DNA from: a phage
Reading direction: 5' to 3' (one strand)
NCBI GenBank assembly: GCA_024614665.1
Contig: GCA_024614665.1_4861.1
DNA length: 64,000 nucleotides
The translations under genes and the position numbers were made by a program. Positions 1-64,000 of the stretch are shown piece after piece; positions within the stretch are counted from its first letter, which is position 1; each line of letters starts with the position of its first letter. The notes below the pieces were generated by a model. That model had not been told where the DNA came from and searched no databases. It saw only the letters and a program-made list of their open reading frames with translations.

Positions 1-1934
1 TGATCTTCACCTTTGCCGCGCGCGGGGTAGACAACGAGGCGTTCCCGTTAACCGGGGATAATGCACTGTCTCTGCTTGGTCGCAATGTCTTTGACTTGCG
101 AGGCCCCTACGCGACGTTCAACACGCCCTATCAGGCGATGTTCAACGCCAACGCAAACGAGTGTATGTATCAGCGCTTGATCCCTGAAGATGCGAAGACC
201 GCAAGTGTTCGCGTATTCGCCGACGTACTCGAAACGAAAGTTCCGTCCTACGACCGCGACAGCAACGGGATCGTTCAGTACGACAACTCGGGCAAGCCCA
301 AGATCAAAGAACAAGTTGACGGTTTGGTAATCGTCTTCCGTTCTGTCGTAATCGACGAAACTACCCCGGCCATCGGCGCAGGTGTGGTTATCGACGGGAC
401 GATGACTGGCGAAGGCGGCACGAAATCGAAGCTGTATCCGTTGTTCGATATCGCAGGCCCGTATGCGGGTGCTGACGTCAACGGTTTCGGTTTCAAACTG
501 ATCCCACTCAGCGAGAAATCCAGCCCGGCTCTGACCTCCTCCTATCAAAATGAAGTCGGTGGTCGTGTTTACACCCTGCAATGGTTCGAAACCCTGGCAG
601 GTGTGACTTCTCCGGTAGTGTGGAAAACTCTCACTGGCATGAGTAGCATCAATTTTAGCTTTAAGCCCGATGCATACTATCAGCCGATGAGAACGCAACT
701 CGACTTCGAAGTTGTTGTTGCGGATGCATATCGTCAGACGATGCCTGACATTGGCGAGCTGCCAGATTATGGTCCTTTCGAGCAGTTCTATCTGTATCGC
801 GAGAACCTGGAAACTGTACTGGGATTGGCTCAGGCCGCTATCACGACTGAAGCGCCTACTGACCCGTATATGGTTGACATCTTTGGCGGCTACGATTTAC
901 TGGGCCAGCCTTACGATGGTCTTCAGGTAAACCCGGCTACTGAAACCGGTAAAGTTGTGTTCTCCTCATCCAACATCCACTACCTGCAAGGTGGTAGCGA
1001 TGGTACCATGAACAACGACGTTTACGACGAACTCGTTCGCCGTGAAATGTTGCTGTTCCCGGATGGCGGTAAAGTCCGTTACGACAACGAGCTGAAATAC
1101 TCGCTGGGTTGTTTCTGGGACTCCGGCTTTAGCTTCGATACTAAAGCTGCGCTCGTGAACTTCATCGGTCGTTCACGTAACACCTTCTTGACGCTGGCGA
1201 CTCACGTTTACAGCCAAGGCCGTAACGATGAGCAGGCAGAAGAAAGTGCAAAAATCGCCCTGATCGAATTGATCACAGCGGTACCGGAATCTGCCTATTA
1301 CGGCACTCCGGCTGCACGTGGTATGGTCACCGGCCAATCGGCGTTCATCAAGAACTCTTCCTACAAGAAGCCTGTTCCGATGAACTATTCCCTGGCGAAC
1401 TTCTTCTCGAAGTACCTGGGTGCTGCTGAAGGTCGTGCAAAACCGGCTTATCGTTTCAGCCGTGGCGAACTGACGATTATCGAAGATCTGACTGACCTGA
1501 GTATGCCGTGGAAAGGCAACGAAGTGTATGCATCTGACTGGGATGTGTCGCTGATCACTGCCCGTTCCTACGACTACTATCGCTTGTTCATTCCGGCGAT
1601 TCAGTCAATCTACAGCGAAGATCGTTCTGTACTGAACAACGCCCTGTTCAACTTCATGATGACCTACGTCTATCGTGTTTCCGACCGTGTATGGGCGGAC
1701 ATGTCTGGCGAAGCGGCCATGACGGATGATGAACGTGCGAAGATGATTGAGAACAAAATTATCGAACGTCTGGAAGGCCGTCTCGATAACGTTGCTGTCG
1801 TCACTCCGAAGGCGTACTTCACTGCAGACGATAAATCCAATGGTTACTCTGTGACGCTGGACCTGATCGCTGAAGGCGGTGTGCTGCTCACCCAGTTCAA
1901 CACCACTATCAAAGTTTACCGTCGGGAGAGCTAA
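1..1934 (+). CDS. virion structural protein, 5'-truncated at window edge (possible contractile tail sheath)
   Basis: Frame is open from nt 3 to the stop at 1932-1934 with no upstream stop, so the N-terminus lies outside the window (more than 640 aa). Followed 3 nt later by a 291-aa gene and a strong terminator. Sheath assignment is inference from the size pair and context. Confidence 0.45.
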   Translation, partial: IFTFAARGVDNEAFPLTGDNALSLLGRNVFDLRGPYATFNTPYQAMFNANANECMYQRLIPEDAKTASVRVFADVLETKVPSYDRDSNGIVQYDNSGKPKIKEQVDGLVIVFRSVVIDETTPAIGAGVVIDGTMTGEGGTKSKLYPLFDIAGPYAGADVNGFGFKLIPLSEKSSPALTSSYQNEVGGRVYTLQWFETLAGVTSPVVWKTLTGMSSINFSFKPDAYYQPMRTQLDFEVVVADAYRQTMPDIGELPDYGPFEQFYLYRENLETVLGLAQAAITTEAPTDPYMVDIFGGYDLLGQPYDGLQVNPATETGKVVFSSSNIHYLQGGSDGTMNNDVYDELVRREMLLFPDGGKVRYDNELKYSLGCFWDSGFSFDTKAALVNFIGRSRNTFLTLATHVYSQGRNDEQAEESAKIALIELITAVPESAYYGTPAARGMVTGQSAFIKNSSYKKPVPMNYSLANFFSKYLGAAEGRAKPAYRFSRGELTIIEDLTDLSMPWKGNEVYASDWDVSLITARSYDYYRLFIPAIQSIYSEDRSVLNNALFNFMMTYVYRVSDRVWADMSGEAAMTDDERAKMIENKIIERLEGRLDNVAVVTPKAYFTADDKSNGYSVTLDLIAEGGVLLTQFNTTIKVYRRES

Positions 1935-1937
1935 TAG

Positions 1938-2813
1938 ATGGCAATCAAAGATCGTCTCATTTTGCCTGATCAGGGTCTGCACGTCGACGGCGGCCAGTAC
2001 GATATGGTCAACGCGTTCTCCTCGGGCCAAAACGGCCCGGTTGGACAGGTTGGCAAGTTCGTTACTAACGCCTCTCGTCTGCGTCGTAACGTCATTGCGC
2101 GCGTCATGGAATTCCCTCGTTGGGTGGATTACATGCCGAACCCGCAGATGTGGCGTCAGGCTATCAAGTCCTTTATCGAGGTTCACTCCGAGATTACTGG
2201 CTTGGATAAAACCCTGAGCCATGCGGCTGTTGAAACTCAGCAGGGTCGTAACAACCGTACCCAGTATGAAGCTGGTCTGGTAACGGAAGCACTGTCCTCT
2301 GTTACCTTCACCACCCCGGATAAACTCGGGAAGGTGTACCAGAACATGCTGTGGGCGTGGCTGGTTTACGGTGTTTGCGATCCCCAGACTGGTCACCCAG
2401 GTCTGGCCGCAATCAACCCGAACGTTCCTGACCACCTGCCGGATATGTACAGCATGACCGTGCTGTTCATCGAACCGGATGCATATCAGCGTAAACCGCA
2501 GAATGCGTGGTGGTTAACGAACATGATTCCGGAAACCGCTGGCCAGGATATCGGTGAGCGTGAAACCAACACCGGTCCGCAGATTAACGAACTGTCAATC
2601 GCCTTTACCTCCCAGCAATGGACAGGTTGGGGTCCGATGCAGGCCGCTGCGAAAGAGCTGGATCGTATGAAGCTGTACGGTCTGCGTCCTTACGAACGCA
2701 AACTGTGGCTTACTCCGTCTCAGCAGACCGACGGTATCAACCCGGACGTCAACGCAACCCCAGGTGGTTACAACTCTGTCTCCGACGAGCAGATGGCCAA
2801 CCAGATGCGCTAA
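1938..2813 (+). CDS. virion structural protein (possible tail tube)
   Basis: ATG at 1938 preceded by GGGAGAG Shine-Dalgarno; 291 aa; intrinsic terminator immediately downstream. Confidence 0.45.
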   Translation: MAIKDRLILPDQGLHVDGGQYDMVNAFSSGQNGPVGQVGKFVTNASRLRRNVIARVMEFPRWVDYMPNPQMWRQAIKSFIEVHSEITGLDKTLSHAAVETQQGRNNRTQYEAGLVTEALSSVTFTTPDKLGKVYQNMLWAWLVYGVCDPQTGHPGLAAINPNVPDHLPDMYSMTVLFIEPDAYQRKPQNAWWLTNMIPETAGQDIGERETNTGPQINELSIAFTSQQWTGWGPMQAAAKELDRMKLYGLRPYERKLWLTPSQQTDGINPDVNATPGGYNSVSDEQMANQMR

Positions 2814-2832
2814 GACAAAAAAAACAAGCGTT

Positions 2833-2870
2833 ACCTCTCTCCATTTGGAGAGAGGTACGTTTTATTTTTT
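2833..2870. terminator. bidirectional intrinsic terminator
   Basis: Perfect 10-bp stem ACCTCTCTCC/GGAGAGAGGT with ATTT loop, then TTTTATTTTTT; an A-run on the other side serves the convergent minus gene. Confidence 0.7.
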
Positions 2871-3404
2871 CGGTTGGCCAGCATCGATCTCACGCTGCGC
2901 ATTGGCACGAATCAGCAAGTTCTTGATTTGCAGCAATAATAGATAGGTTACGAGCACATCGAATTCAGACGGCGGTTGAACATCGCCCAAGTCGGGGTGG
3001 GCAATCTTCCAGAGAGACATCCCGTCTTTATAACCTTGTCCTGATTCTGCCGCGAGAATGTCGTTGGCGGACATGCTAATGAGTTCGTGTTCCAGTTGAC
3101 GGAGTACATCGTCACCCAGCTCTACTTGCAACAGGCACTTAAAGCGGATGATAAAGCCCGCGATAATACGACCGCTACTACCTTTGGTGATCGTGTCGAG
3201 AAAACGTTGGTAGCCGTTGATGGTGTGCGGAATAATCTCAACCGGATATTCGGCAATGGTTTCGAAAGCATCTTCCAGTATAGCTTTCATGGACAATGTA
3301 AACACGTCACCGATCTGATTGATGTGGCGGATAATGTCTTCACGTTTCATATCAGATGGAATCGGTTTGATATCGTCCTGACCGAGAGTATTAAGTTGCT
3401 TCAT
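2862..3404 (-). CDS. hypothetical protein
   Basis: 180-aa ORF, GGAG upstream of ATG; stop lies within the terminator T-tract. Confidence 0.55.
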   Translation of the reverse strand: MKQLNTLGQDDIKPIPSDMKREDIIRHINQIGDVFTLSMKAILEDAFETIAEYPVEIIPHTINGYQRFLDTITKGSSGRIIAGFIIRFKCLLQVELGDDVLRQLEHELISMSANDILAAESGQGYKDGMSLWKIAHPDLGDVQPPSEFDVLVTYLLLLQIKNLLIRANAQREIDAGQPKK

Positions 3405-3418
3405 TGTAGCTCCAAAAT

Positions 3419-3452
3419 CAAAAAAAATAGGGCAGTCATAAGACCACCCTAT
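3419..3452 (-). terminator. putative intrinsic terminator
   Basis: Imperfect hairpin ATAGGG...CCCTAT followed on the minus strand by a T8 run, between genes 3509-3997 and 2862-3404. Confidence 0.4.
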
Positions 3453-3508
3453 TGTTTACTGCTTCCGACCGAGTAGCTCAGCGAGTTACTTTGGGCTGGA
3501 CGGAATCA

Positions 3509-3997
3509 TTATTCGTCGTCTTCGTCTTCTTCATCAGTTGCCATCATGGACTTGGCAAACTCTTTACGCAGCTTGCCTTCCAACGCTTTAGACTTCGGAG
3601 AACCGAAACCGTAAGAGATGGACGCTGCCCATTCTTTCTGAGTTGGGTTTTCAGTAACCGGGCGAGAGAACACGGTAGAGAATGCTGCGTTACCGATATC
3701 GAGCGTTAAGTCCAGTGCACCGATTTCGCTATCCGCTTTTGCACGGTCGGCAATCAGACCACCGGCAACGCCACCGAACAGTTCAGTGAAGTTTGCGTCG
3801 TGCTGTCGCAGAGCGTCAGCGTCTTCCAGTGTGAAGCGATAGTCCACATCCCCAACTTTCGTTACCGGGAGCGTGGAAGTATATAGCTCGACGAGCGGCT
3901 CAGCGTTCAGCGCCAGGTCTTCGGACAGGGTTGCTGCCGGCGTGTCCAGTTCAGCGATCAGTTTGTGCAGTGCTTTCATTGAAGTTACTTCAGCCAT
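3509..3997 (-). CDS. hypothetical protein with acidic C-terminal tail
   Basis: 162-aa ORF ending EEDEDDE; AAGGAA SD upstream. Confidence 0.55.
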   Translation of the reverse strand: MAEVTSMKALHKLIAELDTPAATLSEDLALNAEPLVELYTSTLPVTKVGDVDYRFTLEDADALRQHDANFTELFGGVAGGLIADRAKADSEIGALDLTLDIGNAAFSTVFSRPVTENPTQKEWAASISYGFGSPKSKALEGKLRKEFAKSMMATDEEDEDDE

Positions 3998-4017
3998 CTT
4001 AATATTCCTTAAGGTCA

Positions 4018-4034
4018 GTGTGATTAATCGTGTG
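4018..4034 (-). promoter_or_regulatory. variant of the TTAATCGACTAT upstream element
   Basis: Minus-strand CACACGATTAATCACAC overlapping the stop of the upstream gene, then TTAAGGAATATTAAG ATG. Confidence 0.3.
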
Positions 4035-4695
4035 AAAGACGAGCTTCGAGGTCGTCGATAATGGTATCTGTGAAATAGCTAATATCTAGCTGCTCCACGA
4101 AATCCCTGCGTTCCAGAATGCGCTCTGCGAAGAGCGTACCGTACCAACTAGGGACATTACTAACGCCGTTGCGTCCGAACTTCTGCTGGACATGACCAAC
4201 GGCATGGAATTTTGCATCACCTTTGCTTTTACCCTGTTCACGGGCAAACAGATAAGAACGGTGCATGTAATTGCTCACGTCATCTACAGACGGTATACCA
4301 CGGTCAGCTGCGGCAACTATCTCAGAGACAATCCCGTTGTAGTTCCCTTTGTGAGAACTGCGGTGTTCTAAGACTGCATGGGCAATCGTCAAACATTCAT
4401 CATCGGTAAGTTTATACTTACGTTTGAGCACTGGCTTGTTATCCAGTATCCAGCTATACCCTTTGATGTGGTGCGACGCACGGTCTTCTTTGGTAGAGAA
4501 GATGTCGTGAGCTGCCACCGCAATCAGTATCAGCTTCAGGTGTTCGGTTTGCCCAAGCATATACGCGATACGAATCGCATTTGATTTAACTGAGTTGATG
4601 TGATCCATGCGATGCGCACTATCGGTATAACGATAGAAGTCGCGGAATTGACGAACCAGTTTTTCCCAAAGTTTGTTGAGTTCAGTGCCCTGCAT
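4024..4695 (-). CDS. HD-domain phosphohydrolase
   Basis: 223 aa; H...HD metal-binding signature (HRMDH ... AVAAHDIF) typical of the HD superfamily. Confidence 0.55.
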   Translation of the reverse strand: MQGTELNKLWEKLVRQFRDFYRYTDSAHRMDHINSVKSNAIRIAYMLGQTEHLKLILIAVAAHDIFSTKEDRASHHIKGYSWILDNKPVLKRKYKLTDDECLTIAHAVLEHRSSHKGNYNGIVSEIVAAADRGIPSVDDVSNYMHRSYLFAREQGKSKGDAKFHAVGHVQQKFGRNGVSNVPSWYGTLFAERILERRDFVEQLDISYFTDTIIDDLEARLSHD

Positions 4696-4710
4696 GTAAA
4701 TATTCCTTAC

Positions 4711-4730
4711 GGTAATGGTCGATTAACTAC
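4711..4730 (-). promoter_or_regulatory. TTAATCGACCATTACC element upstream of SD
   Basis: Minus-strand TAG TAGTTAATCGACCATTACC GTAAGGAATATTTAC ATG; fills the 34-nt gap between two genes. Confidence 0.45.
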
Positions 4731-5119
4731 TACGAGAATGTGTGATAACAACGTGTCAGTGTAACTTTCACGTTATCAGAATGGTCTTCGTTGGTATACA
4801 CCACCGGCCAGATAATGTTATCAGACGAAAGCGTCTTTGATAACCCTTCAATCAATTCCTTCATTGAGGTTCCCTTCAGCCGATGGGTCGTACGCCACCT
4901 GTGTGACGTCATACGGCTATAAACCACCATATCTGGTGTAAGGGTACTACTTTCCTCTTTAATCTCCTCTAAACGCTTCTCCTCGCTTTCTACGAAGCTT
5001 AGTAAAGCATCTGGATTTCGAACAAACTCACCGAAACGATCGTCTCGGCGCAAGCCACAAAGAACCCATAGCGTAAATGGATCTCTGCACGCATCTACCA
5101 ACCCCTCTGCGATTTTCAT
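4730..5119 (-). CDS. hypothetical protein (paralog of 5174-5572?)
   Basis: 129-aa ORF; N-terminal DPF...LC motif shared with the adjacent gene. Confidence 0.5.
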   Translation of the reverse strand: MKIAEGLVDACRDPFTLWVLCGLRRDDRFGEFVRNPDALLSFVESEEKRLEEIKEESSTLTPDMVVYSRMTSHRWRTTHRLKGTSMKELIEGLSKTLSSDNIIWPVVYTNEDHSDNVKVTLTRCYHTFS

Positions 5120-5173
5120 TTTATTCCTTCCTACACAGTCAAAGGATTTGTACGATTCGTTATTTTTGAGAGA

Positions 5174-5572
5174 TCAGATCAGCTGCTCGGCGCGCAAACG
5201 TCTCAAAGTGTTCGTTGCTGTAATAAGAACATCTTGCAGCTCTTGTATTGCTTCGCCATCAAAGTACGCTTTAAGATGCAGGTCGCTGGTGATGAGTCCG
5301 CCGTATTTGTAAGGCAGGTCTGTAATATCACAGACGATGGGATTTTCTGCTCGCCACTTTTCATCAGCAATGAGAATAAGAAACTTCCAGGCGTTTTGAT
5401 TGTCGAGCGCTTCGCCGGTTTCTGGCTTGTAGAGTTCTTTTAAACGTTTATCGCGCTCAGCGATAAGGTATTCGTCATCAGTCAACAGACGAATTAAATC
5501 GGCTTCGTTGCTCTCGGCTTTAGCACAAAGCATCATGGCAACAAAGGGGTCTTGGCGTAGTTGGTTAGTCAT
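5174..5572 (-). CDS. hypothetical protein
   Basis: 132-aa ORF; AAGGAG SD 8 nt upstream of ATG; preceded by promoter-like elements. Confidence 0.55.
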   Translation of the reverse strand: MTNQLRQDPFVAMMLCAKAESNEADLIRLLTDDEYLIAERDKRLKELYKPETGEALDNQNAWKFLILIADEKWRAENPIVCDITDLPYKYGGLITSDLHLKAYFDGEAIQELQDVLITATNTLRRLRAEQLI

Positions 5573-5590
5573 TGTAAATACTCCTTCTGG

Positions 5591-5606
5591 GTAATAGTCG
5601 ATTAAA
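5591..5606 (-). promoter_or_regulatory. TTTAATCGACTATTACC element upstream of SD
   Basis: Minus-strand TTTAATCGACTATTACC CAGAAGGAG TATTTACA ATG. Confidence 0.45.
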
Positions 5607-5631
5607 GCGTTAACGTGTAACGCTCACCTAA

Positions 5632-5647
5632 GTAATATATATCTCAG
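5632..5647 (-). promoter_or_regulatory. AT-rich promoter-like element (TATATTAC type)
   Basis: Minus-strand CTGAGATATATATTACTTAGGTGAG, repeated near-identically at 63690-63706; contains TATATTAC, which I recall as the early-promoter consensus of phiKZ-like phages. Confidence 0.5.
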
Positions 5648-5664
5648 TTCTTTTTGAATGCAAT

Positions 5665-5709
5665 TAATAAAATAAAAAGGCTCACCCGTATCCGAAGATA
5701 GGATGAGCC
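5665..5709 (-). terminator. intrinsic terminator
   Basis: Hairpin GGCTCA.../...TGAGCC followed on the minus strand by TTTTTATTTTATT, just after the stop of gene 5719-6267. Confidence 0.55.
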
Positions 5710-5718
5710 TAGTGGAGC

Positions 5719-6267
5719 TTAGACTTGCAGTAGTGTCCCCGAGTGAGTAATCGGGTCATTGTAGAACGCTTCACACTGGAGGCAAATGCCATCAATGTTC
5801 GGTTCTTCAGTTCGCGACCATATTGCCGCGCCACCTTGCAAAATCCATTCTCGACAGTTACGACCATAATCGTCGACAAGCAAATTACCTCGCGAGGCGT
5901 AAGCTTTCTTCTGCCCTGAACTTTCGGTGACGATGACTTTGTCAGCTGGTACCCCAAAGTGCTTCATGAACCACCGTTGTTTTGAATCCACAACCAATTG
6001 GTGGTCGTAGTGATCTTCTGACCCAGAGGTGAGTATTGCCCAACTGTCGCAAAGTCTATCTACCGTTTCCAGGATTCGCTCTACACCCTCAATTGGTTCG
6101 AGTTTGTAAAACAGGTCAGGATCGTTCTGATACATCGAACGAACCAAACTACGACGGCGGAGTTCAGGTAATGCGTTAAACTCTTTAATCGTCATTCCGG
6201 GAAAATGTGTGGATAAAACGTATTTACGCCAGCGTGCAAAAACGCCATCGCTATCCAGATAAAACAT
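5719..6267 (-). CDS. HAD-superfamily hydrolase, possible 5'(3')-deoxyribonucleotidase
   Basis: Start chosen at the internal ATG (MFYLDSDGVF) with AAGGA SD; the ORF track's longer TTG start at 6306 has no SD. DxDG motif at the N-terminus is the HAD motif I. Confidence 0.4.
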   Translation of the reverse strand: MFYLDSDGVFARWRKYVLSTHFPGMTIKEFNALPELRRRSLVRSMYQNDPDLFYKLEPIEGVERILETVDRLCDSWAILTSGSEDHYDHQLVVDSKQRWFMKHFGVPADKVIVTESSGQKKAYASRGNLLVDDYGRNCREWILQGGAAIWSRTEEPNIDGICLQCEAFYNDPITHSGTLLQV

Positions 6268-6320
6268 TTTCTTGTCCTTATTTTGTTCCCCAACACATGA
6301 AACCAACGTCGTGTAAAAAA

Positions 6321-6620
6321 CTACATTTGCTTTATTGCCATATTCGAACGATACGGCTCAGTGAGTAGAAAGTAAGTACGGCGATAGTCGATTGTCACTC
6401 CAGCCTCTTTAATGTCGCAATAGAGTGCCATGATATCTAGCGACGCGATTCCGGAGATAATGTTATTAACCTTGCGTTTTGTATCAAAACGTTCCGATAA
6501 GATTTCGGCAAGCACTTCCTTACCAGCCTTTCCTTGGATGGCGTAGATCGCTAACGCTTTCAGTTCTTCCGGCGTCAAACAACGAAGGGTCGGAGGTATT
6601 GCGATGTTAACGACCTTCAT
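6321..6620 (-). CDS. hypothetical protein
   Basis: ORF; start placed at ATG 6620 (MKVVNIAI) with GGGGGA SD. Confidence 0.5.
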   Translation of the reverse strand: MKVVNIAIPPTLRCLTPEELKALAIYAIQGKAGKEVLAEILSERFDTKRKVNNIISGIASLDIMALYCDIKEAGVTIDYRRTYFLLTEPYRSNMAIKQM

Positions 6621-6675
6621 GCGTCCCCCTACTGTAGTGGTTTTTAGTTGTGATTTGCAGACCACGAACTAGGCA

Positions 6676-7305
6676 CTACGGTGTAACGACGTATTCGTTC
6701 AGTGCGTTATCAAAAGCAGTACGCGCAGTGGCGACCGCCTCCGAGACCTTAACTTCACCGCGCTCCCAGTTGACGCTGATAATCAGTCGATAAAATTCGC
6801 CGGCTTTCAGCAGTTGACTGGTAGACAGGCGCACATCTTGTCCGAAACTTAAGTGATAGACAAAAACGTGGCCGCCGTTGCGAAGTTCTGACAACCGCAT
6901 CTCGCCCAGGTAAATCGGTTTGATATCCCAGTTCGACATGCGGTGCGGTACAATCCATACTTCACCCGCCCGATTCGGTTCCTGCGTCAGGTTGACCGAA
7001 GGCTGCGCTACATCACGTTCATCAAAACCGTAAAGATACAATCGTGTGGGTATTTCGATTGCAGAGAAGTTGTGACGTGCACCCTTAATCGCTCGCTCTA
7101 AATCTACCGAGCAGCAAATCCTGGGCACGGTCTTGTCTTCATCTGGCGCGCACGAAAGTGGGATACGCGGCGAAAACGTCGGTATCTTACACTTGCTTAA
7201 ATGCAGCGGCTGTTCAGTCAGTTTACGCAACGTCAACTTTTTGGCGACGTGCGGCATCTGGCGTTCACACCACCGCTCTAATGACGGGTCGATATGTTCT
7301 GCCAT
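6676..7305 (-). CDS. hypothetical protein
   Basis: 209-aa ORF with AGGAG SD 10 nt upstream. Confidence 0.55.
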   Translation of the reverse strand: MAEHIDPSLERWCERQMPHVAKKLTLRKLTEQPLHLSKCKIPTFSPRIPLSCAPDEDKTVPRICCSVDLERAIKGARHNFSAIEIPTRLYLYGFDERDVAQPSVNLTQEPNRAGEVWIVPHRMSNWDIKPIYLGEMRLSELRNGGHVFVYHLSFGQDVRLSTSQLLKAGEFYRLIISVNWERGEVKVSEAVATARTAFDNALNEYVVTP

Positions 7306-7308
7306 TTT

Positions 7309-8112
7309 TTACCAGCTCCTTACACCCATGCCCATTACCCGCAGATTGGACACTTTCGGAGCCAGCTGCAGGTATTCCTGCGCGAGTTGCTGGAGAGCAC
7401 CACGACGGGACTCAGTGGCAACAGCGCTGGTCGTTGTCGGATTGTACAGAATGTCTTCCAACACTTGACGACTGATAGGGCGGTCGACGTAAGTGCGAGT
7501 AGATTCCTGTGCCACTTTACTACCGCGTTGAATCGCAGAGTATTTGTTACAGATTTGCAGGCCATCTTCAATAACCCAGTCAAAGGTGACCAGTTTATCG
7601 ATACGGCGTACGATAGTCGTACCCAGACGACCTTCACGAACGATAGCACGCAGTGAGAAACACACGTTCTGATGTGGGTTCTCTAGTGCTTCCGCCAGAA
7701 GCGGACCACGTTCACGGTTAGGTTTAATCCAACCCCAGATTTCCATTACCGGCAGACCGTTACACATCTGGTCGGTCGGCTTCACTTCTACTTCGCGAAT
7801 GTGCATACACACGTTACGCGTTTCGATCCATTCGTTACGTTCGATCCACTGGGCTTCGCTCATGCCTTGTTCGTATTGCGGATGGTCTTCTTCACCGAAG
7901 AGATTCCCCGCCAAAACTTTACGCATGAAAACGTTAGAGCGCTCGAAGACATGTTTTGACTCGTTATAGGCGTAGTAAATATTCTCAGAGTTGAAAATAT
8001 TCAGTGCACCTAACAGGACGTAGTAATACCCGTCCGCATCTTTCTTTAGCGTTGCCCCTTTATTGACCCCAGCGAGTGCCACGCAGTTATAACGTAGTGA
8101 CAAGTTTTCCAT
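7309..8112 (-). CDS. hypothetical protein
   Basis: 267-aa ORF tightly packed in the array downstream of the RNAP genes. Confidence 0.55.
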   Translation of the reverse strand: MENLSLRYNCVALAGVNKGATLKKDADGYYYVLLGALNIFNSENIYYAYNESKHVFERSNVFMRKVLAGNLFGEEDHPQYEQGMSEAQWIERNEWIETRNVCMHIREVEVKPTDQMCNGLPVMEIWGWIKPNRERGPLLAEALENPHQNVCFSLRAIVREGRLGTTIVRRIDKLVTFDWVIEDGLQICNKYSAIQRGSKVAQESTRTYVDRPISRQVLEDILYNPTTTSAVATESRRGALQQLAQEYLQLAPKVSNLRVMGMGVRSW

Positions 8113-8174
8113 TGGTTTCCCCAGTTGTTATTACCGAGGCGGGTTATTGGGGACGTACAATAACCCTACCTCAG

Positions 8175-8903
8175 TTACCTCATATACAAATCCTCGAGTG
8201 GCTCTGCACGTACCGGATCGACCTGGAGTGCAGAACGGATACCCTGTTTCAGCTCCACATCTGCAATCTTGGCCAACCTGGAAGTTTTGTTCAATGAACC
8301 TGAACGCAGCGGAATAAACTGCACCCGATTCATCAAATCGCTGTCTTTTTTCAGGGTGTAGCGGAAATACGTCCGCGGGTCGCCAACCTTACGCTGTGTG
8401 TGGGCAGCATAACAGTCAGCGGTGATCTGGTCGTTAAAGACCGTAAAGCCGTTCCACGTCTTAGTGTCAGACAATAGCTCAGCGTCATCTACTGCGGTAT
8501 ACCAGAAAGGCCGGTTGCCGAAGTCGTAGATGTACGAAGCGATGTTGTAGACTGGCGAGGATAGCACTTGCAGCATTCGGTTGGGGAACACCACCGTGCC
8601 GGGGTCAAAACGGAACTCGTAATACGGCACACCCTGAACATCAATTTCCTCAAACGCCGACGGGGTAATTTCAATGAACGTCGTGACGTTCGATACCCCG
8701 TAGGTTTTGCGGTCAGTGGAGATAGCGAAAATACCGACGATTTCTACTTGCGAAGAAATTACCGCCAGCTCTTTAGCCACGAAGCCAACAGGGATGTAAA
8801 TGTAACATCCCCCTTTGGTGATGGTGGCCGTGCCTTGGTCCACTAAATCTGCATGAATTTTCGTCGCGTCACGACGTGCTGTTTCAATGGCGCTCACGAC
8901 CAC
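8175..8903 (-). CDS. hypothetical protein
   Basis: 242-aa ORF, GTG start with AGAGAGG SD. Confidence 0.5.
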   Translation of the reverse strand: MVVSAIETARRDATKIHADLVDQGTATITKGGCYIYIPVGFVAKELAVISSQVEIVGIFAISTDRKTYGVSNVTTFIEITPSAFEEIDVQGVPYYEFRFDPGTVVFPNRMLQVLSSPVYNIASYIYDFGNRPFWYTAVDDAELLSDTKTWNGFTVFNDQITADCYAAHTQRKVGDPRTYFRYTLKKDSDLMNRVQFIPLRSGSLNKTSRLAKIADVELKQGIRSALQVDPVRAEPLEDLYMR

Positions 8904-8912
8904 CTCTCTTTA

Positions 8913-10388
8913 TTAAACTTTGCTCGGTACAGAAATAACCACACCGCCACAAATCCAATCCAGAACGTAGTTAATCATCCAGTCGGTCGCTACCTCGTCA
9001 GGTTGACGGTTAGCAATCATACCACGATGAATATCCAGCATCAGCTTGGACAGCTCGTACTCACCAAAGACTTCGGTTGCTGAGACTTTGATAACGAACT
9101 CTGTGATGTCGGTGGTGTCGGTGGTGAAGAACTCGTCGATGAAGCTCGCCGTCGAACGCTTAATGAGTTCTGGCGTTGCTACCTGACCGTCTTCTCCACG
9201 CCAGAACAGTTCAGGATCGGTTGCATCGATGGCCACGTTAAACGCTTGTTTCAGTGACTGGCGATTGCGTGTTACCCAATTGCTATCGAGCTTAGCACGC
9301 TGAATCGCGGAACGGTGGCTCCAGGCAGCGATGTAGTCTTTCTGTTTTTCCAACAGTGAAGCTACACGCGTGGAGACATTGGTGTCACCTTCGTCCAGTT
9401 GGTAAATAGCGCCCAGTAACGCTTCAACGCTACCGCCTTTTTCCAGATAGTCATCCATAACTTCCTGGCAGATATACACTTTCTTCTCAACGTTGTCGTA
9501 TCCGAAGACAATGTTACCGGTCTTGATGCGGGTAACGATGTTCTGGGTGTAGGCGTAAACCCAGCCGATATAGCTGTAATGCAATGGCAGCATCTGTGCT
9601 TTCCACTGCCCGCTATTCAGACCAGAGTCTTTCCACGGCATTTCCAGGTAGTAGCCAGAAAGCAGCATAAACAGAATGTTGCGTTTCAGGTTGTGTGGTG
9701 CCTGGTCGCTTACCGGAGAGAGCATGTTCCCTTCGAGCATGGTGCGAACGGCTTCGTTGATGCTCCAACCCAGAGCATTCAGCAGTTCTTTAACCAGATC
9801 GTCGTAAGCTTTGCTGCCGGTTTCTGGCAGTTCGATATCAGCAGGGACGTTAGCTTTAACCGCGGGATGTGTGGTACCGTTACCCAGCGGGTTCTCTACC
9901 GAATCAATTAATGCTTGTACCACCGGGGAGTTCAACGCCGGGTCCATACCTGCCGGTACGAGTGCCCACTCTTCGCTAACTGCCTGGTTTTCAATACCCT
10001 GGTTGTTTTGGATGACCAGCTGAACAAACGGCTGAATAACGTTACGGGCAAAGTCAAGCATACCCTGACAACGCTGGATGGCCATGCGCTTCAGTTCAAA
10101 CAGCGTTGGTTCGTGGTCTTCGACGTTCAGCGTTTCTGGACCCGCTGCCGTATCCGCGATTACAGACGCTTCGCCCGTGCCAGCTTGCGGCGTTTTCAGT
10201 GCAGTGATATCCGGCAGAGACTGGAAGAACTCTTCGTCAGTTATCTGCGTATCGAAAACGCTCTGCTGCGTAGTCGCTTTTGTCAGTAGACCAACAGGAC
10301 TGTCAACGTCAGCTTCCAAACGAATCTGGTGTTGTTTCGCCAGTTTCATTGCGTTGGTGACAGCATTAAGTGAATATAAGTTGATCAT
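8913..10388 (-). CDS. hypothetical protein (possibly virion-associated)
   Basis: 491-aa ORF; overlaps the upstream gene stop by 4 nt (coupled). Confidence 0.55.
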   Translation of the reverse strand: MINLYSLNAVTNAMKLAKQHQIRLEADVDSPVGLLTKATTQQSVFDTQITDEEFFQSLPDITALKTPQAGTGEASVIADTAAGPETLNVEDHEPTLFELKRMAIQRCQGMLDFARNVIQPFVQLVIQNNQGIENQAVSEEWALVPAGMDPALNSPVVQALIDSVENPLGNGTTHPAVKANVPADIELPETGSKAYDDLVKELLNALGWSINEAVRTMLEGNMLSPVSDQAPHNLKRNILFMLLSGYYLEMPWKDSGLNSGQWKAQMLPLHYSYIGWVYAYTQNIVTRIKTGNIVFGYDNVEKKVYICQEVMDDYLEKGGSVEALLGAIYQLDEGDTNVSTRVASLLEKQKDYIAAWSHRSAIQRAKLDSNWVTRNRQSLKQAFNVAIDATDPELFWRGEDGQVATPELIKRSTASFIDEFFTTDTTDITEFVIKVSATEVFGEYELSKLMLDIHRGMIANRQPDEVATDWMINYVLDWICGGVVISVPSKV

Positions 10389-10678
10389 GCCTGACCCCCG
10401 TTTTTGGTGCTGATGGAATCCTGGATGCGACCAGTAATGCGCGCACCCACCATATCAGCGATGTCTCGTTTCAGCAAACGCTGATCGCCCATGCGGTCAG
10501 ACAGGCCATTGCTGCCCTTCAGCAGTCCGTGAATAATTTCGGTGGCCAATTCAACCGCATTGCCCAGAACAACAAAGTTCATGCGTTGCTGTGGGGAATA
10601 ACCTTCCGTTTCCGGATTCGTGCTATTACGACCCACCGGAATCCCATGCTGCTGCTTGAGCGTATCTAAAATTCCCAT
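10385..10678 (-). CDS. hypothetical protein
   Basis: 97-aa ORF with GGAG SD; preceded by a GC-rich hairpin. Confidence 0.5.
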   Translation of the reverse strand: MGILDTLKQQHGIPVGRNSTNPETEGYSPQQRMNFVVLGNAVELATEIIHGLLKGSNGLSDRMGDQRLLKRDIADMVGARITGRIQDSISTKNGGQA

Positions 10679-10725
10679 TATTAACTCCGGAGTTTATTTA
10701 CCGGGCGGGAGCGACCCGCCCTACA

Positions 10726-13700
10726 TTAGTTGATTTTAGCCGGCAAGGCTGGGACGTCTTCACCATCTAAGATGCGTCCGATGTTCTCCCCACCACGATA
10801 CCCGACAGCGTTGGTGGTTCCGATGCGCATGATAGAACCTACGATACGTGCGTCGACGGAATCACGACCAAAGATAATGTCGAGTTCCTGCCCGTCTTCC
10901 GTTTTGTTGGTTCCATACATCACTTCCTGAACCGTCGTTTTCAGCTGGTTAGCAATAACCATCTTATCCGCTGCTGCCATCTCTACCCGGTGTGTGATGT
11001 AGAATCGGACACACAGGCTATTGTACGCTAACGGCACCCCCTCAACACGAAAATCACCGTTGACTCGACCGTCCTTCGGCTCGTCACGTTTGAGAGCCAG
11101 CGCAGTCTTCCGACGTATACGGTCGTATTTACGAACCATCTCCGCCAAAGACGGGGTCATATCTTCCAACTCGCCGTGGTAAACCACTTCGATTTTGTCG
11201 ATAAACCCACGAACACCAGAGCGTGGTGCAAAGGAGCTTAACTCACGCAGCGTCTCCGCTGCTTCTTTACTGAACCCGCTCATATCGCCAGTCAGGTTGT
11301 CGGTGAAGGTGCATAGAATTGAATCCACGTCTACGTGGTCCCCTTCTTTTACCATCTCCAACAGGTTCTGGGTGAATGTCATTGTGACTTCTTTGAGTTT
11401 GGTAACATCGGCTTCGGCCTTAGCAGCGAACCGCTCACTAATGGCGTTGGAGTCCTCAATTACTTCTTCCCCTTCAATCAAAGCGACAGTTGCCAGTATC
11501 CCGTTTTTAAAACTGACCTGCGTTGGATCATAGATGTCTGGTTCAAAGTGTTGTTCGTTGTACGTGATAACGGCACCGGCAGGGAGTTTATCTCCGCGCT
11601 TCCATTTCGTTACCAGGGTGTGTGGGTAGTAAGTCCCTTCGTGCGGACCGAACCAACGACCCAGTGGGAAAGCTTCTTCCTCCCCGTCGTCGTATTTGAT
11701 TTTAACGTGGTCGTTAAGAACCTCCACAATCTTGCCAGGTTTATCGATTACGCGTGCGTGCTTCACAGAAGTACGGTGTGCCACGAACTTTTCTTGCTCG
11801 GTACGATACGGTGTGGTGGTTGCGCCAACACAACTGGTCGCAGAACCGAATTGAATCCCAACGAAGTTCTGACGCTTAGCATCGTCCATCAGGGTATCCG
11901 GCACCAAGCCATCAATAAACGACAGCGCCTCACCCGGCTTCAGTTTATCGAGGTCCTTTTTAAAGGTCGTGCCGTCCACGGTATCGTAGCGCGGGTTGTT
12001 TGTTGCAAAGGCGGTGATACCTACGTCGCCGTTATCGACCGTGTTACCGGAGACAATCCCCAGGTCGCTCGGTTGGAATTCACGGGTACTGTAGACCATG
12101 GTTTTGCGGTTACGACCGCCTGTACCGCCCATGGTAACGACATCCTTTTCTTTGATGTTCTGTACCGGGTTTGCGCCAGGTGCCAGCAAAACAGACGGGT
12201 CGGAGTTAATTGCACCCCACACCATGTCCTGTGTCAGCTCAAACTTACGATTCGAGTTAGGCGCGTTGTTGTAGTTACGCATCGCCCGCACCATCGCGGT
12301 GTAGATGTGATACGAAATACGTTGGTTCCCGATGAACATCATTTCGTCACCGTTAATTTCCGGTAACGTGTGGTCCGTCTGCAGCAGTTCGTTAGAACGC
12401 TCCAGTAAGCCGATAAAGGTTTCCGGCTCGCCCATTTTCCTGAGGATACGCGCGTGCATGTCGTCAACAAATGCGGTCCGCATCAGCTTCAGCTCTTTGA
12501 TGTAGCGTGGTGTTAGCCCATCTGCATCGCGTAACAGGTTCAGGTAAATGTCTTCCCGGTCAACTTCCGACTCGGTATACGTGGTAAAGTGTTTAATGTA
12601 ACGGTCTAAGCCGTTGACAATCATCCTCTGTTGATCGTTCTCGCAGACAATTGCAATTTTCGCATCCTGGAGACGAATAATGGAGTCGAACTGACCTTTA
12701 TCGATACGTTGTCCGACAGAGAGAACCTCGTAACTGATACCGAAGTGTTTCAACATCCCGGTTAATCCGAGATAGTACGCAAACACAAAGCCCAGCGAGA
12801 TTGATTTACCCATCAGTGACAATTCAGTCATTTCACGTGGAGCCTTAGCGGTGTCCACGCCAAAGACTTCGGCGAGTGTACCCAGTGGTTCGGTCTTATC
12901 CTTATCCACTCGATAGAGCTGGGAGTTTTTATCCATACCGACGATGACATGACTCCGCGGTTTCTTCGCCACAGGTACCAGCTCGACACGGTCCGCATCT
13001 GCCAGTTGCCCTTCGTTAAAGAATACCGCTTTCTGTTTAATGTCAAAGTTCCATTGGTACCCAATTGCGTTGAACGTTGCTACACGACGCGCTACTTCGG
13101 TATATTGGCGCGGCAGTTTAGACAGCGGATCGAACACATTCGCCAGTTTTGCATCAGTGATTTCGGTGTTCTTTGGATCGACTGCACGAGTAATAATCGC
13201 GTTAGTGAGCCAACGTCCGTAATCATTGACGACTTTATCGCTGCGACGGACAAAGTTCTTCCCGTAGGCAGTGGTTAACGCTACAGTATCGTGGGACACT
13301 TTACGGATAGGAACATCGACGCGCTGACGACGCATTGTATATTCCACACCATTTGCAACCCAAGTACCGTCTTCGGTTAATGCAGGAATTGAGAAACGTA
13401 CCGTGGTTGGTTCTCCGCCAATCGGCTGAATACGCAACGTGTGGTGTTCGATATTCCCGGTAACGGAAATCTCTTTCTCAACAGTGTGATTGTGAATCGC
13501 CAAACCGAGACGCTGAGATGACGCCACTGCACCCAGAACATCTTTCGGGAAGATTTCCTGGTTGTACTGACGAATGATTTGGTCGGTGGTATTTTCCGCC
13601 CAGGCTTCATCCGTAACTAAGCGTTCAATCTTCTTAGGCTCGGCTTTAACTTCGAGTTTCTTCGGATCAATGGTCAGACCTTCGCCGTACGTCTCTTTAG

Positions 13701-14931
13701 GATTGTACGGGTTGGGTAAGTTTACGAAACGTTTAGAAGATTCGTTCAGGAACTGATACGCTTTGGCGGTGACGCGGCCCGCTTCTGCCAGACGCTCAAC
13801 TTCCTGTTTAATCACAGCATCGTGTGGGATGGTGCGTTCTACGACGATGGTGGTTGGTTTGACATCTTCTTTCGGCGCTTCGATGACCAGATCTTCTTTC
13901 TCATCGAACTCATGATCGTTCAATGTGTCGTCGGCGTTGTCGCTTTGTGTTGCTTCATCGTCGACGATATCGAGGGTTTCTTCCGGTTTACTGGCAACGG
14001 TATCAACAGCATCGTCGTCCTCACCCAGATGTACGCGTTCGTCCCCTTCCGGTGTAACGAACTCGTCATCTTCGTAGTCGGTAGACGGCGGTGTGGTCAT
14101 CACAGTAGTCAGTGTACGGTAGAACATTCTGCCCATCTGCACGTCAGTCAAACGACCACCGGCAGACTTACGCATTCTTTCAATTACACCCATGTTCATG
14201 GATGTAAAACCACCGTTGTGCGTGAAGATAAAGTTCACACGTGACAGCTGGTTCATGTCCATACCGTCAAACAGGGTTGCTTGCTGATCGCCGTAAGCCC
14301 AACCGAACAGTTCCAGTAACCACAGGAGATTAAAGTCCTTAAAGCGCTCCAGTTTGGTTTTAACACGATCGTTATACGTCGTTTTAAAACGATCGAAAGA
14401 AGGCAGTACGTTACCCAGTTCGATGATGTAGTAGTTCTGACGCATGTACTCACGTGAGTCAGTTTTCATCTGGTTAGTTATCAGCAGCTGAATGTTGTGC
14501 AGACGTTCGTACCAGGACATCAGAGTATCAGGGTAGAAATAATGCGGCAGCATCGGGGTGTAGTTTTCGATGAGCAGCACTTTTGGATCGGAACGTACCA
14601 CGCCGTCTTCAATCATGCGACGAATACGACGGTTGTTACGATGGTACTGGAAGATTTGACGTTCTTGGCCAACAACCGGTTTCTTACGCGGATGGCCGAT
14701 AATGCCGTCTTCAGGCAGCTGGAAGTGGTGGCGAATCATCGCCGGTTTTTCCAGCTGGCCAAAACACGGTGTAGTTAACGGCGGCGCTAAAACCACCTGG
14801 TCTAAATCGATGGTGTGGTAGATAGAACCACGTGGGAGCTGGAGCTTCTCCAGCGGGATAATACGCGGGCGACCGAACTCATCGGTCTTGCGCACGGTAA
14901 AGCGCTGGTTAAACTGTTTCAGAAAAATCAT
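10726..14931 (-). CDS. large subunit of a phage multisubunit RNA polymerase (beta or beta'-like, divergent)
   Basis: 1401 aa directly downstream of, and co-oriented with, the beta'-like N-terminal subunit gene. Contains VDDMHAR and a later GDEMMF segment loosely resembling bacterial beta C-terminal motifs, plus a long acidic insertion. Assignment is mainly contextual. Confidence 0.45.
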   Translation of the reverse strand: MIFLKQFNQRFTVRKTDEFGRPRIIPLEKLQLPRGSIYHTIDLDQVVLAPPLTTPCFGQLEKPAMIRHHFQLPEDGIIGHPRKKPVVGQERQIFQYHRNNRRIRRMIEDGVVRSDPKVLLIENYTPMLPHYFYPDTLMSWYERLHNIQLLITNQMKTDSREYMRQNYYIIELGNVLPSFDRFKTTYNDRVKTKLERFKDFNLLWLLELFGWAYGDQQATLFDGMDMNQLSRVNFIFTHNGGFTSMNMGVIERMRKSAGGRLTDVQMGRMFYRTLTTVMTTPPSTDYEDDEFVTPEGDERVHLGEDDDAVDTVASKPEETLDIVDDEATQSDNADDTLNDHEFDEKEDLVIEAPKEDVKPTTIVVERTIPHDAVIKQEVERLAEAGRVTAKAYQFLNESSKRFVNLPNPYNPKETYGEGLTIDPKKLEVKAEPKKIERLVTDEAWAENTTDQIIRQYNQEIFPKDVLGAVASSQRLGLAIHNHTVEKEISVTGNIEHHTLRIQPIGGEPTTVRFSIPALTEDGTWVANGVEYTMRRQRVDVPIRKVSHDTVALTTAYGKNFVRRSDKVVNDYGRWLTNAIITRAVDPKNTEITDAKLANVFDPLSKLPRQYTEVARRVATFNAIGYQWNFDIKQKAVFFNEGQLADADRVELVPVAKKPRSHVIVGMDKNSQLYRVDKDKTEPLGTLAEVFGVDTAKAPREMTELSLMGKSISLGFVFAYYLGLTGMLKHFGISYEVLSVGQRIDKGQFDSIIRLQDAKIAIVCENDQQRMIVNGLDRYIKHFTTYTESEVDREDIYLNLLRDADGLTPRYIKELKLMRTAFVDDMHARILRKMGEPETFIGLLERSNELLQTDHTLPEINGDEMMFIGNQRISYHIYTAMVRAMRNYNNAPNSNRKFELTQDMVWGAINSDPSVLLAPGANPVQNIKEKDVVTMGGTGGRNRKTMVYSTREFQPSDLGIVSGNTVDNGDVGITAFATNNPRYDTVDGTTFKKDLDKLKPGEALSFIDGLVPDTLMDDAKRQNFVGIQFGSATSCVGATTTPYRTEQEKFVAHRTSVKHARVIDKPGKIVEVLNDHVKIKYDDGEEEAFPLGRWFGPHEGTYYPHTLVTKWKRGDKLPAGAVITYNEQHFEPDIYDPTQVSFKNGILATVALIEGEEVIEDSNAISERFAAKAEADVTKLKEVTMTFTQNLLEMVKEGDHVDVDSILCTFTDNLTGDMSGFSKEAAETLRELSSFAPRSGVRGFIDKIEVVYHGELEDMTPSLAEMVRKYDRIRRKTALALKRDEPKDGRVNGDFRVEGVPLAYNSLCVRFYITHRVEMAAADKMVIANQLKTTVQEVMYGTNKTEDGQELDIIFGRDSVDARIVGSIMRIGTTNAVGYRGGENIGRILDGEDVPALPAKIN

Positions 14932-14949
14932 ACATGTGCCTTATGGGTA

Positions 14950-16563
14950 TCATTTCAACAGCGCAGCAGTCGTTCTTTTAATCACGTTGTTAACCGGATT
15001 GATTTTGAAACTGCCGTCTGTTGCAAACCAGTAGTTTTTCGAACTGACCCACTTCCGATTTTCCTCGAGCGCTTCGGTTGACATCGGGCAGTTTGCTGAG
15101 CCGGTGTCACCATCGTAGTCACCACCCAATCCACCTAATCGGGATGGATGTGGTGCCATGGATTCCACAAAGGTTTTCACGGTACGGTCAGGGAAGCTAA
15201 TTGCACCCTTCTCTTTTAACGTGACCCAATCGTCTTCCAGTTCATGCAAATAGAGGGAAGAGGTGGTGGTCTCCAATCTTATGGTCGAGGAGTAAGTCGA
15301 ACCGCGTCCCGTAACCGGATAACGCGTGATGAACGAGAAGTAGTCATTCCAAATATCGTAACCTGACAAATAGAGGAGTTCTGCTAAGCTCAGTCCGCGG
15401 ACAAGCTTACGGTCACGTCCTTCCGGCAGGTCTTCAATATCGTAAAAGATTTTGAAGCTGCGTTTGTCCTGGTAGATTAATGCCACGTAATGGTCCGGAT
15501 CAATCATCAGCGGTTTATGTCGAAGCTCGCGCGCTTCCATTCTGTTGATGAGTGTTTCGATGCCATCGTCGGTAGTGAAAAGGTCATACACCCGCCCGGA
15601 GACTTCCAGGAACTCACGCTTGAGTGTTTTGGTGTTAACGCCGTATAAGTTGCCGTCCCCTGCCCGGATGTTACTGAGGTAACGTTCACGGATGTGGTAT
15701 TGAGCCACAGGCAGTAATGCCTTCAGGGTTTGGTACAAACCGATACGGGTATCCGTTGGACGAATCGCATCTTCGCGACCCATGACCTTGGAACCGGTTG
15801 AGAATGAAGACAGTACGTTACGCGTACCGTTCATTAACTTACGTGACGTCACTTTACGACGTGCAAAACCACCTTTACCGTCTTGGATGTTGAAAAAGTA
15901 CATCCAGATGTCATTAAAGGTTTGTTGGAGCTTCCAGCGAACCGGGTCAGTCAGTTCCGTTCGCGTACTGCGGTCGGGGATTGCACGTGCCAGAGAAATC
16001 AGACGGCGGTAGAGTCCGCCAATCTCTTCTTCTTGGTCGCGGCCATCCTGACGAATGACCAAATCACGTAATCCCGCAGGCAGAACCAGCACATAGCGGC
16101 TGAGACTGACCGGACGGAACTTATTGAAGAAATCGACTGTCTCGTCGCGACGCATTGATTCGTTGCGTCCTGGCGTCAGTTGTTCGTAGTAGCGTAGGAA
16201 GAAGTTGAAGCCGGTGTCTGCACCTTTATCACTGGGCAGAGCCGGCTCGAAATCTTTTTCTTTCTCATTCCAGATAGCGAATCGCTTCCCGGAACAGATT
16301 TCTTCGTACAGCTGTTTCAGCTGGAACAGTGCCAAACAAACGGTCGGCGAAATGATATCCAGTTTGATATCAATGTACGAGAACGTTGAGTCTCGTGCCT
16401 CGCTCCCTGTGAGGCCAAATATTTCAGTTGAATACAGTCCTTCAGGGTGAAAGTTTTTCGTCAGTCCCTGAAAGGTGTCTGTTGTTGTAACTGGTTTTAA
16501 ATGCGACACCAGGGACTTGTTGACGTTTAACAGGTAAAAGTCAACCCAGTTTAGCTTTCTCAC
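14950..16563 (-). CDS. multisubunit RNA polymerase beta'-like subunit, N-terminal fragment type
   Basis: 537 aa. YVLVLPAGLRDLVIRQDG...LYRRLI parallels the bacterial beta' segment LPVLPPDLRPLVPLDGGRF...LYRRVI; MAPHPSRLGG followed by DYDGD parallels NRAPTLHRLG ... NADFDGD (catalytic Mg-binding aspartates). GTG start with AGGAG SD. Confidence 0.6.
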   Translation of the reverse strand: MRKLNWVDFYLLNVNKSLVSHLKPVTTTDTFQGLTKNFHPEGLYSTEIFGLTGSEARDSTFSYIDIKLDIISPTVCLALFQLKQLYEEICSGKRFAIWNEKEKDFEPALPSDKGADTGFNFFLRYYEQLTPGRNESMRRDETVDFFNKFRPVSLSRYVLVLPAGLRDLVIRQDGRDQEEEIGGLYRRLISLARAIPDRSTRTELTDPVRWKLQQTFNDIWMYFFNIQDGKGGFARRKVTSRKLMNGTRNVLSSFSTGSKVMGREDAIRPTDTRIGLYQTLKALLPVAQYHIRERYLSNIRAGDGNLYGVNTKTLKREFLEVSGRVYDLFTTDDGIETLINRMEARELRHKPLMIDPDHYVALIYQDKRSFKIFYDIEDLPEGRDRKLVRGLSLAELLYLSGYDIWNDYFSFITRYPVTGRGSTYSSTIRLETTTSSLYLHELEDDWVTLKEKGAISFPDRTVKTFVESMAPHPSRLGGLGGDYDGDTGSANCPMSTEALEENRKWVSSKNYWFATDGSFKINPVNNVIKRTTAALLK

Positions 16564-16592
16564 TTTTAAGCTCCTGAATTGGAAGAAACATT

Positions 16593-19500
16593 ATGGCAAA
16601 AAGAGGCAAAGACGGTTTCGATGATATCGACTTAGATAGACTCGATGACTGGGATGATTTCGGTGAACCACCCCGTCCCAAAGACGAGAAAAAACGAAGC
16701 CCGATACTTAGTACCCTGAATGTTGCCAGGAAGTCGGCGTTGTCAACTATCTGGCCAGAAGGGAAACGCGACCAAGTTATCCTCAAGGGGATGCCTAAGC
16801 CGGCAGCTGATGCATACGAGGGCTATCAGTCAGCGGCAGCTGCAGCAAAGGATATTTACGCCCATACGAAAGGGGAGCTTGAGAAGACCGAGCGCACGCT
16901 GAAGATGCAAGCGCGCCAACTCGGTCCGACGATGAAGAAATACTTGCCTGATGCGGTTACTAAGCGCATCGACAAGTGGTCAAAATCTGACCAGTTGGAT
17001 TACCAAAATTACGATCCTAATCAGGCGTTGATGGATCGTGAACTGGGCGACGTTTTCTCAGGTGTGCCAAAGGACGCCGAAGAACAACGTCAGCTGCAGG
17101 ACAGCATGGTAGAGGATAAGCTCCGCGACAGCATCAAAGAGATGCGTGCGGATGCAATGCACCAAACCATGATTGGGATGGCGAAAGACATTAACCTGCT
17201 AACCGGGTTAAGCCGCGGGGTATTCTTAAACATCGAGCGTAAGAAACTCGAACTGCAATACCGTACCCTGTTTGCCATCCAAGACATCGTGAAGATGAAG
17301 CAGTCGGAGTTCGATCGTAATACGCCTGCTTTAGAAGCCATCGTGAAGAACACGGCATTGCCGGATTACGCGAAGGAAGATTTCTCAGAAGTCCGTTGGG
17401 CGAACGTTAAACGCCAGGCTGCGGAATGGATGAACCCGTTGCGGTATGCTGACGGGTTTATGGACATGATTCGCGAAAATACCAAGAAGAAAATTTCTGG
17501 TATATTTGGCGAAGGTCGCGGTTTGTTAGAATCTGTTCTCGGCATGGGCGTTGAAGATGATTTCGGCATGAGCGACAGCTCTTCGTTGACTGCTGAACGT
17601 CGCAAAACAAATGCTCGCGATAAAGCAACTGCATGGGGTAGCGGATTCCTTGCGAAGAAACTACTCGGTCCACAAATCGAGAAACTCCAGAAATGGACTC
17701 GCGAGGAGATGGAGAAAAATCCAGAGGTCATGAAACGCCTGCAGAAGGGCGCGTTCACCTTTGGTAATCTTTCCTCCATCTCGAACTCAGCCATCGCAGG
17801 CGAAACGCAAGGACCGTTGGCGGATTTGTTCCGGGTGCTGAATGAACTCGGTATTGTCCAACCGTTAAACCGTGAGAAAGCCTTCCTTGACGAACGTAAT
17901 GGCGAAACGTTAAGCCGTTCGGCGAAATTTGACCGTAAAGCATATCTTAGCCTGGTTGAAGTTATTCCTGCCTGGCTGGCAGAGATTAACAAATCTGTTC
18001 GTCGGGGTTATGGCGAACATGCCGACCTGGAATACGACATCACTAGTCGTGGGTTCGTAGACCGTAAAGTGGTCGGTAACCGCGTACGCAAGGCGGTTGC
18101 AAACGATGAACAACGCCTGCGTCTCCAAAATTCCATTAACAGCACTGTGGATTTTGTTGACCGCGGCAAAACGCTCTCGCAGAAGGATCGACAGCATCTC
18201 GCCGACTATATCGAGTCGCGAGCCTCGCAGGGCCGCGCATTCGACGTAGAAGCGATTCTGAAAGACCCGATGCATCTTCATCGGTATATGCCAGGAAACT
18301 CCGCAGAACGCATTAAGGAAGCCTTACAGGGGCATTCTGATAGCCTAACCGGTGGTAGTAACGAATTAAGTAACGAACTGGCTCGTAAAATCTCCACAGT
18401 ACAATCGTCTATCACCCAGCGTCAGGCAGTTATTGACGAAGCGGTGAACATTTACGGCGAACGTGCGCTGCGTGATGCAGGTATATTCAACTACGACGCA
18501 AAGAGTGACACCTTCGGCGTAGATAAAGACCTCTCCGATCCCTACACCTTGTTTAATGACTTGGCGATGGGTAAGACACGCAGTGGTCGTGCACTGACTC
18601 GTGACCAGGAGATTCAACGTAAACTGCAAAACGGTTCAGCGTTAGGCGACTACTTGCGCCGGATGAACCAAGGGGCAAATGGTGGTGTCGATGACACGTC
18701 GTTGCCGCCGGCTTTACGTGGCGGTGGTAAAGGCCGCGGAATGTCGCCTCGGCAGTTAGCCGCAGTTCTCTACGGTGAAACCTCGACTAACTTTGTTGAA
18801 TTGTTGAGTCAACGTAACCGCGGCGAAGAAGCACCACGGAATAACTTTGACGGCATCATCGAAGCGATTCGGGGTAATAACAACAGTGACACCCTCCAGA
18901 AAATTCTGGAACACGTCAGAAGTATGGACGAAGAAGGGGTTCTCCTGGCTTCGTTAGCAGGGGGTGCTGGTTCTGGTGACGAAGAGATGGGACCACCTCG
19001 TCCTGGTGGTGGTAGCGGTGGCGGTAAACGCCGCCGTATTATCATCGGTGAGGATGGGCTTATTCGTCGTTGGGGCGGTGTGTTGTTCGACACTGCAGCA
19101 GGAATCGGTGGCTTTGCAAAACGTGGTGTTAAAGGTGCCTGGAATAAACTGAATCAGTTCGGTGGCTGGGCACGCGGTAAAATCGCAGGGATGGGCGGCG
19201 GAGAAGGTCCTGGTTTCTTAACCCGGATGCGTGGCCTTATCAGCGGTAGTGTCCGTGGGGGCTTTGAAGCGGTAAGTTCCTTCGGTAAAGGACTACTGGG
19301 TATCCGCGACATTTACGATGACCACGGTAATGTTGTTCTGCAAGGTGCACGTCTGGAAGCTGGAGAATACTACCAGGTCATTGATGGTAAAATGGTTCAG
19401 CTGAAAACGCTGGACGACATCAAACTGGGGAGTGATATTGTTGACTCCGCAGGTAATCTGGTATTAGCAGCCGCTGACTTAGCCGCTGCGGGTAAACTCC

Positions 19501-22500
19501 GCTACTATAAAGGCGGGAAAATCCAAGCACTGACCCAAGGTCTGGCCAGTAAGATTGGCTTAGGCTTTAATAAAGTGGCTAAGCTACCGAAACGGTTCCT
19601 GGATTTCCTGTCGCCAAAAGCGGGCAGCATCGTTGGTAAGATTAAGGACTGGCTGAACGAGATTCCGGAAGGCGAAGAAAAGACACGTCTCCAGAAAGCG
19701 TTCAACCGCGTAACGAGCTTACCGGGTAAAGTGCTCGGTTTTGCGAAACGTGGTGTCGACCGTCTGAAAGACATGATTACCGACAACCCACTGACGCGTT
19801 GGTGGAAAGGCCGTAAAGATGGTGGGGGAGGTGGTTTCAGTCTCTTCTCATCGACCGGCAAGAAAACCAACCACATTCTTATCCGTATCTACAAACTGTT
19901 GAACCAACGTTTACCGGGTGATCCGGAAGACGAAAGTTGGACAGAAGAAATGGAGAAGGGTGTCGGTGGCGGTGGTAGTACGATCGGCCGTGCAGTTCGC
20001 GGGGCGTATAATCGTGCGAAAGCGTCATTGTCTGAACGTTTTGGTGGACGTTGGTCAAGAACAAAAGCGTTCTTTGGTCGTGGACGTGACCGCCTGCGTG
20101 GTTGGTTCAGTGGTTTCCGAGGCCGGGCTGGGGATATGCTCGATGGATATCGTGGAGCACGACACGACATTGCTACACGTTACGAAGTTGAACGTCGGTT
20201 GGCTGGACGTGATGATGATGTTGCTGAGTTTTATCGCAGTCATTTGAACGCGAAAGGTGGCCTTTCTGGCCGTAAAGTCTACGGTGATGCGAAGGAAGAC
20301 CTTGAGACCGCCCGTGATGCAGCAGGGAGAGTTATTAACAAAGGGAAGAATGCTGCCAAGTCTGCAGGTGCAAGATTGTTTGAACGCTTGGACCGAATGA
20401 TTGGCTTGCAAGAGATGTCGTGGTTTAACACCATGCGCGAATCAGTATCCCGTGCAGGTGGTGACGATGGCATTATTCGTACCATGTTTGCGAAGTTCGG
20501 TAAACGTAACAAGCCGCCTGAAGGTGATGAAAAACGCGACTACTTTAACTTCTTCAAACGTTGGCGTGAGAAACGTAAGGAGAAGAAAGAGAAAGCGCAG
20601 GGCTCCAAAGGGAAATCTGGCGGTCTGTGGGATATGGTGAAAGGCTTACCTATCATCGGTCCCATCGTCAGTATCTTGGGAACTGTGGGTAATATACTCG
20701 GTTCTATCACGAAATGGGGTGTGTTAAAACCCGTAGGCCTTTTAGGGAAGGCTGCGTGGAATGTTGGTAAGTTCGCAGTAACCCGCTTGGCGGCACCCGC
20801 GGTGTCCGCTGTGGCAACTGCGGCATCTGCCGTCGTGACCGCGGTGGGTTGGCCGGCAATTCTCATCGGTGGTGCGATCGCCGCGGCAGGTTACGCCGCG
20901 TACAAAATCGCAACGACTACCTATACCCAGTACCTGGATAAGATGCGTTTAGCTCAGTACGGTTTCCGTGATTACGATAAGTGGTCGTCGGACGACGGGG
21001 CGAAAGCGCGTTACTTAGAAGACGCATTGCGTGAGTATGTGTCTTACGCGGAAGATGGCCAAGCCAGTCTCCGTGGGCTAAGTGGAAAAGACGTTCAGAA
21101 GTTAGCTGAAGGATTCGGTATCAACGTTGAGGAAAAAGGCGAGATGTTGGCCTTCCAAGCGTTTATGCTTCAGCGCTTCATTCCGATTTATCTCCGTTGG
21201 ATTACGGCACTGAAATCAATGCCGAACAGTATCCAGTTGGCTGACGTCGGCGATGCGAAGAAAGTATCGAAAGAGGACATGCAGACACTCTTCAACAAAA
21301 TGAAGATGACTAAGGATGCAAAAGCGTTCTCTTCGTTAACTGACCCACGCAAAGTCAACCAAGGTTTCTTCTCGAAAGCTTGGGACGTTGTAACCTTTAC
21401 ACCGAAGGAGTTTTTGAGCGGTGAAGAGGTTATGGAAGTGCAGAATGAAGTCGAGCGTGCGATCAAGTTCAGAATGGACGATAAGAAAGCACGTAAGTAC
21501 GGAATGGCACCGGCCGTGGAGGGGATTAAATCCGCTGGCGTTGATGAAGCTATCAACAAACTCGGACAGCTGGATAACGAACGTAACAAAAATCTGGCGA
21601 AGGTAGAAGGTTGGGAAGACGGAACAGAGCAGGTTCAGATTCAGGTAGACTGGAATGCGGTGCTCGACCAGAAAGACATGAATGCGATGGAGTCGGTACG
21701 TTGGAAGACTTATGGTTTTACCACCATCGATAACGCCACTCGCACCATGATCACGGTATTCGAGAAGAACGTCATTAAGGACATTGACGTGAAAACCGCA
21801 AGCTACAAAGGAGATTGGAAGAAAGCAATCGCCTCGATGGTTCCAGACGCTATCGGTACACCGAAAGAAGATCGTTTGAAACGGTGGTTCTTTGACCGTT
21901 TCTTACCGGTATTCATGACGTATTTGGTTGGGGTGAAGCGTTACCTGCCAACAGCCGATCCGCTGAACTTGAAACTGACCGGCGGCTACCTGTACGAAAT
22001 CAGTCTGATGATGTCAACAGCCTACAGCTTGAAAGGCGGTATAAGACAGTCGGTGTGGGAAGTGAATATCAACCCATTAGGGGGTGAGGCTAACACGAAC
22101 CCATCGTCCATCAAAGCCGAACTGGAAACGCTGAAGCTGCTGTCAAAAGAAGCTGACCTTGCCGTGCGTAACATGATCAAAGCCATTAAAAATAATGGCA
22201 AGCGTGCACGCTGGAAGGATCGTAACAAGAACCGCAGTTCTCTGGAAGTCACCGGTGAAGATGATGAAGACTCGAACATCAGTTCGGGAGATTCTTTGTC
22301 ATCCGACGGTGCTCGCGCCTCAGGTTATATCCCAACGGGTACAAGCGGTGGCGTACCGGGTAACTTAGGCCAAGTCGTCGATGCGGTTGGTGGTGTGCGG
22401 AACTACGCTGCAATGACCACGGGTTCGTCTTCGATTAACCTGAGTGATGTGAAAGACGGTGATTATAAGTCACTGGCTGAAAAATACCCGATAGAAATGT

Positions 22501-23714
22501 TGGGTAGAAAGGGTGCGTTGAACGTTCCAAATATCAAAGCACTGATTACCGATGCAGCGAACATGATGGGCGTGCCACCTGCAGTGGCGTTAGCAATGGC
22601 TAAGGCGGAGTCTGGATTTAACTACACCGCTAAAAACCCGTATGCTTCGGCGTCTGGGTTGTTCCAGTTTGTTAACGGTACGTGGGACGGGATGATGAAG
22701 GGGTATTCGCGGAAGTTCGGTATTCCGCGTGTTAACCAGATGGACCCGTGGGCGAATGCTATATTGGGTGTACAGTTCATTCGTGACAACATCCAACAAG
22801 CACAACGTGACCTGGGTGGTAAAGCACCACCTCCAGCCGTGGCTTATTTGTATCACTTCCTGGGTGCAGGCGGCGGTAAGAAATTCCTGGAAGCATGGAA
22901 GCGTAATCCGAATATGGCGGCATCAAGTGCTCCTGGGATTACATCTGCAATACTGAGAGGGAATGCCAACGTCTTCTACAGCAACGGTCGTATACGTAGC
23001 GTAGACGGGGTTATTCAGGAACTGAACCGCCGCATGGGCGCAATTTCCGCCAACGAAGTCGCTGCCGATCCGAGTAAGACGAAGGATATGGTTGCAGGCT
23101 TGTCGCCTAATTCACCAACCAACCCGGCAGCAGCAATGGGTGCACCGGCCGCTAATGATCCGAGTCTGTCGCCAGCAGATAACCTGCCGGCAGATAATGC
23201 TAATCGTCGTGATGACGCATTGACGCAGAAAGGGGCCATGGCGGCACAAGATGCAATGGCTACCGCCGCAGGTAATGTAGGACCAGCAGCACCTACACCA
23301 ACTACAGGTGGTTCCGGAACATCCGATGCCTCAACAACAGCCGAAACCGTAGCGTCGCAAGCTGCAGCAGAAGGATTGTCTGCAACGGATGTTGCTAAAG
23401 TGAAAGCAGGCGCGGAAGCGCAGGTTAACGCAGCAGCTCGTCCAGTTGCCGCTCCAACTTCTGATGCTACAGCATCGACGCCAACGCTGAATGGTGACCC
23501 GATAGATGTTCAGCAGCTCAAGGTACTGATTCAGTCTCGCGATTACTTGAAAGAGATTCGTGATATTTTGAAATCAAATCCGAGAGCAGCAAACGACACG
23601 CGTGGTGGTAGTATCCAGCAAGCGGCAAATGTGGCTCCTCCGGGCTCAGCTGCACGCAGGCAGGAAATAACCCAACCGACACCGTCGTTAAACGTAAGTC
23701 GGAAAGCAAGCTAA
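16593..23714 (+). CDS. giant virion protein with C-terminal lytic transglycosylase (SLT) domain, tape-measure or cell-puncturing type
   Basis: 2373-aa ORF. SLT signature AKAESGFNY...SASGLFQF...GTWDG near aa 2000; hydrophobic transmembrane-like segment near aa 1350-1440; Gly/Arg-rich repeats (GFAKRGV twice); Ala/Pro/Thr-rich C-terminal region. Confidence 0.75.
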   Translation: MAKRGKDGFDDIDLDRLDDWDDFGEPPRPKDEKKRSPILSTLNVARKSALSTIWPEGKRDQVILKGMPKPAADAYEGYQSAAAAAKDIYAHTKGELEKTERTLKMQARQLGPTMKKYLPDAVTKRIDKWSKSDQLDYQNYDPNQALMDRELGDVFSGVPKDAEEQRQLQDSMVEDKLRDSIKEMRADAMHQTMIGMAKDINLLTGLSRGVFLNIERKKLELQYRTLFAIQDIVKMKQSEFDRNTPALEAIVKNTALPDYAKEDFSEVRWANVKRQAAEWMNPLRYADGFMDMIRENTKKKISGIFGEGRGLLESVLGMGVEDDFGMSDSSSLTAERRKTNARDKATAWGSGFLAKKLLGPQIEKLQKWTREEMEKNPEVMKRLQKGAFTFGNLSSISNSAIAGETQGPLADLFRVLNELGIVQPLNREKAFLDERNGETLSRSAKFDRKAYLSLVEVIPAWLAEINKSVRRGYGEHADLEYDITSRGFVDRKVVGNRVRKAVANDEQRLRLQNSINSTVDFVDRGKTLSQKDRQHLADYIESRASQGRAFDVEAILKDPMHLHRYMPGNSAERIKEALQGHSDSLTGGSNELSNELARKISTVQSSITQRQAVIDEAVNIYGERALRDAGIFNYDAKSDTFGVDKDLSDPYTLFNDLAMGKTRSGRALTRDQEIQRKLQNGSALGDYLRRMNQGANGGVDDTSLPPALRGGGKGRGMSPRQLAAVLYGETSTNFVELLSQRNRGEEAPRNNFDGIIEAIRGNNNSDTLQKILEHVRSMDEEGVLLASLAGGAGSGDEEMGPPRPGGGSGGGKRRRIIIGEDGLIRRWGGVLFDTAAGIGGFAKRGVKGAWNKLNQFGGWARGKIAGMGGGEGPGFLTRMRGLISGSVRGGFEAVSSFGKGLLGIRDIYDDHGNVVLQGARLEAGEYYQVIDGKMVQLKTLDDIKLGSDIVDSAGNLVLAAADLAAAGKLRYYKGGKIQALTQGLASKIGLGFNKVAKLPKRFLDFLSPKAGSIVGKIKDWLNEIPEGEEKTRLQKAFNRVTSLPGKVLGFAKRGVDRLKDMITDNPLTRWWKGRKDGGGGGFSLFSSTGKKTNHILIRIYKLLNQRLPGDPEDESWTEEMEKGVGGGGSTIGRAVRGAYNRAKASLSERFGGRWSRTKAFFGRGRDRLRGWFSGFRGRAGDMLDGYRGARHDIATRYEVERRLAGRDDDVAEFYRSHLNAKGGLSGRKVYGDAKEDLETARDAAGRVINKGKNAAKSAGARLFERLDRMIGLQEMSWFNTMRESVSRAGGDDGIIRTMFAKFGKRNKPPEGDEKRDYFNFFKRWREKRKEKKEKAQGSKGKSGGLWDMVKGLPIIGPIVSILGTVGNILGSITKWGVLKPVGLLGKAAWNVGKFAVTRLAAPAVSAVATAASAVVTAVGWPAILIGGAIAAAGYAAYKIATTTYTQYLDKMRLAQYGFRDYDKWSSDDGAKARYLEDALREYVSYAEDGQASLRGLSGKDVQKLAEGFGINVEEKGEMLAFQAFMLQRFIPIYLRWITALKSMPNSIQLADVGDAKKVSKEDMQTLFNKMKMTKDAKAFSSLTDPRKVNQGFFSKAWDVVTFTPKEFLSGEEVMEVQNEVERAIKFRMDDKKARKYGMAPAVEGIKSAGVDEAINKLGQLDNERNKNLAKVEGWEDGTEQVQIQVDWNAVLDQKDMNAMESVRWKTYGFTTIDNATRTMITVFEKNVIKDIDVKTASYKGDWKKAIASMVPDAIGTPKEDRLKRWFFDRFLPVFMTYLVGVKRYLPTADPLNLKLTGGYLYEISLMMSTAYSLKGGIRQSVWEVNINPLGGEANTNPSSIKAELETLKLLSKEADLAVRNMIKAIKNNGKRARWKDRNKNRSSLEVTGEDDEDSNISSGDSLSSDGARASGYIPTGTSGGVPGNLGQVVDAVGGVRNYAAMTTGSSSINLSDVKDGDYKSLAEKYPIEMLGRKGALNVPNIKALITDAANMMGVPPAVALAMAKAESGFNYTAKNPYASASGLFQFVNGTWDGMMKGYSRKFGIPRVNQMDPWANAILGVQFIRDNIQQAQRDLGGKAPPPAVAYLYHFLGAGGGKKFLEAWKRNPNMAASSAPGITSAILRGNANVFYSNGRIRSVDGVIQELNRRMGAISANEVAADPSKTKDMVAGLSPNSPTNPAAAMGAPAANDPSLSPADNLPADNANRRDDALTQKGAMAAQDAMATAAGNVGPAAPTPTTGGSGTSDASTTAETVASQAAAEGLSATDVAKVKAGAEAQVNAAARPVAAPTSDATASTPTLNGDPIDVQQLKVLIQSRDYLKEIRDILKSNPRAANDTRGGSIQQAANVAPPGSAARRQEITQPTPSLNVSRKAS

Positions 23715-23723
23715 TCGTAGGGG

Positions 23724-25985
23724 GTGGCAACACCCCCTAATCATCTTACAGAGAGGTTTTACGTGGAAGCAAGACAACTAAAAGATTCAGGATGGGTAAC
23801 CGGCCTGTTTGGCGGTACAACCGCACAACGCGATGAGCGTTTCCTGGGTTTGCGTCGTTACTCTAACGCGATGCTCTCGTTTGAAGATACCACGATGGGT
23901 GGTTCGCAAGCGTTAAATGCGCCGCCGCAGTTTACGATGTTTGCTGATCCGAGTTCAACAGGTGCCTTTGCACAACCTGATGCAGGTCGTGGTTCGTACT
24001 CAAAGTACGTTAAAGGTCAAGACCAACGTGGTTCCTATCGTCTAGGGACTTTCTATTACGAAGCTATTAACCAAAACAGTTTTTATCTTCATTGTCGTTT
24101 CGGTAAACCTCGATATATCGGGGTCGCTGCATTCTTCGCGAATATGTACGATTCCAACCTAGCGTATCTGGCACGCACAGGTGATTACCCAGGTATGTTA
24201 CGTGCGATGGGGACGTATGTTGCCGCCGCAGCAATATGGGCCGCAGTAGGTACGGTTGCCTTTGCGGTTATTCTGATTACGCCACGTATGTTGAAGATGG
24301 TGCTGAACAAGCAGACTTCTCGCTACTACTACGTGAAACCGACAATGCACTTGTATCTGCGCGCTGTGCAGAATATGGTCAACACCCAGTTAGTTTATCG
24401 TCGATTAGTACCAACGGGTGTGTTAGGGACTTTCCAGCTTGCTAATGCTGTAGATGGGTCTGAGAAAGGCGGTACTGCTAATAAGTACAACGGCGACCGT
24501 AAAGAGTGGTACTCCATGCTGCCAGAAATCTGGACAGCTGATGGTGAGTTCGATATCTATCGAATGATTAACCGCTACCAAACTTTGGCCAACTACCAGG
24601 CGAAAACCATCGATAAGATTCGTAAAGAGTCGAGTAACGAAGAGGACATGGCTCGCCGTTTGCGAAACTTCTATCTGGAAGCGACGTACTCAACAACCCA
24701 TTTGGAAAAAGCTGCGCAGTACGAGGTTTCTTTACGTAACCTTGAATACGTAGCCAAAGCTGGTAAAGGGTACGATGCTGGTTTTGAAAACGTCGACAAC
24801 AAAGAAGACGAACTGGTAGCAGGGATGAATGGAAGCATTCAGGATGCTCAGTCACAAGGAGGTAAAGCTGAAAACTTCGAAAACGAAGGTGACGTGCAAC
24901 GTAAAGAGCTTGCCGATCGCATGGCGCAGGTTGAAAAGAACCAGGCTCAGGTTGCTAAAAGTCAGACTGAAGCAAACTCGATGGATGAGAACAATCTCGA
25001 CATTGGGAAAATTGAAAACTGGATGGACCAAGGTCAGAAAGAATCTGTCGGTAGCGTCTTTAAAGACTATATCGATATTTTAGATGGCGCTATGGATGGC
25101 CTAACTTCGAACATCGCTTCGGAGATACGTAACGGTTCGCAATGGATTACTTGGCGTGTTGATGGGCGCGATACCGTAGGGCGTTCGTTCTCCAACACCA
25201 CCAAAGAACCTGAAATCTCTGGCACGGTTAACTCCGCCACGCAGAAAGCACGTTCTTTGGAAGTAAACCTCTCCGGTGGTAAGACTGGTTTCGACGCAGT
25301 CGATGGTCTCATTACTGGGCTGAAGTCCGCCTTTACAGGCGCACTCGATTTCTTACATTTATCAGGGATTATGTCACTGTACAACTCGTCGGTGATTGAC
25401 TTCCCGGAAGTGTGGGACTCCTCAGACACCTCAGGTGACGATATCTCGCTAAGTATTCCCCTTCGCTGTTGGTCGGGTAATGACTTAGATGTGTTTCAGG
25501 ATCTGATTGTCCCGTTGTCGTTCTGGTTAGCGGCAGTTTGTCCGTTAGCAACCGGTAAACAATCGTTTACACACCCGTTCTATCTGGAGTGCTATTCTCG
25601 CGGTCGTTATTCCATGCGTAATGCCATGGTAACTAACCTGAGTCTCCAGTTCGGTACAGGTGGTTTAGGTTGGCGTGCTGACGGTCTGCCGTTGTCGTGT
25701 GATATACAGGTAACTATTCGTGACCTGTCGCGTGTTATGTACATGCCGATTGTAACTGATATTGGTGTGTTTGATGATGATAACAAGTTCAGTGAATTTA
25801 TGTCTGTGTTGGGCGCTGCCACACTTTACGAGCGTACCAACGGCATCGCGCAGGCTAAAATCAATGCGTCTATCTGGGCGCAGAACTGGGCAAGTGCTTG
25901 GTCGCAGGGTAGCATCGTCAACGCCGCCTTAGATATCATACCAGCCCGACAAATCGCGAACATTTTCCTACCACAAGCGCGTTAA
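23724..25985 (+). CDS. virion structural protein (hypothetical)
   Basis: Long ORF directly after the giant gene; more likely start is GTG 23763 with GAGAGG SD. Contains one hydrophobic helix. Confidence 0.5.
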   Translation: MATPPNHLTERFYVEARQLKDSGWVTGLFGGTTAQRDERFLGLRRYSNAMLSFEDTTMGGSQALNAPPQFTMFADPSSTGAFAQPDAGRGSYSKYVKGQDQRGSYRLGTFYYEAINQNSFYLHCRFGKPRYIGVAAFFANMYDSNLAYLARTGDYPGMLRAMGTYVAAAAIWAAVGTVAFAVILITPRMLKMVLNKQTSRYYYVKPTMHLYLRAVQNMVNTQLVYRRLVPTGVLGTFQLANAVDGSEKGGTANKYNGDRKEWYSMLPEIWTADGEFDIYRMINRYQTLANYQAKTIDKIRKESSNEEDMARRLRNFYLEATYSTTHLEKAAQYEVSLRNLEYVAKAGKGYDAGFENVDNKEDELVAGMNGSIQDAQSQGGKAENFENEGDVQRKELADRMAQVEKNQAQVAKSQTEANSMDENNLDIGKIENWMDQGQKESVGSVFKDYIDILDGAMDGLTSNIASEIRNGSQWITWRVDGRDTVGRSFSNTTKEPEISGTVNSATQKARSLEVNLSGGKTGFDAVDGLITGLKSAFTGALDFLHLSGIMSLYNSSVIDFPEVWDSSDTSGDDISLSIPLRCWSGNDLDVFQDLIVPLSFWLAAVCPLATGKQSFTHPFYLECYSRGRYSMRNAMVTNLSLQFGTGGLGWRADGLPLSCDIQVTIRDLSRVMYMPIVTDIGVFDDDNKFSEFMSVLGAATLYERTNGIAQAKINASIWAQNWASAWSQGSIVNAALDIIPARQIANIFLPQAR

Positions 25986-26007
25986 TATACCATAGAGGTA
26001 GTGCGTT

Positions 26008-26559
26008 ATGAGTTTATTTGGAAAGACCGCAAAAGAGCTGGTTTACGATCTCATCGTGTCTCAGAATCCTGGACTGACTGGTAAGGGCGTGACCATCGAT
26101 AAATTGTCGTTCGGTAACCCGGCACACATCACCGCAGCCGATCCTGACCCAGAGCAATACACCAGACTGAACACCAACCTTGATGTTTCTGGTATCATTG
26201 AGAAGGGTACGTTCGGTAAGATGGGTCTTACTTATCGACGATTGGACGTAGCACATTTGTTTGAGAACGTCGTGTTGTCTGTCGATGGCACCGGCGTGTC
26301 GACCGCTGCCGATCTTGTTCCCTTGCTGCGAACCAAATACAATTGGTTAATCGACGCAACCGAGATTTACGCGACAGAATCAATGACTTCCCCCACGAAA
26401 CACAATCTGCGTTTCAATGGAAAGTCGCTGGCGTGGACAGGTACGGTTGAGGTTTATTTGACCGAAGTTCCGAGCGATGGTGTCGATATCAGTAAACTGA
26501 TTACCGTTACTGAGTTGAACGGTTTGGTTTATGACGTTTCCGACATGGCTCAAGCGTAA
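26008..26559 (+). CDS. hypothetical protein (possible small structural protein)
   Basis: 183-aa ORF; last gene of the plus-strand operon before a strong terminator. Confidence 0.5.
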   Translation: MSLFGKTAKELVYDLIVSQNPGLTGKGVTIDKLSFGNPAHITAADPDPEQYTRLNTNLDVSGIIEKGTFGKMGLTYRRLDVAHLFENVVLSVDGTGVSTAADLVPLLRTKYNWLIDATEIYATESMTSPTKHNLRFNGKSLAWTGTVEVYLTEVPSDGVDISKLITVTELNGLVYDVSDMAQA

Positions 26560-26577
26560 CAAAAAAATAAGTAATGC

Positions 26578-26615
26578 GAGTACCCCTAACGGGGTACTCG
26601 TTTGCTTTTATTTTT
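26578..26615. terminator. bidirectional intrinsic terminator
   Basis: Hairpin GAGTACCCC TAAC GGGGTACTC then GTTTGCTTTTATTTTT; A7 run on the other side serves the convergent minus gene. Confidence 0.7.
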
Positions 26616-27036
26616 AGCGTTCGATAATCACTTTTACGATATCTTCTACCGGAGGGTAATACCACAACACCACACTGTTTCGTCCCAAGTCTTTTGGAAA
26701 CGTTTGGCAATATGCAATGTCGGTGCCGAAGCGCTCAGAGAGCTTTAAAACGTTCTCTGGGAACTGACAACCACCACGCCAGTCGTGCGTATAGAGTACC
26801 TGCTGTAATAATTTCACATTAGCATCGAAGAAGTACAGATTTTCTACCGGCGCAATGTGAGGTACCGGAATTGGTGTGTCGGTGAGTACGAACTCCAAAC
26901 CACCGCATTGTTCTGAACGCTCCGCTAGGAATTTCAGATGCCATGGCATTAGACCGTGGTCTTCCCAGACGATATTGTTGACCAGTAAACGATCAACGTA
27001 TTCGTCGTAATCAACCGTGAACAGTTTCTTCGCCAT
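26614..27036 (-). CDS. hypothetical protein
   Basis: ORF; start placed at ATG 27036 (MAKKLF) with GAGG SD. Confidence 0.5.
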   Translation of the reverse strand: MAKKLFTVDYDEYVDRLLVNNIVWEDHGLMPWHLKFLAERSEQCGGLEFVLTDTPIPVPHIAPVENLYFFDANVKLLQQVLYTHDWRGGCQFPENVLKLSERFGTDIAYCQTFPKDLGRNSVVLWYYPPVEDIVKVIIER

Positions 27037-27952
27037 CGGTAAACGCCTCATCTTTTACAGTAAGGGAACCGTTTACTTCGATTTCAGCAGCAGTCATGTC
27101 TGCTTCTTTAACGAAGATACCGTCCGCGTTCAGGAAACCCTTACGGTCTTTGATTTCATCCCACGCCAAGGAGAAGCACTGTTCCAGAGTCATATCGTAC
27201 GCAATAGCCAGCGCATTGGCGTATTCGACCATCTGAGCGAAGTGACATTCGATCATTACCGCGTCGCTGTTCTCGAAGTGTTTATATTCGAGTTGCTTAG
27301 CTGAGTCGATGCCTGCCTGATCCCAGATATAATCAACCGCACAAGTAAGATGGAAACGCATTTTGTGGAACAGGTAATGACTGTTCCCGGCGTGTGGTTT
27401 CTTTGAACGTGCGTCGTTGACGTATGTGCTGATATCGGTTGAGTCAAACTTAATGAGTTCCATCAAGTTAACCAACACGACCAGAGCATCACCGATACCG
27501 TCCATGATGTAACGACGTTTGTTTTTACTGATACCGGTTGCCGCTTCACCGTCTTCTTCGTAGAGTTTGGTGGCTTGGCTATACCAGACGCCGTTATCCA
27601 GAATACCACGCGCTTTAGACCAACCCATAACGTTAGTAATACATTGTGGGATGGTGTACAAAGGTACGTAACGCGGACGATCAACCGTACCACGATACTC
27701 GACACCTTCCAACGTCCACGGCATTTCGAAATCATTTATTTCCAAACTCTGGTCGCCTGTGAATACTTTACCTTCGACGTAAGTGTGACCGGTTTCACTG
27801 TTCACGCACAGGGTGTACAGTTTCTCAAAGGACCACGGTTCAACAAACTGACGTTGGCAGAATCCAGCCAGAAGCTCATTAATCTGTGCCAGGTACTGGT
27901 TAGGTTCAACAATAACGTTATACGGAATCTGGATAATGAAACGGTCGCCCAT
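27011..27952 (-). CDS. hypothetical protein (weak resemblance to all-alpha MazG-like NTP pyrophosphohydrolases)
   Basis: 313-aa ORF with AAGGAG SD; spaced acidic residues in an apparently helical region; function not established. Confidence 0.5.
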   Translation of the reverse strand: MGDRFIIQIPYNVIVEPNQYLAQINELLAGFCQRQFVEPWSFEKLYTLCVNSETGHTYVEGKVFTGDQSLEINDFEMPWTLEGVEYRGTVDRPRYVPLYTIPQCITNVMGWSKARGILDNGVWYSQATKLYEEDGEAATGISKNKRRYIMDGIGDALVVLVNLMELIKFDSTDISTYVNDARSKKPHAGNSHYLFHKMRFHLTCAVDYIWDQAGIDSAKQLEYKHFENSDAVMIECHFAQMVEYANALAIAYDMTLEQCFSLAWDEIKDRKGFLNADGIFVKEADMTAAEIEVNGSLTVKDEAFTDGEETVHG

Positions 27953-27968
27953 TTTGATAGCTCCTTAA

Positions 27969-28004
27969 ACAAAAAAATAAGTAGGGTGTCCATATGGACA
28001 CCCT
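27969..28004 (-). terminator. intrinsic terminator
   Basis: Perfect hairpin AGGGTGTCC ATAT GGACACCCT followed on the minus strand by ACTTATTTTTTTGTT; the same flanking sequence as at 26560-26580. Confidence 0.65.
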
Positions 28005-28014
28005 AATACGTATT

Positions 28015-28203
28015 TTAAATCTTGCACGCACCACCGGTGCAGTTGTCGTCGTCTTTCGACGGGTCAACGCCACCTTCCACACCTGCGTCAGGGTCAAGTC
28101 CAGGGATAACCATCTCGTCATCCGGAGACATGTTTACATCCGCACCTAACCCATCACGATACATGAACGTTGTGGCTTGCCCACGACCGAGTTCTCCAGC
28201 CAT
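28015..28203 (-). CDS. small acidic Cys-containing protein
   Basis: 62 aa, own GAGGAA SD, immediately followed by a terminator. Confidence 0.4.
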   Translation of the reverse strand: MAGELGRGQATTFMYRDGLGADVNMSPDDEMVIPGLDPDAGVEGGVDPSKDDDNCTGGACKI

Positions 28204-28215
28204 ATTTTCCTCTAC

Positions 28216-28695
28216 TTAATTAATCAGGTGTATCACAACGTCTGGCGTTACTACGTCGACCAGACTGCGATAGATTTTATCGTAACTGAACTTGTTGAAG
28301 AAGAAACCCGCTTCATCGACAATAACCAAGCCGAATTTCTCGTAGCCGGATATACCAGCACCCGTCGCGCGTTTCCAACCCTCAGGCAAGTAGTTACAGT
28401 GCACGGTCAGCCAACCGTTCCCAGCGGCTTTTTCATGGAATTTCTCCACCACTTCGCTCCGTAACGCTTCATTGTGAACCAGATACAGAACGCTGCCGTG
28501 GAACTTTGCTGACATATCAACAGCGTGTGTTGTAACGCCTTTCTGACGACCAGCGCCATAGCGGATAGTGCGGAACTCGCTCAGTGCAATATGCGGTAAA
28601 AAGCCACAGCTACGGGCTTCATCGGAGTCCAGTTCGATAAGACCTTTGGACAGTTCTTTTACTACGGCGCGATAATCGATCCGAGTTATAGACAT
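28216..28695 (-). CDS. hypothetical protein
   Basis: 159-aa ORF; LVIVDEAGFF resembles a Walker B box but no Walker A was seen. Confidence 0.5.
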   Translation of the reverse strand: MSITRIDYRAVVKELSKGLIELDSDEARSCGFLPHIALSEFRTIRYGAGRQKGVTTHAVDMSAKFHGSVLYLVHNEALRSEVVEKFHEKAAGNGWLTVHCNYLPEGWKRATGAGISGYEKFGLVIVDEAGFFFNKFSYDKIYRSLVDVVTPDVVIHLIN

Positions 28696-28706
28696 CTGTT
28701 TTCACC

Positions 28707-29504
28707 TTATTTGTAGTTAACCATATACGGCGCGCCCTGCTTAGTAAAGCCAACCGTCAGCTTGCTCGCCTCTTCTTTTACCCATGCGGGTAATTCTTCA
28801 CGGAATGCCGGGTTCAGGAACCAAATCTGCTCATAGCGCCCGTCAATCTTTTCAACAACACGTTCCCAACCTTCGACGTACGTCAACGAGAACCATTTAA
28901 AACGCGCATGGCGTGCCCAGTAGTGGTATTCGATGGTTCGACCGACGTGAGTCAATACATCAATCAGAACTTGGTAGAAGCTCGGCTTTCCGATGACATG
29001 GGTATACTCGAAGATAACAGACTCTTCGCCAGGGACGAAGTTATCTTCAAAATTCTTCTCCCCTGTTAAAGGTACCATTATCGTGTCGTTGTTGATACAC
29101 AGCAACCAGTGCTTATTCGAAAATATCGGCGTGTCGCCTGAGAAACGAGCCCAGCGATAATTTTCAATCGCGACGCCAATCTGTGGCCGTAATGTATCGA
29201 CCACCTTCGCTATCGCTGCAGGGTCTATCGGCTCATAGACCAGACAAATCGCTTGCACTTGCTCTCTTTCCTGCTCAGGTTCCGCAGGTCGTGGTCGCCG
29301 CCCCAGCATCAAAATCCCACTAAGATTAGTTTCCCCAATCTCAATGATTTCTATTTCGCTAGTAGGAAGCTGCCGTTTAGCGTCCTCCATGTCGACGGCT
29401 CCTAATAACCCGTATTCGTAGTCGTCGAATTCCACCGTGTAGAATTCATCGGAGAACGCAAAGAGTTTCATCATCTTATTTCTCCATTGTTTTAAAGAGA
29501 ACAT
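28707..29504 (-). CDS. hypothetical protein
   Basis: 265-aa ORF in the array. Confidence 0.5.
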   Translation of the reverse strand: MFSLKQWRNKMMKLFAFSDEFYTVEFDDYEYGLLGAVDMEDAKRQLPTSEIEIIEIGETNLSGILMLGRRPRPAEPEQEREQVQAICLVYEPIDPAAIAKVVDTLRPQIGVAIENYRWARFSGDTPIFSNKHWLLCINNDTIMVPLTGEKNFEDNFVPGEESVIFEYTHVIGKPSFYQVLIDVLTHVGRTIEYHYWARHARFKWFSLTYVEGWERVVEKIDGRYEQIWFLNPAFREELPAWVKEEASKLTVGFTKQGAPYMVNYK

Positions 29505-29739
29505 CTACGCTATTACGGAGCATATTCAGTTCTTCTTCTTTCTTACGCAGCAGCATTTCAGGAGCGTTCTTTGCAAACTCTTTCAGTGCCATTTGGACGA
29601 CATGCGAATCGGTTTCGTCCGGGAACAGAGCTTTTAATGCGACCCATTCTTCCGCGGTGAATACGTCGCCCTTGCGGACATTACGCTGTTGTGGCAGTCG
29701 AATTGTTTTACTGAGACGGTCTGTCATAACTCCACCCAA
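29476..29739 (-). CDS. hypothetical protein
   Basis: 87-aa ORF overlapping both neighbours slightly. Confidence 0.4.
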   Translation of the reverse strand: MGGVMTDRLSKTIRLPQQRNVRKGDVFTAEEWVALKALFPDETDSHVVQMALKEFAKNAPEMLLRKKEEELNMLRNSVDVLFKTMEK

Positions 29740-30260
29740 ATCAGTTTAAAGGTATTACCTTCTAAGCCAGTAGGATGGATAATCATCGCTTCGGTATAGA
29801 TAGGCTCTTCTTCCGCAATACGGTGCTCAGCTGCTAAGCCTGAAAGGTGCATGTAGAGGTCTTCATCCATATCCCCGTTAAAAGACGAAGTCAGGATAAA
29901 GGGTGTGGACTCAGCGATTTGCAAAAGCGTTTCTTTGCTAATCTGTATTTCCATTGTCCGACGCCGTTCCATCCAGCTACCTTGCTCGTGGATATATGGG
30001 TCGGTATTAATGCGAACGACAGGTTCCGTAGACACACCCAGACCACGCGACATCATCTGGATAGCCAGAAGCGTCCACCATTCTTGTTCGGATATCGGGA
30101 AACCGATAGCCTTCATTGTACCGTCCGGTTGTGGAACGTGTAATTGTCCACGATGTTCGTCTGGAAGCTCGATGATCTTCTGTCCGTTGATAGGAATAAA
30201 CGGCGATTCGTCCGTAGCAACCGCCGCTTTAGGCTTGAAGGGAACGATGTTGTCAACCAT
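29724..30260 (-). CDS. hypothetical protein
   Basis: 178-aa ORF directly downstream of thyA; no DHFR motifs. Confidence 0.5.
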   Translation of the reverse strand: MVDNIVPFKPKAAVATDESPFIPINGQKIIELPDEHRGQLHVPQPDGTMKAIGFPISEQEWWTLLAIQMMSRGLGVSTEPVVRINTDPYIHEQGSWMERRRTMEIQISKETLLQIAESTPFILTSSFNGDMDEDLYMHLSGLAAEHRIAEEEPIYTEAMIIHPTGLEGNTFKLIWVEL

Positions 30261-30272
30261 AAACGCTCCTAA

Positions 30273-31310
30273 TTAGATAGCGACTGGTGCTTTAATTGGG
30301 TCGTGTGATACATAATCCCGGATCTCAAAATCTTCGAACTTATAATCGAAGATAGATTCCGGTTTACGCTTGATGACCAGTTTCGGTAAAGGTAAATGTT
30401 CGCGCGTCAGCTGCAGCTTGGCCTGCTCCAGATGGTTGGAGTACAGATGCACATCGCCGCCACTCCAAACGAAATCGCCCGGCACCATGTTAACTTGCTG
30501 TGCTACCATGTGTACGAGTAATGCGTAAGACGCGATGTTGAACGGTGTTCCCAGGAAGAAGTCTTGGGAACGTGCGTACAGTTGACATGAAAGAACGCGG
30601 CGAGGTATTTCAAGTGCGTCCATCTCAACGTGGAACACTGTGTCATCTGCTACAGCTTCATTACTAAAGCGGGAATCGTTAAATTGATCTGGAAGGTTCT
30701 TTTCAAACCAATCAAGACGCTCGTCGATAGACAGCTCACGAGTGTAGAACTGAAAGAACGCATGACACGGAGCTAACGCCATTTGATCCAACTCACCCAC
30801 GTTCCATGCGCTGACAATAATACGGCGACTGTCAGGATCGTTACGCAGCTGGTCAATCACCTTAGAGATCTGGTCGTGCTCTTTCAGAAGTACACGCGCA
30901 TCGAACATTTGTGAACCGTCGTCCGCGTCGCCATAATCCGCGTATCCAGCAGCTTGCAGTTTCTCGAGTAAAGCTGCATTTTTCTTAGGCACCAGTTTCA
31001 CATCTTTCCAACGTCTCCATTGTGCACCATACAGGGGTCCAAGGTTCCCATTCTCATCTTGCCACTCCCGCCAAATGGTAACGCCGTTATCTTCCAGATA
31101 TTTGGTGTTGGTATCACCACTAAGGAACCACAGCAATTCATGGATAATAGAACGCAGGTGGAGTTTCTTAGTCGTGACTAACGGGAAACCTTTACGCAAA
31201 TCAAAACGCATCTGGCGACCAAAGACAGAAAGCGTCCCCGTTCCAGTACGATCGCCTTTAACATGACCCTCGTCCAGAATGTTCTGCATCATCTCAAGAT
31301 ATTGTTTCAC
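30273..31310 (-). CDS. thyA: thymidylate synthase (ThyA family) with two insertions
   Basis: Near-collinear match to E. coli ThyA as I remember it ([63 protein letters not shown]-terminal KAPVAI). Start placed at GTG 31310 with AAGGAAA SD. Confidence 0.85.
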
Positions 31311-31312
31311 AA

Positions 31313-32251
31313 TTATTTTCCTTTCAATAAATTCAAAATGTCTCTTAAATCGTCGTTCGCACAAATGTTTACAGCGTTACCATCGAACTTAACATCAACA
31401 CGAGGGTTACGATTGAACAACATTTGTTTTCTTACTATCCACGGTTCAAAGTGCGCCTTGAGAAGCTCTTGCAGCTTTTCGTTCATAATGTCCTCCATCC
31501 GCAGCAATAGCTGCGGCATGGCGACTTCACCGTTATGTTTGGTTTGTAAATCATTCGATGTGGCCAAAAGGCAATTTACAATAATGTCGTGAACTGACTC
31601 GTTGGTTTTGTACACCGCCTGATAGGTTTGTTTCGCCAAATCGTTGTCGGGTAACGGCAACGTTGCTTTAAGCAGTTCGCCGAGCGTGCTTAATGTTTCG
31701 GGAGTCTTAACGAGCTTACGATGACCGTTAAAAACAACGCGGTCAAACTCCAGCCCGCAGCGACACGCTAACAATTGATACTGCCTCATCAACTTACGAA
31801 GCAGCGCGCTGTAACTCTTAGGGTCGTGTTCTGGTTCTCGCAAAACAACACTAACGGCCTCGACCGCAATTAACATGAGTTGCTGCAGCTGCCCTTCTTT
31901 CGTTCCAGTTGTAGTACGAACGGATAGCGCGTCACTCAGCGGAACGATAATATCGCCGAAGTTAGAATGTGGACCGAGGTGTAGCAGCGCGGCAAATGTC
32001 CAAATCGATTCGCCGATACCGGCAGCCACCTTTAGGTTATCCAGTTCATCGACACCTGCTGAGATCCTGCCGAGTGTGACGTAATACTTTACCAACTGAC
32101 GCTCAGTCGCTTTCTGTTGGTAGATATCCGTCTTGCGAAACCACTCTTCGACTGCCTGAACTTGCTGAATGATGCTAGGCACAGACTTCTTCCTCCCGAT
32201 ACGCGTAGCAGATTGCAAAGTTAAGCTGGCCGGTTGCGCGAGAAACCACAA
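31313..32251 (-). CDS. hypothetical protein
   Basis: 312-aa ORF; start uncertain because it overlaps the next ORF. Confidence 0.5.
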
Positions 32252-32597
32252 CGGCGATAGTCTGGTCTTCTACACCCGACATCGGTGTGCCCTGGTTAAC
32301 CATCTGGCCAGCGGCTTTACTTACCGGACCCAACAAACGCCAGCTGTACAGACGACTACGTAACGCCGCGTTTTGTAAGAAAGCGGAACCGCAATCATAG
32401 TCGACGTTAAACGCTGCAAACATTGGACCACAGTCCGCCATCGTGCCGTTAAACGGCAGCTCGCTCGTTACCACAATCTTCACAGGCTTGTCTTTGAGAC
32501 GTTGCGCTAACGCTTCCCAGTTAGCGTTATTAGTGCCAGCGACGATGGTGTTGTTCAGAAGTAACCCAACGCCTTTTTCAAACGCGATATTGTTCAT
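32175..32597 (-). CDS. hypothetical protein
   Basis: 140-aa ORF. Confidence 0.45.
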   Translation of the reverse strand: MNNIAFEKGVGLLLNNTIVAGTNNANWEALAQRLKDKPVKIVVTSELPFNGTMADCGPMFAAFNVDYDCGSAFLQNAALRSRLYSWRLLGPVSKAAGQMVNQGTPMSGVEDQTIAVVVSRATGQLNFAICYAYREEEVCA

Positions 32598-32645
32598 TAT
32601 AGTTCTCCTTGAGGTCTTTTACATACGTACAGCCGTGGCCGTAAA

Positions 32646-33008
32646 TTATCGAAGAATAAGAATTTGGCTACTGTCGTGCACATTGTACGTATTCATCCTG
32701 GGCTTGCTAGGCGGATTGAATCCCATCAATAATTCGCTCAATACACGACCAGGCTGCCCACTGAAGATAACCAGGTGTGTGGTGTCTTCGCCGTCTCCAA
32801 GTCGGGAGAAAGCCACGCGTGGCGACGCAGCTTGCGTGTAGAGTTGCAATAGTTGAAACTTACCTTCTGCGAAGGGAGCAAGTTTCTCTTTCCACTCGAC
32901 CATAGATGATTCGTCGAGTTCTAACGTGCGTACACGTCTCCCGTCGCTATCCGCAACCCCACAAACAAACACGATTCCGTGACGATTAAAGAAAAAACCG
33001 ATTTGCAT
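32646..33008 (-). CDS. hypothetical protein
   Basis: 120-aa ORF with AAGGAG SD; preceded by a terminator. Confidence 0.5.
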   Translation of the reverse strand: MQIGFFFNRHGIVFVCGVADSDGRRVRTLELDESSMVEWKEKLAPFAEGKFQLLQLYTQAASPRVAFSRLGDGEDTTHLVIFSGQPGRVLSELLMGFNPPSKPRMNTYNVHDSSQILILR

Positions 33009-33023
33009 TTACATACTCCTTAA

Positions 33024-33062
33024 GATAAAAAATGAAGATACCCTCCCCCGAAGGAGAGGGTA
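33024..33062 (-). terminator. intrinsic terminator
   Basis: Hairpin TACCCTC...GAGGGTA followed on the minus strand by TCTTCATTTTTTATC. Confidence 0.6.
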
Positions 33063-33066
33063 CGAC

Positions 33067-33729
33067 TTAGATGCGGGTTTCATTATCCCAGTAGTCCCGA
33101 ATGACTTCTTGGTCATCGGGGTTAGAAGGATTGCCTGGAATAGCGTCTTCTACTGCAAACGGCAATACGTCCTTGATAGACGTCAGCTCAAATCGCTCAA
33201 CTTCCAGTTCGACTTTTACCCACTCGCCGAATGTAGTGGAGTCGCGCAGTTCGTTGACAAGGTCTTCAAACCCCGCTTGCGATTCGATAACCGGATGACC
33301 TGCCAGTTTAAAGAACAGGTCGATATCCCAATGTTTCGCACCTTGCTCTGCCAGCTCGCCTGGCTCGAGTTTGATACGACGCACGAGATGCGCAAGATTG
33401 CCATCTTCGTAGAAGGTCAGACCGGAAGCAAACCCGATATCCGAGTTCTCTTCGATACGACCATCAGATGCTTGCCTTTTTAACGTCAGTACCGCGGTTT
33501 TATCGGTGGACAACCGCACCCGGCGTTTGCCGTTAACGACCGGCATAATCACATCCAGGAAGGTTTCGCCTGTCTGACCAAACAGCCATTGCCAACCTTC
33601 TTCAGTGGGCTTAACCCACATGCAATACTCACGTTCCTTCTCCGTAGAGATAGACTCACGCGCAACAGTAATGACTTCTTTTTCCTGCTGCTCGTCTAAG
33701 TTTTTGAGAATATCAAATAGTCCCATCAT
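33067..33729 (-). CDS. hypothetical protein
   Basis: 220-aa ORF. Confidence 0.5.
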   Translation of the reverse strand: MMGLFDILKNLDEQQEKEVITVARESISTEKEREYCMWVKPTEEGWQWLFGQTGETFLDVIMPVVNGKRRVRLSTDKTAVLTLKRQASDGRIEENSDIGFASGLTFYEDGNLAHLVRRIKLEPGELAEQGAKHWDIDLFFKLAGHPVIESQAGFEDLVNELRDSTTFGEWVKVELEVERFELTSIKDVLPFAVEDAIPGNPSNPDDQEVIRDYWDNETRI

Positions 33730-34564
33730 CGATTCCTAGTTTCTTCAAAAGTTCGGTTCGATCAAACGTACTGTCCTCAGGATCGATATGTTCAGCTATC
33801 ATCTCAATCAGATTTGGTAGCCAGTCCCAGTGTGCTGGGAATATCTTACGCCCTTGCATCATGTAATAATGCTTAAGCGGGATACGTGCTCGCAGAATCT
33901 CTGCAAATACATTACCTAACGATGTCCCGTCGACCGACAGTATAAAGAGTTTATTTACCAGCGCATGGATAAAACGGCTTTCTGTAACCGGGGTAAATGA
34001 ACCGGGCTTATAACTGGTTCCTCCGTAGATTTCCGCTTTCAGATTACGACCTAGCCGGATACAGTCGGTGCCATCTAGTGCACGCAACTTCTCAATATCA
34101 GGCCAGGTGTTCACTGCCTGTCGCATGATATCAAATTCCATCACCAGAGTGCGGTCATCAATCTCACGCATCAGGTAATCCAGAATACGCAGATAGTGGT
34201 AATAACCCTCGAGCGTTCGGAAAGGCCCGTGGGGGGTAACAAAATACTCACCAGGGCGAGCATAGAAGTTACTCGCCATCCGACCTATCTCAGTTCGACC
34301 CTGCGAATAGATGTTGAAGTGATTCAGACCGTCTGTAGACGGCGTGATATCCACCAAGGTACTCTGGTAACCCATACGCAGTAAATAGCGTACAAAGGCT
34401 TCCTTTTCTTCTGGTGGGAGGATGGGACGTAAAACAGGATATGTGGCTTCTACCGAGGCGGGCAACGTAAACCCAAAAGCAGCCGCCAAAGCATCCACCG
34501 ATGCACCATCGACACGTAGACGTTCCAACGCACTACGCAAAAACTTACCTTCATCTTTCGACAT
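33713..34564 (-). CDS. hypothetical protein
   Basis: 283-aa ORF. Confidence 0.5.
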   Translation of the reverse strand: MSKDEGKFLRSALERLRVDGASVDALAAAFGFTLPASVEATYPVLRPILPPEEKEAFVRYLLRMGYQSTLVDITPSTDGLNHFNIYSQGRTEIGRMASNFYARPGEYFVTPHGPFRTLEGYYHYLRILDYLMREIDDRTLVMEFDIMRQAVNTWPDIEKLRALDGTDCIRLGRNLKAEIYGGTSYKPGSFTPVTESRFIHALVNKLFILSVDGTSLGNVFAEILRARIPLKHYYMMQGRKIFPAHWDWLPNLIEMIAEHIDPEDSTFDRTELLKKLGIDDGTI

Positions 34565-34573
34565 AGAGGTACC

Positions 34574-35848
34574 TTACAAGGCGAAATAGCTCTGCACCAG
34601 CGTACTGGCAGACTGATATTGGACACTACCACCGGCGATAACGTACGGACGTTTCTCGGTGGTCAGGAGTGCTTGAATCGCATTACTGTTGGCGTACGTG
34701 TAAAGCTTAAGCTCAACCATTCCAGGATTCGTTTTAGAGATATCCCAGTTCGGATTAAGCGCTTTAAACAACGTCAACAGTCGTTGGCCGTAGGTGCTGT
34801 AACCCACACCCGGCTCAACGTTAAGGTTCATCAGAAGATTCTGAATAACAGTATCTGCAATCTCAGCACCTTGACCTGGCTGTAGTTTAGGCAAGTAATA
34901 CTCAACAGAATTGAGATTGCCCGAAGCCGCAGCCTGTATCATCAGTTCGCCGTACAACGCTTGTTGTGCAACAGGATCGGTGATAGCCTGAATCATCGGA
35001 TCGATGCGATTCGGCAGACCGTATTGATTGAGCTTCGTGGACATACCGTATATCAACGCAGACGAGGTGTTGATATCCAGCGAGGAGAAATTCCCACTCC
35101 CGCCCGTAAAGCTATCAATGATCCCGTCGATAGACAAGAAGTCGTCCAGGTCCTTAAAGCTATCGAACGTGTGTGTAACATCGTCAATCAGTGCAGTGAC
35201 TTGCCATTTGGCGCTATTGGCCATGTCGACGTAGTTACCGATTTCACGTTGCACCTCACCAGGCAGTTTGGCAAGCTGTCCCGCGATGTTCATCGTGGAC
35301 TCCAGGCGAGCTTTCACCGACGCATAATCTGTCCCGACCGCGCTTAAAGCGCTATCGCGAAGATCAGTCAGCGTATCCCATCCCTTACTTAACAGGCTAC
35401 CTGCGCCACCCGGTGAGAGATAGCTCAGTGCAGTTTTCCCTTCCTGGTTTACCTTCTGAAAGGGTTCGGACACATCGCGCTTCTGCGGATCGATAACCGG
35501 CAGCGCTTCTTTCGTGTTGGAAGCAAAAGTAGGCACACGTTGTGGCGGCGATACTCCGGAAGCCGCTGAACCTGCTGCCTTTTTACCGCCTACCGTGACT
35601 TGGTCACCACCACCGAACACGTTACCAAATTTCTCACTTATCGTGTTGCCAATGTTGGAGATCTTGTCGAACGTCTCTCCGGCTTTAGCAGTTGCGTTAT
35701 TGTACAAATTTTGAGCACTTTCAATACCGCGCTCGGCATTACCAATCGTTGACTGGACACGGTTTTGAACATCGTTAACTTTGTTCTCTATTGCGCCCGT
35801 TGTGCTGCTTATCTGGTTGGTAATCCCATCAAGGTTGTTCAGTTTCAT
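34574..35848 (-). CDS. hypothetical protein (Gly/Ser/Asn-rich, possibly structural)
   Basis: 424-aa ORF. Confidence 0.5.
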   Translation of the reverse strand: MKLNNLDGITNQISSTTGAIENKVNDVQNRVQSTIGNAERGIESAQNLYNNATAKAGETFDKISNIGNTISEKFGNVFGGGDQVTVGGKKAAGSAASGVSPPQRVPTFASNTKEALPVIDPQKRDVSEPFQKVNQEGKTALSYLSPGGAGSLLSKGWDTLTDLRDSALSAVGTDYASVKARLESTMNIAGQLAKLPGEVQREIGNYVDMANSAKWQVTALIDDVTHTFDSFKDLDDFLSIDGIIDSFTGGSGNFSSLDINTSSALIYGMSTKLNQYGLPNRIDPMIQAITDPVAQQALYGELMIQAAASGNLNSVEYYLPKLQPGQGAEIADTVIQNLLMNLNVEPGVGYSTYGQRLLTLFKALNPNWDISKTNPGMVELKLYTYANSNAIQALLTTEKRPYVIAGGSVQYQSASTLVQSYFAL

Positions 35849-36707
35849 TGGAACTCCAGAATCTATACGTCGCTAACGGAACGTTGTCGCTGACCTCATA
35901 TTCTCTACCACTGCGATGGCGAACTTTGAAAGTGATTTCGAACTCACGTACGTCCAGCGCTTGTAAGATTATTAGAAACCAACGCCAGGTGATTGCCTCG
36001 GTGTGACGCATCGCCTGTTTCATGTTGTTTCGTCTGTCCCCACGTTTGGATGATGTGCCTGGGCACAACTTAGGGTTGTTGACGTAGTTCGTCGTCCACC
36101 GTTCCAGTTTATCGCCATCGATTTTATACCCACGAATAACTTTGTAGATTAGACGCAGGAGAATATGCTTCATCACATGTTCGATGGTGTGGTCGATGTT
36201 CGCAACATACTCGTTAACGTCGTGAGATGCAGGATGCTCGAAACGCTCTTTACGTTTCTTCCTGTTCTCATTACGTAAGTTCTTAATGAAGTCCTCACGC
36301 ACAAACGTACTGTCGAATACAAAACACTTCGTGTCAAAGCTTCCCCGCTTAGTCAGCAGGGTGACTGTTAGCGTTTGCATCTCCAGGATAACTAATCCCT
36401 CGATGAAACGTTTCCACGTAAAATCGACTGTCAGGTTACGTACTGAACCACCCGTAAGTGAGGTGTTCAGCCGGTTAACGCGGTCGGTCATCGTGGTCAG
36501 TTTGCTGTCGCGAAACTGTTTCAGATACTCCGGGTCGTTGACATGTTGACGGATAAGGTTTTTCCATATCCCGTCGCTAATACCCATCAACTTAACCAGA
36601 TTCCAATAAGCTTTCCTTAACGGGTAGCTGGAATCTGACGCCGGTGGCGTACCGTGCCAAATTTGCTCGCGTGTGCTATTCAGCGGCGGCTTTTTCTCAT
36701 CATCCAT
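35829..36707 (-). CDS. hypothetical protein
   Basis: 292-aa ORF; AAGGTG SD and a variant upstream element. Confidence 0.5.
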   Translation of the reverse strand: MDDEKKPPLNSTREQIWHGTPPASDSSYPLRKAYWNLVKLMGISDGIWKNLIRQHVNDPEYLKQFRDSKLTTMTDRVNRLNTSLTGGSVRNLTVDFTWKRFIEGLVILEMQTLTVTLLTKRGSFDTKCFVFDSTFVREDFIKNLRNENRKKRKERFEHPASHDVNEYVANIDHTIEHVMKHILLRLIYKVIRGYKIDGDKLERWTTNYVNNPKLCPGTSSKRGDRRNNMKQAMRHTEAITWRWFLIILQALDVREFEITFKVRHRSGREYEVSDNVPLATYRFWSSNETEQP

Positions 36708-36724
36708 ACATCACCTTGTTACAA

Positions 36725-36740
36725 GGGAATAGATTAAAAG
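36725..36740 (-). promoter_or_regulatory. variant of the TTAATCGACTAT upstream element
   Basis: Minus-strand CTTTTAATCTATTCCC then AAGGTG SD and ATG; preceded by hairpin GATAGTG/CACTATC. Confidence 0.3.
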
Positions 36741-37271
36741 TTAGAGATAGTGTTCCACTATCACTTCTAACTCGCGGAAGATATGTGCGGTTTGATTAAA
36801 CAGCGTATCCTGTTCGGGTGTTTGTTTATCAAATGCACGCTGATACTGTTCTAACATAGCGAAGACCGTGCGCAGTTTTTCGCGCGCGACTTCAGGATCG
36901 GATGCACCGAAATAGTGATCAAGCCATCGTGGTTCTGAACTCTCTCCTTTTCTATCGATTGCCTCAGGCAACTCTAACCAACGTTGATTGGGAATGTTGC
37001 TACTGGATACACGGTTATACTCAGAAATGAAGAATTCCAATCGCTCCACCAACGTGTCAAAATCTCGAATACGTAATTCGAGTTGTCCACGCAATGAAAA
37101 AGGAAGGTATTCTTTCCCATTATATTCCAGAGGCTCTGTAATGAGTTCTAAGCCCACCATCACTCTGTGCAGGGTGTTATGGGTATTCTTATGAAACTCA
37201 GCCTCCAAAGAGCGTCTGCGAGCTTCTACAGCCTTACGACGCAGGAGTGTTGAAAGCCATTTAAAAAGCAT
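36741..37271 (-). CDS. hypothetical protein
   Basis: 176-aa ORF. Confidence 0.5.
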   Translation of the reverse strand: MLFKWLSTLLRRKAVEARRRSLEAEFHKNTHNTLHRVMVGLELITEPLEYNGKEYLPFSLRGQLELRIRDFDTLVERLEFFISEYNRVSSSNIPNQRWLELPEAIDRKGESSEPRWLDHYFGASDPEVAREKLRTVFAMLEQYQRAFDKQTPEQDTLFNQTAHIFRELEVIVEHYL

Positions 37272-37302
37272 AGGTGTTATCCTATTATGAGATGTTGTCT
37301 CG

Positions 37303-37323
37303 GATAGATAATATCTGTCTGAG
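37303..37323 (-). promoter_or_regulatory. AT-rich promoter-like element in divergent intergenic region
   Basis: Minus-strand CTCAGACAGATATTATCTATCCGAG between divergent genes 36741-37271 and 37348-37818. Confidence 0.4.
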
Positions 37324-37347
37324 TTCTTTTTGAGATGAGGTTATCCC

Positions 37348-37818
37348 ATGAGCGAAGAAGTGAAATACCAAGCGTTCGACGGAGATGTGGACAACGAAGA
37401 TTCGCTTCTCCGCCAAACACAACAGCTACGCGTTAAGCTCGTCACAGATATGGTTAACGACGGTGAAGTACACAAAGACTTAAAAGCCGTCGACCGAATC
37501 GAGCGCCTAATCAACGGCATCGACAAACAGGTCATGACGAAGCGGAAAATTAAAGCTGCTGAGAAAGGCGCTGAGGCGACTCAAGATTTGGCCAACAGTT
37601 TAAACGGCTTCTTAATGACCCGTGCAGGCGTTGGTATCAAACGTCACGACGATGAAGAAGATTTAAATAACGGATACCAACCCACCGTCCCACAGATTGC
37701 CGCAGTACGGCCTCCGAAAGAAGGTGAGTTGGCACCAGTAGGCGAAAAGATTGACGTTGACCAGATCATGGCATCTGCGTTTGCGAGTCGTCGTCCTGCT
37801 GATGACGACGAAGACTAA
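37348..37818 (+). CDS. hypothetical acidic protein
   Basis: 156-aa ORF with GAGG SD; C-terminus ADDDED. Confidence 0.5.
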   Translation: MSEEVKYQAFDGDVDNEDSLLRQTQQLRVKLVTDMVNDGEVHKDLKAVDRIERLINGIDKQVMTKRKIKAAEKGAEATQDLANSLNGFLMTRAGVGIKRHDDEEDLNNGYQPTVPQIAAVRPPKEGELAPVGEKIDVDQIMASAFASRRPADDDED

Positions 37819-38494
37819 ACAGCGCAGTGTCCTTTACGTCAGTACCGACGTATTGGGCAAGAAAACGGGTGGACTCCTTAAAGGGGTTCACCTTATCTCT
37901 TTTTATTTGCGCGATTGCTTCTTCCGTTAATTCGCTGGTCAGCATACTCGGTCGGGTAATCGTAAAATCCGGAATCGGTTTCTGGAAATGGCTCGCGTGT
38001 TGTTCTATCCACGGATACCAATCGTACATTATCCAACCATCCCATGCAGAAGCAAGTCGTCCTGGTGTAAGATCGCTGTGAGGAATAACAACGACGTCTA
38101 CTTGCACTTCGTTGTAGTAGTAGCGCAGTTCTTCCAAAAACGCATGACGTTCTTCATCATCGAGATCGGCGTATGGCCACAGGTTAAACGTTAAGACAGG
38201 TCGCTCGATAGGAGCGTGCATCTGTATCGTCATTAACATTGCCTGTACTTCGTTCTTTAGCGTAAGCAACATTTCTGTTGGCTGCGCGTTCTGCAACGCG
38301 CGTTTATCACGCTCCGCGAACTTTTTATTCCAGTCCTGAATTCCTACCACTTCGGCCCACGCATCCGTGAACCGCATCCGATACACTTCTAAATCAAGCT
38401 TCTCTAATACATCAGGCTGCAACACTTTCGCCCAACCAATTCGTGTATCGAAGATTGTGTCGATATCGACTAAGAAACGGCGTCCTAATCTCAT
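37766..38494 (-). CDS. hypothetical protein
   Basis: 242-aa ORF; 3' end overlaps the convergent plus gene by about 50 nt. Confidence 0.45.
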   Translation of the reverse strand: MRLGRRFLVDIDTIFDTRIGWAKVLQPDVLEKLDLEVYRMRFTDAWAEVVGIQDWNKKFAERDKRALQNAQPTEMLLTLKNEVQAMLMTIQMHAPIERPVLTFNLWPYADLDDEERHAFLEELRYYYNEVQVDVVVIPHSDLTPGRLASAWDGWIMYDWYPWIEQHASHFQKPIPDFTITRPSMLTSELTEEAIAQIKRDKVNPFKESTRFLAQYVGTDVKDTALFSLRRHQQDDDSQTQMP

Positions 38495-39159
38495 TCCGGG
38501 CGTCCTAAGTTGTTACCGATGTGCATTGCTTTAAAGTACGAAGACCATGTACGCGGTGCTTTTGAACTGGTCCGCTCAGCCCCTTCCAGGTTGATGCGAC
38601 CTTTACCGGTTTGCCGTAGCGATTGATAGAACGCACGTTGTAACGTATCGTTACCACCACGCGCCCACAGGAACTCCTGGAGCGTTGAGTCGTGTCCATC
38701 CGAGTACATGATGTACGCTTCTGGAAACGAAACACCTGAAGCTTTGGAAGGCCCTACTACCTGACCTGAGAGTTTATCGCGGACTTTATCGTTCTTCGCC
38801 ACCGCCATTTTCTTCTCTTGCATCTGCGTCTGGCGACGTGCAGGTAAACGGAAGACTAAATGGGGGTAACGGGTACGCTGCAGGATACCGGTTTTCGGTT
38901 CCGTGAGCCACAGGCGCTGACACAAGTTCAGTCCCATCGCTTCGCAAATTTTAATATTGCGCATATGGTCAATTTTGACCTTGCCACCAGTTGGGTTGTA
39001 AACAGGCAACCCTTCGCGCAGACGATTGAACTCTTCGTCAGACATTCGCGAGAAAGCGCGCTTGGCAGCTTCCGCGTTAATCCCGGTCGGGTCAACTAAG
39101 TTCAGTAACTGTAAAGCATAAGCTTCTGCTTTTTTTCGCCGTGCCGGGTCTAATCTCAT
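38491..39159 (-). CDS. hypothetical protein
   Basis: 222-aa ORF. Confidence 0.5.
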   Translation of the reverse strand: MRLDPARRKKAEAYALQLLNLVDPTGINAEAAKRAFSRMSDEEFNRLREGLPVYNPTGGKVKIDHMRNIKICEAMGLNLCQRLWLTEPKTGILQRTRYPHLVFRLPARRQTQMQEKKMAVAKNDKVRDKLSGQVVGPSKASGVSFPEAYIMYSDGHDSTLQEFLWARGGNDTLQRAFYQSLRQTGKGRINLEGAERTSSKAPRTWSSYFKAMHIGNNLGRPE

Positions 39160-39431
39160 TTTTTCATCCTCTCACGGAGCACTGGAAGAACCACACGTTC
39201 CAGGTCTTCAATCCAGTACGGGATATCTTCATTGTGTTCAGGCACACCGACCGCATCAACCTTCGGTTTATCATTAATCAGGTTGCCGTAGTGGGCATTT
39301 ACCTGATGACTAAATTCAGACAGTGCATGTCGCGGTGCTGAGAACTCGTTATGGAACGCAGTGCTAAGCTCCTGGCTAATGCCAGCGAGGCCCAGACAGA
39401 GACGCTCTACAATATCTTTCTGATAACGCAT
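39156..39431 (-). CDS. hypothetical protein
   Basis: 91-aa ORF overlapping the downstream start by 4 nt. Confidence 0.45.
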   Translation of the reverse strand: MRYQKDIVERLCLGLAGISQELSTAFHNEFSAPRHALSEFSHQVNAHYGNLINDKPKVDAVGVPEHNEDIPYWIEDLERVVLPVLRERMKK

Positions 39432-39474
39432 CGCTAATCCTCAGGGGAAAACAGGCGGGTTGCCCCGCCCATGC

Positions 39475-40968
39475 TTATTTCTTCTTAGTCAAGAACTTCG
39501 GTTCCAGACCATCCACGGCCATCGCTAGTAATGACATTGCTGTTAAACAACGCTTACCACCTTTGACTTCCTGATCCTTGAACATCCAGTATTCCACCGT
39601 ATTGTCCAGAATTTCATTCCAGTCCCACTTTTCGTCGATAACCTTATAAAGCTCCGCCGGTGAGAGATGATATTTCATTTCCAGTCGGTGGTAGTTGTTC
39701 TGCATATACGCTAACGCAGCAGTGATTTCCAATGCCCTACGTAAACGCGGATTGCTGTCACACATGTCGCGAATCGTGGTACGCATGAAAGATGTACCAG
39801 GTAACAAATCGAGGGTATAATTAGCACCACTACGTTTGTAGCCCCATTCATCTTTCAGTGTGTCGCTCAGGTAATGCCACAGAGAGAGGTGATAAAGCAG
39901 ACCCATCTCCTGTGAGAAGACCATTTTGAACTTAACGCCTGTGTGACCACCTTTCGCACGGTACTGCGTGAAGACGATTTCTTTCAGGTCGTTTACCGAA
40001 GCATTCATCGCTTTTGAACGCGCAGTCGGGTATTTCTCTTCGTTTACACCGGTCTTCGCGTTGTAAGTCTGATCCTGCTTCAACTCACCAGACTTGGTTG
40101 CAACCAGCAGGGAGTTAGTTAAGAACGACAACTGACGACGCGGAATACCCGCAAACTTCAAATCATCGCCAGCATCGTCTAGCAGTTTACCGTTCGCTTT
40201 CGGTCCACCGCGACCGCCGGCAGCCATCGCCTTACCAGCATCGTCGGCCAGTTGAGCAACAAAGCCCATGTAGAAACCGCCACGCGCGAATGCAGATGGC
40301 CAACGACTCATCATGTTAGACTTTTGCAGCGCGTCGTGGGCGTTCAGGATGTTCTGTTCGGAGTCACCGACTTCTGATTTGGCATGTTTCTCTTCCAGAG
40401 AAGAGGTGTGCCATTCAGACAGGGAGTCAATCGAGTACAACCACGGGTCGAGAATCTTTTTCGCAGAGCGGCGAATTGGGTCCGGGAACGGCGTTTCGCG
40501 CGCTTTACCAGCCATATACTCTTTGAAACGTTTTTCGACTTCATCACGAATATAGGCAGAGTAATATTCTTCACCTGCCATGATATCCGAGCCAACCATG
40601 TTGTAACGACCTTCGTGGATCAGGTCCAGCACGCCGCCTGTTGGTGATACTTCTAATCCGTTTGCTTTCGCAGCGGAGATGTACCCCGTTTCCAGACGAC
40701 TTAATGCTGCCGTAACTTCGGTATCGTATTTCGATCCCCAGGCTGCATTATAACGTTGCAGAATCATGAAAATGCAGAAGTCTAATAAGGTAGACTTAAA
40801 AGTGTTCCCACGACCTGCGAAGCCCATGATGTGGGCAAAACCACCGTTGAGGTAGTACAAACCATCTTCCCCGCGCTCGTAGTTACCGAGAGCGTGGTCC
40901 ATGATGGTATATACGTTAAAACGAGGGCGAATTACTTCACCCATGACTTGTTTAGCTGGACCTGCCAT
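39475..40968 (-). CDS. RecA-fold ATPase, UvsX/RecA-like recombinase candidate
   Basis: 497 aa; atypical Walker A GRGNTFKST (compare T4 UvsX GPSKSFKS as I recall it) and Walker B-like LYSIDSLSE (compare UvsX VVFIDSLGN); spacing between the motifs is longer than in RecA. Confidence 0.35.
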   Translation of the reverse strand: MAGPAKQVMGEVIRPRFNVYTIMDHALGNYERGEDGLYYLNGGFAHIMGFAGRGNTFKSTLLDFCIFMILQRYNAAWGSKYDTEVTAALSRLETGYISAAKANGLEVSPTGGVLDLIHEGRYNMVGSDIMAGEEYYSAYIRDEVEKRFKEYMAGKARETPFPDPIRRSAKKILDPWLYSIDSLSEWHTSSLEEKHAKSEVGDSEQNILNAHDALQKSNMMSRWPSAFARGGFYMGFVAQLADDAGKAMAAGGRGGPKANGKLLDDAGDDLKFAGIPRRQLSFLTNSLLVATKSGELKQDQTYNAKTGVNEEKYPTARSKAMNASVNDLKEIVFTQYRAKGGHTGVKFKMVFSQEMGLLYHLSLWHYLSDTLKDEWGYKRSGANYTLDLLPGTSFMRTTIRDMCDSNPRLRRALEITAALAYMQNNYHRLEMKYHLSPAELYKVIDEKWDWNEILDNTVEYWMFKDQEVKGGKRCLTAMSLLAMAVDGLEPKFLTKKK

Positions 40969-40983
40969 TTAGCGCTCCGTCAA

Positions 40984-41283
40984 TTAGCGTTTTTTCAGTG
41001 GGAGTAACAGACGACGTTTATGCCAAACTTCGAAATGCATTTCTGCCCACTCGGTGACTTGATTGTCATCCTTAGGATTGATGTTAGAAATGCTTTTGAA
41101 GCGGTTACGGTTACGTTCGTCGATTTCGATTTCTAGAACGCGCTTACCATCAGCACGAGTGGTCACGTTCAGGATTTTACCAACCACGATAGGACTACCA
41201 TCGGCATTCTTCTTCGTCGGGGTGGTGTAAATCTCAGGTTCGATACGAGAGGTTAAAGCACGAGTCAGTAATTTGATTCTCAT
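40984..41283 (-). CDS. hypothetical basic protein
   Basis: 99-aa ORF. Confidence 0.45.
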   Translation of the reverse strand: MRIKLLTRALTSRIEPEIYTTPTKKNADGSPIVVGKILNVTTRADGKRVLEIEIDERNRNRFKSISNINPKDDNQVTEWAEMHFEVWHKRRLLLPLKKR

Positions 41284-41358
41284 CAGGTGTTACCTTTTTG
41301 CAGTTCTCGTACATAAGGTTTGGGTGATACGTAAAAGACTTACTATGTAGCCCAATCC

Positions 41359-41373
41359 CTTATATATTCGAGG
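41359..41373 (+). promoter_or_regulatory. AT-rich promoter-like element (plus strand)
   Basis: CTTATATATTCGAGG 9 nt upstream of ATG 41382, in a divergent intergenic region. Confidence 0.35.
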
Positions 41374-41381
41374 TTGATAGA

Positions 41382-42137
41382 ATGAATGTTAATCCACTTG
41401 CAGCGTTGTCGGGCTTTGTTGCCAAAGCATCCACGATTCTGCCTAAAGCCTTTAGCGGCTCTCAACAGGAACTCGCGCTGACCACCTATGACGACATGTC
41501 TGATGTGTCCAAGTGGATGCAGCAAGAGAAGTTTTTAAACTTTACCGGAATGCTTGTACCCGTACCTCCGGGCTTCAACACGTATGTGATGGACCACATA
41601 GAACGGTTGGAATCTGTATGGGCTGTGCTCCAGAAGATTCAGGAAGGGGTTTTAACACCCATCGATAAACGTTTCGGTGCGATGACCCATGACCTGGGCA
41701 TGTTAACTCTGCCGATTGGGTTTAAGTTCAAAGACCTGAACTACCCGCTGAAAAATATCAATCCAAAAGATCTGGTTGAGAAACTGGCGAAGTCGTATAC
41801 CAACAACGTCATTGACCAGCGTCCGATTGAAAAGACCTACCACAGCGCAGGCGAGATCGATGTTGCATTTAATCGTGCCAAAGCGCTGAACCTGGAAGTG
41901 ACTAAGAAACTTCAGAAAAGTATTGACCGTACAGTTGAAAGCATCAATGTCTCTGTGGATATTATCTCTAATTCACAAGTCCATCCTAATGTGGCGGCAG
42001 AGTTAGTGAAAATGGCTGACATGGGTGCTGACTGGGTTGAGCTGTTCGGACTTTTTATGAAACAGATTAACGAACTGACAGAATGTCTGAACGTAACTGG
42101 TGATCGCCTCAAGACCCTGAAAGCAAACAAAAAATAA
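41382..42137 (+). CDS. hypothetical protein
   Basis: 251-aa ORF followed by a strong terminator. Confidence 0.55.
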   Translation: MNVNPLAALSGFVAKASTILPKAFSGSQQELALTTYDDMSDVSKWMQQEKFLNFTGMLVPVPPGFNTYVMDHIERLESVWAVLQKIQEGVLTPIDKRFGAMTHDLGMLTLPIGFKFKDLNYPLKNINPKDLVEKLAKSYTNNVIDQRPIEKTYHSAGEIDVAFNRAKALNLEVTKKLQKSIDRTVESINVSVDIISNSQVHPNVAAELVKMADMGADWVELFGLFMKQINELTECLNVTGDRLKTLKANKK

Positions 42138-42146
42138 AACGTGATA

Positions 42147-42188
42147 CCTCCCACCTACCGTAACTGGTAGGTGGGAGGGTTTTATTTT
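42147..42188. terminator. bidirectional intrinsic terminator
   Basis: Long stem CCTCCCACCTACC / GGTAGGTGGGAGG then GTTTTATTTT; A-rich run on the other side. Confidence 0.7.
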
Positions 42189-43110
42189 AAACGGTAAGGA
42201 AACCACGAACGAGCGTTGGTGGAATCCATCTTACGACTTTCTGGCGTACGCCATCGCGCGGACCTTTCCAGAAAGTGTGCCAATGTGCACGCCGCATATG
42301 TGCTTTACGACCACCTTCTCTTAATCCGCTCGTGGTTGTTCCGTACTGATTGAGATAGCGTTCCTGTTCGTTTATGGTTGAAATAACAATTGGCTTAGAT
42401 CGTGGCTGGACATGATAATCCGGCATCGTTTTTCTTTTCTTCCTTTTTGGGTATACCGTAGGTTCGGGATAACGCGGGATGAGAGAACAGGTAAAGAGCA
42501 TTGCAGTGACTAGCCGATGGGGTGCCTCTGTCCATTCATCGAACACCCCACTAAGTTTAACAAAGCCGTTCCCCACATCTACGATTTCTGCGGCATCAAC
42601 CTGTACACAATCGACCGCGTTACGAAAAATACTTAGAATCAAACAGTCTTTTCCTTGAATCCACCGCCTGGAGATATAATAAACCAATTCCAGTTTTTCA
42701 CCAGTCTGCTGTATGATCTCTAGGGGGAATTCTACGGTCCATCCTGGGATTTTATCAAACCAGTCACGCGGCAATTCATCGAGAAGATCGGAGCCTATCA
42801 TCTGTTCAAACACAAAAGAGTCACCGATAAGTAACACACCACCATAACGGTAACCGTGTGCGATAGTGGCGTAAAGATTTTGAACTTCAAGGTTTTTCGG
42901 AGTAGACGATAAGAAATATTCCGGTGGAATGAACCGCTGACCTATGCACCCCTCGTGCTCAGACGCATATTTCTCAACCAAGTTGATGCCCCTGGAACGT
43001 TCATTTGCTTTACTCAACATGACAAGGAAATCACCATCGGTTTTCACTCTATCAGCATCAATACCCAGCAATTTTAATGCTACTTTATCACTTTCACTAA
43101 TGTTAAACAT
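42187..43110 (-). CDS. hypothetical protein with basic C-terminal region
   Basis: 307-aa ORF. Confidence 0.5.
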   Translation of the reverse strand: MFNISESDKVALKLLGIDADRVKTDGDFLVMLSKANERSRGINLVEKYASEHEGCIGQRFIPPEYFLSSTPKNLEVQNLYATIAHGYRYGGVLLIGDSFVFEQMIGSDLLDELPRDWFDKIPGWTVEFPLEIIQQTGEKLELVYYISRRWIQGKDCLILSIFRNAVDCVQVDAAEIVDVGNGFVKLSGVFDEWTEAPHRLVTAMLFTCSLIPRYPEPTVYPKRKKRKTMPDYHVQPRSKPIVISTINEQERYLNQYGTTTSGLREGGRKAHMRRAHWHTFWKGPRDGVRQKVVRWIPPTLVRGFLTV

Positions 43111-43126
43111 TTTAATACACCTTACG

Positions 43127-43144
43127 TAAATAGTCGATTAAAAA
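43127..43144 (-). promoter_or_regulatory. TTTTTAATCGACTATTTAC element upstream of SD
   Basis: Minus-strand order: terminator, TTTTTAATCGACTATTTAC, GTAAGGTG SD, ATG. Confidence 0.45.
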
Positions 43145-43175
43145 ATAAAACTGCGGACACCCCGAAGAGTGTCCG
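43141..43175 (-). terminator. intrinsic terminator
   Basis: Hairpin CGGACAC TCTTCGGG GTGTCCG followed on the minus strand by CAGTTTTATTTTT. Confidence 0.6.
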
Positions 43176-43180
43176 TTTAA

Positions 43181-43723
43181 TTAGAAGTTGCCAATAGCGA
43201 TAGGCTGCATTGGCTCGACCACAATCAGTATTTCTTTCAGACGCGAAACGATATGCTCCCAGACTTGTGCTTCGAGGTGACGTAACATGGTGGTGAACTC
43301 GCCCATGTACATCTCTTTAAACTCGTCGCGATTGAGATGTTCCCACGCTTCTTTCAATGGGCCTGCTTCTGGACCAGACATCTTGATCATCATTTCGATG
43401 TCTTTCATCTCATCAAACGCCTTGCCGACTTTATCAATAACCTCGTCGGTCTTGAGTTCGAGTGAGAAACGACCCATCTTAGACTGCAGGAAGCCATCTT
43501 CAATATCTTCGTCGTTGTATTCGAAACACGCAATACGTTGCGCGAGTTGATGAACTTCATTTACCGCGATGTTGACGTACGCCGCAGAAATAAGTCCAGC
43601 GAGGTGCTGACGATCGATATTCTTTGGTATCAGATAGTCTTCACACTTACGCTTAAACTCGAACAACGCCGCTGGAAATATTTCACGAAATTCGTCATCG
43701 AGTAAATCAATGAATATTTTCAT
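43181..43723 (-). CDS. hypothetical protein (paralog pair with 43720-44259?)
   Basis: 180-aa ORF; similar N-terminus and shared DKVG segment with the neighbouring gene. Confidence 0.5.
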   Translation of the reverse strand: MKIFIDLLDDEFREIFPAALFEFKRKCEDYLIPKNIDRQHLAGLISAAYVNIAVNEVHQLAQRIACFEYNDEDIEDGFLQSKMGRFSLELKTDEVIDKVGKAFDEMKDIEMMIKMSGPEAGPLKEAWEHLNRDEFKEMYMGEFTTMLRHLEAQVWEHIVSRLKEILIVVEPMQPIAIGNF

Positions 43724-44259
43724 TCAACAGGTTTCCCATATTTCTCGCCGAGATACAGCAGTTCACGACGACAGATAGCCAGCACTTTCATTTCCGCTTC
43801 ACGATACAGCTTGGTGATTTTGTCAATGATTGGCTGGTCAACGATATCAGACCAAGTTACCGTATCCGTAACGTTCGATGATTGCCCGTTAATGACCACA
43901 GCAACGTATGTCTCGCCCAGGTTCTCTTGATGTAACCCCGCCAGAGATTCACCAACCTTATCAAAGGCTTCACTCAATAAGTCGGTGATTTGGTCCGTCC
44001 CTTCTACCAGTTCAAAACGATGGGGATAGTTCAGAATGTTACGCAGCCGCGTGAACATGCGTTCAATAAGCTGATTTACCATATCCTCAGTGTCACAGAT
44101 AGCCACATCTACGCCCGAACCTATTTCGTCAGACAAACGATTTTCGTGGACGACCAACGCGTCGTGAAGTTCAAATTCCACGTCTCGTTTTAATCCTAAC
44201 AGAATTTCATCTAGCTGACGTCTCGACTCCGACAGAGCGAAGTCTATTACGATTTGCAT
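43720..44259 (-). CDS. hypothetical protein
   Basis: 179-aa ORF. Confidence 0.5.
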   Translation of the reverse strand: MQIVIDFALSESRRQLDEILLGLKRDVEFELHDALVVHENRLSDEIGSGVDVAICDTEDMVNQLIERMFTRLRNILNYPHRFELVEGTDQITDLLSEAFDKVGESLAGLHQENLGETYVAVVINGQSSNVTDTVTWSDIVDQPIIDKITKLYREAEMKVLAICRRELLYLGEKYGKPVE

Positions 44260-44269
44260 CTAATACTCC

Positions 44270-44677
44270 TTAGAAGTTACTTACCTCGGGCTGCGTATAC
44301 CAGTATCTACACGCTACGAGATCCACAACGTTATATTTCAGTTGTCCGCCGTGCTGTGACGTATCTGCTAGTTCATGTGCAAGCTTGTACGCCAAATCTT
44401 CACGGTTGTCGAGGATAAGCAACACAACACGCTGCACCTCATTGAAGATATCTGGTTCACGTAAACAACTGTAGCGGTCGCCAAGATGCTTAATAACGCC
44501 TTTATAAACATCTCCTGGTACAGCAGTGCCATTTTCTGCCGCGTGGAATGAAACAAGCACGATTTTAATTAAAATCTCGACAACCATGGAGTATATCATT
44601 CCACGGTTGCCGTTAATTTCCACGTGCTTTAGATACTCTTGCAAATCCATCAGTGACTCGCTATACACCTTTAACAT
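44270..44677 (-). CDS. hypothetical protein
   Basis: 135-aa ORF. Confidence 0.5.
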   Translation of the reverse strand: MLKVYSESLMDLQEYLKHVEINGNRGMIYSMVVEILIKIVLVSFHAAENGTAVPGDVYKGVIKHLGDRYSCLREPDIFNEVQRVVLLILDNREDLAYKLAHELADTSQHGGQLKYNVVDLVACRYWYTQPEVSNF

Positions 44678-44687
44678 AGCGACCTCG

Positions 44688-45059
44688 CTATTTGTTCGCT
44701 GGCCATACCCCCGGTGAAGGTATTGCCGTTAATCCTCGCCACTTCTTGACGGTTATTTGATCCTGTCCAGCCACGCCGAATATGTCGAACCCCACAGTTG
44801 CCACCACATCGACTTCACGGTCAAGTGACGATTCGCTAAAGGGAGAGATATGCACAAACGACACCAGTTTGCCGCCGTTGATGGCCGTGTCGCGAACAAG
44901 ACGTGCCATCTTACGCAACTCTACGGTCACATCGCCGCGGATAGCCGTGCTTGCGGTAGTGGGATTTAACCATTGTTCATGGCCAGGTGCCACAATATAC
45001 AGAATAGCACCTTCTTTGTAATACTGTTTTACCATTGTTTCAAATTCATCTTGCGTCAT
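44688..45059 (-). CDS. hypothetical protein
   Basis: 123-aa ORF. Confidence 0.5.
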   Translation of the reverse strand: MTQDEFETMVKQYYKEGAILYIVAPGHEQWLNPTTASTAIRGDVTVELRKMARLVRDTAINGGKLVSFVHISPFSESSLDREVDVVATVGFDIFGVAGQDQITVKKWRGLTAIPSPGVWPANK

Positions 45060-45072
45060 GTTAAATACTCCT

Positions 45073-45807
45073 TCAGTAGTTTAGCTTCTCAGAGACTTCT
45101 TTACGGATGCGACACATCACCACCATCGCACCATTCGGAATTTGGCTCACGCAGTTATCCGTGTAAAACTTACCTTCACACAGATAAAAGTCCAGACACA
45201 TGGCATCGGTCAGCTCGTGCCACAGGGTGCCGAAACCATACTGCCAAGGGCCGGAATGAACGACATCGTAATCGCCATCAGTTATGCCAAATGCGGCAGT
45301 AGCGGAAGACCACAGTGTTGAGGAGGTGGTATAAGTGTCATACCAGTAACCGAGCAGTCGATGGTTACGACGTATCTCAGCTAACCGCTCGTACATTGGG
45401 ATGAATACGTCCTCCACTTGCGTGACAAAATCAGCCAGCATCAACTTTTCCGTGAACCACTCGATCCACGCAAAGATTTGTTCTTCAACGTCTTGCTGGC
45501 TTAACCCCGTGGCAGTAATGCCTTCTTCGTAGGAGTAACCTTCGTAGACGTCAACAACATTAATCTCTACATGTTCTAGCGTGAACAACCGTTCGGTGTT
45601 GATGCAGTCGTACATCTCTTGTAACCACGCAGTGAAGACTTCTATACAGACGTTGATGGCTGTATACTTGAACTCGTCACGCAGAGGATACCACTGTGGG
45701 TTATCCTTTAGTTCGTTCTTCGCGAACGCGGGCCAATGCTTTTCGAACAACGCTTCAAAGAACTGGGGCGTGAGGTTTAAAAGCACTGGCACTTCGACTT
45801 TAAGCAT
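45073..45807 (-). CDS. hypothetical protein
   Basis: 244-aa ORF with AAGGAG SD. Confidence 0.5.
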   Translation of the reverse strand: MLKVEVPVLLNLTPQFFEALFEKHWPAFAKNELKDNPQWYPLRDEFKYTAINVCIEVFTAWLQEMYDCINTERLFTLEHVEINVVDVYEGYSYEEGITATGLSQQDVEEQIFAWIEWFTEKLMLADFVTQVEDVFIPMYERLAEIRRNHRLLGYWYDTYTTSSTLWSSATAAFGITDGDYDVVHSGPWQYGFGTLWHELTDAMCLDFYLCEGKFYTDNCVSQIPNGAMVVMCRIRKEVSEKLNY

Positions 45808-45840
45808 CGTGAATAAATTCTCCTTAAGGTTACGTCCCTG

Positions 45841-45859
45841 TAGATAATATCTATCTCAG
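45841..45859 (-). promoter_or_regulatory. AT-rich promoter-like element
   Basis: Minus-strand CTGAGATAGATATTATCTACAGG overlapping the stop of the upstream gene, about 35 nt before ATG 45807. Confidence 0.4.
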
Positions 45860-45860
45860 A

Positions 45861-46601
45861 TTACTTTAAGAGATGCAAGAAGCGTGCTGCCTGTTCTGTA
45901 AAGTGAAAATACTCGATGGTATCAGGTTCGTCCGAGTGAATGTCATCCGGGTCCAGCAGGTAGCCCGAGATATCATCCGTTAAAACCCAAGCGTCCCCTT
46001 GCAGGAAAATACCCATCGGTTTTTCTACCACGGGCATCACTAAGTCCGAATAAGAGTTACCTTCTGCTACCCTTACAATGTCTACACACGGGTCAACAAT
46101 ATACAGGTTGCAGAGACTGCGATCTTTAAGACTGCGATGAAACATCGCTCGATCGTACCAAATAACCTGAGAACAATTATCTTCGTCACCCGCCACATCG
46201 ACCAACTCTGTCCAGAAACGATGTAAGAACCAGTTCAACGCACCGGTTATTAGCTCGTTCGGTTTCAGCATTCTAACGTGTTCGTCGTACAACTCTTCCA
46301 TTGTCCAGATTCGACACTGCTCACGATCGATTGTCGGTAGGGGAGGTATTTGCGGCGGGACTTGTTTAGGCATCGGTTCATCACATCTTGCATTGTAACG
46401 CGCAATTGTTTCGGTAACCAGCTCTGCCACAACATCACAAGCCGCTTCAAATCCCCACTTGTACAACACGTCGTAATCTTCCATGGGCGCAGCACCGAAC
46501 TCACGGTTCGTTGCCATCCACGACATCCATCCGTATTGCTCCACACAGTTAATCAGACTTTGTGTGTGGAGCGTGAGCGATTCACTCACGACTCGCAACA
46601 T
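45861..46601 (-). CDS. hypothetical protein
   Basis: ORF; start placed at the ATG (MLRVVSESL) to avoid overlap with the RNase H gene. Confidence 0.5.
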   Translation of the reverse strand: MLRVVSESLTLHTQSLINCVEQYGWMSWMATNREFGAAPMEDYDVLYKWGFEAACDVVAELVTETIARYNARCDEPMPKQVPPQIPPLPTIDREQCRIWTMEELYDEHVRMLKPNELITGALNWFLHRFWTELVDVAGDEDNCSQVIWYDRAMFHRSLKDRSLCNLYIVDPCVDIVRVAEGNSYSDLVMPVVEKPMGIFLQGDAWVLTDDISGYLLDPDDIHSDEPDTIEYFHFTEQAARFLHLLK

Positions 46602-46602
46602 G

Positions 46603-48117
46603 TTACACCTCTTCTTCTCGCAGTATGCGACGGTTTGCGTAATACGCACACCACAACCCATGATACTCTTTACCGATATAGATTAAGAAGTAACGGATGT
46701 AGTATTTTTCAGGACGACACACCGCGATGTAATAACGGCCTTCCGGTTCTTTAATACGGTTGATTTCCGTACGCGATGGAATATCGATGCCGCGAGTCAA
46801 AATAACCGAGACAGGTCGTTTACCCATCGGAAAGTCAATCTTTAACGTTATTGACTTATCGACGCTACGGTAGTATTCCTTGACAGGTTTACCTTTGTCG
46901 TCGAATAGCAAGTCGGTAATGTCGTTTAAGACATAACCCTTTTCCTGATGCAGAACATCTCGCAACGTTGTAGCGAGTTCGTCACGAATATCCAGCGCAC
47001 GGTACGACAATAAGGGCGGGCGAAGCATTCTGGAGATGGCCAGGTCTTCAAAGAACCAGACATTGGAATCTTCTCCACTGAAATGCATCTTGTCTGCCGG
47101 TAATCCATCACCTGCCACATCAACGAACTTCTTACGTTTAACGAACTCATTGTTAACAACACCGATTGGATCATACTGCCGCATCTTCGGTGTATCTTTC
47201 CATGCCAGGGCGGCGTGGGTGTTTACAATCGTGTAGATGTTATCCCACGGTTGTTTAGTGAACATTACGGAAAAGTGTGCATCAGGAATCATTTTCCCAA
47301 TAAACACCAAGTCGTCCTTGTTCTTTGCATGGTTACCACCAAACATGTAATAGAAAGTTTCATCTTTCACTTTTACAGTAGGATGGTCCTCGTTCACCAA
47401 CGGATAGCAATATTTAACCGTACAAATCGGCGGATATGCCGCAAGGTTCATCCCAGCGGCGATGGGCTCGGGTTCCGCGGATGCAGGCAACTCATCTTTC
47501 GACCAGTACGGCTGATATGGAACGCCGTCGTTGGTCGCAGTGATAGCTGAACCTTTTCTAGCCAATTCGTCCGCCCGGTCGTTACCGTAGTGGCCGGAGT
47601 GTCCTTTGATTTTGATAACCTTAACACCCCGTCCTTCTTTTTTCATCTGCTGTTTGATTTCCCAGATACGAACAATAAGTTCTTTGTTCGCCAGCGGAGT
47701 ACCGTCAGCACGAACCCAACCACGTTTATGCCAGCCGTCTATCCACTCGTTAAAAGTGTTTACAACGTAACTGGCATCCACGTAGATGATATAGTTCTTC
47801 GCGCGGAAGGGTGCGTTCTCAAACAACGTGATGAAGGCGATTAACTCGCCCACATCTGAGTAGAACTCTTTCGGAACGGGAATAACGGCGTCGACAAATT
47901 GAACGGTGTCCGGCAACTCCGGACACTTCACATCCTGCGGCACTTTTTTGTATCCAACAGTGGTAATCCGTTCTGAAACACCCGGATGGCTATAAGCCTG
48001 ACTGTCTTCCAAATCTCCGTTGTTGAATAAATAACCATGAATACCAGCCCCCGAACCTTTCGGGGACTCAGTATGACTACCATCGGTATAAATAACCGCT
48101 ACGTCGACGTCTTTCAT
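46603..48117 (-). CDS. RNase HI-domain protein fused to a C-terminal domain of unknown function
   Basis: N-terminal 200 aa align to E. coli RNase HI as I remember it (VAVIYTDGS, YVDASYVVNTFNEWIDGWHKRGW, KGHSGHYGNDRADELA); about 300 additional C-terminal residues have no recognisable motif. Confidence 0.65.
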   Translation of the reverse strand: MKDVDVAVIYTDGSHTESPKGSGAGIHGYLFNNGDLEDSQAYSHPGVSERITTVGYKKVPQDVKCPELPDTVQFVDAVIPVPKEFYSDVGELIAFITLFENAPFRAKNYIIYVDASYVVNTFNEWIDGWHKRGWVRADGTPLANKELIVRIWEIKQQMKKEGRGVKVIKIKGHSGHYGNDRADELARKGSAITATNDGVPYQPYWSKDELPASAEPEPIAAGMNLAAYPPICTVKYCYPLVNEDHPTVKVKDETFYYMFGGNHAKNKDDLVFIGKMIPDAHFSVMFTKQPWDNIYTIVNTHAALAWKDTPKMRQYDPIGVVNNEFVKRKKFVDVAGDGLPADKMHFSGEDSNVWFFEDLAISRMLRPPLLSYRALDIRDELATTLRDVLHQEKGYVLNDITDLLFDDKGKPVKEYYRSVDKSITLKIDFPMGKRPVSVILTRGIDIPSRTEINRIKEPEGRYYIAVCRPEKYYIRYFLIYIGKEYHGLWCAYYANRRILREEEV

Positions 48118-48836
48118 TATTCTCCTCGCAACTGCGGTGGAATGTATTCACCTGTGCACATTTCGCGGTGGGCTTCTAACATGCGCTCGAAGCCGTACGT
48201 ACGCGCGACCAGGGCCAAATGATAGATGCGTGCCGTAGAATACGCTTCCTTCGCAGCATCAAAGCTAGCGTTATGCTCGTACGCTTCTTTGCCACGGGTC
48301 CAATGGTGCGCTTCTGCGTGCCAGTTAGGTTCCAGGCCAAACGCATATGCAATACGCTCTGCAGTCCGGTCAGAGTCCAATATAGAAAACTTGCGGTACT
48401 TGCCCGGCGGGATATCGCACTGCGCGAACGCGTTCATCAGAATTGGAGCATCGAAATCGGGACCGCGCATGGTGATAACCATTTTCACGTTGCCCAGATC
48501 ATCCAACCATTTTTTGGCCGCCCACAGTGCTTCTGGCAGTGGCGTGGTCCCAGAAAACGCTTCAACACGTGCTTTCTCGCTCGGTGCGTATTCGGGGTCG
48601 CCTTTACCTTCCCAATAGCCGACCGTTTGTGGATCGATGTAGAAGATTTCTTTTGCTTTTGCATCGTTAGGGTCGATTTTGTGGTAACACGAACCGATCA
48701 TTTTCATTGTCGGAACATCGAATGCCACGTTTGCCAACGTTAAGATGTAGGCATCTGGACGTAAAGCCAGGGTCTCTAAGTCTGTACCAACAACCACGGT
48801 TGGTGTTAAAACAGGCAGAATTTTAGGATAGGTCAT
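48117..48836 (-). CDS. DnaQ-like (DEDDh) 3'-5' exonuclease
   Basis: 239 aa; GTDLET (Exo I D-x-E), PDFDAPIL (Exo II) and HNASFD (Exo III H-x4-D) in the expected order. Confidence 0.6.
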   Translation of the reverse strand: MTYPKILPVLTPTVVVGTDLETLALRPDAYILTLANVAFDVPTMKMIGSCYHKIDPNDAKAKEIFYIDPQTVGYWEGKGDPEYAPSEKARVEAFSGTTPLPEALWAAKKWLDDLGNVKMVITMRGPDFDAPILMNAFAQCDIPPGKYRKFSILDSDRTAERIAYAFGLEPNWHAEAHHWTRGKEAYEHNASFDAAKEAYSTARIYHLALVARTYGFERMLEAHREMCTGEYIPPQLRGE

Positions 48837-48851
48837 TTCAACTCTCCACGA

Positions 48852-48864
48852 GATTATATATCAC
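48852..48864 (-). promoter_or_regulatory. AT-rich promoter-like element
   Basis: Minus-strand TTAATAGTTAATAGTGTGATATATAATCTCGTGGAGAG directly upstream of ATG 48836; contains a tandem TTAATAG repeat. Confidence 0.4.
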
Positions 48865-48881
48865 ACTATTAACTATTAACG

Positions 48882-48918
48882 TAAAAAAGGAAATCCCTCT
48901 TACCCGAAGGTAAGAGGG
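48882..48918 (-). terminator. intrinsic terminator
   Basis: Hairpin CCCTCTTAC CTTCGG GTAAGAGGG followed on the minus strand by ATTTCCTTTTTTAC. Confidence 0.6.
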
Positions 48919-48924
48919 GAATTT

Positions 48925-49404
48925 TCATTGCACAAGGCAACTACTTCTGTGCCGTTCGTAGGCACGATTAAAAGACACTCTGTCTTCGCGATAGCCGCGA
49001 ATGAGAGACTTAATCTGTCGTGACAAATCACGACTAATGTCTTGAGGGCTACGAGAACCAGGGTCGAGATATATCCCAGTGGGTATATCATGAAGAGTGG
49101 GGCGAATAAACTCTTCACAAAGCGGTGCGGCCATCGGGGTGCGCCACCCCTTAGCTTCTGCGTAATTGTTCAACGACTTAGCGTACAGATAAACGTAATA
49201 AGCATAAGCGTTCACATCCGCAACAAACATTTTCCCTGCCAGCTTTTTCGCCTCAGGACTGTTCCCACCGACATAAACTGGTGGGTGTTCTAAAGGACGA
49301 AAAGGCCAATCTCCGGTTGAGGAGTAATCTGGGTCTACGTGACGGATGACCCCAGGGCATCCTGTCAACAATAGCACCAATATCGCCGCCAAAAATAACT
49401 TCAT
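48925..49404 (-). CDS. lipoprotein (o-spanin-like candidate)
   Basis: 159 aa; N-terminal signal with lipobox LLTGC. Confidence 0.5.
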   Translation of the reverse strand: MKLFLAAILVLLLTGCPGVIRHVDPDYSSTGDWPFRPLEHPPVYVGGNSPEAKKLAGKMFVADVNAYAYYVYLYAKSLNNYAEAKGWRTPMAAPLCEEFIRPTLHDIPTGIYLDPGSRSPQDISRDLSRQIKSLIRGYREDRVSFNRAYERHRSSCLVQ

Positions 49405-49413
49405 GTATGCTCC

Positions 49414-49923
49414 TCATGGATTATTAAGCGTACTGATAATCTCCTGTCGGAAATCATTTGCCTCCTGCGACCCTACCGGGCGAGAAGCGGCCTGGTGTTT
49501 CTTGGCAGGTGGGCTAGACGGATTTAACGGTGCCGGCGGTGTTACCGGCTTGGGTTCTACAGGCGGAACCGCGGCCCCAGTGCCTGTTCCTGTTGGAGAT
49601 TTGGTACCATCATATGGCGGTCGAGAACCCAGGCACGTGAAGAGACGATCGTACAACTTATTGTTCTCCACTTCGCCGTGATCGGACTTCTCTTTTAGCT
49701 CCTTATAGGATATCTCCAGATACTGAGTACGCGATTGAACGCTAACCAGTGTGTGGTATTGAACAATATAGGCATATGAGACAAATGCAGAGAACGCGAT
49801 CAGTGCCACTATCACTAGTGTCACTATTTTCCCGGCTCGTGTTACTTTCTCCCCCTCGCCCGGTTTAAATGCTTCCCACAGTATCTGTAAGAATGGAAGC
49901 AGTTTGAAAACTGATGCTATCAT
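49414..49923 (-). CDS. membrane protein with N-terminal TM helix and Pro-rich C-terminus (i-spanin-like candidate)
   Basis: About 169 aa from ATG 49923; TM segment IVTLVIVALIAFSAFVSYAYIV, then a charged, apparently helical stretch and a Pro/Thr-rich tail; immediately upstream of the lipoprotein gene. Confidence 0.45.
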   Translation of the reverse strand: MIASVFKLLPFLQILWEAFKPGEGEKVTRAGKIVTLVIVALIAFSAFVSYAYIVQYHTLVSVQSRTQYLEISYKELKEKSDHGEVENNKLYDRLFTCLGSRPPYDGTKSPTGTGTGAAVPPVEPKPVTPPAPLNPSSPPAKKHQAASRPVGSQEANDFRQEIISTLNNP

Positions 49924-49947
49924 GCTCACCTCGGAGAGTTTTTAATT

Positions 49948-51327
49948 ATGTATGATTTACAAGGCTTTATTCAAATAGCGGCTCTGATTGATAATGGCCC
50001 TGGCAACACCGCTCCGGTAGGTGAGTTGTCTGAGCTGTCATATTCGTTCGCTAAAAGCAAGCAGTATTTTACTAAAGAAAATCTGCAGGTGGAACTGGTT
50101 GCTTTTACTTCTAAACGTGACGAGTTGCCTATTAAGACCCCGGCCGTCTTTAGCGACCACGTTCTTACTGTTTCCCAATGGATCTACCAACAGTCTATCC
50201 TTGGCAACTTAAGAAACGACGAAGTTGAATTCCAGCGTTTGCTGTTGGGGCAATTTAATAGTGTCATCAGCGGTGTTCAGTCTGGCGCGATGATTCAGAC
50301 TAACAGTAACTGGTTCCCACGTTGGGTCAGTTGGAAACTTGAAACCACAGCAGATAAAGTCGAAGACCCATCTGATGTGAATAACCAGATTATTCTCTGG
50401 TTTGCTGATGAAGATTTCAATCAGGACTATACCGGATTTGAAATTGAAGTCCAAATGCCGATATTACCGGTTGATACTTTCTTGGCTGTGAAATCTGTAG
50501 TCGAAAAGGCAATGGAAGGGTTCAACCTTCCGGATCACCATAATAAGATTAACGAATTAGCTGACGGTTATCCGTACACTAGCCTGATTACTAACATCTA
50601 TACTTGGCACGACCAGGAAGACTTTGATTCCACCCTACCGATACCGATGTCGGCTATCATCTACGGACGCGCGGGTCGTAACCCGAGCAGAATTAAACAA
50701 GCGTTACGTGATTACATTTTGGCAAACTCCAGTTTTACTGTGGCGTTGGGTGTCAAGGTGTTCCCAGAAATCTTTACGACCACCAAGTTCACAATTGTTC
50801 CCGGTTGGTCAATTCGTGGGATTCCAAATGAGGAAGATGTTGCGGCATTATACTCGCCGATTCTCCCATATGATTTCTGGGTCAAAGCAATCTCCCGATT
50901 TGGGGAGTGGACTGTTCAAACCATTACGGAAAAAAATAGTGGAGCAATCTCAACTCCAACTACCGATGTAACGGATTTACCGTCCATCTATAAATCACTA
51001 AACGCTGTAGTTATCGCAGGCCCTGAAAACGATTCACGCAAAACGACCCTGCACGATACGATTCCCGACTACGCATTAATCGGCACTAACAATGCAGATA
51101 TTGCGAGAATGTCGAAGAAAACCACCGAGTGGCTGGACCTGTTCTTCCAGGCGTTAATCGCAGCGGAAGAGTATCACCCACATTCCACCCCGCTGGATAT
51201 CGTGAAGCTCGTAGACGACGTTGATCCTAATGTTTACTTCTACGTCTTCGAATTCGATAACGTGGAGTATCGTGTCTTGGCCCGCAAAGCTGTTTGGGAT
51301 GTCCCTGCGGTAGAGCCAGAAGCCTAA
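49948..51327 (+). CDS. hypothetical protein
   Basis: 459-aa ORF with GGAGAG SD; divergent from the minus gene only 24 nt away. Confidence 0.55.
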   Translation: MYDLQGFIQIAALIDNGPGNTAPVGELSELSYSFAKSKQYFTKENLQVELVAFTSKRDELPIKTPAVFSDHVLTVSQWIYQQSILGNLRNDEVEFQRLLLGQFNSVISGVQSGAMIQTNSNWFPRWVSWKLETTADKVEDPSDVNNQIILWFADEDFNQDYTGFEIEVQMPILPVDTFLAVKSVVEKAMEGFNLPDHHNKINELADGYPYTSLITNIYTWHDQEDFDSTLPIPMSAIIYGRAGRNPSRIKQALRDYILANSSFTVALGVKVFPEIFTTTKFTIVPGWSIRGIPNEEDVAALYSPILPYDFWVKAISRFGEWTVQTITEKNSGAISTPTTDVTDLPSIYKSLNAVVIAGPENDSRKTTLHDTIPDYALIGTNNADIARMSKKTTEWLDLFFQALIAAEEYHPHSTPLDIVKLVDDVDPNVYFYVFEFDNVEYRVLARKAVWDVPAVEPEA

Positions 51328-51337
51328 GGAGGGTTAA

Positions 51338-51961
51338 ATGGCACAACTGTTGCCTAATACGCCTCAGGTTAACCTTGAGGGGTTGTTCAAGGTTAAGGCA
51401 CCTTATACGTTGCCAGATAAAGTGATTTACCGTGTTGACGCGGTACAGAACTTTCCGAAGCTCCAACGTAATAATATTGACGTTTATAGCAAGTATTATA
51501 AACCCGTCGGCCTAACTCGTGACGACTATATCAGCGACGCTAATGTCGAAGCTTCGATTGTAACATTAAAGTCGAGGGACGGTCAAGTCTACGAGTTGCC
51601 TGATACGTACATTGAGACGTATCCCGGACTGAACGGGTTAAATTATAGACGCAATGTTGTGGTTATTGACCTGGCATTAATACCCGAATACGTCGACGTC
51701 ACACTGCTAACGAACGACCTGAAAAGCATTTTAGAACGCGGTTTAGGAATCGATGCACGTGTGGACATCACATCGATGGATTACGAAGGGACGGTGACGG
51801 AAGAAGAACACTTGCAAATGGAAGCGGTGCGTAAAGCCAAAATCCGTGAGCAGGTTCCTCTGACAGAACAAGTTGCAACACTCACTAAGCAGAATCAAGA
51901 ACTGCAGGCGTTGAATGATGCGATGTTGAAAATCCTGAAAGATAACGGGTTAACAAATTAA
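51338..51961 (+). CDS. hypothetical protein
   Basis: 207-aa ORF with AGGAGGG SD; followed by a terminator. Confidence 0.55.
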   Translation: MAQLLPNTPQVNLEGLFKVKAPYTLPDKVIYRVDAVQNFPKLQRNNIDVYSKYYKPVGLTRDDYISDANVEASIVTLKSRDGQVYELPDTYIETYPGLNGLNYRRNVVVIDLALIPEYVDVTLLTNDLKSILERGLGIDARVDITSMDYEGTVTEEEHLQMEAVRKAKIREQVPLTEQVATLTKQNQELQALNDAMLKILKDNGLTN

Positions 51962-51973
51962 AGAAAAAAAGAA

Positions 51974-52013
51974 CTACCTACTCCCTTGGGAGTAGGTAGG
52001 CTTTTATTTTTTA
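51974..52013. terminator. bidirectional intrinsic terminator
   Basis: Hairpin CTACCTACTCCC TT GGGAGTAGGTAG then GCTTTTATTTTTT; A-run upstream for the opposite strand. Confidence 0.7.
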
Positions 52014-52018
52014 TCGCA

Positions 52019-53152
52019 TTATTTACCGACGATGTCGCGGACCATTGCTTTGATTGTGGCAGCAGTACGTTTCTTTTTCGGCAGCTTGCGGATTTCCGCG
52101 TACAGTTTATCCAGGTTCAGAGTTTTCTGTACCTGAGCAACAATCTGCATTTGCTCTTCGTCGATTTTCACTTCGACGGTCTGCTCCTGCATTTTGCCCA
52201 GTTCCTGAATCACACTGGCAACCGACACCGGATAAGCTGTTGATTTTGGACGTTCGATACCGAGGGTAACAAAGATTTCGTCGTCAATAAACACATTTTC
52301 GATATCAGCCAAGTTTTCCAGAATGATTTCATCGTGGTCTTCATCTTCTGACGCATTCGGATATGGACGTTTGTAGGTGTAATCCCACACGTCATAGCCG
52401 AGTTTATCTGCGAGTTGTACGAAACCTTCCCAGGTTACTTCGCCGGGGTTGATAGTCTGACCACGGAAACCAGGGTTGGCCGTAAAGACTTTCACCCAGT
52501 CGATGTTTGCGATGCTGCGACACTCTTCCAGCGGCGCGTAACGATCTCCCACTTCGTCATTGTCAGACTCTTCAACATGCTCTGCTTCACAACGCTCGAA
52601 AGTAACTGAGTGTGGTTTACCGTCACCGAAGATAACGGAGGCAGAACGCCAGTCTTCGATAGTCCACTGGACATGAGTCAAATCAATGTAACAATGCCCA
52701 ACTTTAACACGACCTCGTGGGGCACTTACTGGTTTAATCAGTTCACCTGGTTCGAAGAAGAATTCGTCAGAATGTGCAATGGCATACCAGACACCATCAA
52801 CACCTTCAACGAGAATAGACCAGTTATACGGCGCATGGCAACTTTGGAAAGCTACGCCCAGCATACTTCCCCAACGGTCATCTGGCGAATATTTCAGCGG
52901 CGGTAGGTTATCAAACTGAAGAGTTTGAGAAGAAAGGCACAACTTATTACGCAGGTGCGGCAGCGGCAGATAAGCCTCCACATTGTTATCGAACAGCGCA
53001 TTGTAAAGATCCGGGTTGATAACACCGGTGCCAGTGACGTGTTGTGCAATCAGAGCTTCGGAATATGCACGAAAACCTTCGTAGCTAAGCACATACGCAC
53101 GGTTACGTACTACACGAGCCATATCTTCGATTACGGAAATTGGAAATTGCAT
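52019..53152 (-). CDS. hypothetical protein
   Basis: ORF; start placed at ATG 53152 (MQFPIS) with AAGGA SD. Confidence 0.5.
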   Translation of the reverse strand: MQFPISVIEDMARVVRNRAYVLSYEGFRAYSEALIAQHVTGTGVINPDLYNALFDNNVEAYLPLPHLRNKLCLSSQTLQFDNLPPLKYSPDDRWGSMLGVAFQSCHAPYNWSILVEGVDGVWYAIAHSDEFFFEPGELIKPVSAPRGRVKVGHCYIDLTHVQWTIEDWRSASVIFGDGKPHSVTFERCEAEHVEESDNDEVGDRYAPLEECRSIANIDWVKVFTANPGFRGQTINPGEVTWEGFVQLADKLGYDVWDYTYKRPYPNASEDEDHDEIILENLADIENVFIDDEIFVTLGIERPKSTAYPVSVASVIQELGKMQEQTVEVKIDEEQMQIVAQVQKTLNLDKLYAEIRKLPKKKRTAATIKAMVRDIVGK

Positions 53153-53211
53153 GTTAATAGTCCTTATAAAAGTCAATGGTATTTTCAGATGATTAGTTAC
53201 TGCTGTAAAAA

Positions 53212-53478
53212 CTAGTTACGGTCGGAATTAAAGACGTGCCAGGTACTACGCCAGCGAAAGAATCGGGTCATGAAACCACGCACGTGGTAGCCTGAGAACA
53301 ACATCCAGATCGTGAGAAAAAGCTGCGCCCATGGAGTGGTGAGTTCCATCAAATGTGCGACTATCGCACCAACTATCAACATTACCGTGGAGAATAACAA
53401 ACCATACATCATCGGAATGTTGTGGCTATAGTGTTTCTCCATCCAGTAGAGAAAATTTATTAAACGTTTCACGAACAC
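53212..53478 (-). CDS. small membrane protein (holin-like candidate)
   Basis: About 75-88 aa; two hydrophobic helices and a basic C-terminus; two genes downstream of the endolysin. Start codon uncertain. Confidence 0.4.
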   Translation of the reverse strand: MFVKRLINFLYWMEKHYSHNIPMMYGLLFSTVMLIVGAIVAHLMELTTPWAQLFLTIWMLFSGYHVRGFMTRFFRWRSTWHVFNSDRN

Positions 53479-53490
53479 ACATCCAAGAAT

Positions 53491-53524
53491 TAAATAAAAG
53501 GTGGTCAGACCCGAAGGTCTGACC
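53491..53524 (-). terminator. putative intrinsic terminator
   Basis: Hairpin GGTCAGACC TTCGG GTCTGACC with a weak T-tract (ACCTTTTATTT) on the minus strand. Confidence 0.4.
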
Positions 53525-53529
53525 GTTAA

Positions 53530-54123
53530 TTACGCATCGGCCTCAAAGAACGGCTGGTTTGGTACCACTGCGTATTCGAGCACGAACAGATGTTCTGGGG
53601 CATCTTCTGCTCGCCACAGTTTGTGACACGTTGCCAGTTTTTCCAGGATGGTCAGCCAGCTGAGTTGGCAAAACGCACGATCGCCGAAGAACAGTTTCTG
53701 CAGTGCAATTGACACATCCATATACGCCTGTTTGAAGTCGAGCCCTTTATCGTAACCTGCCGACTGTCGCCAGGTCAGCACGAAACCTGCTTCGGTTTCG
53801 TTAATTGCTGGACGTAAACCACAAATCCACATCAGTGCCAGATTAACGTTCCAGTCGAATTCGATACCTTCGTCTTCGTCATCACCAAACGCCGCGTTTA
53901 ACGCGTCGTAGAAACCGTGGTTCTCTGCGAACCATTCGCCGTACTCAACGTAGACCGGTGCTTCGACAGCCTCCCCATCGACTTCACCGATAGGGCGCTC
54001 TACATAGTTCGGGTTGGTTTGAACGTGTTCCGCACCCGCGCGAATCAGTTCGTAGACATCTTTGGCGGTGATTTGTGCGGCTGTTTTAAGACCTGGATAC
54101 CAGGGGCGTGTTACGAGTGTCAA
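53530..54123 (-). CDS. hypothetical protein
   Basis: 197-aa ORF overlapping the endolysin stop by 4 nt. Confidence 0.5.
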   Translation of the reverse strand: MTLVTRPWYPGLKTAAQITAKDVYELIRAGAEHVQTNPNYVERPIGEVDGEAVEAPVYVEYGEWFAENHGFYDALNAAFGDDEDEGIEFDWNVNLALMWICGLRPAINETEAGFVLTWRQSAGYDKGLDFKQAYMDVSIALQKLFFGDRAFCQLSWLTILEKLATCHKLWRAEDAPEHLFVLEYAVVPNQPFFEADA

Positions 54124-54842
54124 AGCAGTGCTCCTTTCATGATGGTGTTATTTGCCAGTAATGTACCGGCCGCAGGTGATATTTTGGTGTACAGCGTATC
54201 CCAGATTTTCTGAAGTTCAGCGACGCGTTGGTCGTGGTCTTCCTTCGCAAAAGCAAGCTGACGTGTTTCAGCTTTCGGTGGCGTCATTTTCGCACCGTAG
54301 AATGCTGCGTCTTTTCGGTAACTGGCCATCCAGCGTTTCCCGACCGGTGATTTCTTTTTAATCATCGCAACAGCAGCACTCTCACCGAAGCGGTAGCCTA
54401 ATGCGATTTCGGCTGTGCTCGGCTTGCGTTTGAGTTGTTTCGTCAGATGATCCTCGATGTGTTTCATGTAAACAGCAGCAAGCTGTACAGCATATTTCGG
54501 TTTATTAAGGTCTGCGTTCTTTGGGATGTTAAGTTGTTTCCCATACAGACGTATCATGGAGCGTTTAGTGCCTGTCGTCATTTGGACAACACTACTAGCA
54601 CTGCTCGATTTATTCTTACCCACGTTTTTATTAAAACGGGATTCACGGTAAATAGTGGTCGCAAGCATCCCGGCGTGTACACCTTGCTTTTGAGATGCGG
54701 AGACGATGAGAGGTTTAATCTCATTGAACTGGTCCTGGATAAGGACAAATTCTTTTTGATGTTTGTTACTGGTGGACTGGTAAGAAGCGTTGCTGTTGAA
54801 TGTGGTCACTGCTACCAGAAGAAATAAAATGGTGCGAAACAT
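54120..54842 (-). CDS. lytic transglycosylase-type endolysin with N-terminal signal peptide or SAR domain
   Basis: Start placed at ATG 54842 (MFRTILFLLVAVTTFNSNA, signal-like) with GGAG SD; SLT-type catalytic region YRESRFN ... SSASSVVQM. Confidence 0.55.
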   Translation of the reverse strand: MFRTILFLLVAVTTFNSNASYQSTSNKHQKEFVLIQDQFNEIKPLIVSASQKQGVHAGMLATTIYRESRFNKNVGKNKSSSASSVVQMTTGTKRSMIRLYGKQLNIPKNADLNKPKYAVQLAAVYMKHIEDHLTKQLKRKPSTAEIALGYRFGESAAVAMIKKKSPVGKRWMASYRKDAAFYGAKMTPPKAETRQLAFAKEDHDQRVAELQKIWDTLYTKISPAAGTLLANNTIMKGALL

Positions 54843-54861
54843 GGATGTTCTCCAAATGGAT

Positions 54862-54906
54862 TTATACTTTTCCGTTCCCAATCCGGGAAGACGGCGCGGA
54901 CGGCAT
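54862..54906 (-). CDS. possible 14-codon upstream ORF (leader peptide) before the endolysin gene
   Basis: AAGGAG then ATG CCG TCC GCG CCG TCT TCC CGG ATT GGG AAC GGA AAA GTA TAA, ending 19 nt before the endolysin ATG. Confidence 0.2.
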   Translation of the reverse strand: MPSAPSSRIGNGKV

Positions 54907-54929
54907 TGTGCTCCTTTGTAATGTGCCCT

Positions 54930-54947
54930 GATAATAATATCTATTTG
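54930..54947 (-). promoter_or_regulatory. AT-rich promoter-like element
   Basis: Minus-strand CAAATAGATATTATTATCAGGG overlapping the 3' end of the macrodomain gene, upstream of the endolysin region. Confidence 0.35.
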
Positions 54948-55441
54948 AAACTTTTTGGGATGATTTTCTCTGCTTCCCTCAGCAGGGTGTCTGGTAAATA
55001 GAATCGATAAGTCTGCTCCGTGTGCTGTAGTCGTTTCTGTAAGTGTATAAAGATTTCCAATCGCTCATGGTAACGTAACCAACCGTTAGCCATCCCTAGG
55101 GGCGGTATCGCAATCCCTCCTTCTAAGTCTTCCCCTAGTCGCGCCAGCGCATCAATGCCGGACGTGACATAGTAAATCTGCGATTTATAGCGAAAATGGG
55201 TTTTAGTAGGAAGGAGTATTACCCCTTCCTCAGGATAACAATAGACCTCACCGATAACGATTTGCTCTTTACGACATTTCTGGCGATAGTCGTTATAAAG
55301 CGATGGGAAGCGTTCTCGGCACGCCAAGGCAATGCCCCTTCCCATCGCACCAACACAGTTAACTGTAACGACCTTGAAGCGCTCAGGCGCGTTAAACAGG
55401 TCGTGGGAGATAATAGCCTCGTCGATCAGTTCGAGTGACAT
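54941..55441 (-). CDS. macrodomain protein, TARG1/DarG-like ADP-ribosyl hydrolase candidate
   Basis: 166 aa; DLFNAPERFKVVTVNCVGAMGRGIALACRERFP and IAIPPLGMANGWLRYHERL parallel human TARG1 segments [34 protein letters not shown] and LSMPRIGCGLDRLQWENV (from memory). Confidence 0.55.
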   Translation of the reverse strand: MSLELIDEAIISHDLFNAPERFKVVTVNCVGAMGRGIALACRERFPSLYNDYRQKCRKEQIVIGEVYCYPEEGVILLPTKTHFRYKSQIYYVTSGIDALARLGEDLEGGIAIPPLGMANGWLRYHERLEIFIHLQKRLQHTEQTYRFYLPDTLLREAEKIIPKSFK

Positions 55442-55640
55442 CTATTGCCATACCCCATTGTGAAATAACCGGAGACTGAAGCAGCGATTCCAGCTCAGTA
55501 AGAACTCTGGCTTTTGCTTCTTCGCGCAACTTACGGACTTCCGGATCAGGTTTGCCTGCGCCCAAATATTGGGGTTCTGTCTGCGGGGTAGGGAAACCAC
55601 AGAAAGAACTAACCATTATTCCGATGATTGTTTTTTGCAT
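55392..55640 (-). CDS. hypothetical small protein with hydrophobic N-terminus
   Basis: 82-aa ORF; overlaps the macrodomain gene start by 50 nt, so one of the two start calls may be wrong. Confidence 0.3.
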   Translation of the reverse strand: MQKTIIGIMVSSFCGFPTPQTEPQYLGAGKPDPEVRKLREEAKARVLTELESLLQSPVISQWGMAIDVTRTDRRGYYLPRPV

Positions 55641-56063
55641 TTAGCTATTCCTTTTCGCCCAGGCATGTACCGCTGACTCGAAACCTTCGTGTTCGATACC
55701 GAGCCGTTTCATTGCCAACATAGTGTTGAGGCTATTCGTAATTTCTTCACGGTAGCGATGGTCATCCATCTTACGCCAACACTTCTCCGGGTCAACGCCT
55801 AAACGCTGGAGTAGATACGCCTCACGCACCATACCAGGCCGCCAGAATTTAGGGCGGGTAATCGCGATTTCAATCATGGGCGTCATGTCCAACGTGTGGG
55901 CGAGAATACTAACCGGCGTTTCCCCAACTTTATCACGTAGCGCTAAACGTAACCACCACTGAACATTTGCTTTGGTTTCAGGTAACAGGTCGTAGAATAA
56001 GGCTGTTTCTTCTTCTGATAAATGATCGTATAGTGATTTTGTTTCGCGAATAGCGGTAACCAT
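55641..56063 (-). CDS. hypothetical protein
   Basis: 140-aa ORF. Confidence 0.5.
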   Translation of the reverse strand: MVTAIRETKSLYDHLSEEETALFYDLLPETKANVQWWLRLALRDKVGETPVSILAHTLDMTPMIEIAITRPKFWRPGMVREAYLLQRLGVDPEKCWRKMDDHRYREEITNSLNTMLAMKRLGIEHEGFESAVHAWAKRNS

Positions 56064-56074
56064 TTTAATGCTCC

Positions 56075-56338
56075 TTAGGGTAAAGTTGCCTCCCAGTCGT
56101 AACGGTGAGGCTCAGGCAGCGTACCAAGCGCTGCTTTAATACACGTACTCAGCGGAGTATCATCGAACGCAACACGCCCGATAGTACCCACGTTGATGTG
56201 TTTTGGATTTACGGGTAAGAACTCCTTCACCCGCTCGTACTCAGCCCAACAGATATCGGTGTTTAAAGCTGAAAACCCAGGACGGTGAAACATAAATAGC
56301 ACTCCTCGCGTAAAAATACCCCACTCATAGTGAGGCAT
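56075..56338 (-). CDS. hypothetical protein
   Basis: 87-aa ORF. Confidence 0.45.
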   Translation of the reverse strand: MPHYEWGIFTRGVLFMFHRPGFSALNTDICWAEYERVKEFLPVNPKHINVGTIGRVAFDDTPLSTCIKAALGTLPEPHRYDWEATLP

Positions 56339-56363
56339 AATCGTAAGGAGTGCTAAAACAGGA

Positions 56364-56852
56364 CTATGCTACCGCAGTCCTTAAAGGTTCATCTGCTTCC
56401 GCAGGAACCTGCTTCGTAAATTCAAGCCATTGTCCGTCTGTAGAGACGGTCTTGCCAAAGCCGCGAGCGGTAAAGAACGCAATACCAGCTTCCTGGCAAG
56501 CGTATATTCCCCCATGCGCACTGGTGAACCGTTCATTCACATCAAGCGCATCAAAAATCTGCGTCATCGTTTTGCGACGGCGTGCCATTTCGGACACGAA
56601 CATCGTACGAATCTTCAGAACCCCGGCGATTACGCGATAGAGACAGTAACCAATAGGGGTGCCCCCTTCCAGAGCAACGCAAGCACGGTTCCCCGCCAAC
56701 AGTTTCTCCAGAGTGAGGTTCGGAATCTCACCTTTTTCGATATGGAGTATGGTACGTTGGTGGTTCAGAAATTTATAATGCAGCCCCAACAGCTGTTTAT
56801 TTTGTGCTTCCGTTAAATCTGAGGATGAGGTAAGAATGACAATTTCGGCCAT
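56364..56852 (-). CDS. hypothetical protein (possible acyltransferase-like fold, unverified)
   Basis: ORF; start placed at ATG 56852 (MAEIVIL) with AGGA SD. Confidence 0.45.
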   Translation of the reverse strand: MAEIVILTSSSDLTEAQNKQLLGLHYKFLNHQRTILHIEKGEIPNLTLEKLLAGNRACVALEGGTPIGYCLYRVIAGVLKIRTMFVSEMARRRKTMTQIFDALDVNERFTSAHGGIYACQEAGIAFFTARGFGKTVSTDGQWLEFTKQVPAEADEPLRTAVA

Positions 56853-57013
56853 GAGCTGAATTCCTAAGTGAGCTTTCACCTGCAATGAAAGCGTGTGACG
56901 AAGAATTGCGTTTGTGTTTTCTTAAGTTTACCGGTAAAGCTTAGCGGTGTATACCGCCACAGATGAAGACCAGTTCTCTATCGGAACTATGTCTTTAATC
57001 AGCAACGACGTTT

Positions 57014-57277
57014 TCAACGTCGTGATGCTGAGGTAACCTTCCGTCGCCACATTCGCTCATGGCGCTTCTGATTACCACGCCAGTCTTCCCCGACTGTACG
57101 TGAAACTGCAAAATCATCCGGCCCGCAGACTTCCGCGATGTCTGCTAAAAGGTTCTTTGAAGACCCTATAGCCATCCCCACGCTAGAAAGAACGATACGC
57201 CGGGTTGGCTCGGCCGCCCCTAAACCCACGACCACGGGATCAGAGACTGTTTCACTGCTACATGTTGTTTCTCCCAC
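57014..57277 (-). CDS. hypothetical protein
   Basis: 87-aa ORF, GTG start with strong AGGAGGG SD; its stop lies inside a long hairpin. Confidence 0.5.
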   Translation of the reverse strand: MGETTCSSETVSDPVVVGLGAAEPTRRIVLSSVGMAIGSSKNLLADIAEVCGPDDFAVSRTVGEDWRGNQKRHERMWRRKVTSASRR

Positions 57278-57295
57278 TTCGTAATTACCCTCCTG

Positions 57296-57391
57296 TTAAA
57301 ACCAACCTTGCGTCAATGCAAGGATTGCGCCTAGGGCGTATGCGCCTGCTCCTAGTATCAGGCTACAGACGATACACCCAATCCATTTCAC
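57296..57391 (-). CDS. mini membrane peptide (31 aa), cassette member e
   Basis: GTG start overlapping the stop of the upstream peptide (TAGTG); sequence KWIGCIVCSLILGAGAYALGAILALTQGWF is one hydrophobic helix. Below the ORF-track size cutoff; found by manual translation. Confidence 0.3.
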   Translation of the reverse strand: MKWIGCIVCSLILGAGAYALGAILALTQGWF

Positions 57392-57522
57392 TAAAATAGC
57401 CACGTTACTACAAACGCTCCGATTGCGCAAACGATAAACGTGATACCAACATCTGTCCAGGTGGCACCGTCATACGCACCCGTTGCAATCATCGCCGCGT
57501 TGACACTATTCACGACTGTCAT
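57391..57522 (-). CDS. mini membrane peptide (43 aa), cassette member d
   Basis: ATG with AAGGGA SD; MTVVNSVNAAMIATGAYDGATWTDVGITFIVCAIGAFVVTWLF; start overlaps the upstream gene end. Confidence 0.35.
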   Translation of the reverse strand: MTVVNSVNAAMIATGAYDGATWTDVGITFIVCAIGAFVVTWLF

Positions 57523-57709
57523 AAGCCGGGTCCCTTAAACGTGGGGGCTTGCTCCACAGATTACCGAAGTAAACCCCTTCTAAGAACACCAAAACAACTA
57601 ATCCCCAAAAGGCAGGCGTGGCACGAGACAAGAAAATACCCAGCAGCACCGCAGTGTGCATTACCACAACTGCCCAAAACTTTAAACGTCGCGGTTTACG
57701 TGTTGCCAT
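57506..57709 (-). CDS. small membrane protein (67 aa, two TM helices), cassette member c
   Basis: Start placed at ATG 57709 (MATRKPRRLKFWAVVVMHTAVLLGIF...) with AAAGGA SD; overlaps neighbours on both sides. Confidence 0.4.
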   Translation of the reverse strand: MATRKPRRLKFWAVVVMHTAVLLGIFLSRATPAFWGLVVLVFLEGVYFGNLWSKPPRLRDPAYDSRE

Positions 57710-57800
57710 GGAATGCCCATCCTTTCGTGCGGATAATCCAATCCCAGGCACCACGAATTAACCACAGCGCAATACCGGTTAGTACAATACCTTCGATCAT
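57696..57800 (-). CDS. mini membrane peptide (34 aa), cassette member b
   Basis: ATG overlaps the TGA of the upstream gene (ATGA); MIEGIVLTGIALWLIRGAWDWIIRTKGWAFHGNT. Confidence 0.3.
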   Translation of the reverse strand: MIEGIVLTGIALWLIRGAWDWIIRTKGWAFHGNT

Positions 57801-57988
57801 GACCGTTCCCCTACATCTCGCCACTCACAACGTGTGTCGAACAGACGTTCTTTAAGAGCAGCAGCTAAATAAACAACCGCAGCGATAACCACTACGGTTG
57901 CACAAAAGGAGAGGTACAGTACCATCACAACAAACTGAAGGAACTGAAAACCCCACCAAGCCCATAAGCGCCAACCTTTATGATGCAT
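57797..57988 (-). CDS. small membrane protein (63 aa, two TM helices), cassette member a
   Basis: ATG lies within the last codons of the SbcC-like gene (11-nt overlap); hydrophobic WWGFQFLQFVVMVLYLSFCATVVVIAAVVYLAAAL. Confidence 0.4.
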   Translation of the reverse strand: MHHKGWRLWAWWGFQFLQFVVMVLYLSFCATVVVIAAVVYLAAALKERLFDTRCEWRDVGERS

Positions 57989-60488
57989 ATTTGATTATTA
58001 CCCCTTCGTTATAAACCGGTGGAAGCGTTACACCTTCTGGCTCGACGACACAGTAGGTGGCTTCGTTAAGTTTAGAATGAACTTCCGCTTCATGCGAAAC
58101 GACCAGTAATTGAGAAAACTCTCCCGACAACGCCAACGATTTAATGAAGTTAACTAATCGGTTTTTGTGTTCTTCATCCATGCCTTCAGATGGTTCATCC
58201 AATAACAAAGGATAGTTTTGTAAACCAAGCGCTTTATACGCCGTTAAACGAAACATCATGTTAAAGATAATACGCTGTGCTTTTGAACCTTTCTTCACAT
58301 CCGGTACCAGTTCTACATGGTCTTTTAATCGCACAGGGAACGTGTAGTCCAGATCCCCGTCGGTTAGATCGCACGGAATAACCTGCATCGGATATGCCCA
58401 CACCATTTCGATATACCGATTCATTAAATCCATGATGCGGGTAATCGCAGCGTAGAAGTAACGTCTCAGTAAACCTTTTTCAGGAGAAACCGCATTAATA
58501 ATCAGTCTGGCATGGTGGTGTTCTTTGAGCAACTCAGCTTGCTCTTTTTCCAGTTCCGCTAAACGTGCAATAGCCCCTTCCATTTGACGAAACCGTTCAC
58601 GAGCTGAAGTATACGCATCGAGCTTCGCTTCGCGGCGGTTTAACAACTCACGAACTACGACGTTGTTAACGGAGATGTTCATTTCCGATACCAGATGTTC
58701 GTAGCCCTTTTGGAAACGTTCGATTGCTTCTTTGGTTTGTTGCAGTTGGGTGGTTTCGCGTTCCAGCTCATTGGCTTGTCTGCGGTATTCTATCAGTCGA
58801 CGGTTAGCCCCGTCTAGTTGTGAACGGATATGTTCAATTTTCTGGCTCAGAGCACCATCAACATTACCTACTGCGGCAACAGCCTCTTGCCATTCCCGTT
58901 CCGCTGTTGCAAGCTTCGCTGATTGACGCAGATACATCATGGCCGAATCTAACTCTTCGGTAAAGGCACGTGCAATGGCACCATATCGATCCCGCGCCGT
59001 GGTGAAGATATCCAGCTCCTGTAGTTTACGGAAAAACAAACCGACAACGGGATGATTGGAATACGACATGACAATTTCGCGAATCGTACGTAGGCTACGG
59101 ACGTCCTCTTCAATCTCTTTGCGGTCACGCAAAAGACTATCCATTTCGTCTTTCAGCTGTTTTTTCCAACCTTCATTATCGTTGATGGCCTTTTCAATTT
59201 CAGGTAACGACTTACGAATCCCAGGACGGAAACGGTGGTTACACTGTGGACAATCAACTTCTGCAGTTTCTAAGAAGTGTTGACGGTCGTGGTATAAACC
59301 GTGTAGCACATTCTCACAACGTTGCAACTTTTCAGATAGACCCGCAGAGGTTAAATCCATACCCTGTAAACGCTTCTCTAACGCTCCTAGGCGCTCTGTT
59401 GTCTTTAACTGGTCCAGATGCATGGACAACGGTAAATTCCAGTTACAGGCGTCGTTTAACGCGTTCTGAATGCTATCCACGTCGATGCGGGTACCTTCAA
59501 ACAGAGCCGGGAACATCCAGTTCTGTTGGAACGTTGCCAGTTCCTGTTTTAAGCTGTCGATTGTTTGTTTTAGACCGGTATGGTTACGCATCAGATACGC
59601 TTGACGCGACTCCTCATCCAGTAGCTGTGACAACTCTTTATTGTACATGTTGCATTCAGTTTCAGCGGAGGCAGCTTGCTCACGCCAGGCAACCACACGA
59701 CTTTGAAACTCGTTAATCAGTTCGTCAGAAGGCAGAACGCCATAACGTTCCATAATGAGTTTTACAGCCGGTTGCAACGAAGCAATGCGTTTCCGGATAC
59801 TGTCAACCGAAACAGCGTTATCTAAACCGGGCCTTGCTTCAATTGTGCGGTTTAATTCTTGAAGCTCAGCATCGAGTTCTTTCAAACGAACTTCTAAACG
59901 TGCACGATCTTCTTCATCGTCAACGACGCGCATTTTTGCTTCGCCGATTTTTCGTCCGGTGTGTTCGATGGCCCCGCTTAAACTGGAAGCGAGTTTACGC
60001 AAACGTCGATAGCAGCCAACAACGTACGTCAGATCAGATTCTGACATTAACGTAAACCATTTACGACGAACTTCGGTAGTGGCGTCAGTTAATAAGGTCT
60101 CACCATTAATTAACTCTTTGATTTCTTTGGTGATTCCGGTTAATTGCTCCACCATGGAGTTGTAAACTTTGGCGTTTACCGAGTCCACAATGGGGACGCC
60201 TTTGGTGATATTGAAAATACTACAAGACAAAGAAGACCCACGTCGCAGGACTTCAAACTTAAGACGGTCGTCCCCGACTAACGCGTAGTTAGTGTAAGAA
60301 CCACCTTCACGGAATTCAGATTTTGCTGGAGCTAAGGGGAGAAAAACAGATAGGAGGCTTGTTTTACCGCAACCATTCCCACCAAGGATAATGGTAACGG
60401 TTGATTTAAGGGTGAAATCAAACGTTTCGATTTCATGTAACCCCATGCCGGTAAATCCTTTCAAAATGATACGTTCGACCTTGAGCAT
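57978..60488 (-). CDS. Rad50/SbcC-like SMC-family ATPase
   Basis: 836 aa; N-terminal Walker A GGNGCGKTSLL, long central coiled-coil-like region with CPQC zinc-hook-like motif, C-terminal Walker B LLLDEPSEGMD and H-loop-like VVSHE. Confidence 0.6.
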   Translation of the reverse strand: MLKVERIILKGFTGMGLHEIETFDFTLKSTVTIILGGNGCGKTSLLSVFLPLAPAKSEFREGGSYTNYALVGDDRLKFEVLRRGSSLSCSIFNITKGVPIVDSVNAKVYNSMVEQLTGITKEIKELINGETLLTDATTEVRRKWFTLMSESDLTYVVGCYRRLRKLASSLSGAIEHTGRKIGEAKMRVVDDEEDRARLEVRLKELDAELQELNRTIEARPGLDNAVSVDSIRKRIASLQPAVKLIMERYGVLPSDELINEFQSRVVAWREQAASAETECNMYNKELSQLLDEESRQAYLMRNHTGLKQTIDSLKQELATFQQNWMFPALFEGTRIDVDSIQNALNDACNWNLPLSMHLDQLKTTERLGALEKRLQGMDLTSAGLSEKLQRCENVLHGLYHDRQHFLETAEVDCPQCNHRFRPGIRKSLPEIEKAINDNEGWKKQLKDEMDSLLRDRKEIEEDVRSLRTIREIVMSYSNHPVVGLFFRKLQELDIFTTARDRYGAIARAFTEELDSAMMYLRQSAKLATAEREWQEAVAAVGNVDGALSQKIEHIRSQLDGANRRLIEYRRQANELERETTQLQQTKEAIERFQKGYEHLVSEMNISVNNVVVRELLNRREAKLDAYTSARERFRQMEGAIARLAELEKEQAELLKEHHHARLIINAVSPEKGLLRRYFYAAITRIMDLMNRYIEMVWAYPMQVIPCDLTDGDLDYTFPVRLKDHVELVPDVKKGSKAQRIIFNMMFRLTAYKALGLQNYPLLLDEPSEGMDEEHKNRLVNFIKSLALSGEFSQLLVVSHEAEVHSKLNEATYCVVEPEGVTLPPVYNEGVIIKYAS

Positions 60489-60508
60489 GTTTGCCTTCTA
60501 ATGAGAAA

Positions 60509-60521
60509 GTATTAGTCGTTC
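60509..60521 (-). promoter_or_regulatory. variant of the TTAATCGACTAT upstream element
   Basis: Minus-strand order: terminator, GAACGACTAATAC, GAAGG SD, ATG of the SbcC-like gene. Confidence 0.35.
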
Positions 60522-60540
60522 ATATCCAAAAGGTCATGCG

Positions 60541-60573
60541 TAAAAAAGAAGAAATGGAACCCCGAAGGGTTCC
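60541..60573 (-). terminator. intrinsic terminator
   Basis: Hairpin GGAACCC TTCG GGGTTCC followed on the minus strand by ATTTCTTCTTTTTTAC. Confidence 0.6.
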
Positions 60574-60584
60574 AGAGAGGAGAG

Positions 60585-61211
60585 TTATTGCGGAATAAAC
60601 TTACGGTGTCCGAGTGATTCCCAAAAACTATCGGTGCGCTCTTTGGTTAATTCATACCACGCACGCCCGGCATCAGAATCGACAACCTTTAACGTTTCAG
60701 TAAGCAGGAATTTGAACAGTTCAGCGCTACGACCGGGTGCTACACCGTCGAGATATATCGGAATTAAATAACCGGTTTTGATTTCTTCGTACGGTTGCGA
60801 TTGGTGCTGACCAACAACCCAGGCGTCAGCCGCGCTACCGACCAAAGTGGTGTTTACAGTTAACTCATCAGAAATCCAGTTAACGGTATCAGCCATTATT
60901 GAATCGCCATTGACGTAGAAGAAAACTAAACGTTTAGGTTGCTCCACCGAACCGGCCAAATCTAATGCAGTAGTTCCGGTGAAGATCGTATTATTGGGAT
61001 TACGTTCTGCAATAGGTAGAGCAAACCACGCTTCGAGCTGTTCCCAGCTACGCGGCAGTGCTTCTTTAAACCACTTCACCAATCGCGGGTATTCCAGAAA
61101 CCCTTCTACCTCTTCTTCCATCAGATTGATACGCAGTTTGGTATCCTGACGATTCGCTTTCTGACATGTCACCATGTCATCGATGAAACGAATCAGGGTA
61201 ATTTCGTTCAT
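60585..61211 (-). CDS. hypothetical protein
   Basis: 208-aa ORF; no Mre11/SbcD phosphoesterase motifs. Confidence 0.5.
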   Translation of the reverse strand: MNEITLIRFIDDMVTCQKANRQDTKLRINLMEEEVEGFLEYPRLVKWFKEALPRSWEQLEAWFALPIAERNPNNTIFTGTTALDLAGSVEQPKRLVFFYVNGDSIMADTVNWISDELTVNTTLVGSAADAWVVGQHQSQPYEEIKTGYLIPIYLDGVAPGRSAELFKFLLTETLKVVDSDAGRAWYELTKERTDSFWESLGHRKFIPQ

Positions 61212-61265
61212 GTTTAATCCTTCTTCAACAAAAAAAGAAGGTAGCCCGTAGGCTACCTCTCGTAT

Positions 61266-61766
61266 TTACAGCCCCATATGCATAAGGGAAATGATAGGGA
61301 CTTTTCGGCCACGTATCATTGCATACGGTTCGTACATTTGTGCGTTAGTTTCGAATAACTCACAGGCCGGAATACGATCGCCGGTAGAGAGTTGTAAGAC
61401 TTCGATTTGGTCGCCCCAGAAGTTATTCACTAATACGTGGTCGACAGTGTTGTCTTCACGACCTTCAGGGGTTTTGCAATAAGTGGCGGCATCGTACCAA
61501 CCTTTGCGGTATACTTCATAACCCGCGTGAAGCATCCGGTAGTACGGACGCAGTTGTGGGGCATTCAACGCAGCATCTAGCCACTCGCTGTGAATGCTGT
61601 TAATCAACACGGTCGCTTCTTCTGGCCACTCGCTGCGGTTTAGGGTTAACTCGCCTAACAGCTTTAACTTCCAGCCAGTGGAAAGAATAGCGCGGGTACG
61701 TTCTGGATTGACGTTCATCTGAGTAAAGAAAGTAGAACGAGTATCGTCAAGAATGTTCATGTTCAT
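61266..61766 (-). CDS. hypothetical protein
   Basis: Start placed at ATG 61766 (MNMNILDD) with TAAGGA SD; the longer ORF-track start would run through the regulatory element and terminator. Confidence 0.5.
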   Translation of the reverse strand: MNMNILDDTRSTFFTQMNVNPERTRAILSTGWKLKLLGELTLNRSEWPEEATVLINSIHSEWLDAALNAPQLRPYYRMLHAGYEVYRKGWYDAATYCKTPEGREDNTVDHVLVNNFWGDQIEVLQLSTGDRIPACELFETNAQMYEPYAMIRGRKVPIISLMHMGL

Positions 61767-61782
61767 TTGCTTAGTCCTTACG

Positions 61783-61802
61783 AGTAATAGTCGATTAAAA
61801 AG
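61783..61802 (-). promoter_or_regulatory. TTTTTAATCGACTATTACTC element upstream of SD
   Basis: Minus-strand order: terminator T-run, TTTTTAATCGACTATTACTC, GTAAGGA SD, ATG. Confidence 0.45.
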
Positions 61803-61804
61803 GA

Positions 61805-61866
61805 CCCTGCGGCTATGTGTTGGGGATATCACCGCAGGGCCAAAGTGAGATGGGTCGTCATCTCAC
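61805..61866 (-). terminator. tandem hairpins, putative terminator
   Basis: Hairpin GTGAGATG/CATCTCAC (61845-61866) and hairpin CCCTGCGG/CCGCAGGG with a large loop (61805-61839) followed on the minus strand by TCCTTTTTAAT. Confidence 0.4.
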
Positions 61867-61883
61867 GTTATAACATCTGTCTG
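61867..61883 (-). promoter_or_regulatory. AT-rich promoter-like element (weaker variant)
   Basis: Minus-strand CAGACAGATGTTATAAC just after the stop of gene 61896-62279; resembles the element at 37303-37323. Confidence 0.3.
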
Positions 61884-61895
61884 AAAACTTTTCGG

Positions 61896-62279
61896 TTACT
61901 GGTCGAGCGCTACTGAACCACGCACCACTCCTTGCTGTTCAATAACCAGGAGGCGTTGTTTGGTTTTCGTATTGTAAGCGAGCGACGCGCGAAGCGTCGG
62001 GTCGCACGTTATTGTCTCTACTGGCACAATCTCTTGTGCCTTTGAGTTCAACAAAAAGTAGTAACCTGCCGGACAAGTTTCCTCGCCCTTTGCGTGGACC
62101 AGGATGTACTCGTCGTGCCGGCTGACTTCTTCACATCTACCATCATCCCCAGTACAGACTTCGAACGAAGGCGGGTTGTACTGATACGGTGTGCCTGGTA
62201 GTAAATCTTCTACGCTAGTTGTAGCTGAAGCAGAAGCGGTAAAGAACACCGCCACGATAATACCCATAAATCCACGCAT
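61896..62279 (-). CDS. secreted protein (signal peptide)
   Basis: 127 aa; N-terminal MRGFMGIIVAVFFTASASA signal-like segment; AAGGAA SD. Confidence 0.5.
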   Translation of the reverse strand: MRGFMGIIVAVFFTASASATTSVEDLLPGTPYQYNPPSFEVCTGDDGRCEEVSRHDEYILVHAKGEETCPAGYYFLLNSKAQEIVPVETITCDPTLRASLAYNTKTKQRLLVIEQQGVVRGSVALDQ

Positions 62280-62292
62280 GTTGTTTCCTTAC

Positions 62293-62703
62293 TTAAAAGT
62301 CGAGTTTATTGATGCCTACGTTTTTCTTAATCGTAGGGTCATACATGATAACCGTCAGGGCATTATCACCTGGGTCGCGAGTAAACTCAGCAACGGCTTC
62401 ACCACTGCAGGCCTGGTTATCATTATAGTTCATGGTTTCGGCTTGCCCGGTTGCCATGTTAATAACCCCGTATTCCGGGTCGCCACATGCGACGCCGCCC
62501 ATCGTTTTCACTAACAGGTAACGGTTGTTATCGGACATCGCAACGATCTGGCAGCTACCGCCTTGTACGTCAGAGTTCTGGCACCAGAACTGGCCGCCGT
62601 ATTCGTGATCGTTAACAACTTTTGGTAACTCGATACTTCCAGCACGAGCGAAGAAGCTAATGGCCAGAGTAGCAAGTAAAACTGGTAATAAAAAATGTTT
62701 CAT
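62293..62703 (-). CDS. secreted protein (signal peptide)
   Basis: 136 aa; N-terminal MKHFLLPVLLATLAISFFARA signal; GAGGTG SD. Confidence 0.5.
   Translation of the reverse strand: MKHFLLPVLLATLAISFFARAGSIELPKVVNDHEYGGQFWCQNSDVQGGSCQIVAMSDNNRYLLVKTMGGVACGDPEYGVINMATGQAETMNYNDNQACSGEAVAEFTRDPGDNALTVIMYDPTIKKNVGINKLDF
62296..62308 (-). promoter_or_regulatory. variant of the TTAATCGACTAT upstream element
   Basis: Minus-strand AAACTCGACTTTT AAGTAAGGAAACAAC ATG. Confidence 0.3.
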
Positions 62704-62725
62704 AATAGCACCTCAATTTTTTGAG

Positions 62726-63217
62726 TTATTCTGAATAGTCGATTGTTTTGATAGTTTCCATACCGTAGTACATAGCGATGGAGGCCAGAGTTTTGGTATC
62801 CGGTCGCTGTACAAAACCGGCCCTGAAATCTTTGCTGCAAATTTTCTCCACTGATAGTTCATCACGATTAGGGATAAGCCATAACGCGTCACCGTTGTGA
62901 CGGTCGACTGCACCCCACCAACCACCTGGGCAATCTTTATCGCCCGGACGGTGTACGATAGCGACACGTCCGTTGAAGGATATGTCAACTACACGACACT
63001 GTTTCTTAAGCAGCTTACGCGCATTGCACCAGAACGGCTTATCATTAAGATTGATGGTGCGGGTATATGCTGGAATGCTGCCGTTAATACTGCCCTGGAA
63101 CCCGCTGAATTCGTCAGCGCGTGCCTTAGAAATCCGTAGCCCAACAACAAGTGCCATCAACAGCACAGTAAAAAGCACCACTTTGGCCAAGTGGCGATTA
63201 ACGTTATTGCATTTCAT
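62726..63217 (-). CDS. secreted protein (signal peptide)
   Basis: Start placed at ATG 63217 (MKCNNVNRHLAKVVLFTVLLMALVVGLRISKARA) with GGAG SD. Confidence 0.5.
   Translation of the reverse strand: MKCNNVNRHLAKVVLFTVLLMALVVGLRISKARADEFSGFQGSINGSIPAYTRTINLNDKPFWCNARKLLKKQCRVVDISFNGRVAIVHRPGDKDCPGGWWGAVDRHNGDALWLIPNRDELSVEKICSKDFRAGFVQRPDTKTLASIAMYYGMETIKTIDYSE
62733..62745 (-). promoter_or_regulatory. AATCGACTATTC element
   Basis: Minus-strand CAATCGACTATTCAGAATAA overlapping the last codons of the upstream gene, about 35 nt before ATG 62703. Confidence 0.4.
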
Positions 63218-63605
63218 TTTTAATATCTCCACGATTAAGGGTGATGCGACCGACGAGCACATCGTTGTGATAAAAACTCACAGCAACCAGATCTGGCAAT
63301 TCCAACGGCGATACACTGACCGAGGTGACTTTTGGTTGATTGCACGATATGTCGATTAATCGCTGATACATTTTCAATTTCTTATCAGCGATAACCAGCC
63401 CTGTGCAGTTCTTACCGTCCGTCAGTCTGTAGATTTGTAACTGTTCGACCTCACGCATCAGTTCCGGTTTTTCATTCGGTGCAATGGCATAATCCGAATC
63501 AGCTGATGTGTATTCAGTCACGTCTGGCTTATCGAAAGCATAAGTTGCTGCAATACCACATGCGGCCAGAACTACTACTGCTTGTAAGAACTTCTTGATA
63601 GTCAT
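63204..63605 (-). CDS. lipoprotein
   Basis: 133 aa; signal peptide with lipobox VLAACG. Confidence 0.5.
   Translation of the reverse strand: MTIKKFLQAVVVLAACGIAATYAFDKPDVTEYTSADSDYAIAPNEKPELMREVEQLQIYRLTDGKNCTGLVIADKKLKMYQRLIDISCNQPKVTSVSVSPLELPDLVAVSFYHNDVLVGRITLNRGDIKNEMQ
63227..63240 (-). promoter_or_regulatory. variant of the TTAATCGACTAT upstream element
   Basis: Minus-strand CCTTAATCGTGGAGATATTAAAA ATG. Confidence 0.3.
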
Positions 63606-63614
63606 GTTTTGCTC

Positions 63615-63627
63615 TATAGTCGATTGG
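63615..63627 (-). promoter_or_regulatory. AATCGACTATAG element
   Basis: Minus-strand order: terminator, AACCAATCGACTATAGAGCAAAAC, ATG. Confidence 0.4.
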
Positions 63628-63630
63628 TTT

Positions 63631-63659
63631 AAAAAAGAATAGGCTACCCGAGGGTAGCC
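63631..63659 (-). terminator. intrinsic terminator
   Basis: Hairpin GGCTACCC TC GGGTAGCC followed on the minus strand by TATTCTTTTTT. Confidence 0.6.
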
Positions 63660-63689
63660 AGTTGAGTTAATCTCTTAACTCTCACCTAG

Positions 63690-63706
63690 GTAATATATAT
63701 CTGAGA
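63690..63706 (-). promoter_or_regulatory. AT-rich promoter-like element (TATATTAC type)
   Basis: Minus-strand CTCAGATATATATTACCTAGGTGAG, near-identical to the element at 5632-5647. Confidence 0.5.
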
Positions 63707-63710
63707 TATT

Positions 63711-63971
63711 TTACAATGTGAAGGTTGTGTTAAGAATACGAAAACCCAATGCTCGCTTAGCGATTTGCATATTTGCAGGCGTGAAGTCCACCAGTTTGAT
63801 TTGAACGATCGATAAATCGTAAAGCTTGTGAAGCACTTCGATTTTGTGCCGCCAATCTGTTTTTTGGTGCAGCTCTATCGTCGTTGGTATCTCGCCTAGT
63901 CTCGGCAACTGTGCCCCAAGTAAACGATGATGGACTTTACCGTTTATAGTTGGGGTACCTTCCGTAACCAT
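63711..63971 (-). CDS. hypothetical protein
   Basis: 86-aa ORF close to the window edge; upstream region not fully visible. Confidence 0.4.
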   Translation of the reverse strand: MVTEGTPTINGKVHHRLLGAQLPRLGEIPTTIELHQKTDWRHKIEVLHKLYDLSIVQIKLVDFTPANMQIAKRALGFRILNTTFTL

Positions 63972-64000
63972 CAGTCGTGCATCGATGTAGTTATTTCGCT

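Follow-up and report, generated by a model that had tools for sequence, protein, structure and literature searches.

An early-promoter-like element, a 5′ hairpin and a closely following terminator ahead of gp086 in an SPN3US-like giant phage

What becomes of a transcript whose promoter is followed almost at once by a terminator, and how is the gene behind that terminator expressed? This question is raised by the end of a 64,000-nt stretch of phage DNA (contig GCA_024614665.1_4861.1; hereafter the window, meaning the whole stretch), where the minus strand reads, in this order, a promoter-like element, a hairpin, a strong terminator, a short box and the ATG of the next gene. A preliminary description made from the letters alone had noticed this order, and all of its elements were found where it had placed them. 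It had suggested either a roughly 50-nt RNA ending at the terminator or a phage polymerase that reads through host-type terminators, and it had raised the idea of a stabilizing structure at the 5′ end of the RNA; as a whole, this interpretation is partly supported by the analysis reported here. PhiKZ-type giant phages carry out transcription by themselves, and mapped start sites are available for few of them. What is gained is a testable set of early promoters with predicted starts for the SPN3US clade of Salmonella and Erwinia phages. Should these elements be confirmed, the promoter with its hairpin and terminator could be put to use as small expression parts that do not depend on the host, and the attenuated locus could reveal how the phage limits the expression of early membrane proteins.

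A predicted promoter of the virion RNA polymerase

At positions 61000-64000, the window shares 96-97% identity with the Salmonella phage SPN3US and with approximately 40 relatives; its minus strand corresponds to the SPN3US plus strand, and window position 63605 to SPN3US position 165783. SPN3US is a giant phage of the phiKZ type (240 kb), and its record annotates several split genes for beta-type subunits of RNA polymerase, as befits multisubunit enzymes; the beta-type genes gp025 and gp026 are represented in the window by the ORFs 10726-14931 and 14950-16563. In phages of this type, a polymerase carried in the virion transcribes early genes and a second phage polymerase transcribes later genes (PMC7598289). 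No transcript map for the SPN3US clade was found in the literature searched.

The promoter-like element, TGTAAAATATCTCAGATATATATTACCTAGGT (...TCTCAGATATATATTACCTAGGT), lies at 63715-63684 on the minus strand and is predicted to be an early promoter of the virion RNA polymerase, belonging to a strong class 1; its core TATATTAC occupies 63697-63690, and its upstream edge is overlapped by the TAA stop codon (63713-63711, minus strand) of the upstream gene, a homologue of SPN3US gp087. It matches the strongest early-promoter motif of this phage, ATATATTACYTAGGTGAG, at 18 of 18 positions. When up to three mismatches were allowed, the motif occurred twice in the window, each time exactly and on the minus strand, against an expectation of 0.04. 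A position-weight-matrix scan for promoters, run over the whole SPN3US genome as assembled from its record, yielded nine strong sites, termed class 1 (TTTCAGATATATATTACYTAGGTG), and eight variants, termed class 2 (AGATAGATATTATCTnnnnG), and the 63.7-kb promoter, with a score of 49, falls within the range of the nine best. All 17 sites are located on the coding (plus) strand ahead of genes, and the element recurs across that genome in front of operons made up of small genes. One more class-2-like site is found upstream of the RNA polymerase subunit gene gp232. A partly palindromic variant of the early promoter, AGATAGATATTATCT, which in SPN3US precedes gp232, occurs on the minus strand of the window at 45842-45856, 37306-37320 and 4077-4091; it lacks a hairpin at +1 and usually lacks the box.

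Consensus sequences of early promoters have been reported for phiKZ (TATATTAC), 201phi2-1 (TTTRARR_BTATATTACDWHDGTG) and N1M2 (TTTCARRYAKATATTATYWAAGTGWA), that of OBP being nearly identical to the last (PMC7058600). The 63.7-kb element, TCTCAGATATATATTACCTAGGTG, fits all of these consensus sequences, and its full motif, core and T-rich upstream part included, matches those of 201phi2-1, OBP and N1M2. In AR9, early promoters follow the scheme AAATATATATTAT-(6N)-G+1, and a conserved start 6 nt downstream of the consensus is also known in phiKZ and phiR1-37 (PMC5312081). All early-promoter sites in the first 50 kb of phiKZ read TATATTAC-N5-T-G, and the sequence at 63.7 kb, TATATTAC-CTAGGT-G63683, agrees both with these sites and with the AR9 rule. 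Because the core-(6N)-G+1 rule was mapped in AR9, phiKZ and phiR1-37, the start is predicted, by analogy with these relatives, at G63683 (minus strand), 6 nt past the core, and the element at 63715-63684 is predicted to be the counterpart of the virion-RNA-polymerase promoters of phiKZ, 201phi2-1 and AR9.

Judged by its sequence, the 63.7-kb promoter is a member of the known phiKZ-like early-promoter family, and the terminator behind it is an ordinary one. With the early promoters of phiKZ, 201phi2-1, OBP, AR9 and phiR1-37 it shares an AT-rich core (TATATTAC or TATATTAT) near -10, a T-rich or TTTCAG-type upstream element, a G, here the predicted start, 6 nt past the core, and the occurrence of many coding-strand copies before operons of small genes to which no function is assigned. 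The promoters of the SPN3US clade differ in that the conserved sequence extends to ...CYTAGGTG and that a hairpin begins behind it at +1 to +3, a feature missing from the sites in the first 50 kb of phiKZ.

The promoter-like element of the preliminary description is hence borne out, as a predicted early promoter of the phage virion polymerase and not as a host-type one. A scan for promoters of the host sigma-70 type gave no excess (11 sites found vs 13 expected). TTAGGTGA and CGACTATAG bear a resemblance to the promoters of SP6 and T7, respectively. The SP6-like reading was set aside because the phiKZ-type consensus accounts for TTAGGTGA, and both readings because the annotated RNA polymerase genes in the SPN3US record are all of the multisubunit beta type. 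A full-text literature search for the motif strings returned unrelated primer sequences only. Pattern searches for these promoters also meet a trap, since many small viral contigs of marine origin (L010-L129), unrelated to SPN3US-like phages, conserve TATATATTACGTAGGTG as in-frame coding sequence (...FEDIYYVGEVK...).

The 5′ hairpin, the terminator and the box

Directly behind the predicted start, a stem-loop with a 7-bp stem and a GAGA loop (GAGTTAA-GAGA-TTAACTC; 63681-63664, minus strand) would occupy positions +3 to +20 of the transcript, which, given the inferred start, leaves it flush with the 5′ end of the RNA, i.e., within about 2 nt of it. The same feature recurs at sister promoters: in seven of the nine class-1 sites of SPN3US, a perfect hairpin of 6-9 bp has its first base at +1 to +3 and its last at +18 to +21. 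When fold energies were compared with those of 5000 random 26-mers, class-1 sites stood out (p = 7e-5) and class-2 sites did not (p = 0.7). Two scans of viral contigs (IMG/VR, the second with a different pattern) provided 47 distinct promoter instances, mostly from contigs of 220-246 kb. At least seven contiguous pairs beginning at +1 to +3 were present in 51% of these instances vs 4.4% of 20,000 control windows taken from the same loci, and at least eight in 36% vs 1.7%.

The stem sequences vary from site to site (GAGATTAC/GTAATCTC, GAGCATTGA/TCAATGCTT, GATTAGT/ACTAATC, GAATGAC/GTTATTC), i.e., in the 5′ hairpins of class 1 the structure is kept and the sequence is not. Stems are extended by G-U pairs in 31 of the 47 instances and by their antisense-strand equivalent in 15 of the 47, and this excess on the sense strand suggests that it is the sense RNA that folds. 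Comparison of the orthologous locus among SPN3US, SPAsTU, pEa_SNUABM_29, Huxley and two metagenomic relatives showed invariant stems of the 5′ hairpin and variable loops, the sole stem change being one from A-U to G-U. No consistent hairpin at +1 accompanies the early promoters that lie within the first 50 kb of phiKZ, so the idea of a general phiKZ-type trait was dropped; the flush 5′ hairpin is a trait of the SPN3US clade, and its inconsistency in phiKZ implies that it is not required for polymerases of the phiKZ type in general. Descriptions of the class-1 hairpin at +1 were not found in the papers searched, within the limits of that library.

In Escherichia coli, mRNAs are protected by stem-loops at the 5′ end, as both RppH and RNase E require this end to be single-stranded (PMC3997798). 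By analogy, the 5′ hairpin most plausibly shields early transcripts from decay by RppH and RNase E, and the earlier idea of a 5′ stability structure fits the position in which the hairpins begin under the inferred start, +3 in this case and +1 to +3 at sister promoters. Compared with the stabilizing stem-loops of E. coli ompA and papA, the hairpins of the SPN3US clade are shorter and AU-rich.

The terminator is a stem-loop with a 7-bp stem (GGCTACC-CTCG-GGTAGCC; 63659-63642, minus strand) and a tail TATTCTTTTTT (UAUUCUUUUUU) at 63641-63631. Five of its seven pairs are G-C, it has a tetraloop and a U tract, and it is oriented along the minus strand only; the structure is that of a canonical intrinsic terminator, and the stem-loop was also picked up by a scan for terminators. 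It begins 24 nt past the predicted start, and an RNA of 51-53 nt, from 63683 to about 63633-63631, is accordingly predicted. The 53 nt of 63683-63631 fold into two hairpins (-21.2 kcal/mol, z = -4.6), and none of 200 shuffled sequences folded as well. The terminator is kept in SPN3US, SPAsTU and pEa_SNUABM_29, which represent three diverged Seoulvirus lineages, among which it has changed between CUCG and UUCG in the loop and from one A-U to a G-U pair. At the orthologous place in Huxley and two metagenomic relatives, the GC hairpin of the terminator is absent. In Huxley (L009, 1530-1590), L044 and L189, the promoter and the 5′ hairpin are kept and the GC terminator hairpin is missing; Huxley retains the T-rich tract alone, as if the 18 nt of the hairpin had been gained or lost in one piece. 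A terminator-like site at 63196-63176 was set aside, as it is located inside the coding region of gp085. An Rfam search of 61000-64000 with E values up to 1 gave only a chance match to a snoRNA.

Terminators of this kind stop the polymerases of related giant phages, as reported for AR9 (PMC5312081) and for 201phi2-1, in which they account for 52 of 132 mapped ends. Moreover, 11 short RNAs have been described in 201phi2-1, eight of them arising by premature termination in 5′ leaders, and in the same phage terminators are located immediately behind the promoters of two capsid genes (PMC11512511). Of the two suggestions in the preliminary description, the RNA of roughly 50 nt is matched by the predicted 51-53 nt and has a precedent in 201phi2-1 (PMC11512511), whereas a phage polymerase that generally reads through host-type terminators is unsupported in that form, since the polymerases of AR9 and 201phi2-1 stop there.

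Between the terminator and the gene, the box AATCGACTAT is found at 63625-63616 (minus strand), 10 nt ahead of the start codon. Its consensus AATCGACYAT has seven exact copies in the window, all on the minus strand, against an expectation of 0.31, and in SPN3US the box, including one-mismatch forms, precedes approximately 14 small genes in clusters of the early type. It is located downstream of seven of the nine class-1 promoters (at +23 to +32 in five of these seven) and of one of the eight class-2 promoters, but it also stands alone at gene junctions within SPN3US operons. From its end to the ATG the distance is mostly 18-21 nt (range 10-31 nt), and it is predicted to be single-stranded, near the ribosome-binding site. 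Among the structural, replication and RNA polymerase genes inspected, none has the box upstream. The terminator and the gp086 homologue of SPAsTU and pEa29 are separated by an extra gene of 79 aa, and in these phages the box (AATCGACCAT, AATCGACAAT) is again found 10 nt before the gp086 homologue, which indicates that the TCGACTAT box travels with the gene and not with the promoter-terminator unit. The box may be an RNA leader element, as an alternative to a small promoter for the second phage polymerase. A match to the late motif of AR9, AACA-(6N)-TA/G, was rejected because spacing and bases were inconsistent across sites. No description of a gene-proximal box was found in the paper library searched.

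Several further copies of the box have unusual settings. Exact copies of AATCGACTAT also occur within coding sequence on the minus strand, one at 6393-6384, 116 nt before the next start codon, and another at 62744-62735, in the last codons of gp085 and 31 nt ahead of the gp084 ATG. An ORF of 307 aa (42187-43110, minus strand), absent from SPN3US, is contained in a self-contained cassette (42130-43200) that consists of a terminator, a AATCGACTAT box (43139-43130), a Shine-Dalgarno sequence, the ORF and a strong bidirectional terminator; at the same position SPN3US has only one bidirectional terminator, and a different one.

Fate of the transcripts

Genes closely preceded by a terminator are common in this phage. 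In SPN3US, at least 15 plus-strand terminators are situated 0-45 nt ahead of the next start codon on the same strand, including those before the genes of endolysin, a helicase and gp081, and in a crude census of that genome 33 of 37 non-coding terminators had no recognizable promoter behind them. Since a conventional promoter would not fit between these at least 15 terminators and the genes directly behind them, the phage must routinely rely on read-through, on antitermination or on promoters of very small size. Examples of such gene-proximal terminators are seen at SPN3US 135393, 33360 and 168129 and at 61259-61238 and 60574-60555 of the window. In SPAsTU and pEa29, no other recognizable promoter was found between the terminator and the next gene. 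Partial read-through of the 63.6-kb terminator is likely.

The reading that we prefer, to which we assign a probability of roughly 0.55, combines an early promoter, a 5′ hairpin and an attenuating terminator with read-through into gp086-gp083. The multisubunit RNA polymerase injected with the virion would start at G63683, and the first 20 nt of the RNA would fold into a stem-loop flush with the 5′ end that shields it from RppH and RNase E. The polymerase would reach, 24 nt past the start, an intrinsic terminator at which the upstream gp087 operon ends as well. Some of the transcripts would stop there and yield the 51-53-nt RNA with two hairpins as a by-product, and the remaining transcripts would read through into gp086, gp085, gp084 and gp083. 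The terminator would thereby act as an attenuator and, together with a weak ribosome-binding site, would hold down the expression of one lipoprotein and one membrane protein. Against this reading stand the lack of a consistent +1 hairpin at phiKZ early promoters and of the GC hairpin at the orthologous place in Huxley; the order of promoter and then terminator is also rare and could be an evolutionary accident, being present at one or two of approximately 19 promoter-like sites, while the full order of promoter, terminator and box appears once in the census and again at a degenerate site at 61.8 kb.

If the box were itself a promoter, read-through would be unnecessary for the expression of gp086. 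Under such an account, which we consider possible but unlikely, the box serves the second, non-virion polymerase, the early promoter makes nothing but the terminated short RNA, gp086 is transcribed with a 10-nt leader, and genes that have both elements are expressed in the early phase and again afterwards. Early promoters in tandem with later ones are indeed known in phiKZ (PHIKZ054) and AR9 (PMC5312081), and the box is a 10-nt element that is strictly strand-specific and far more frequent in the window than expected. It directly follows the T tract of a terminator at three places (43139, 61796 and 63625), the 307-aa cassette has nothing in front of its gene except a terminator, the box and a Shine-Dalgarno sequence, and the copy at 6393-6384, in a coding region and far from a start codon, suits a promoter better than a leader element; nor does the box ever end closer than 10 nt to an ATG, the usual distance being that given above. 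However, its absence before the structural, replication and RNA polymerase genes inspected would leave such a polymerase only the approximately 14 small genes to serve, it is unlike the late (TATG) and middle motifs of phiKZ and the late motif of AR9, and it is often found at gene junctions within operons that have no upstream terminator. Its frequent position at +23 to +32 behind class-1 promoters fits an RNA leader element too. A related thought, quite unlikely in our estimate, is that the flush hairpin and the AATCGACYAT box together form a clade-specific tag on immediate-early messages that is read by the machinery of the phage or the host; such a tag may serve for transcription that resists the many terminators of the early region, for preferential translation, for destruction at a set time by a phage nuclease or for the release of messages from the early infection compartment, and it would then be more than a stabilizing structure.

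The remaining accounts concern the hairpin, the short RNA and the origin of the arrangement. The hairpin could bring about antitermination in cis, as put does in HK022 and nut in lambda, such that transcripts from the early promoter pass the terminator and those derived from upstream stop. Lambda and HK022 likewise have an RNA hairpin close to the promoter and a terminator behind it, the region is rich in terminators directly before genes, and antitermination was suspected by the authors of the 201phi2-1 study. Nevertheless, we hold it to be highly unlikely: stems and loops differ among promoters, which makes a sequence-specific signal improbable, transcripts of the upstream operon also carry the hairpin, so that no discrimination would result unless its 5′-terminal position matters, and hairpins are general, whereas a terminator behind the hairpin is found at the 63.6-kb locus only. 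That the RNA of about 53 nt is a trans-acting, base-pairing small RNA and the very purpose of the promoter-terminator pair has, in our view, a very slim chance. Its layout (5′ hairpin, linker, terminator hairpin and U tail) is typical of small RNAs, those reported in 201phi2-1 and phiKZ arise by premature termination (PMC11512511), and the promoter-hairpin-terminator unit is about 84% identical in SPAsTU and pEa29 despite the different adjacent gene. However, the candidate seeds vary between relatives (GAGA/GCAA/GCCA in loop 1, AACU/ACGUC/UAGUC in the linker and CUCG/UUCG in loop 2), it is the stems and not the single-stranded parts that are conserved, the terminator hairpin is missing in Huxley and the two metagenomic relatives, and Rfam offers no match. 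The slightest chance of all is given to an element order without regulatory meaning, in which a terminator hairpin was inserted here, or lost elsewhere, through PeSL-like shuffling of promoter and leader cassettes. Such swaps are mediated by PeSL cassettes in T4-type phages, the genes behind the promoter-hairpin unit do differ (the extra 79-aa gene of SPAsTU and pEa29, an unrelated 154-aa gene in Huxley), two metagenomic relatives have no terminator, and the window contains a box-led cassette that is absent from SPN3US. Yet the pairing of the terminator is preserved across three diverged Seoulvirus lineages, the PeSL layout is different, with its stem-loop upstream of a sigma-70-type promoter, and shuffling would explain the origin of the arrangement and not the fate of the transcripts.

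Related systems, downstream genes and comparison sites

A terminator directly behind a promoter has already been documented in 201phi2-1 and phiKZ. The short 5′-UTR RNAs of these two phages, detected by ONT-cappable-seq, resemble the present case in that transcription starts and ends almost immediately upstream of a coding gene, in a giant phage with polymerases of its own. In RNAs of the 201phi2-1 type the start and termination sites are less than 250 nt apart, a distance that the predicted 51-53 nt would fit. The known RNAs were measured, whereas the 63.6-kb RNA is predicted from sequence, and the conserved small RNA reported there precedes a tail gene, whereas the RNA considered here precedes an early gene. 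In lambda, a promoter closely precedes a terminator at pR′-tR′ as well, and the short 6S RNA is made unless the polymerase is modified. The nut sites of lambda and put sites of HK022 have the same sequence or structure at every site, but the class-1 hairpins differ between sites. Like the PeSL units of T4-type phages, the present elements are repeated units of terminator, promoter and Shine-Dalgarno sequence that flank variable small early genes, as in the order seen at 5710-5570. The layout is nevertheless another one, in that the recurring hairpin is transcribed and located downstream of the start and the promoter is of the phage-polymerase type; the PeSL stem-loop is upstream of its promoter, whereas the 63.6-kb terminator is downstream. 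As the PeSL stem-loop stands upstream of a sigma-70-type promoter, the analogy was retained only in part. The flush 5′ hairpin of class-1 early transcripts and the gene-proximal box appear undescribed in the literature searched.

The gene behind the box, a gp086 homologue of 133 aa (63204-63605, minus strand; ATG at 63605-63603), has a weak Shine-Dalgarno sequence (AGAG) and a signal peptide with the lipobox LAAC, the lipoprotein signal reading MTIKKFLQAVVVLAAC. The SPAsTU homologue, with 71% identity, has no lipobox cysteine. At its end gp086 overlaps the beginning of the gene behind it, a homologue of gp085 whose N terminus carries a membrane anchor (62726-63217, minus strand). From their sequences, both gp086 and gp085 may be envelope proteins made early in infection, perhaps with a part in superinfection exclusion. 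No Pfam family was found for gp086, gp085, gp082, gp017 or the 307-aa ORF.

Two other places in the window had been singled out in the preliminary description, a similar order at 61805-61883 and a terminator-first order at 5590-5710, and both arrangements are indeed present. The former (61886-61764, minus strand) has the same order as at 63.7 kb and comprises a degenerate promoter TTTCAGACAGATGTTATAACGT (61886-61865), a hairpin (61864-61847), a terminator (61841-61803) with a T run (61802-61797), the box (61796-61787) and the ATG (61766-61764). Its fold is stable (-28.9 kcal/mol, z = -5.4); the activity of its promoter is doubtful because the score in the SPN3US weight-matrix scan is below 12. 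The latter (5710-5570, minus strand) begins with a terminator (5710-5678) and its T tract (5677-5668), which are followed by a class-1 promoter (5657-5626) with a predicted start at G5625, a hairpin (5625-5605), the box (5603-5594) and the ATG (5572-5570).
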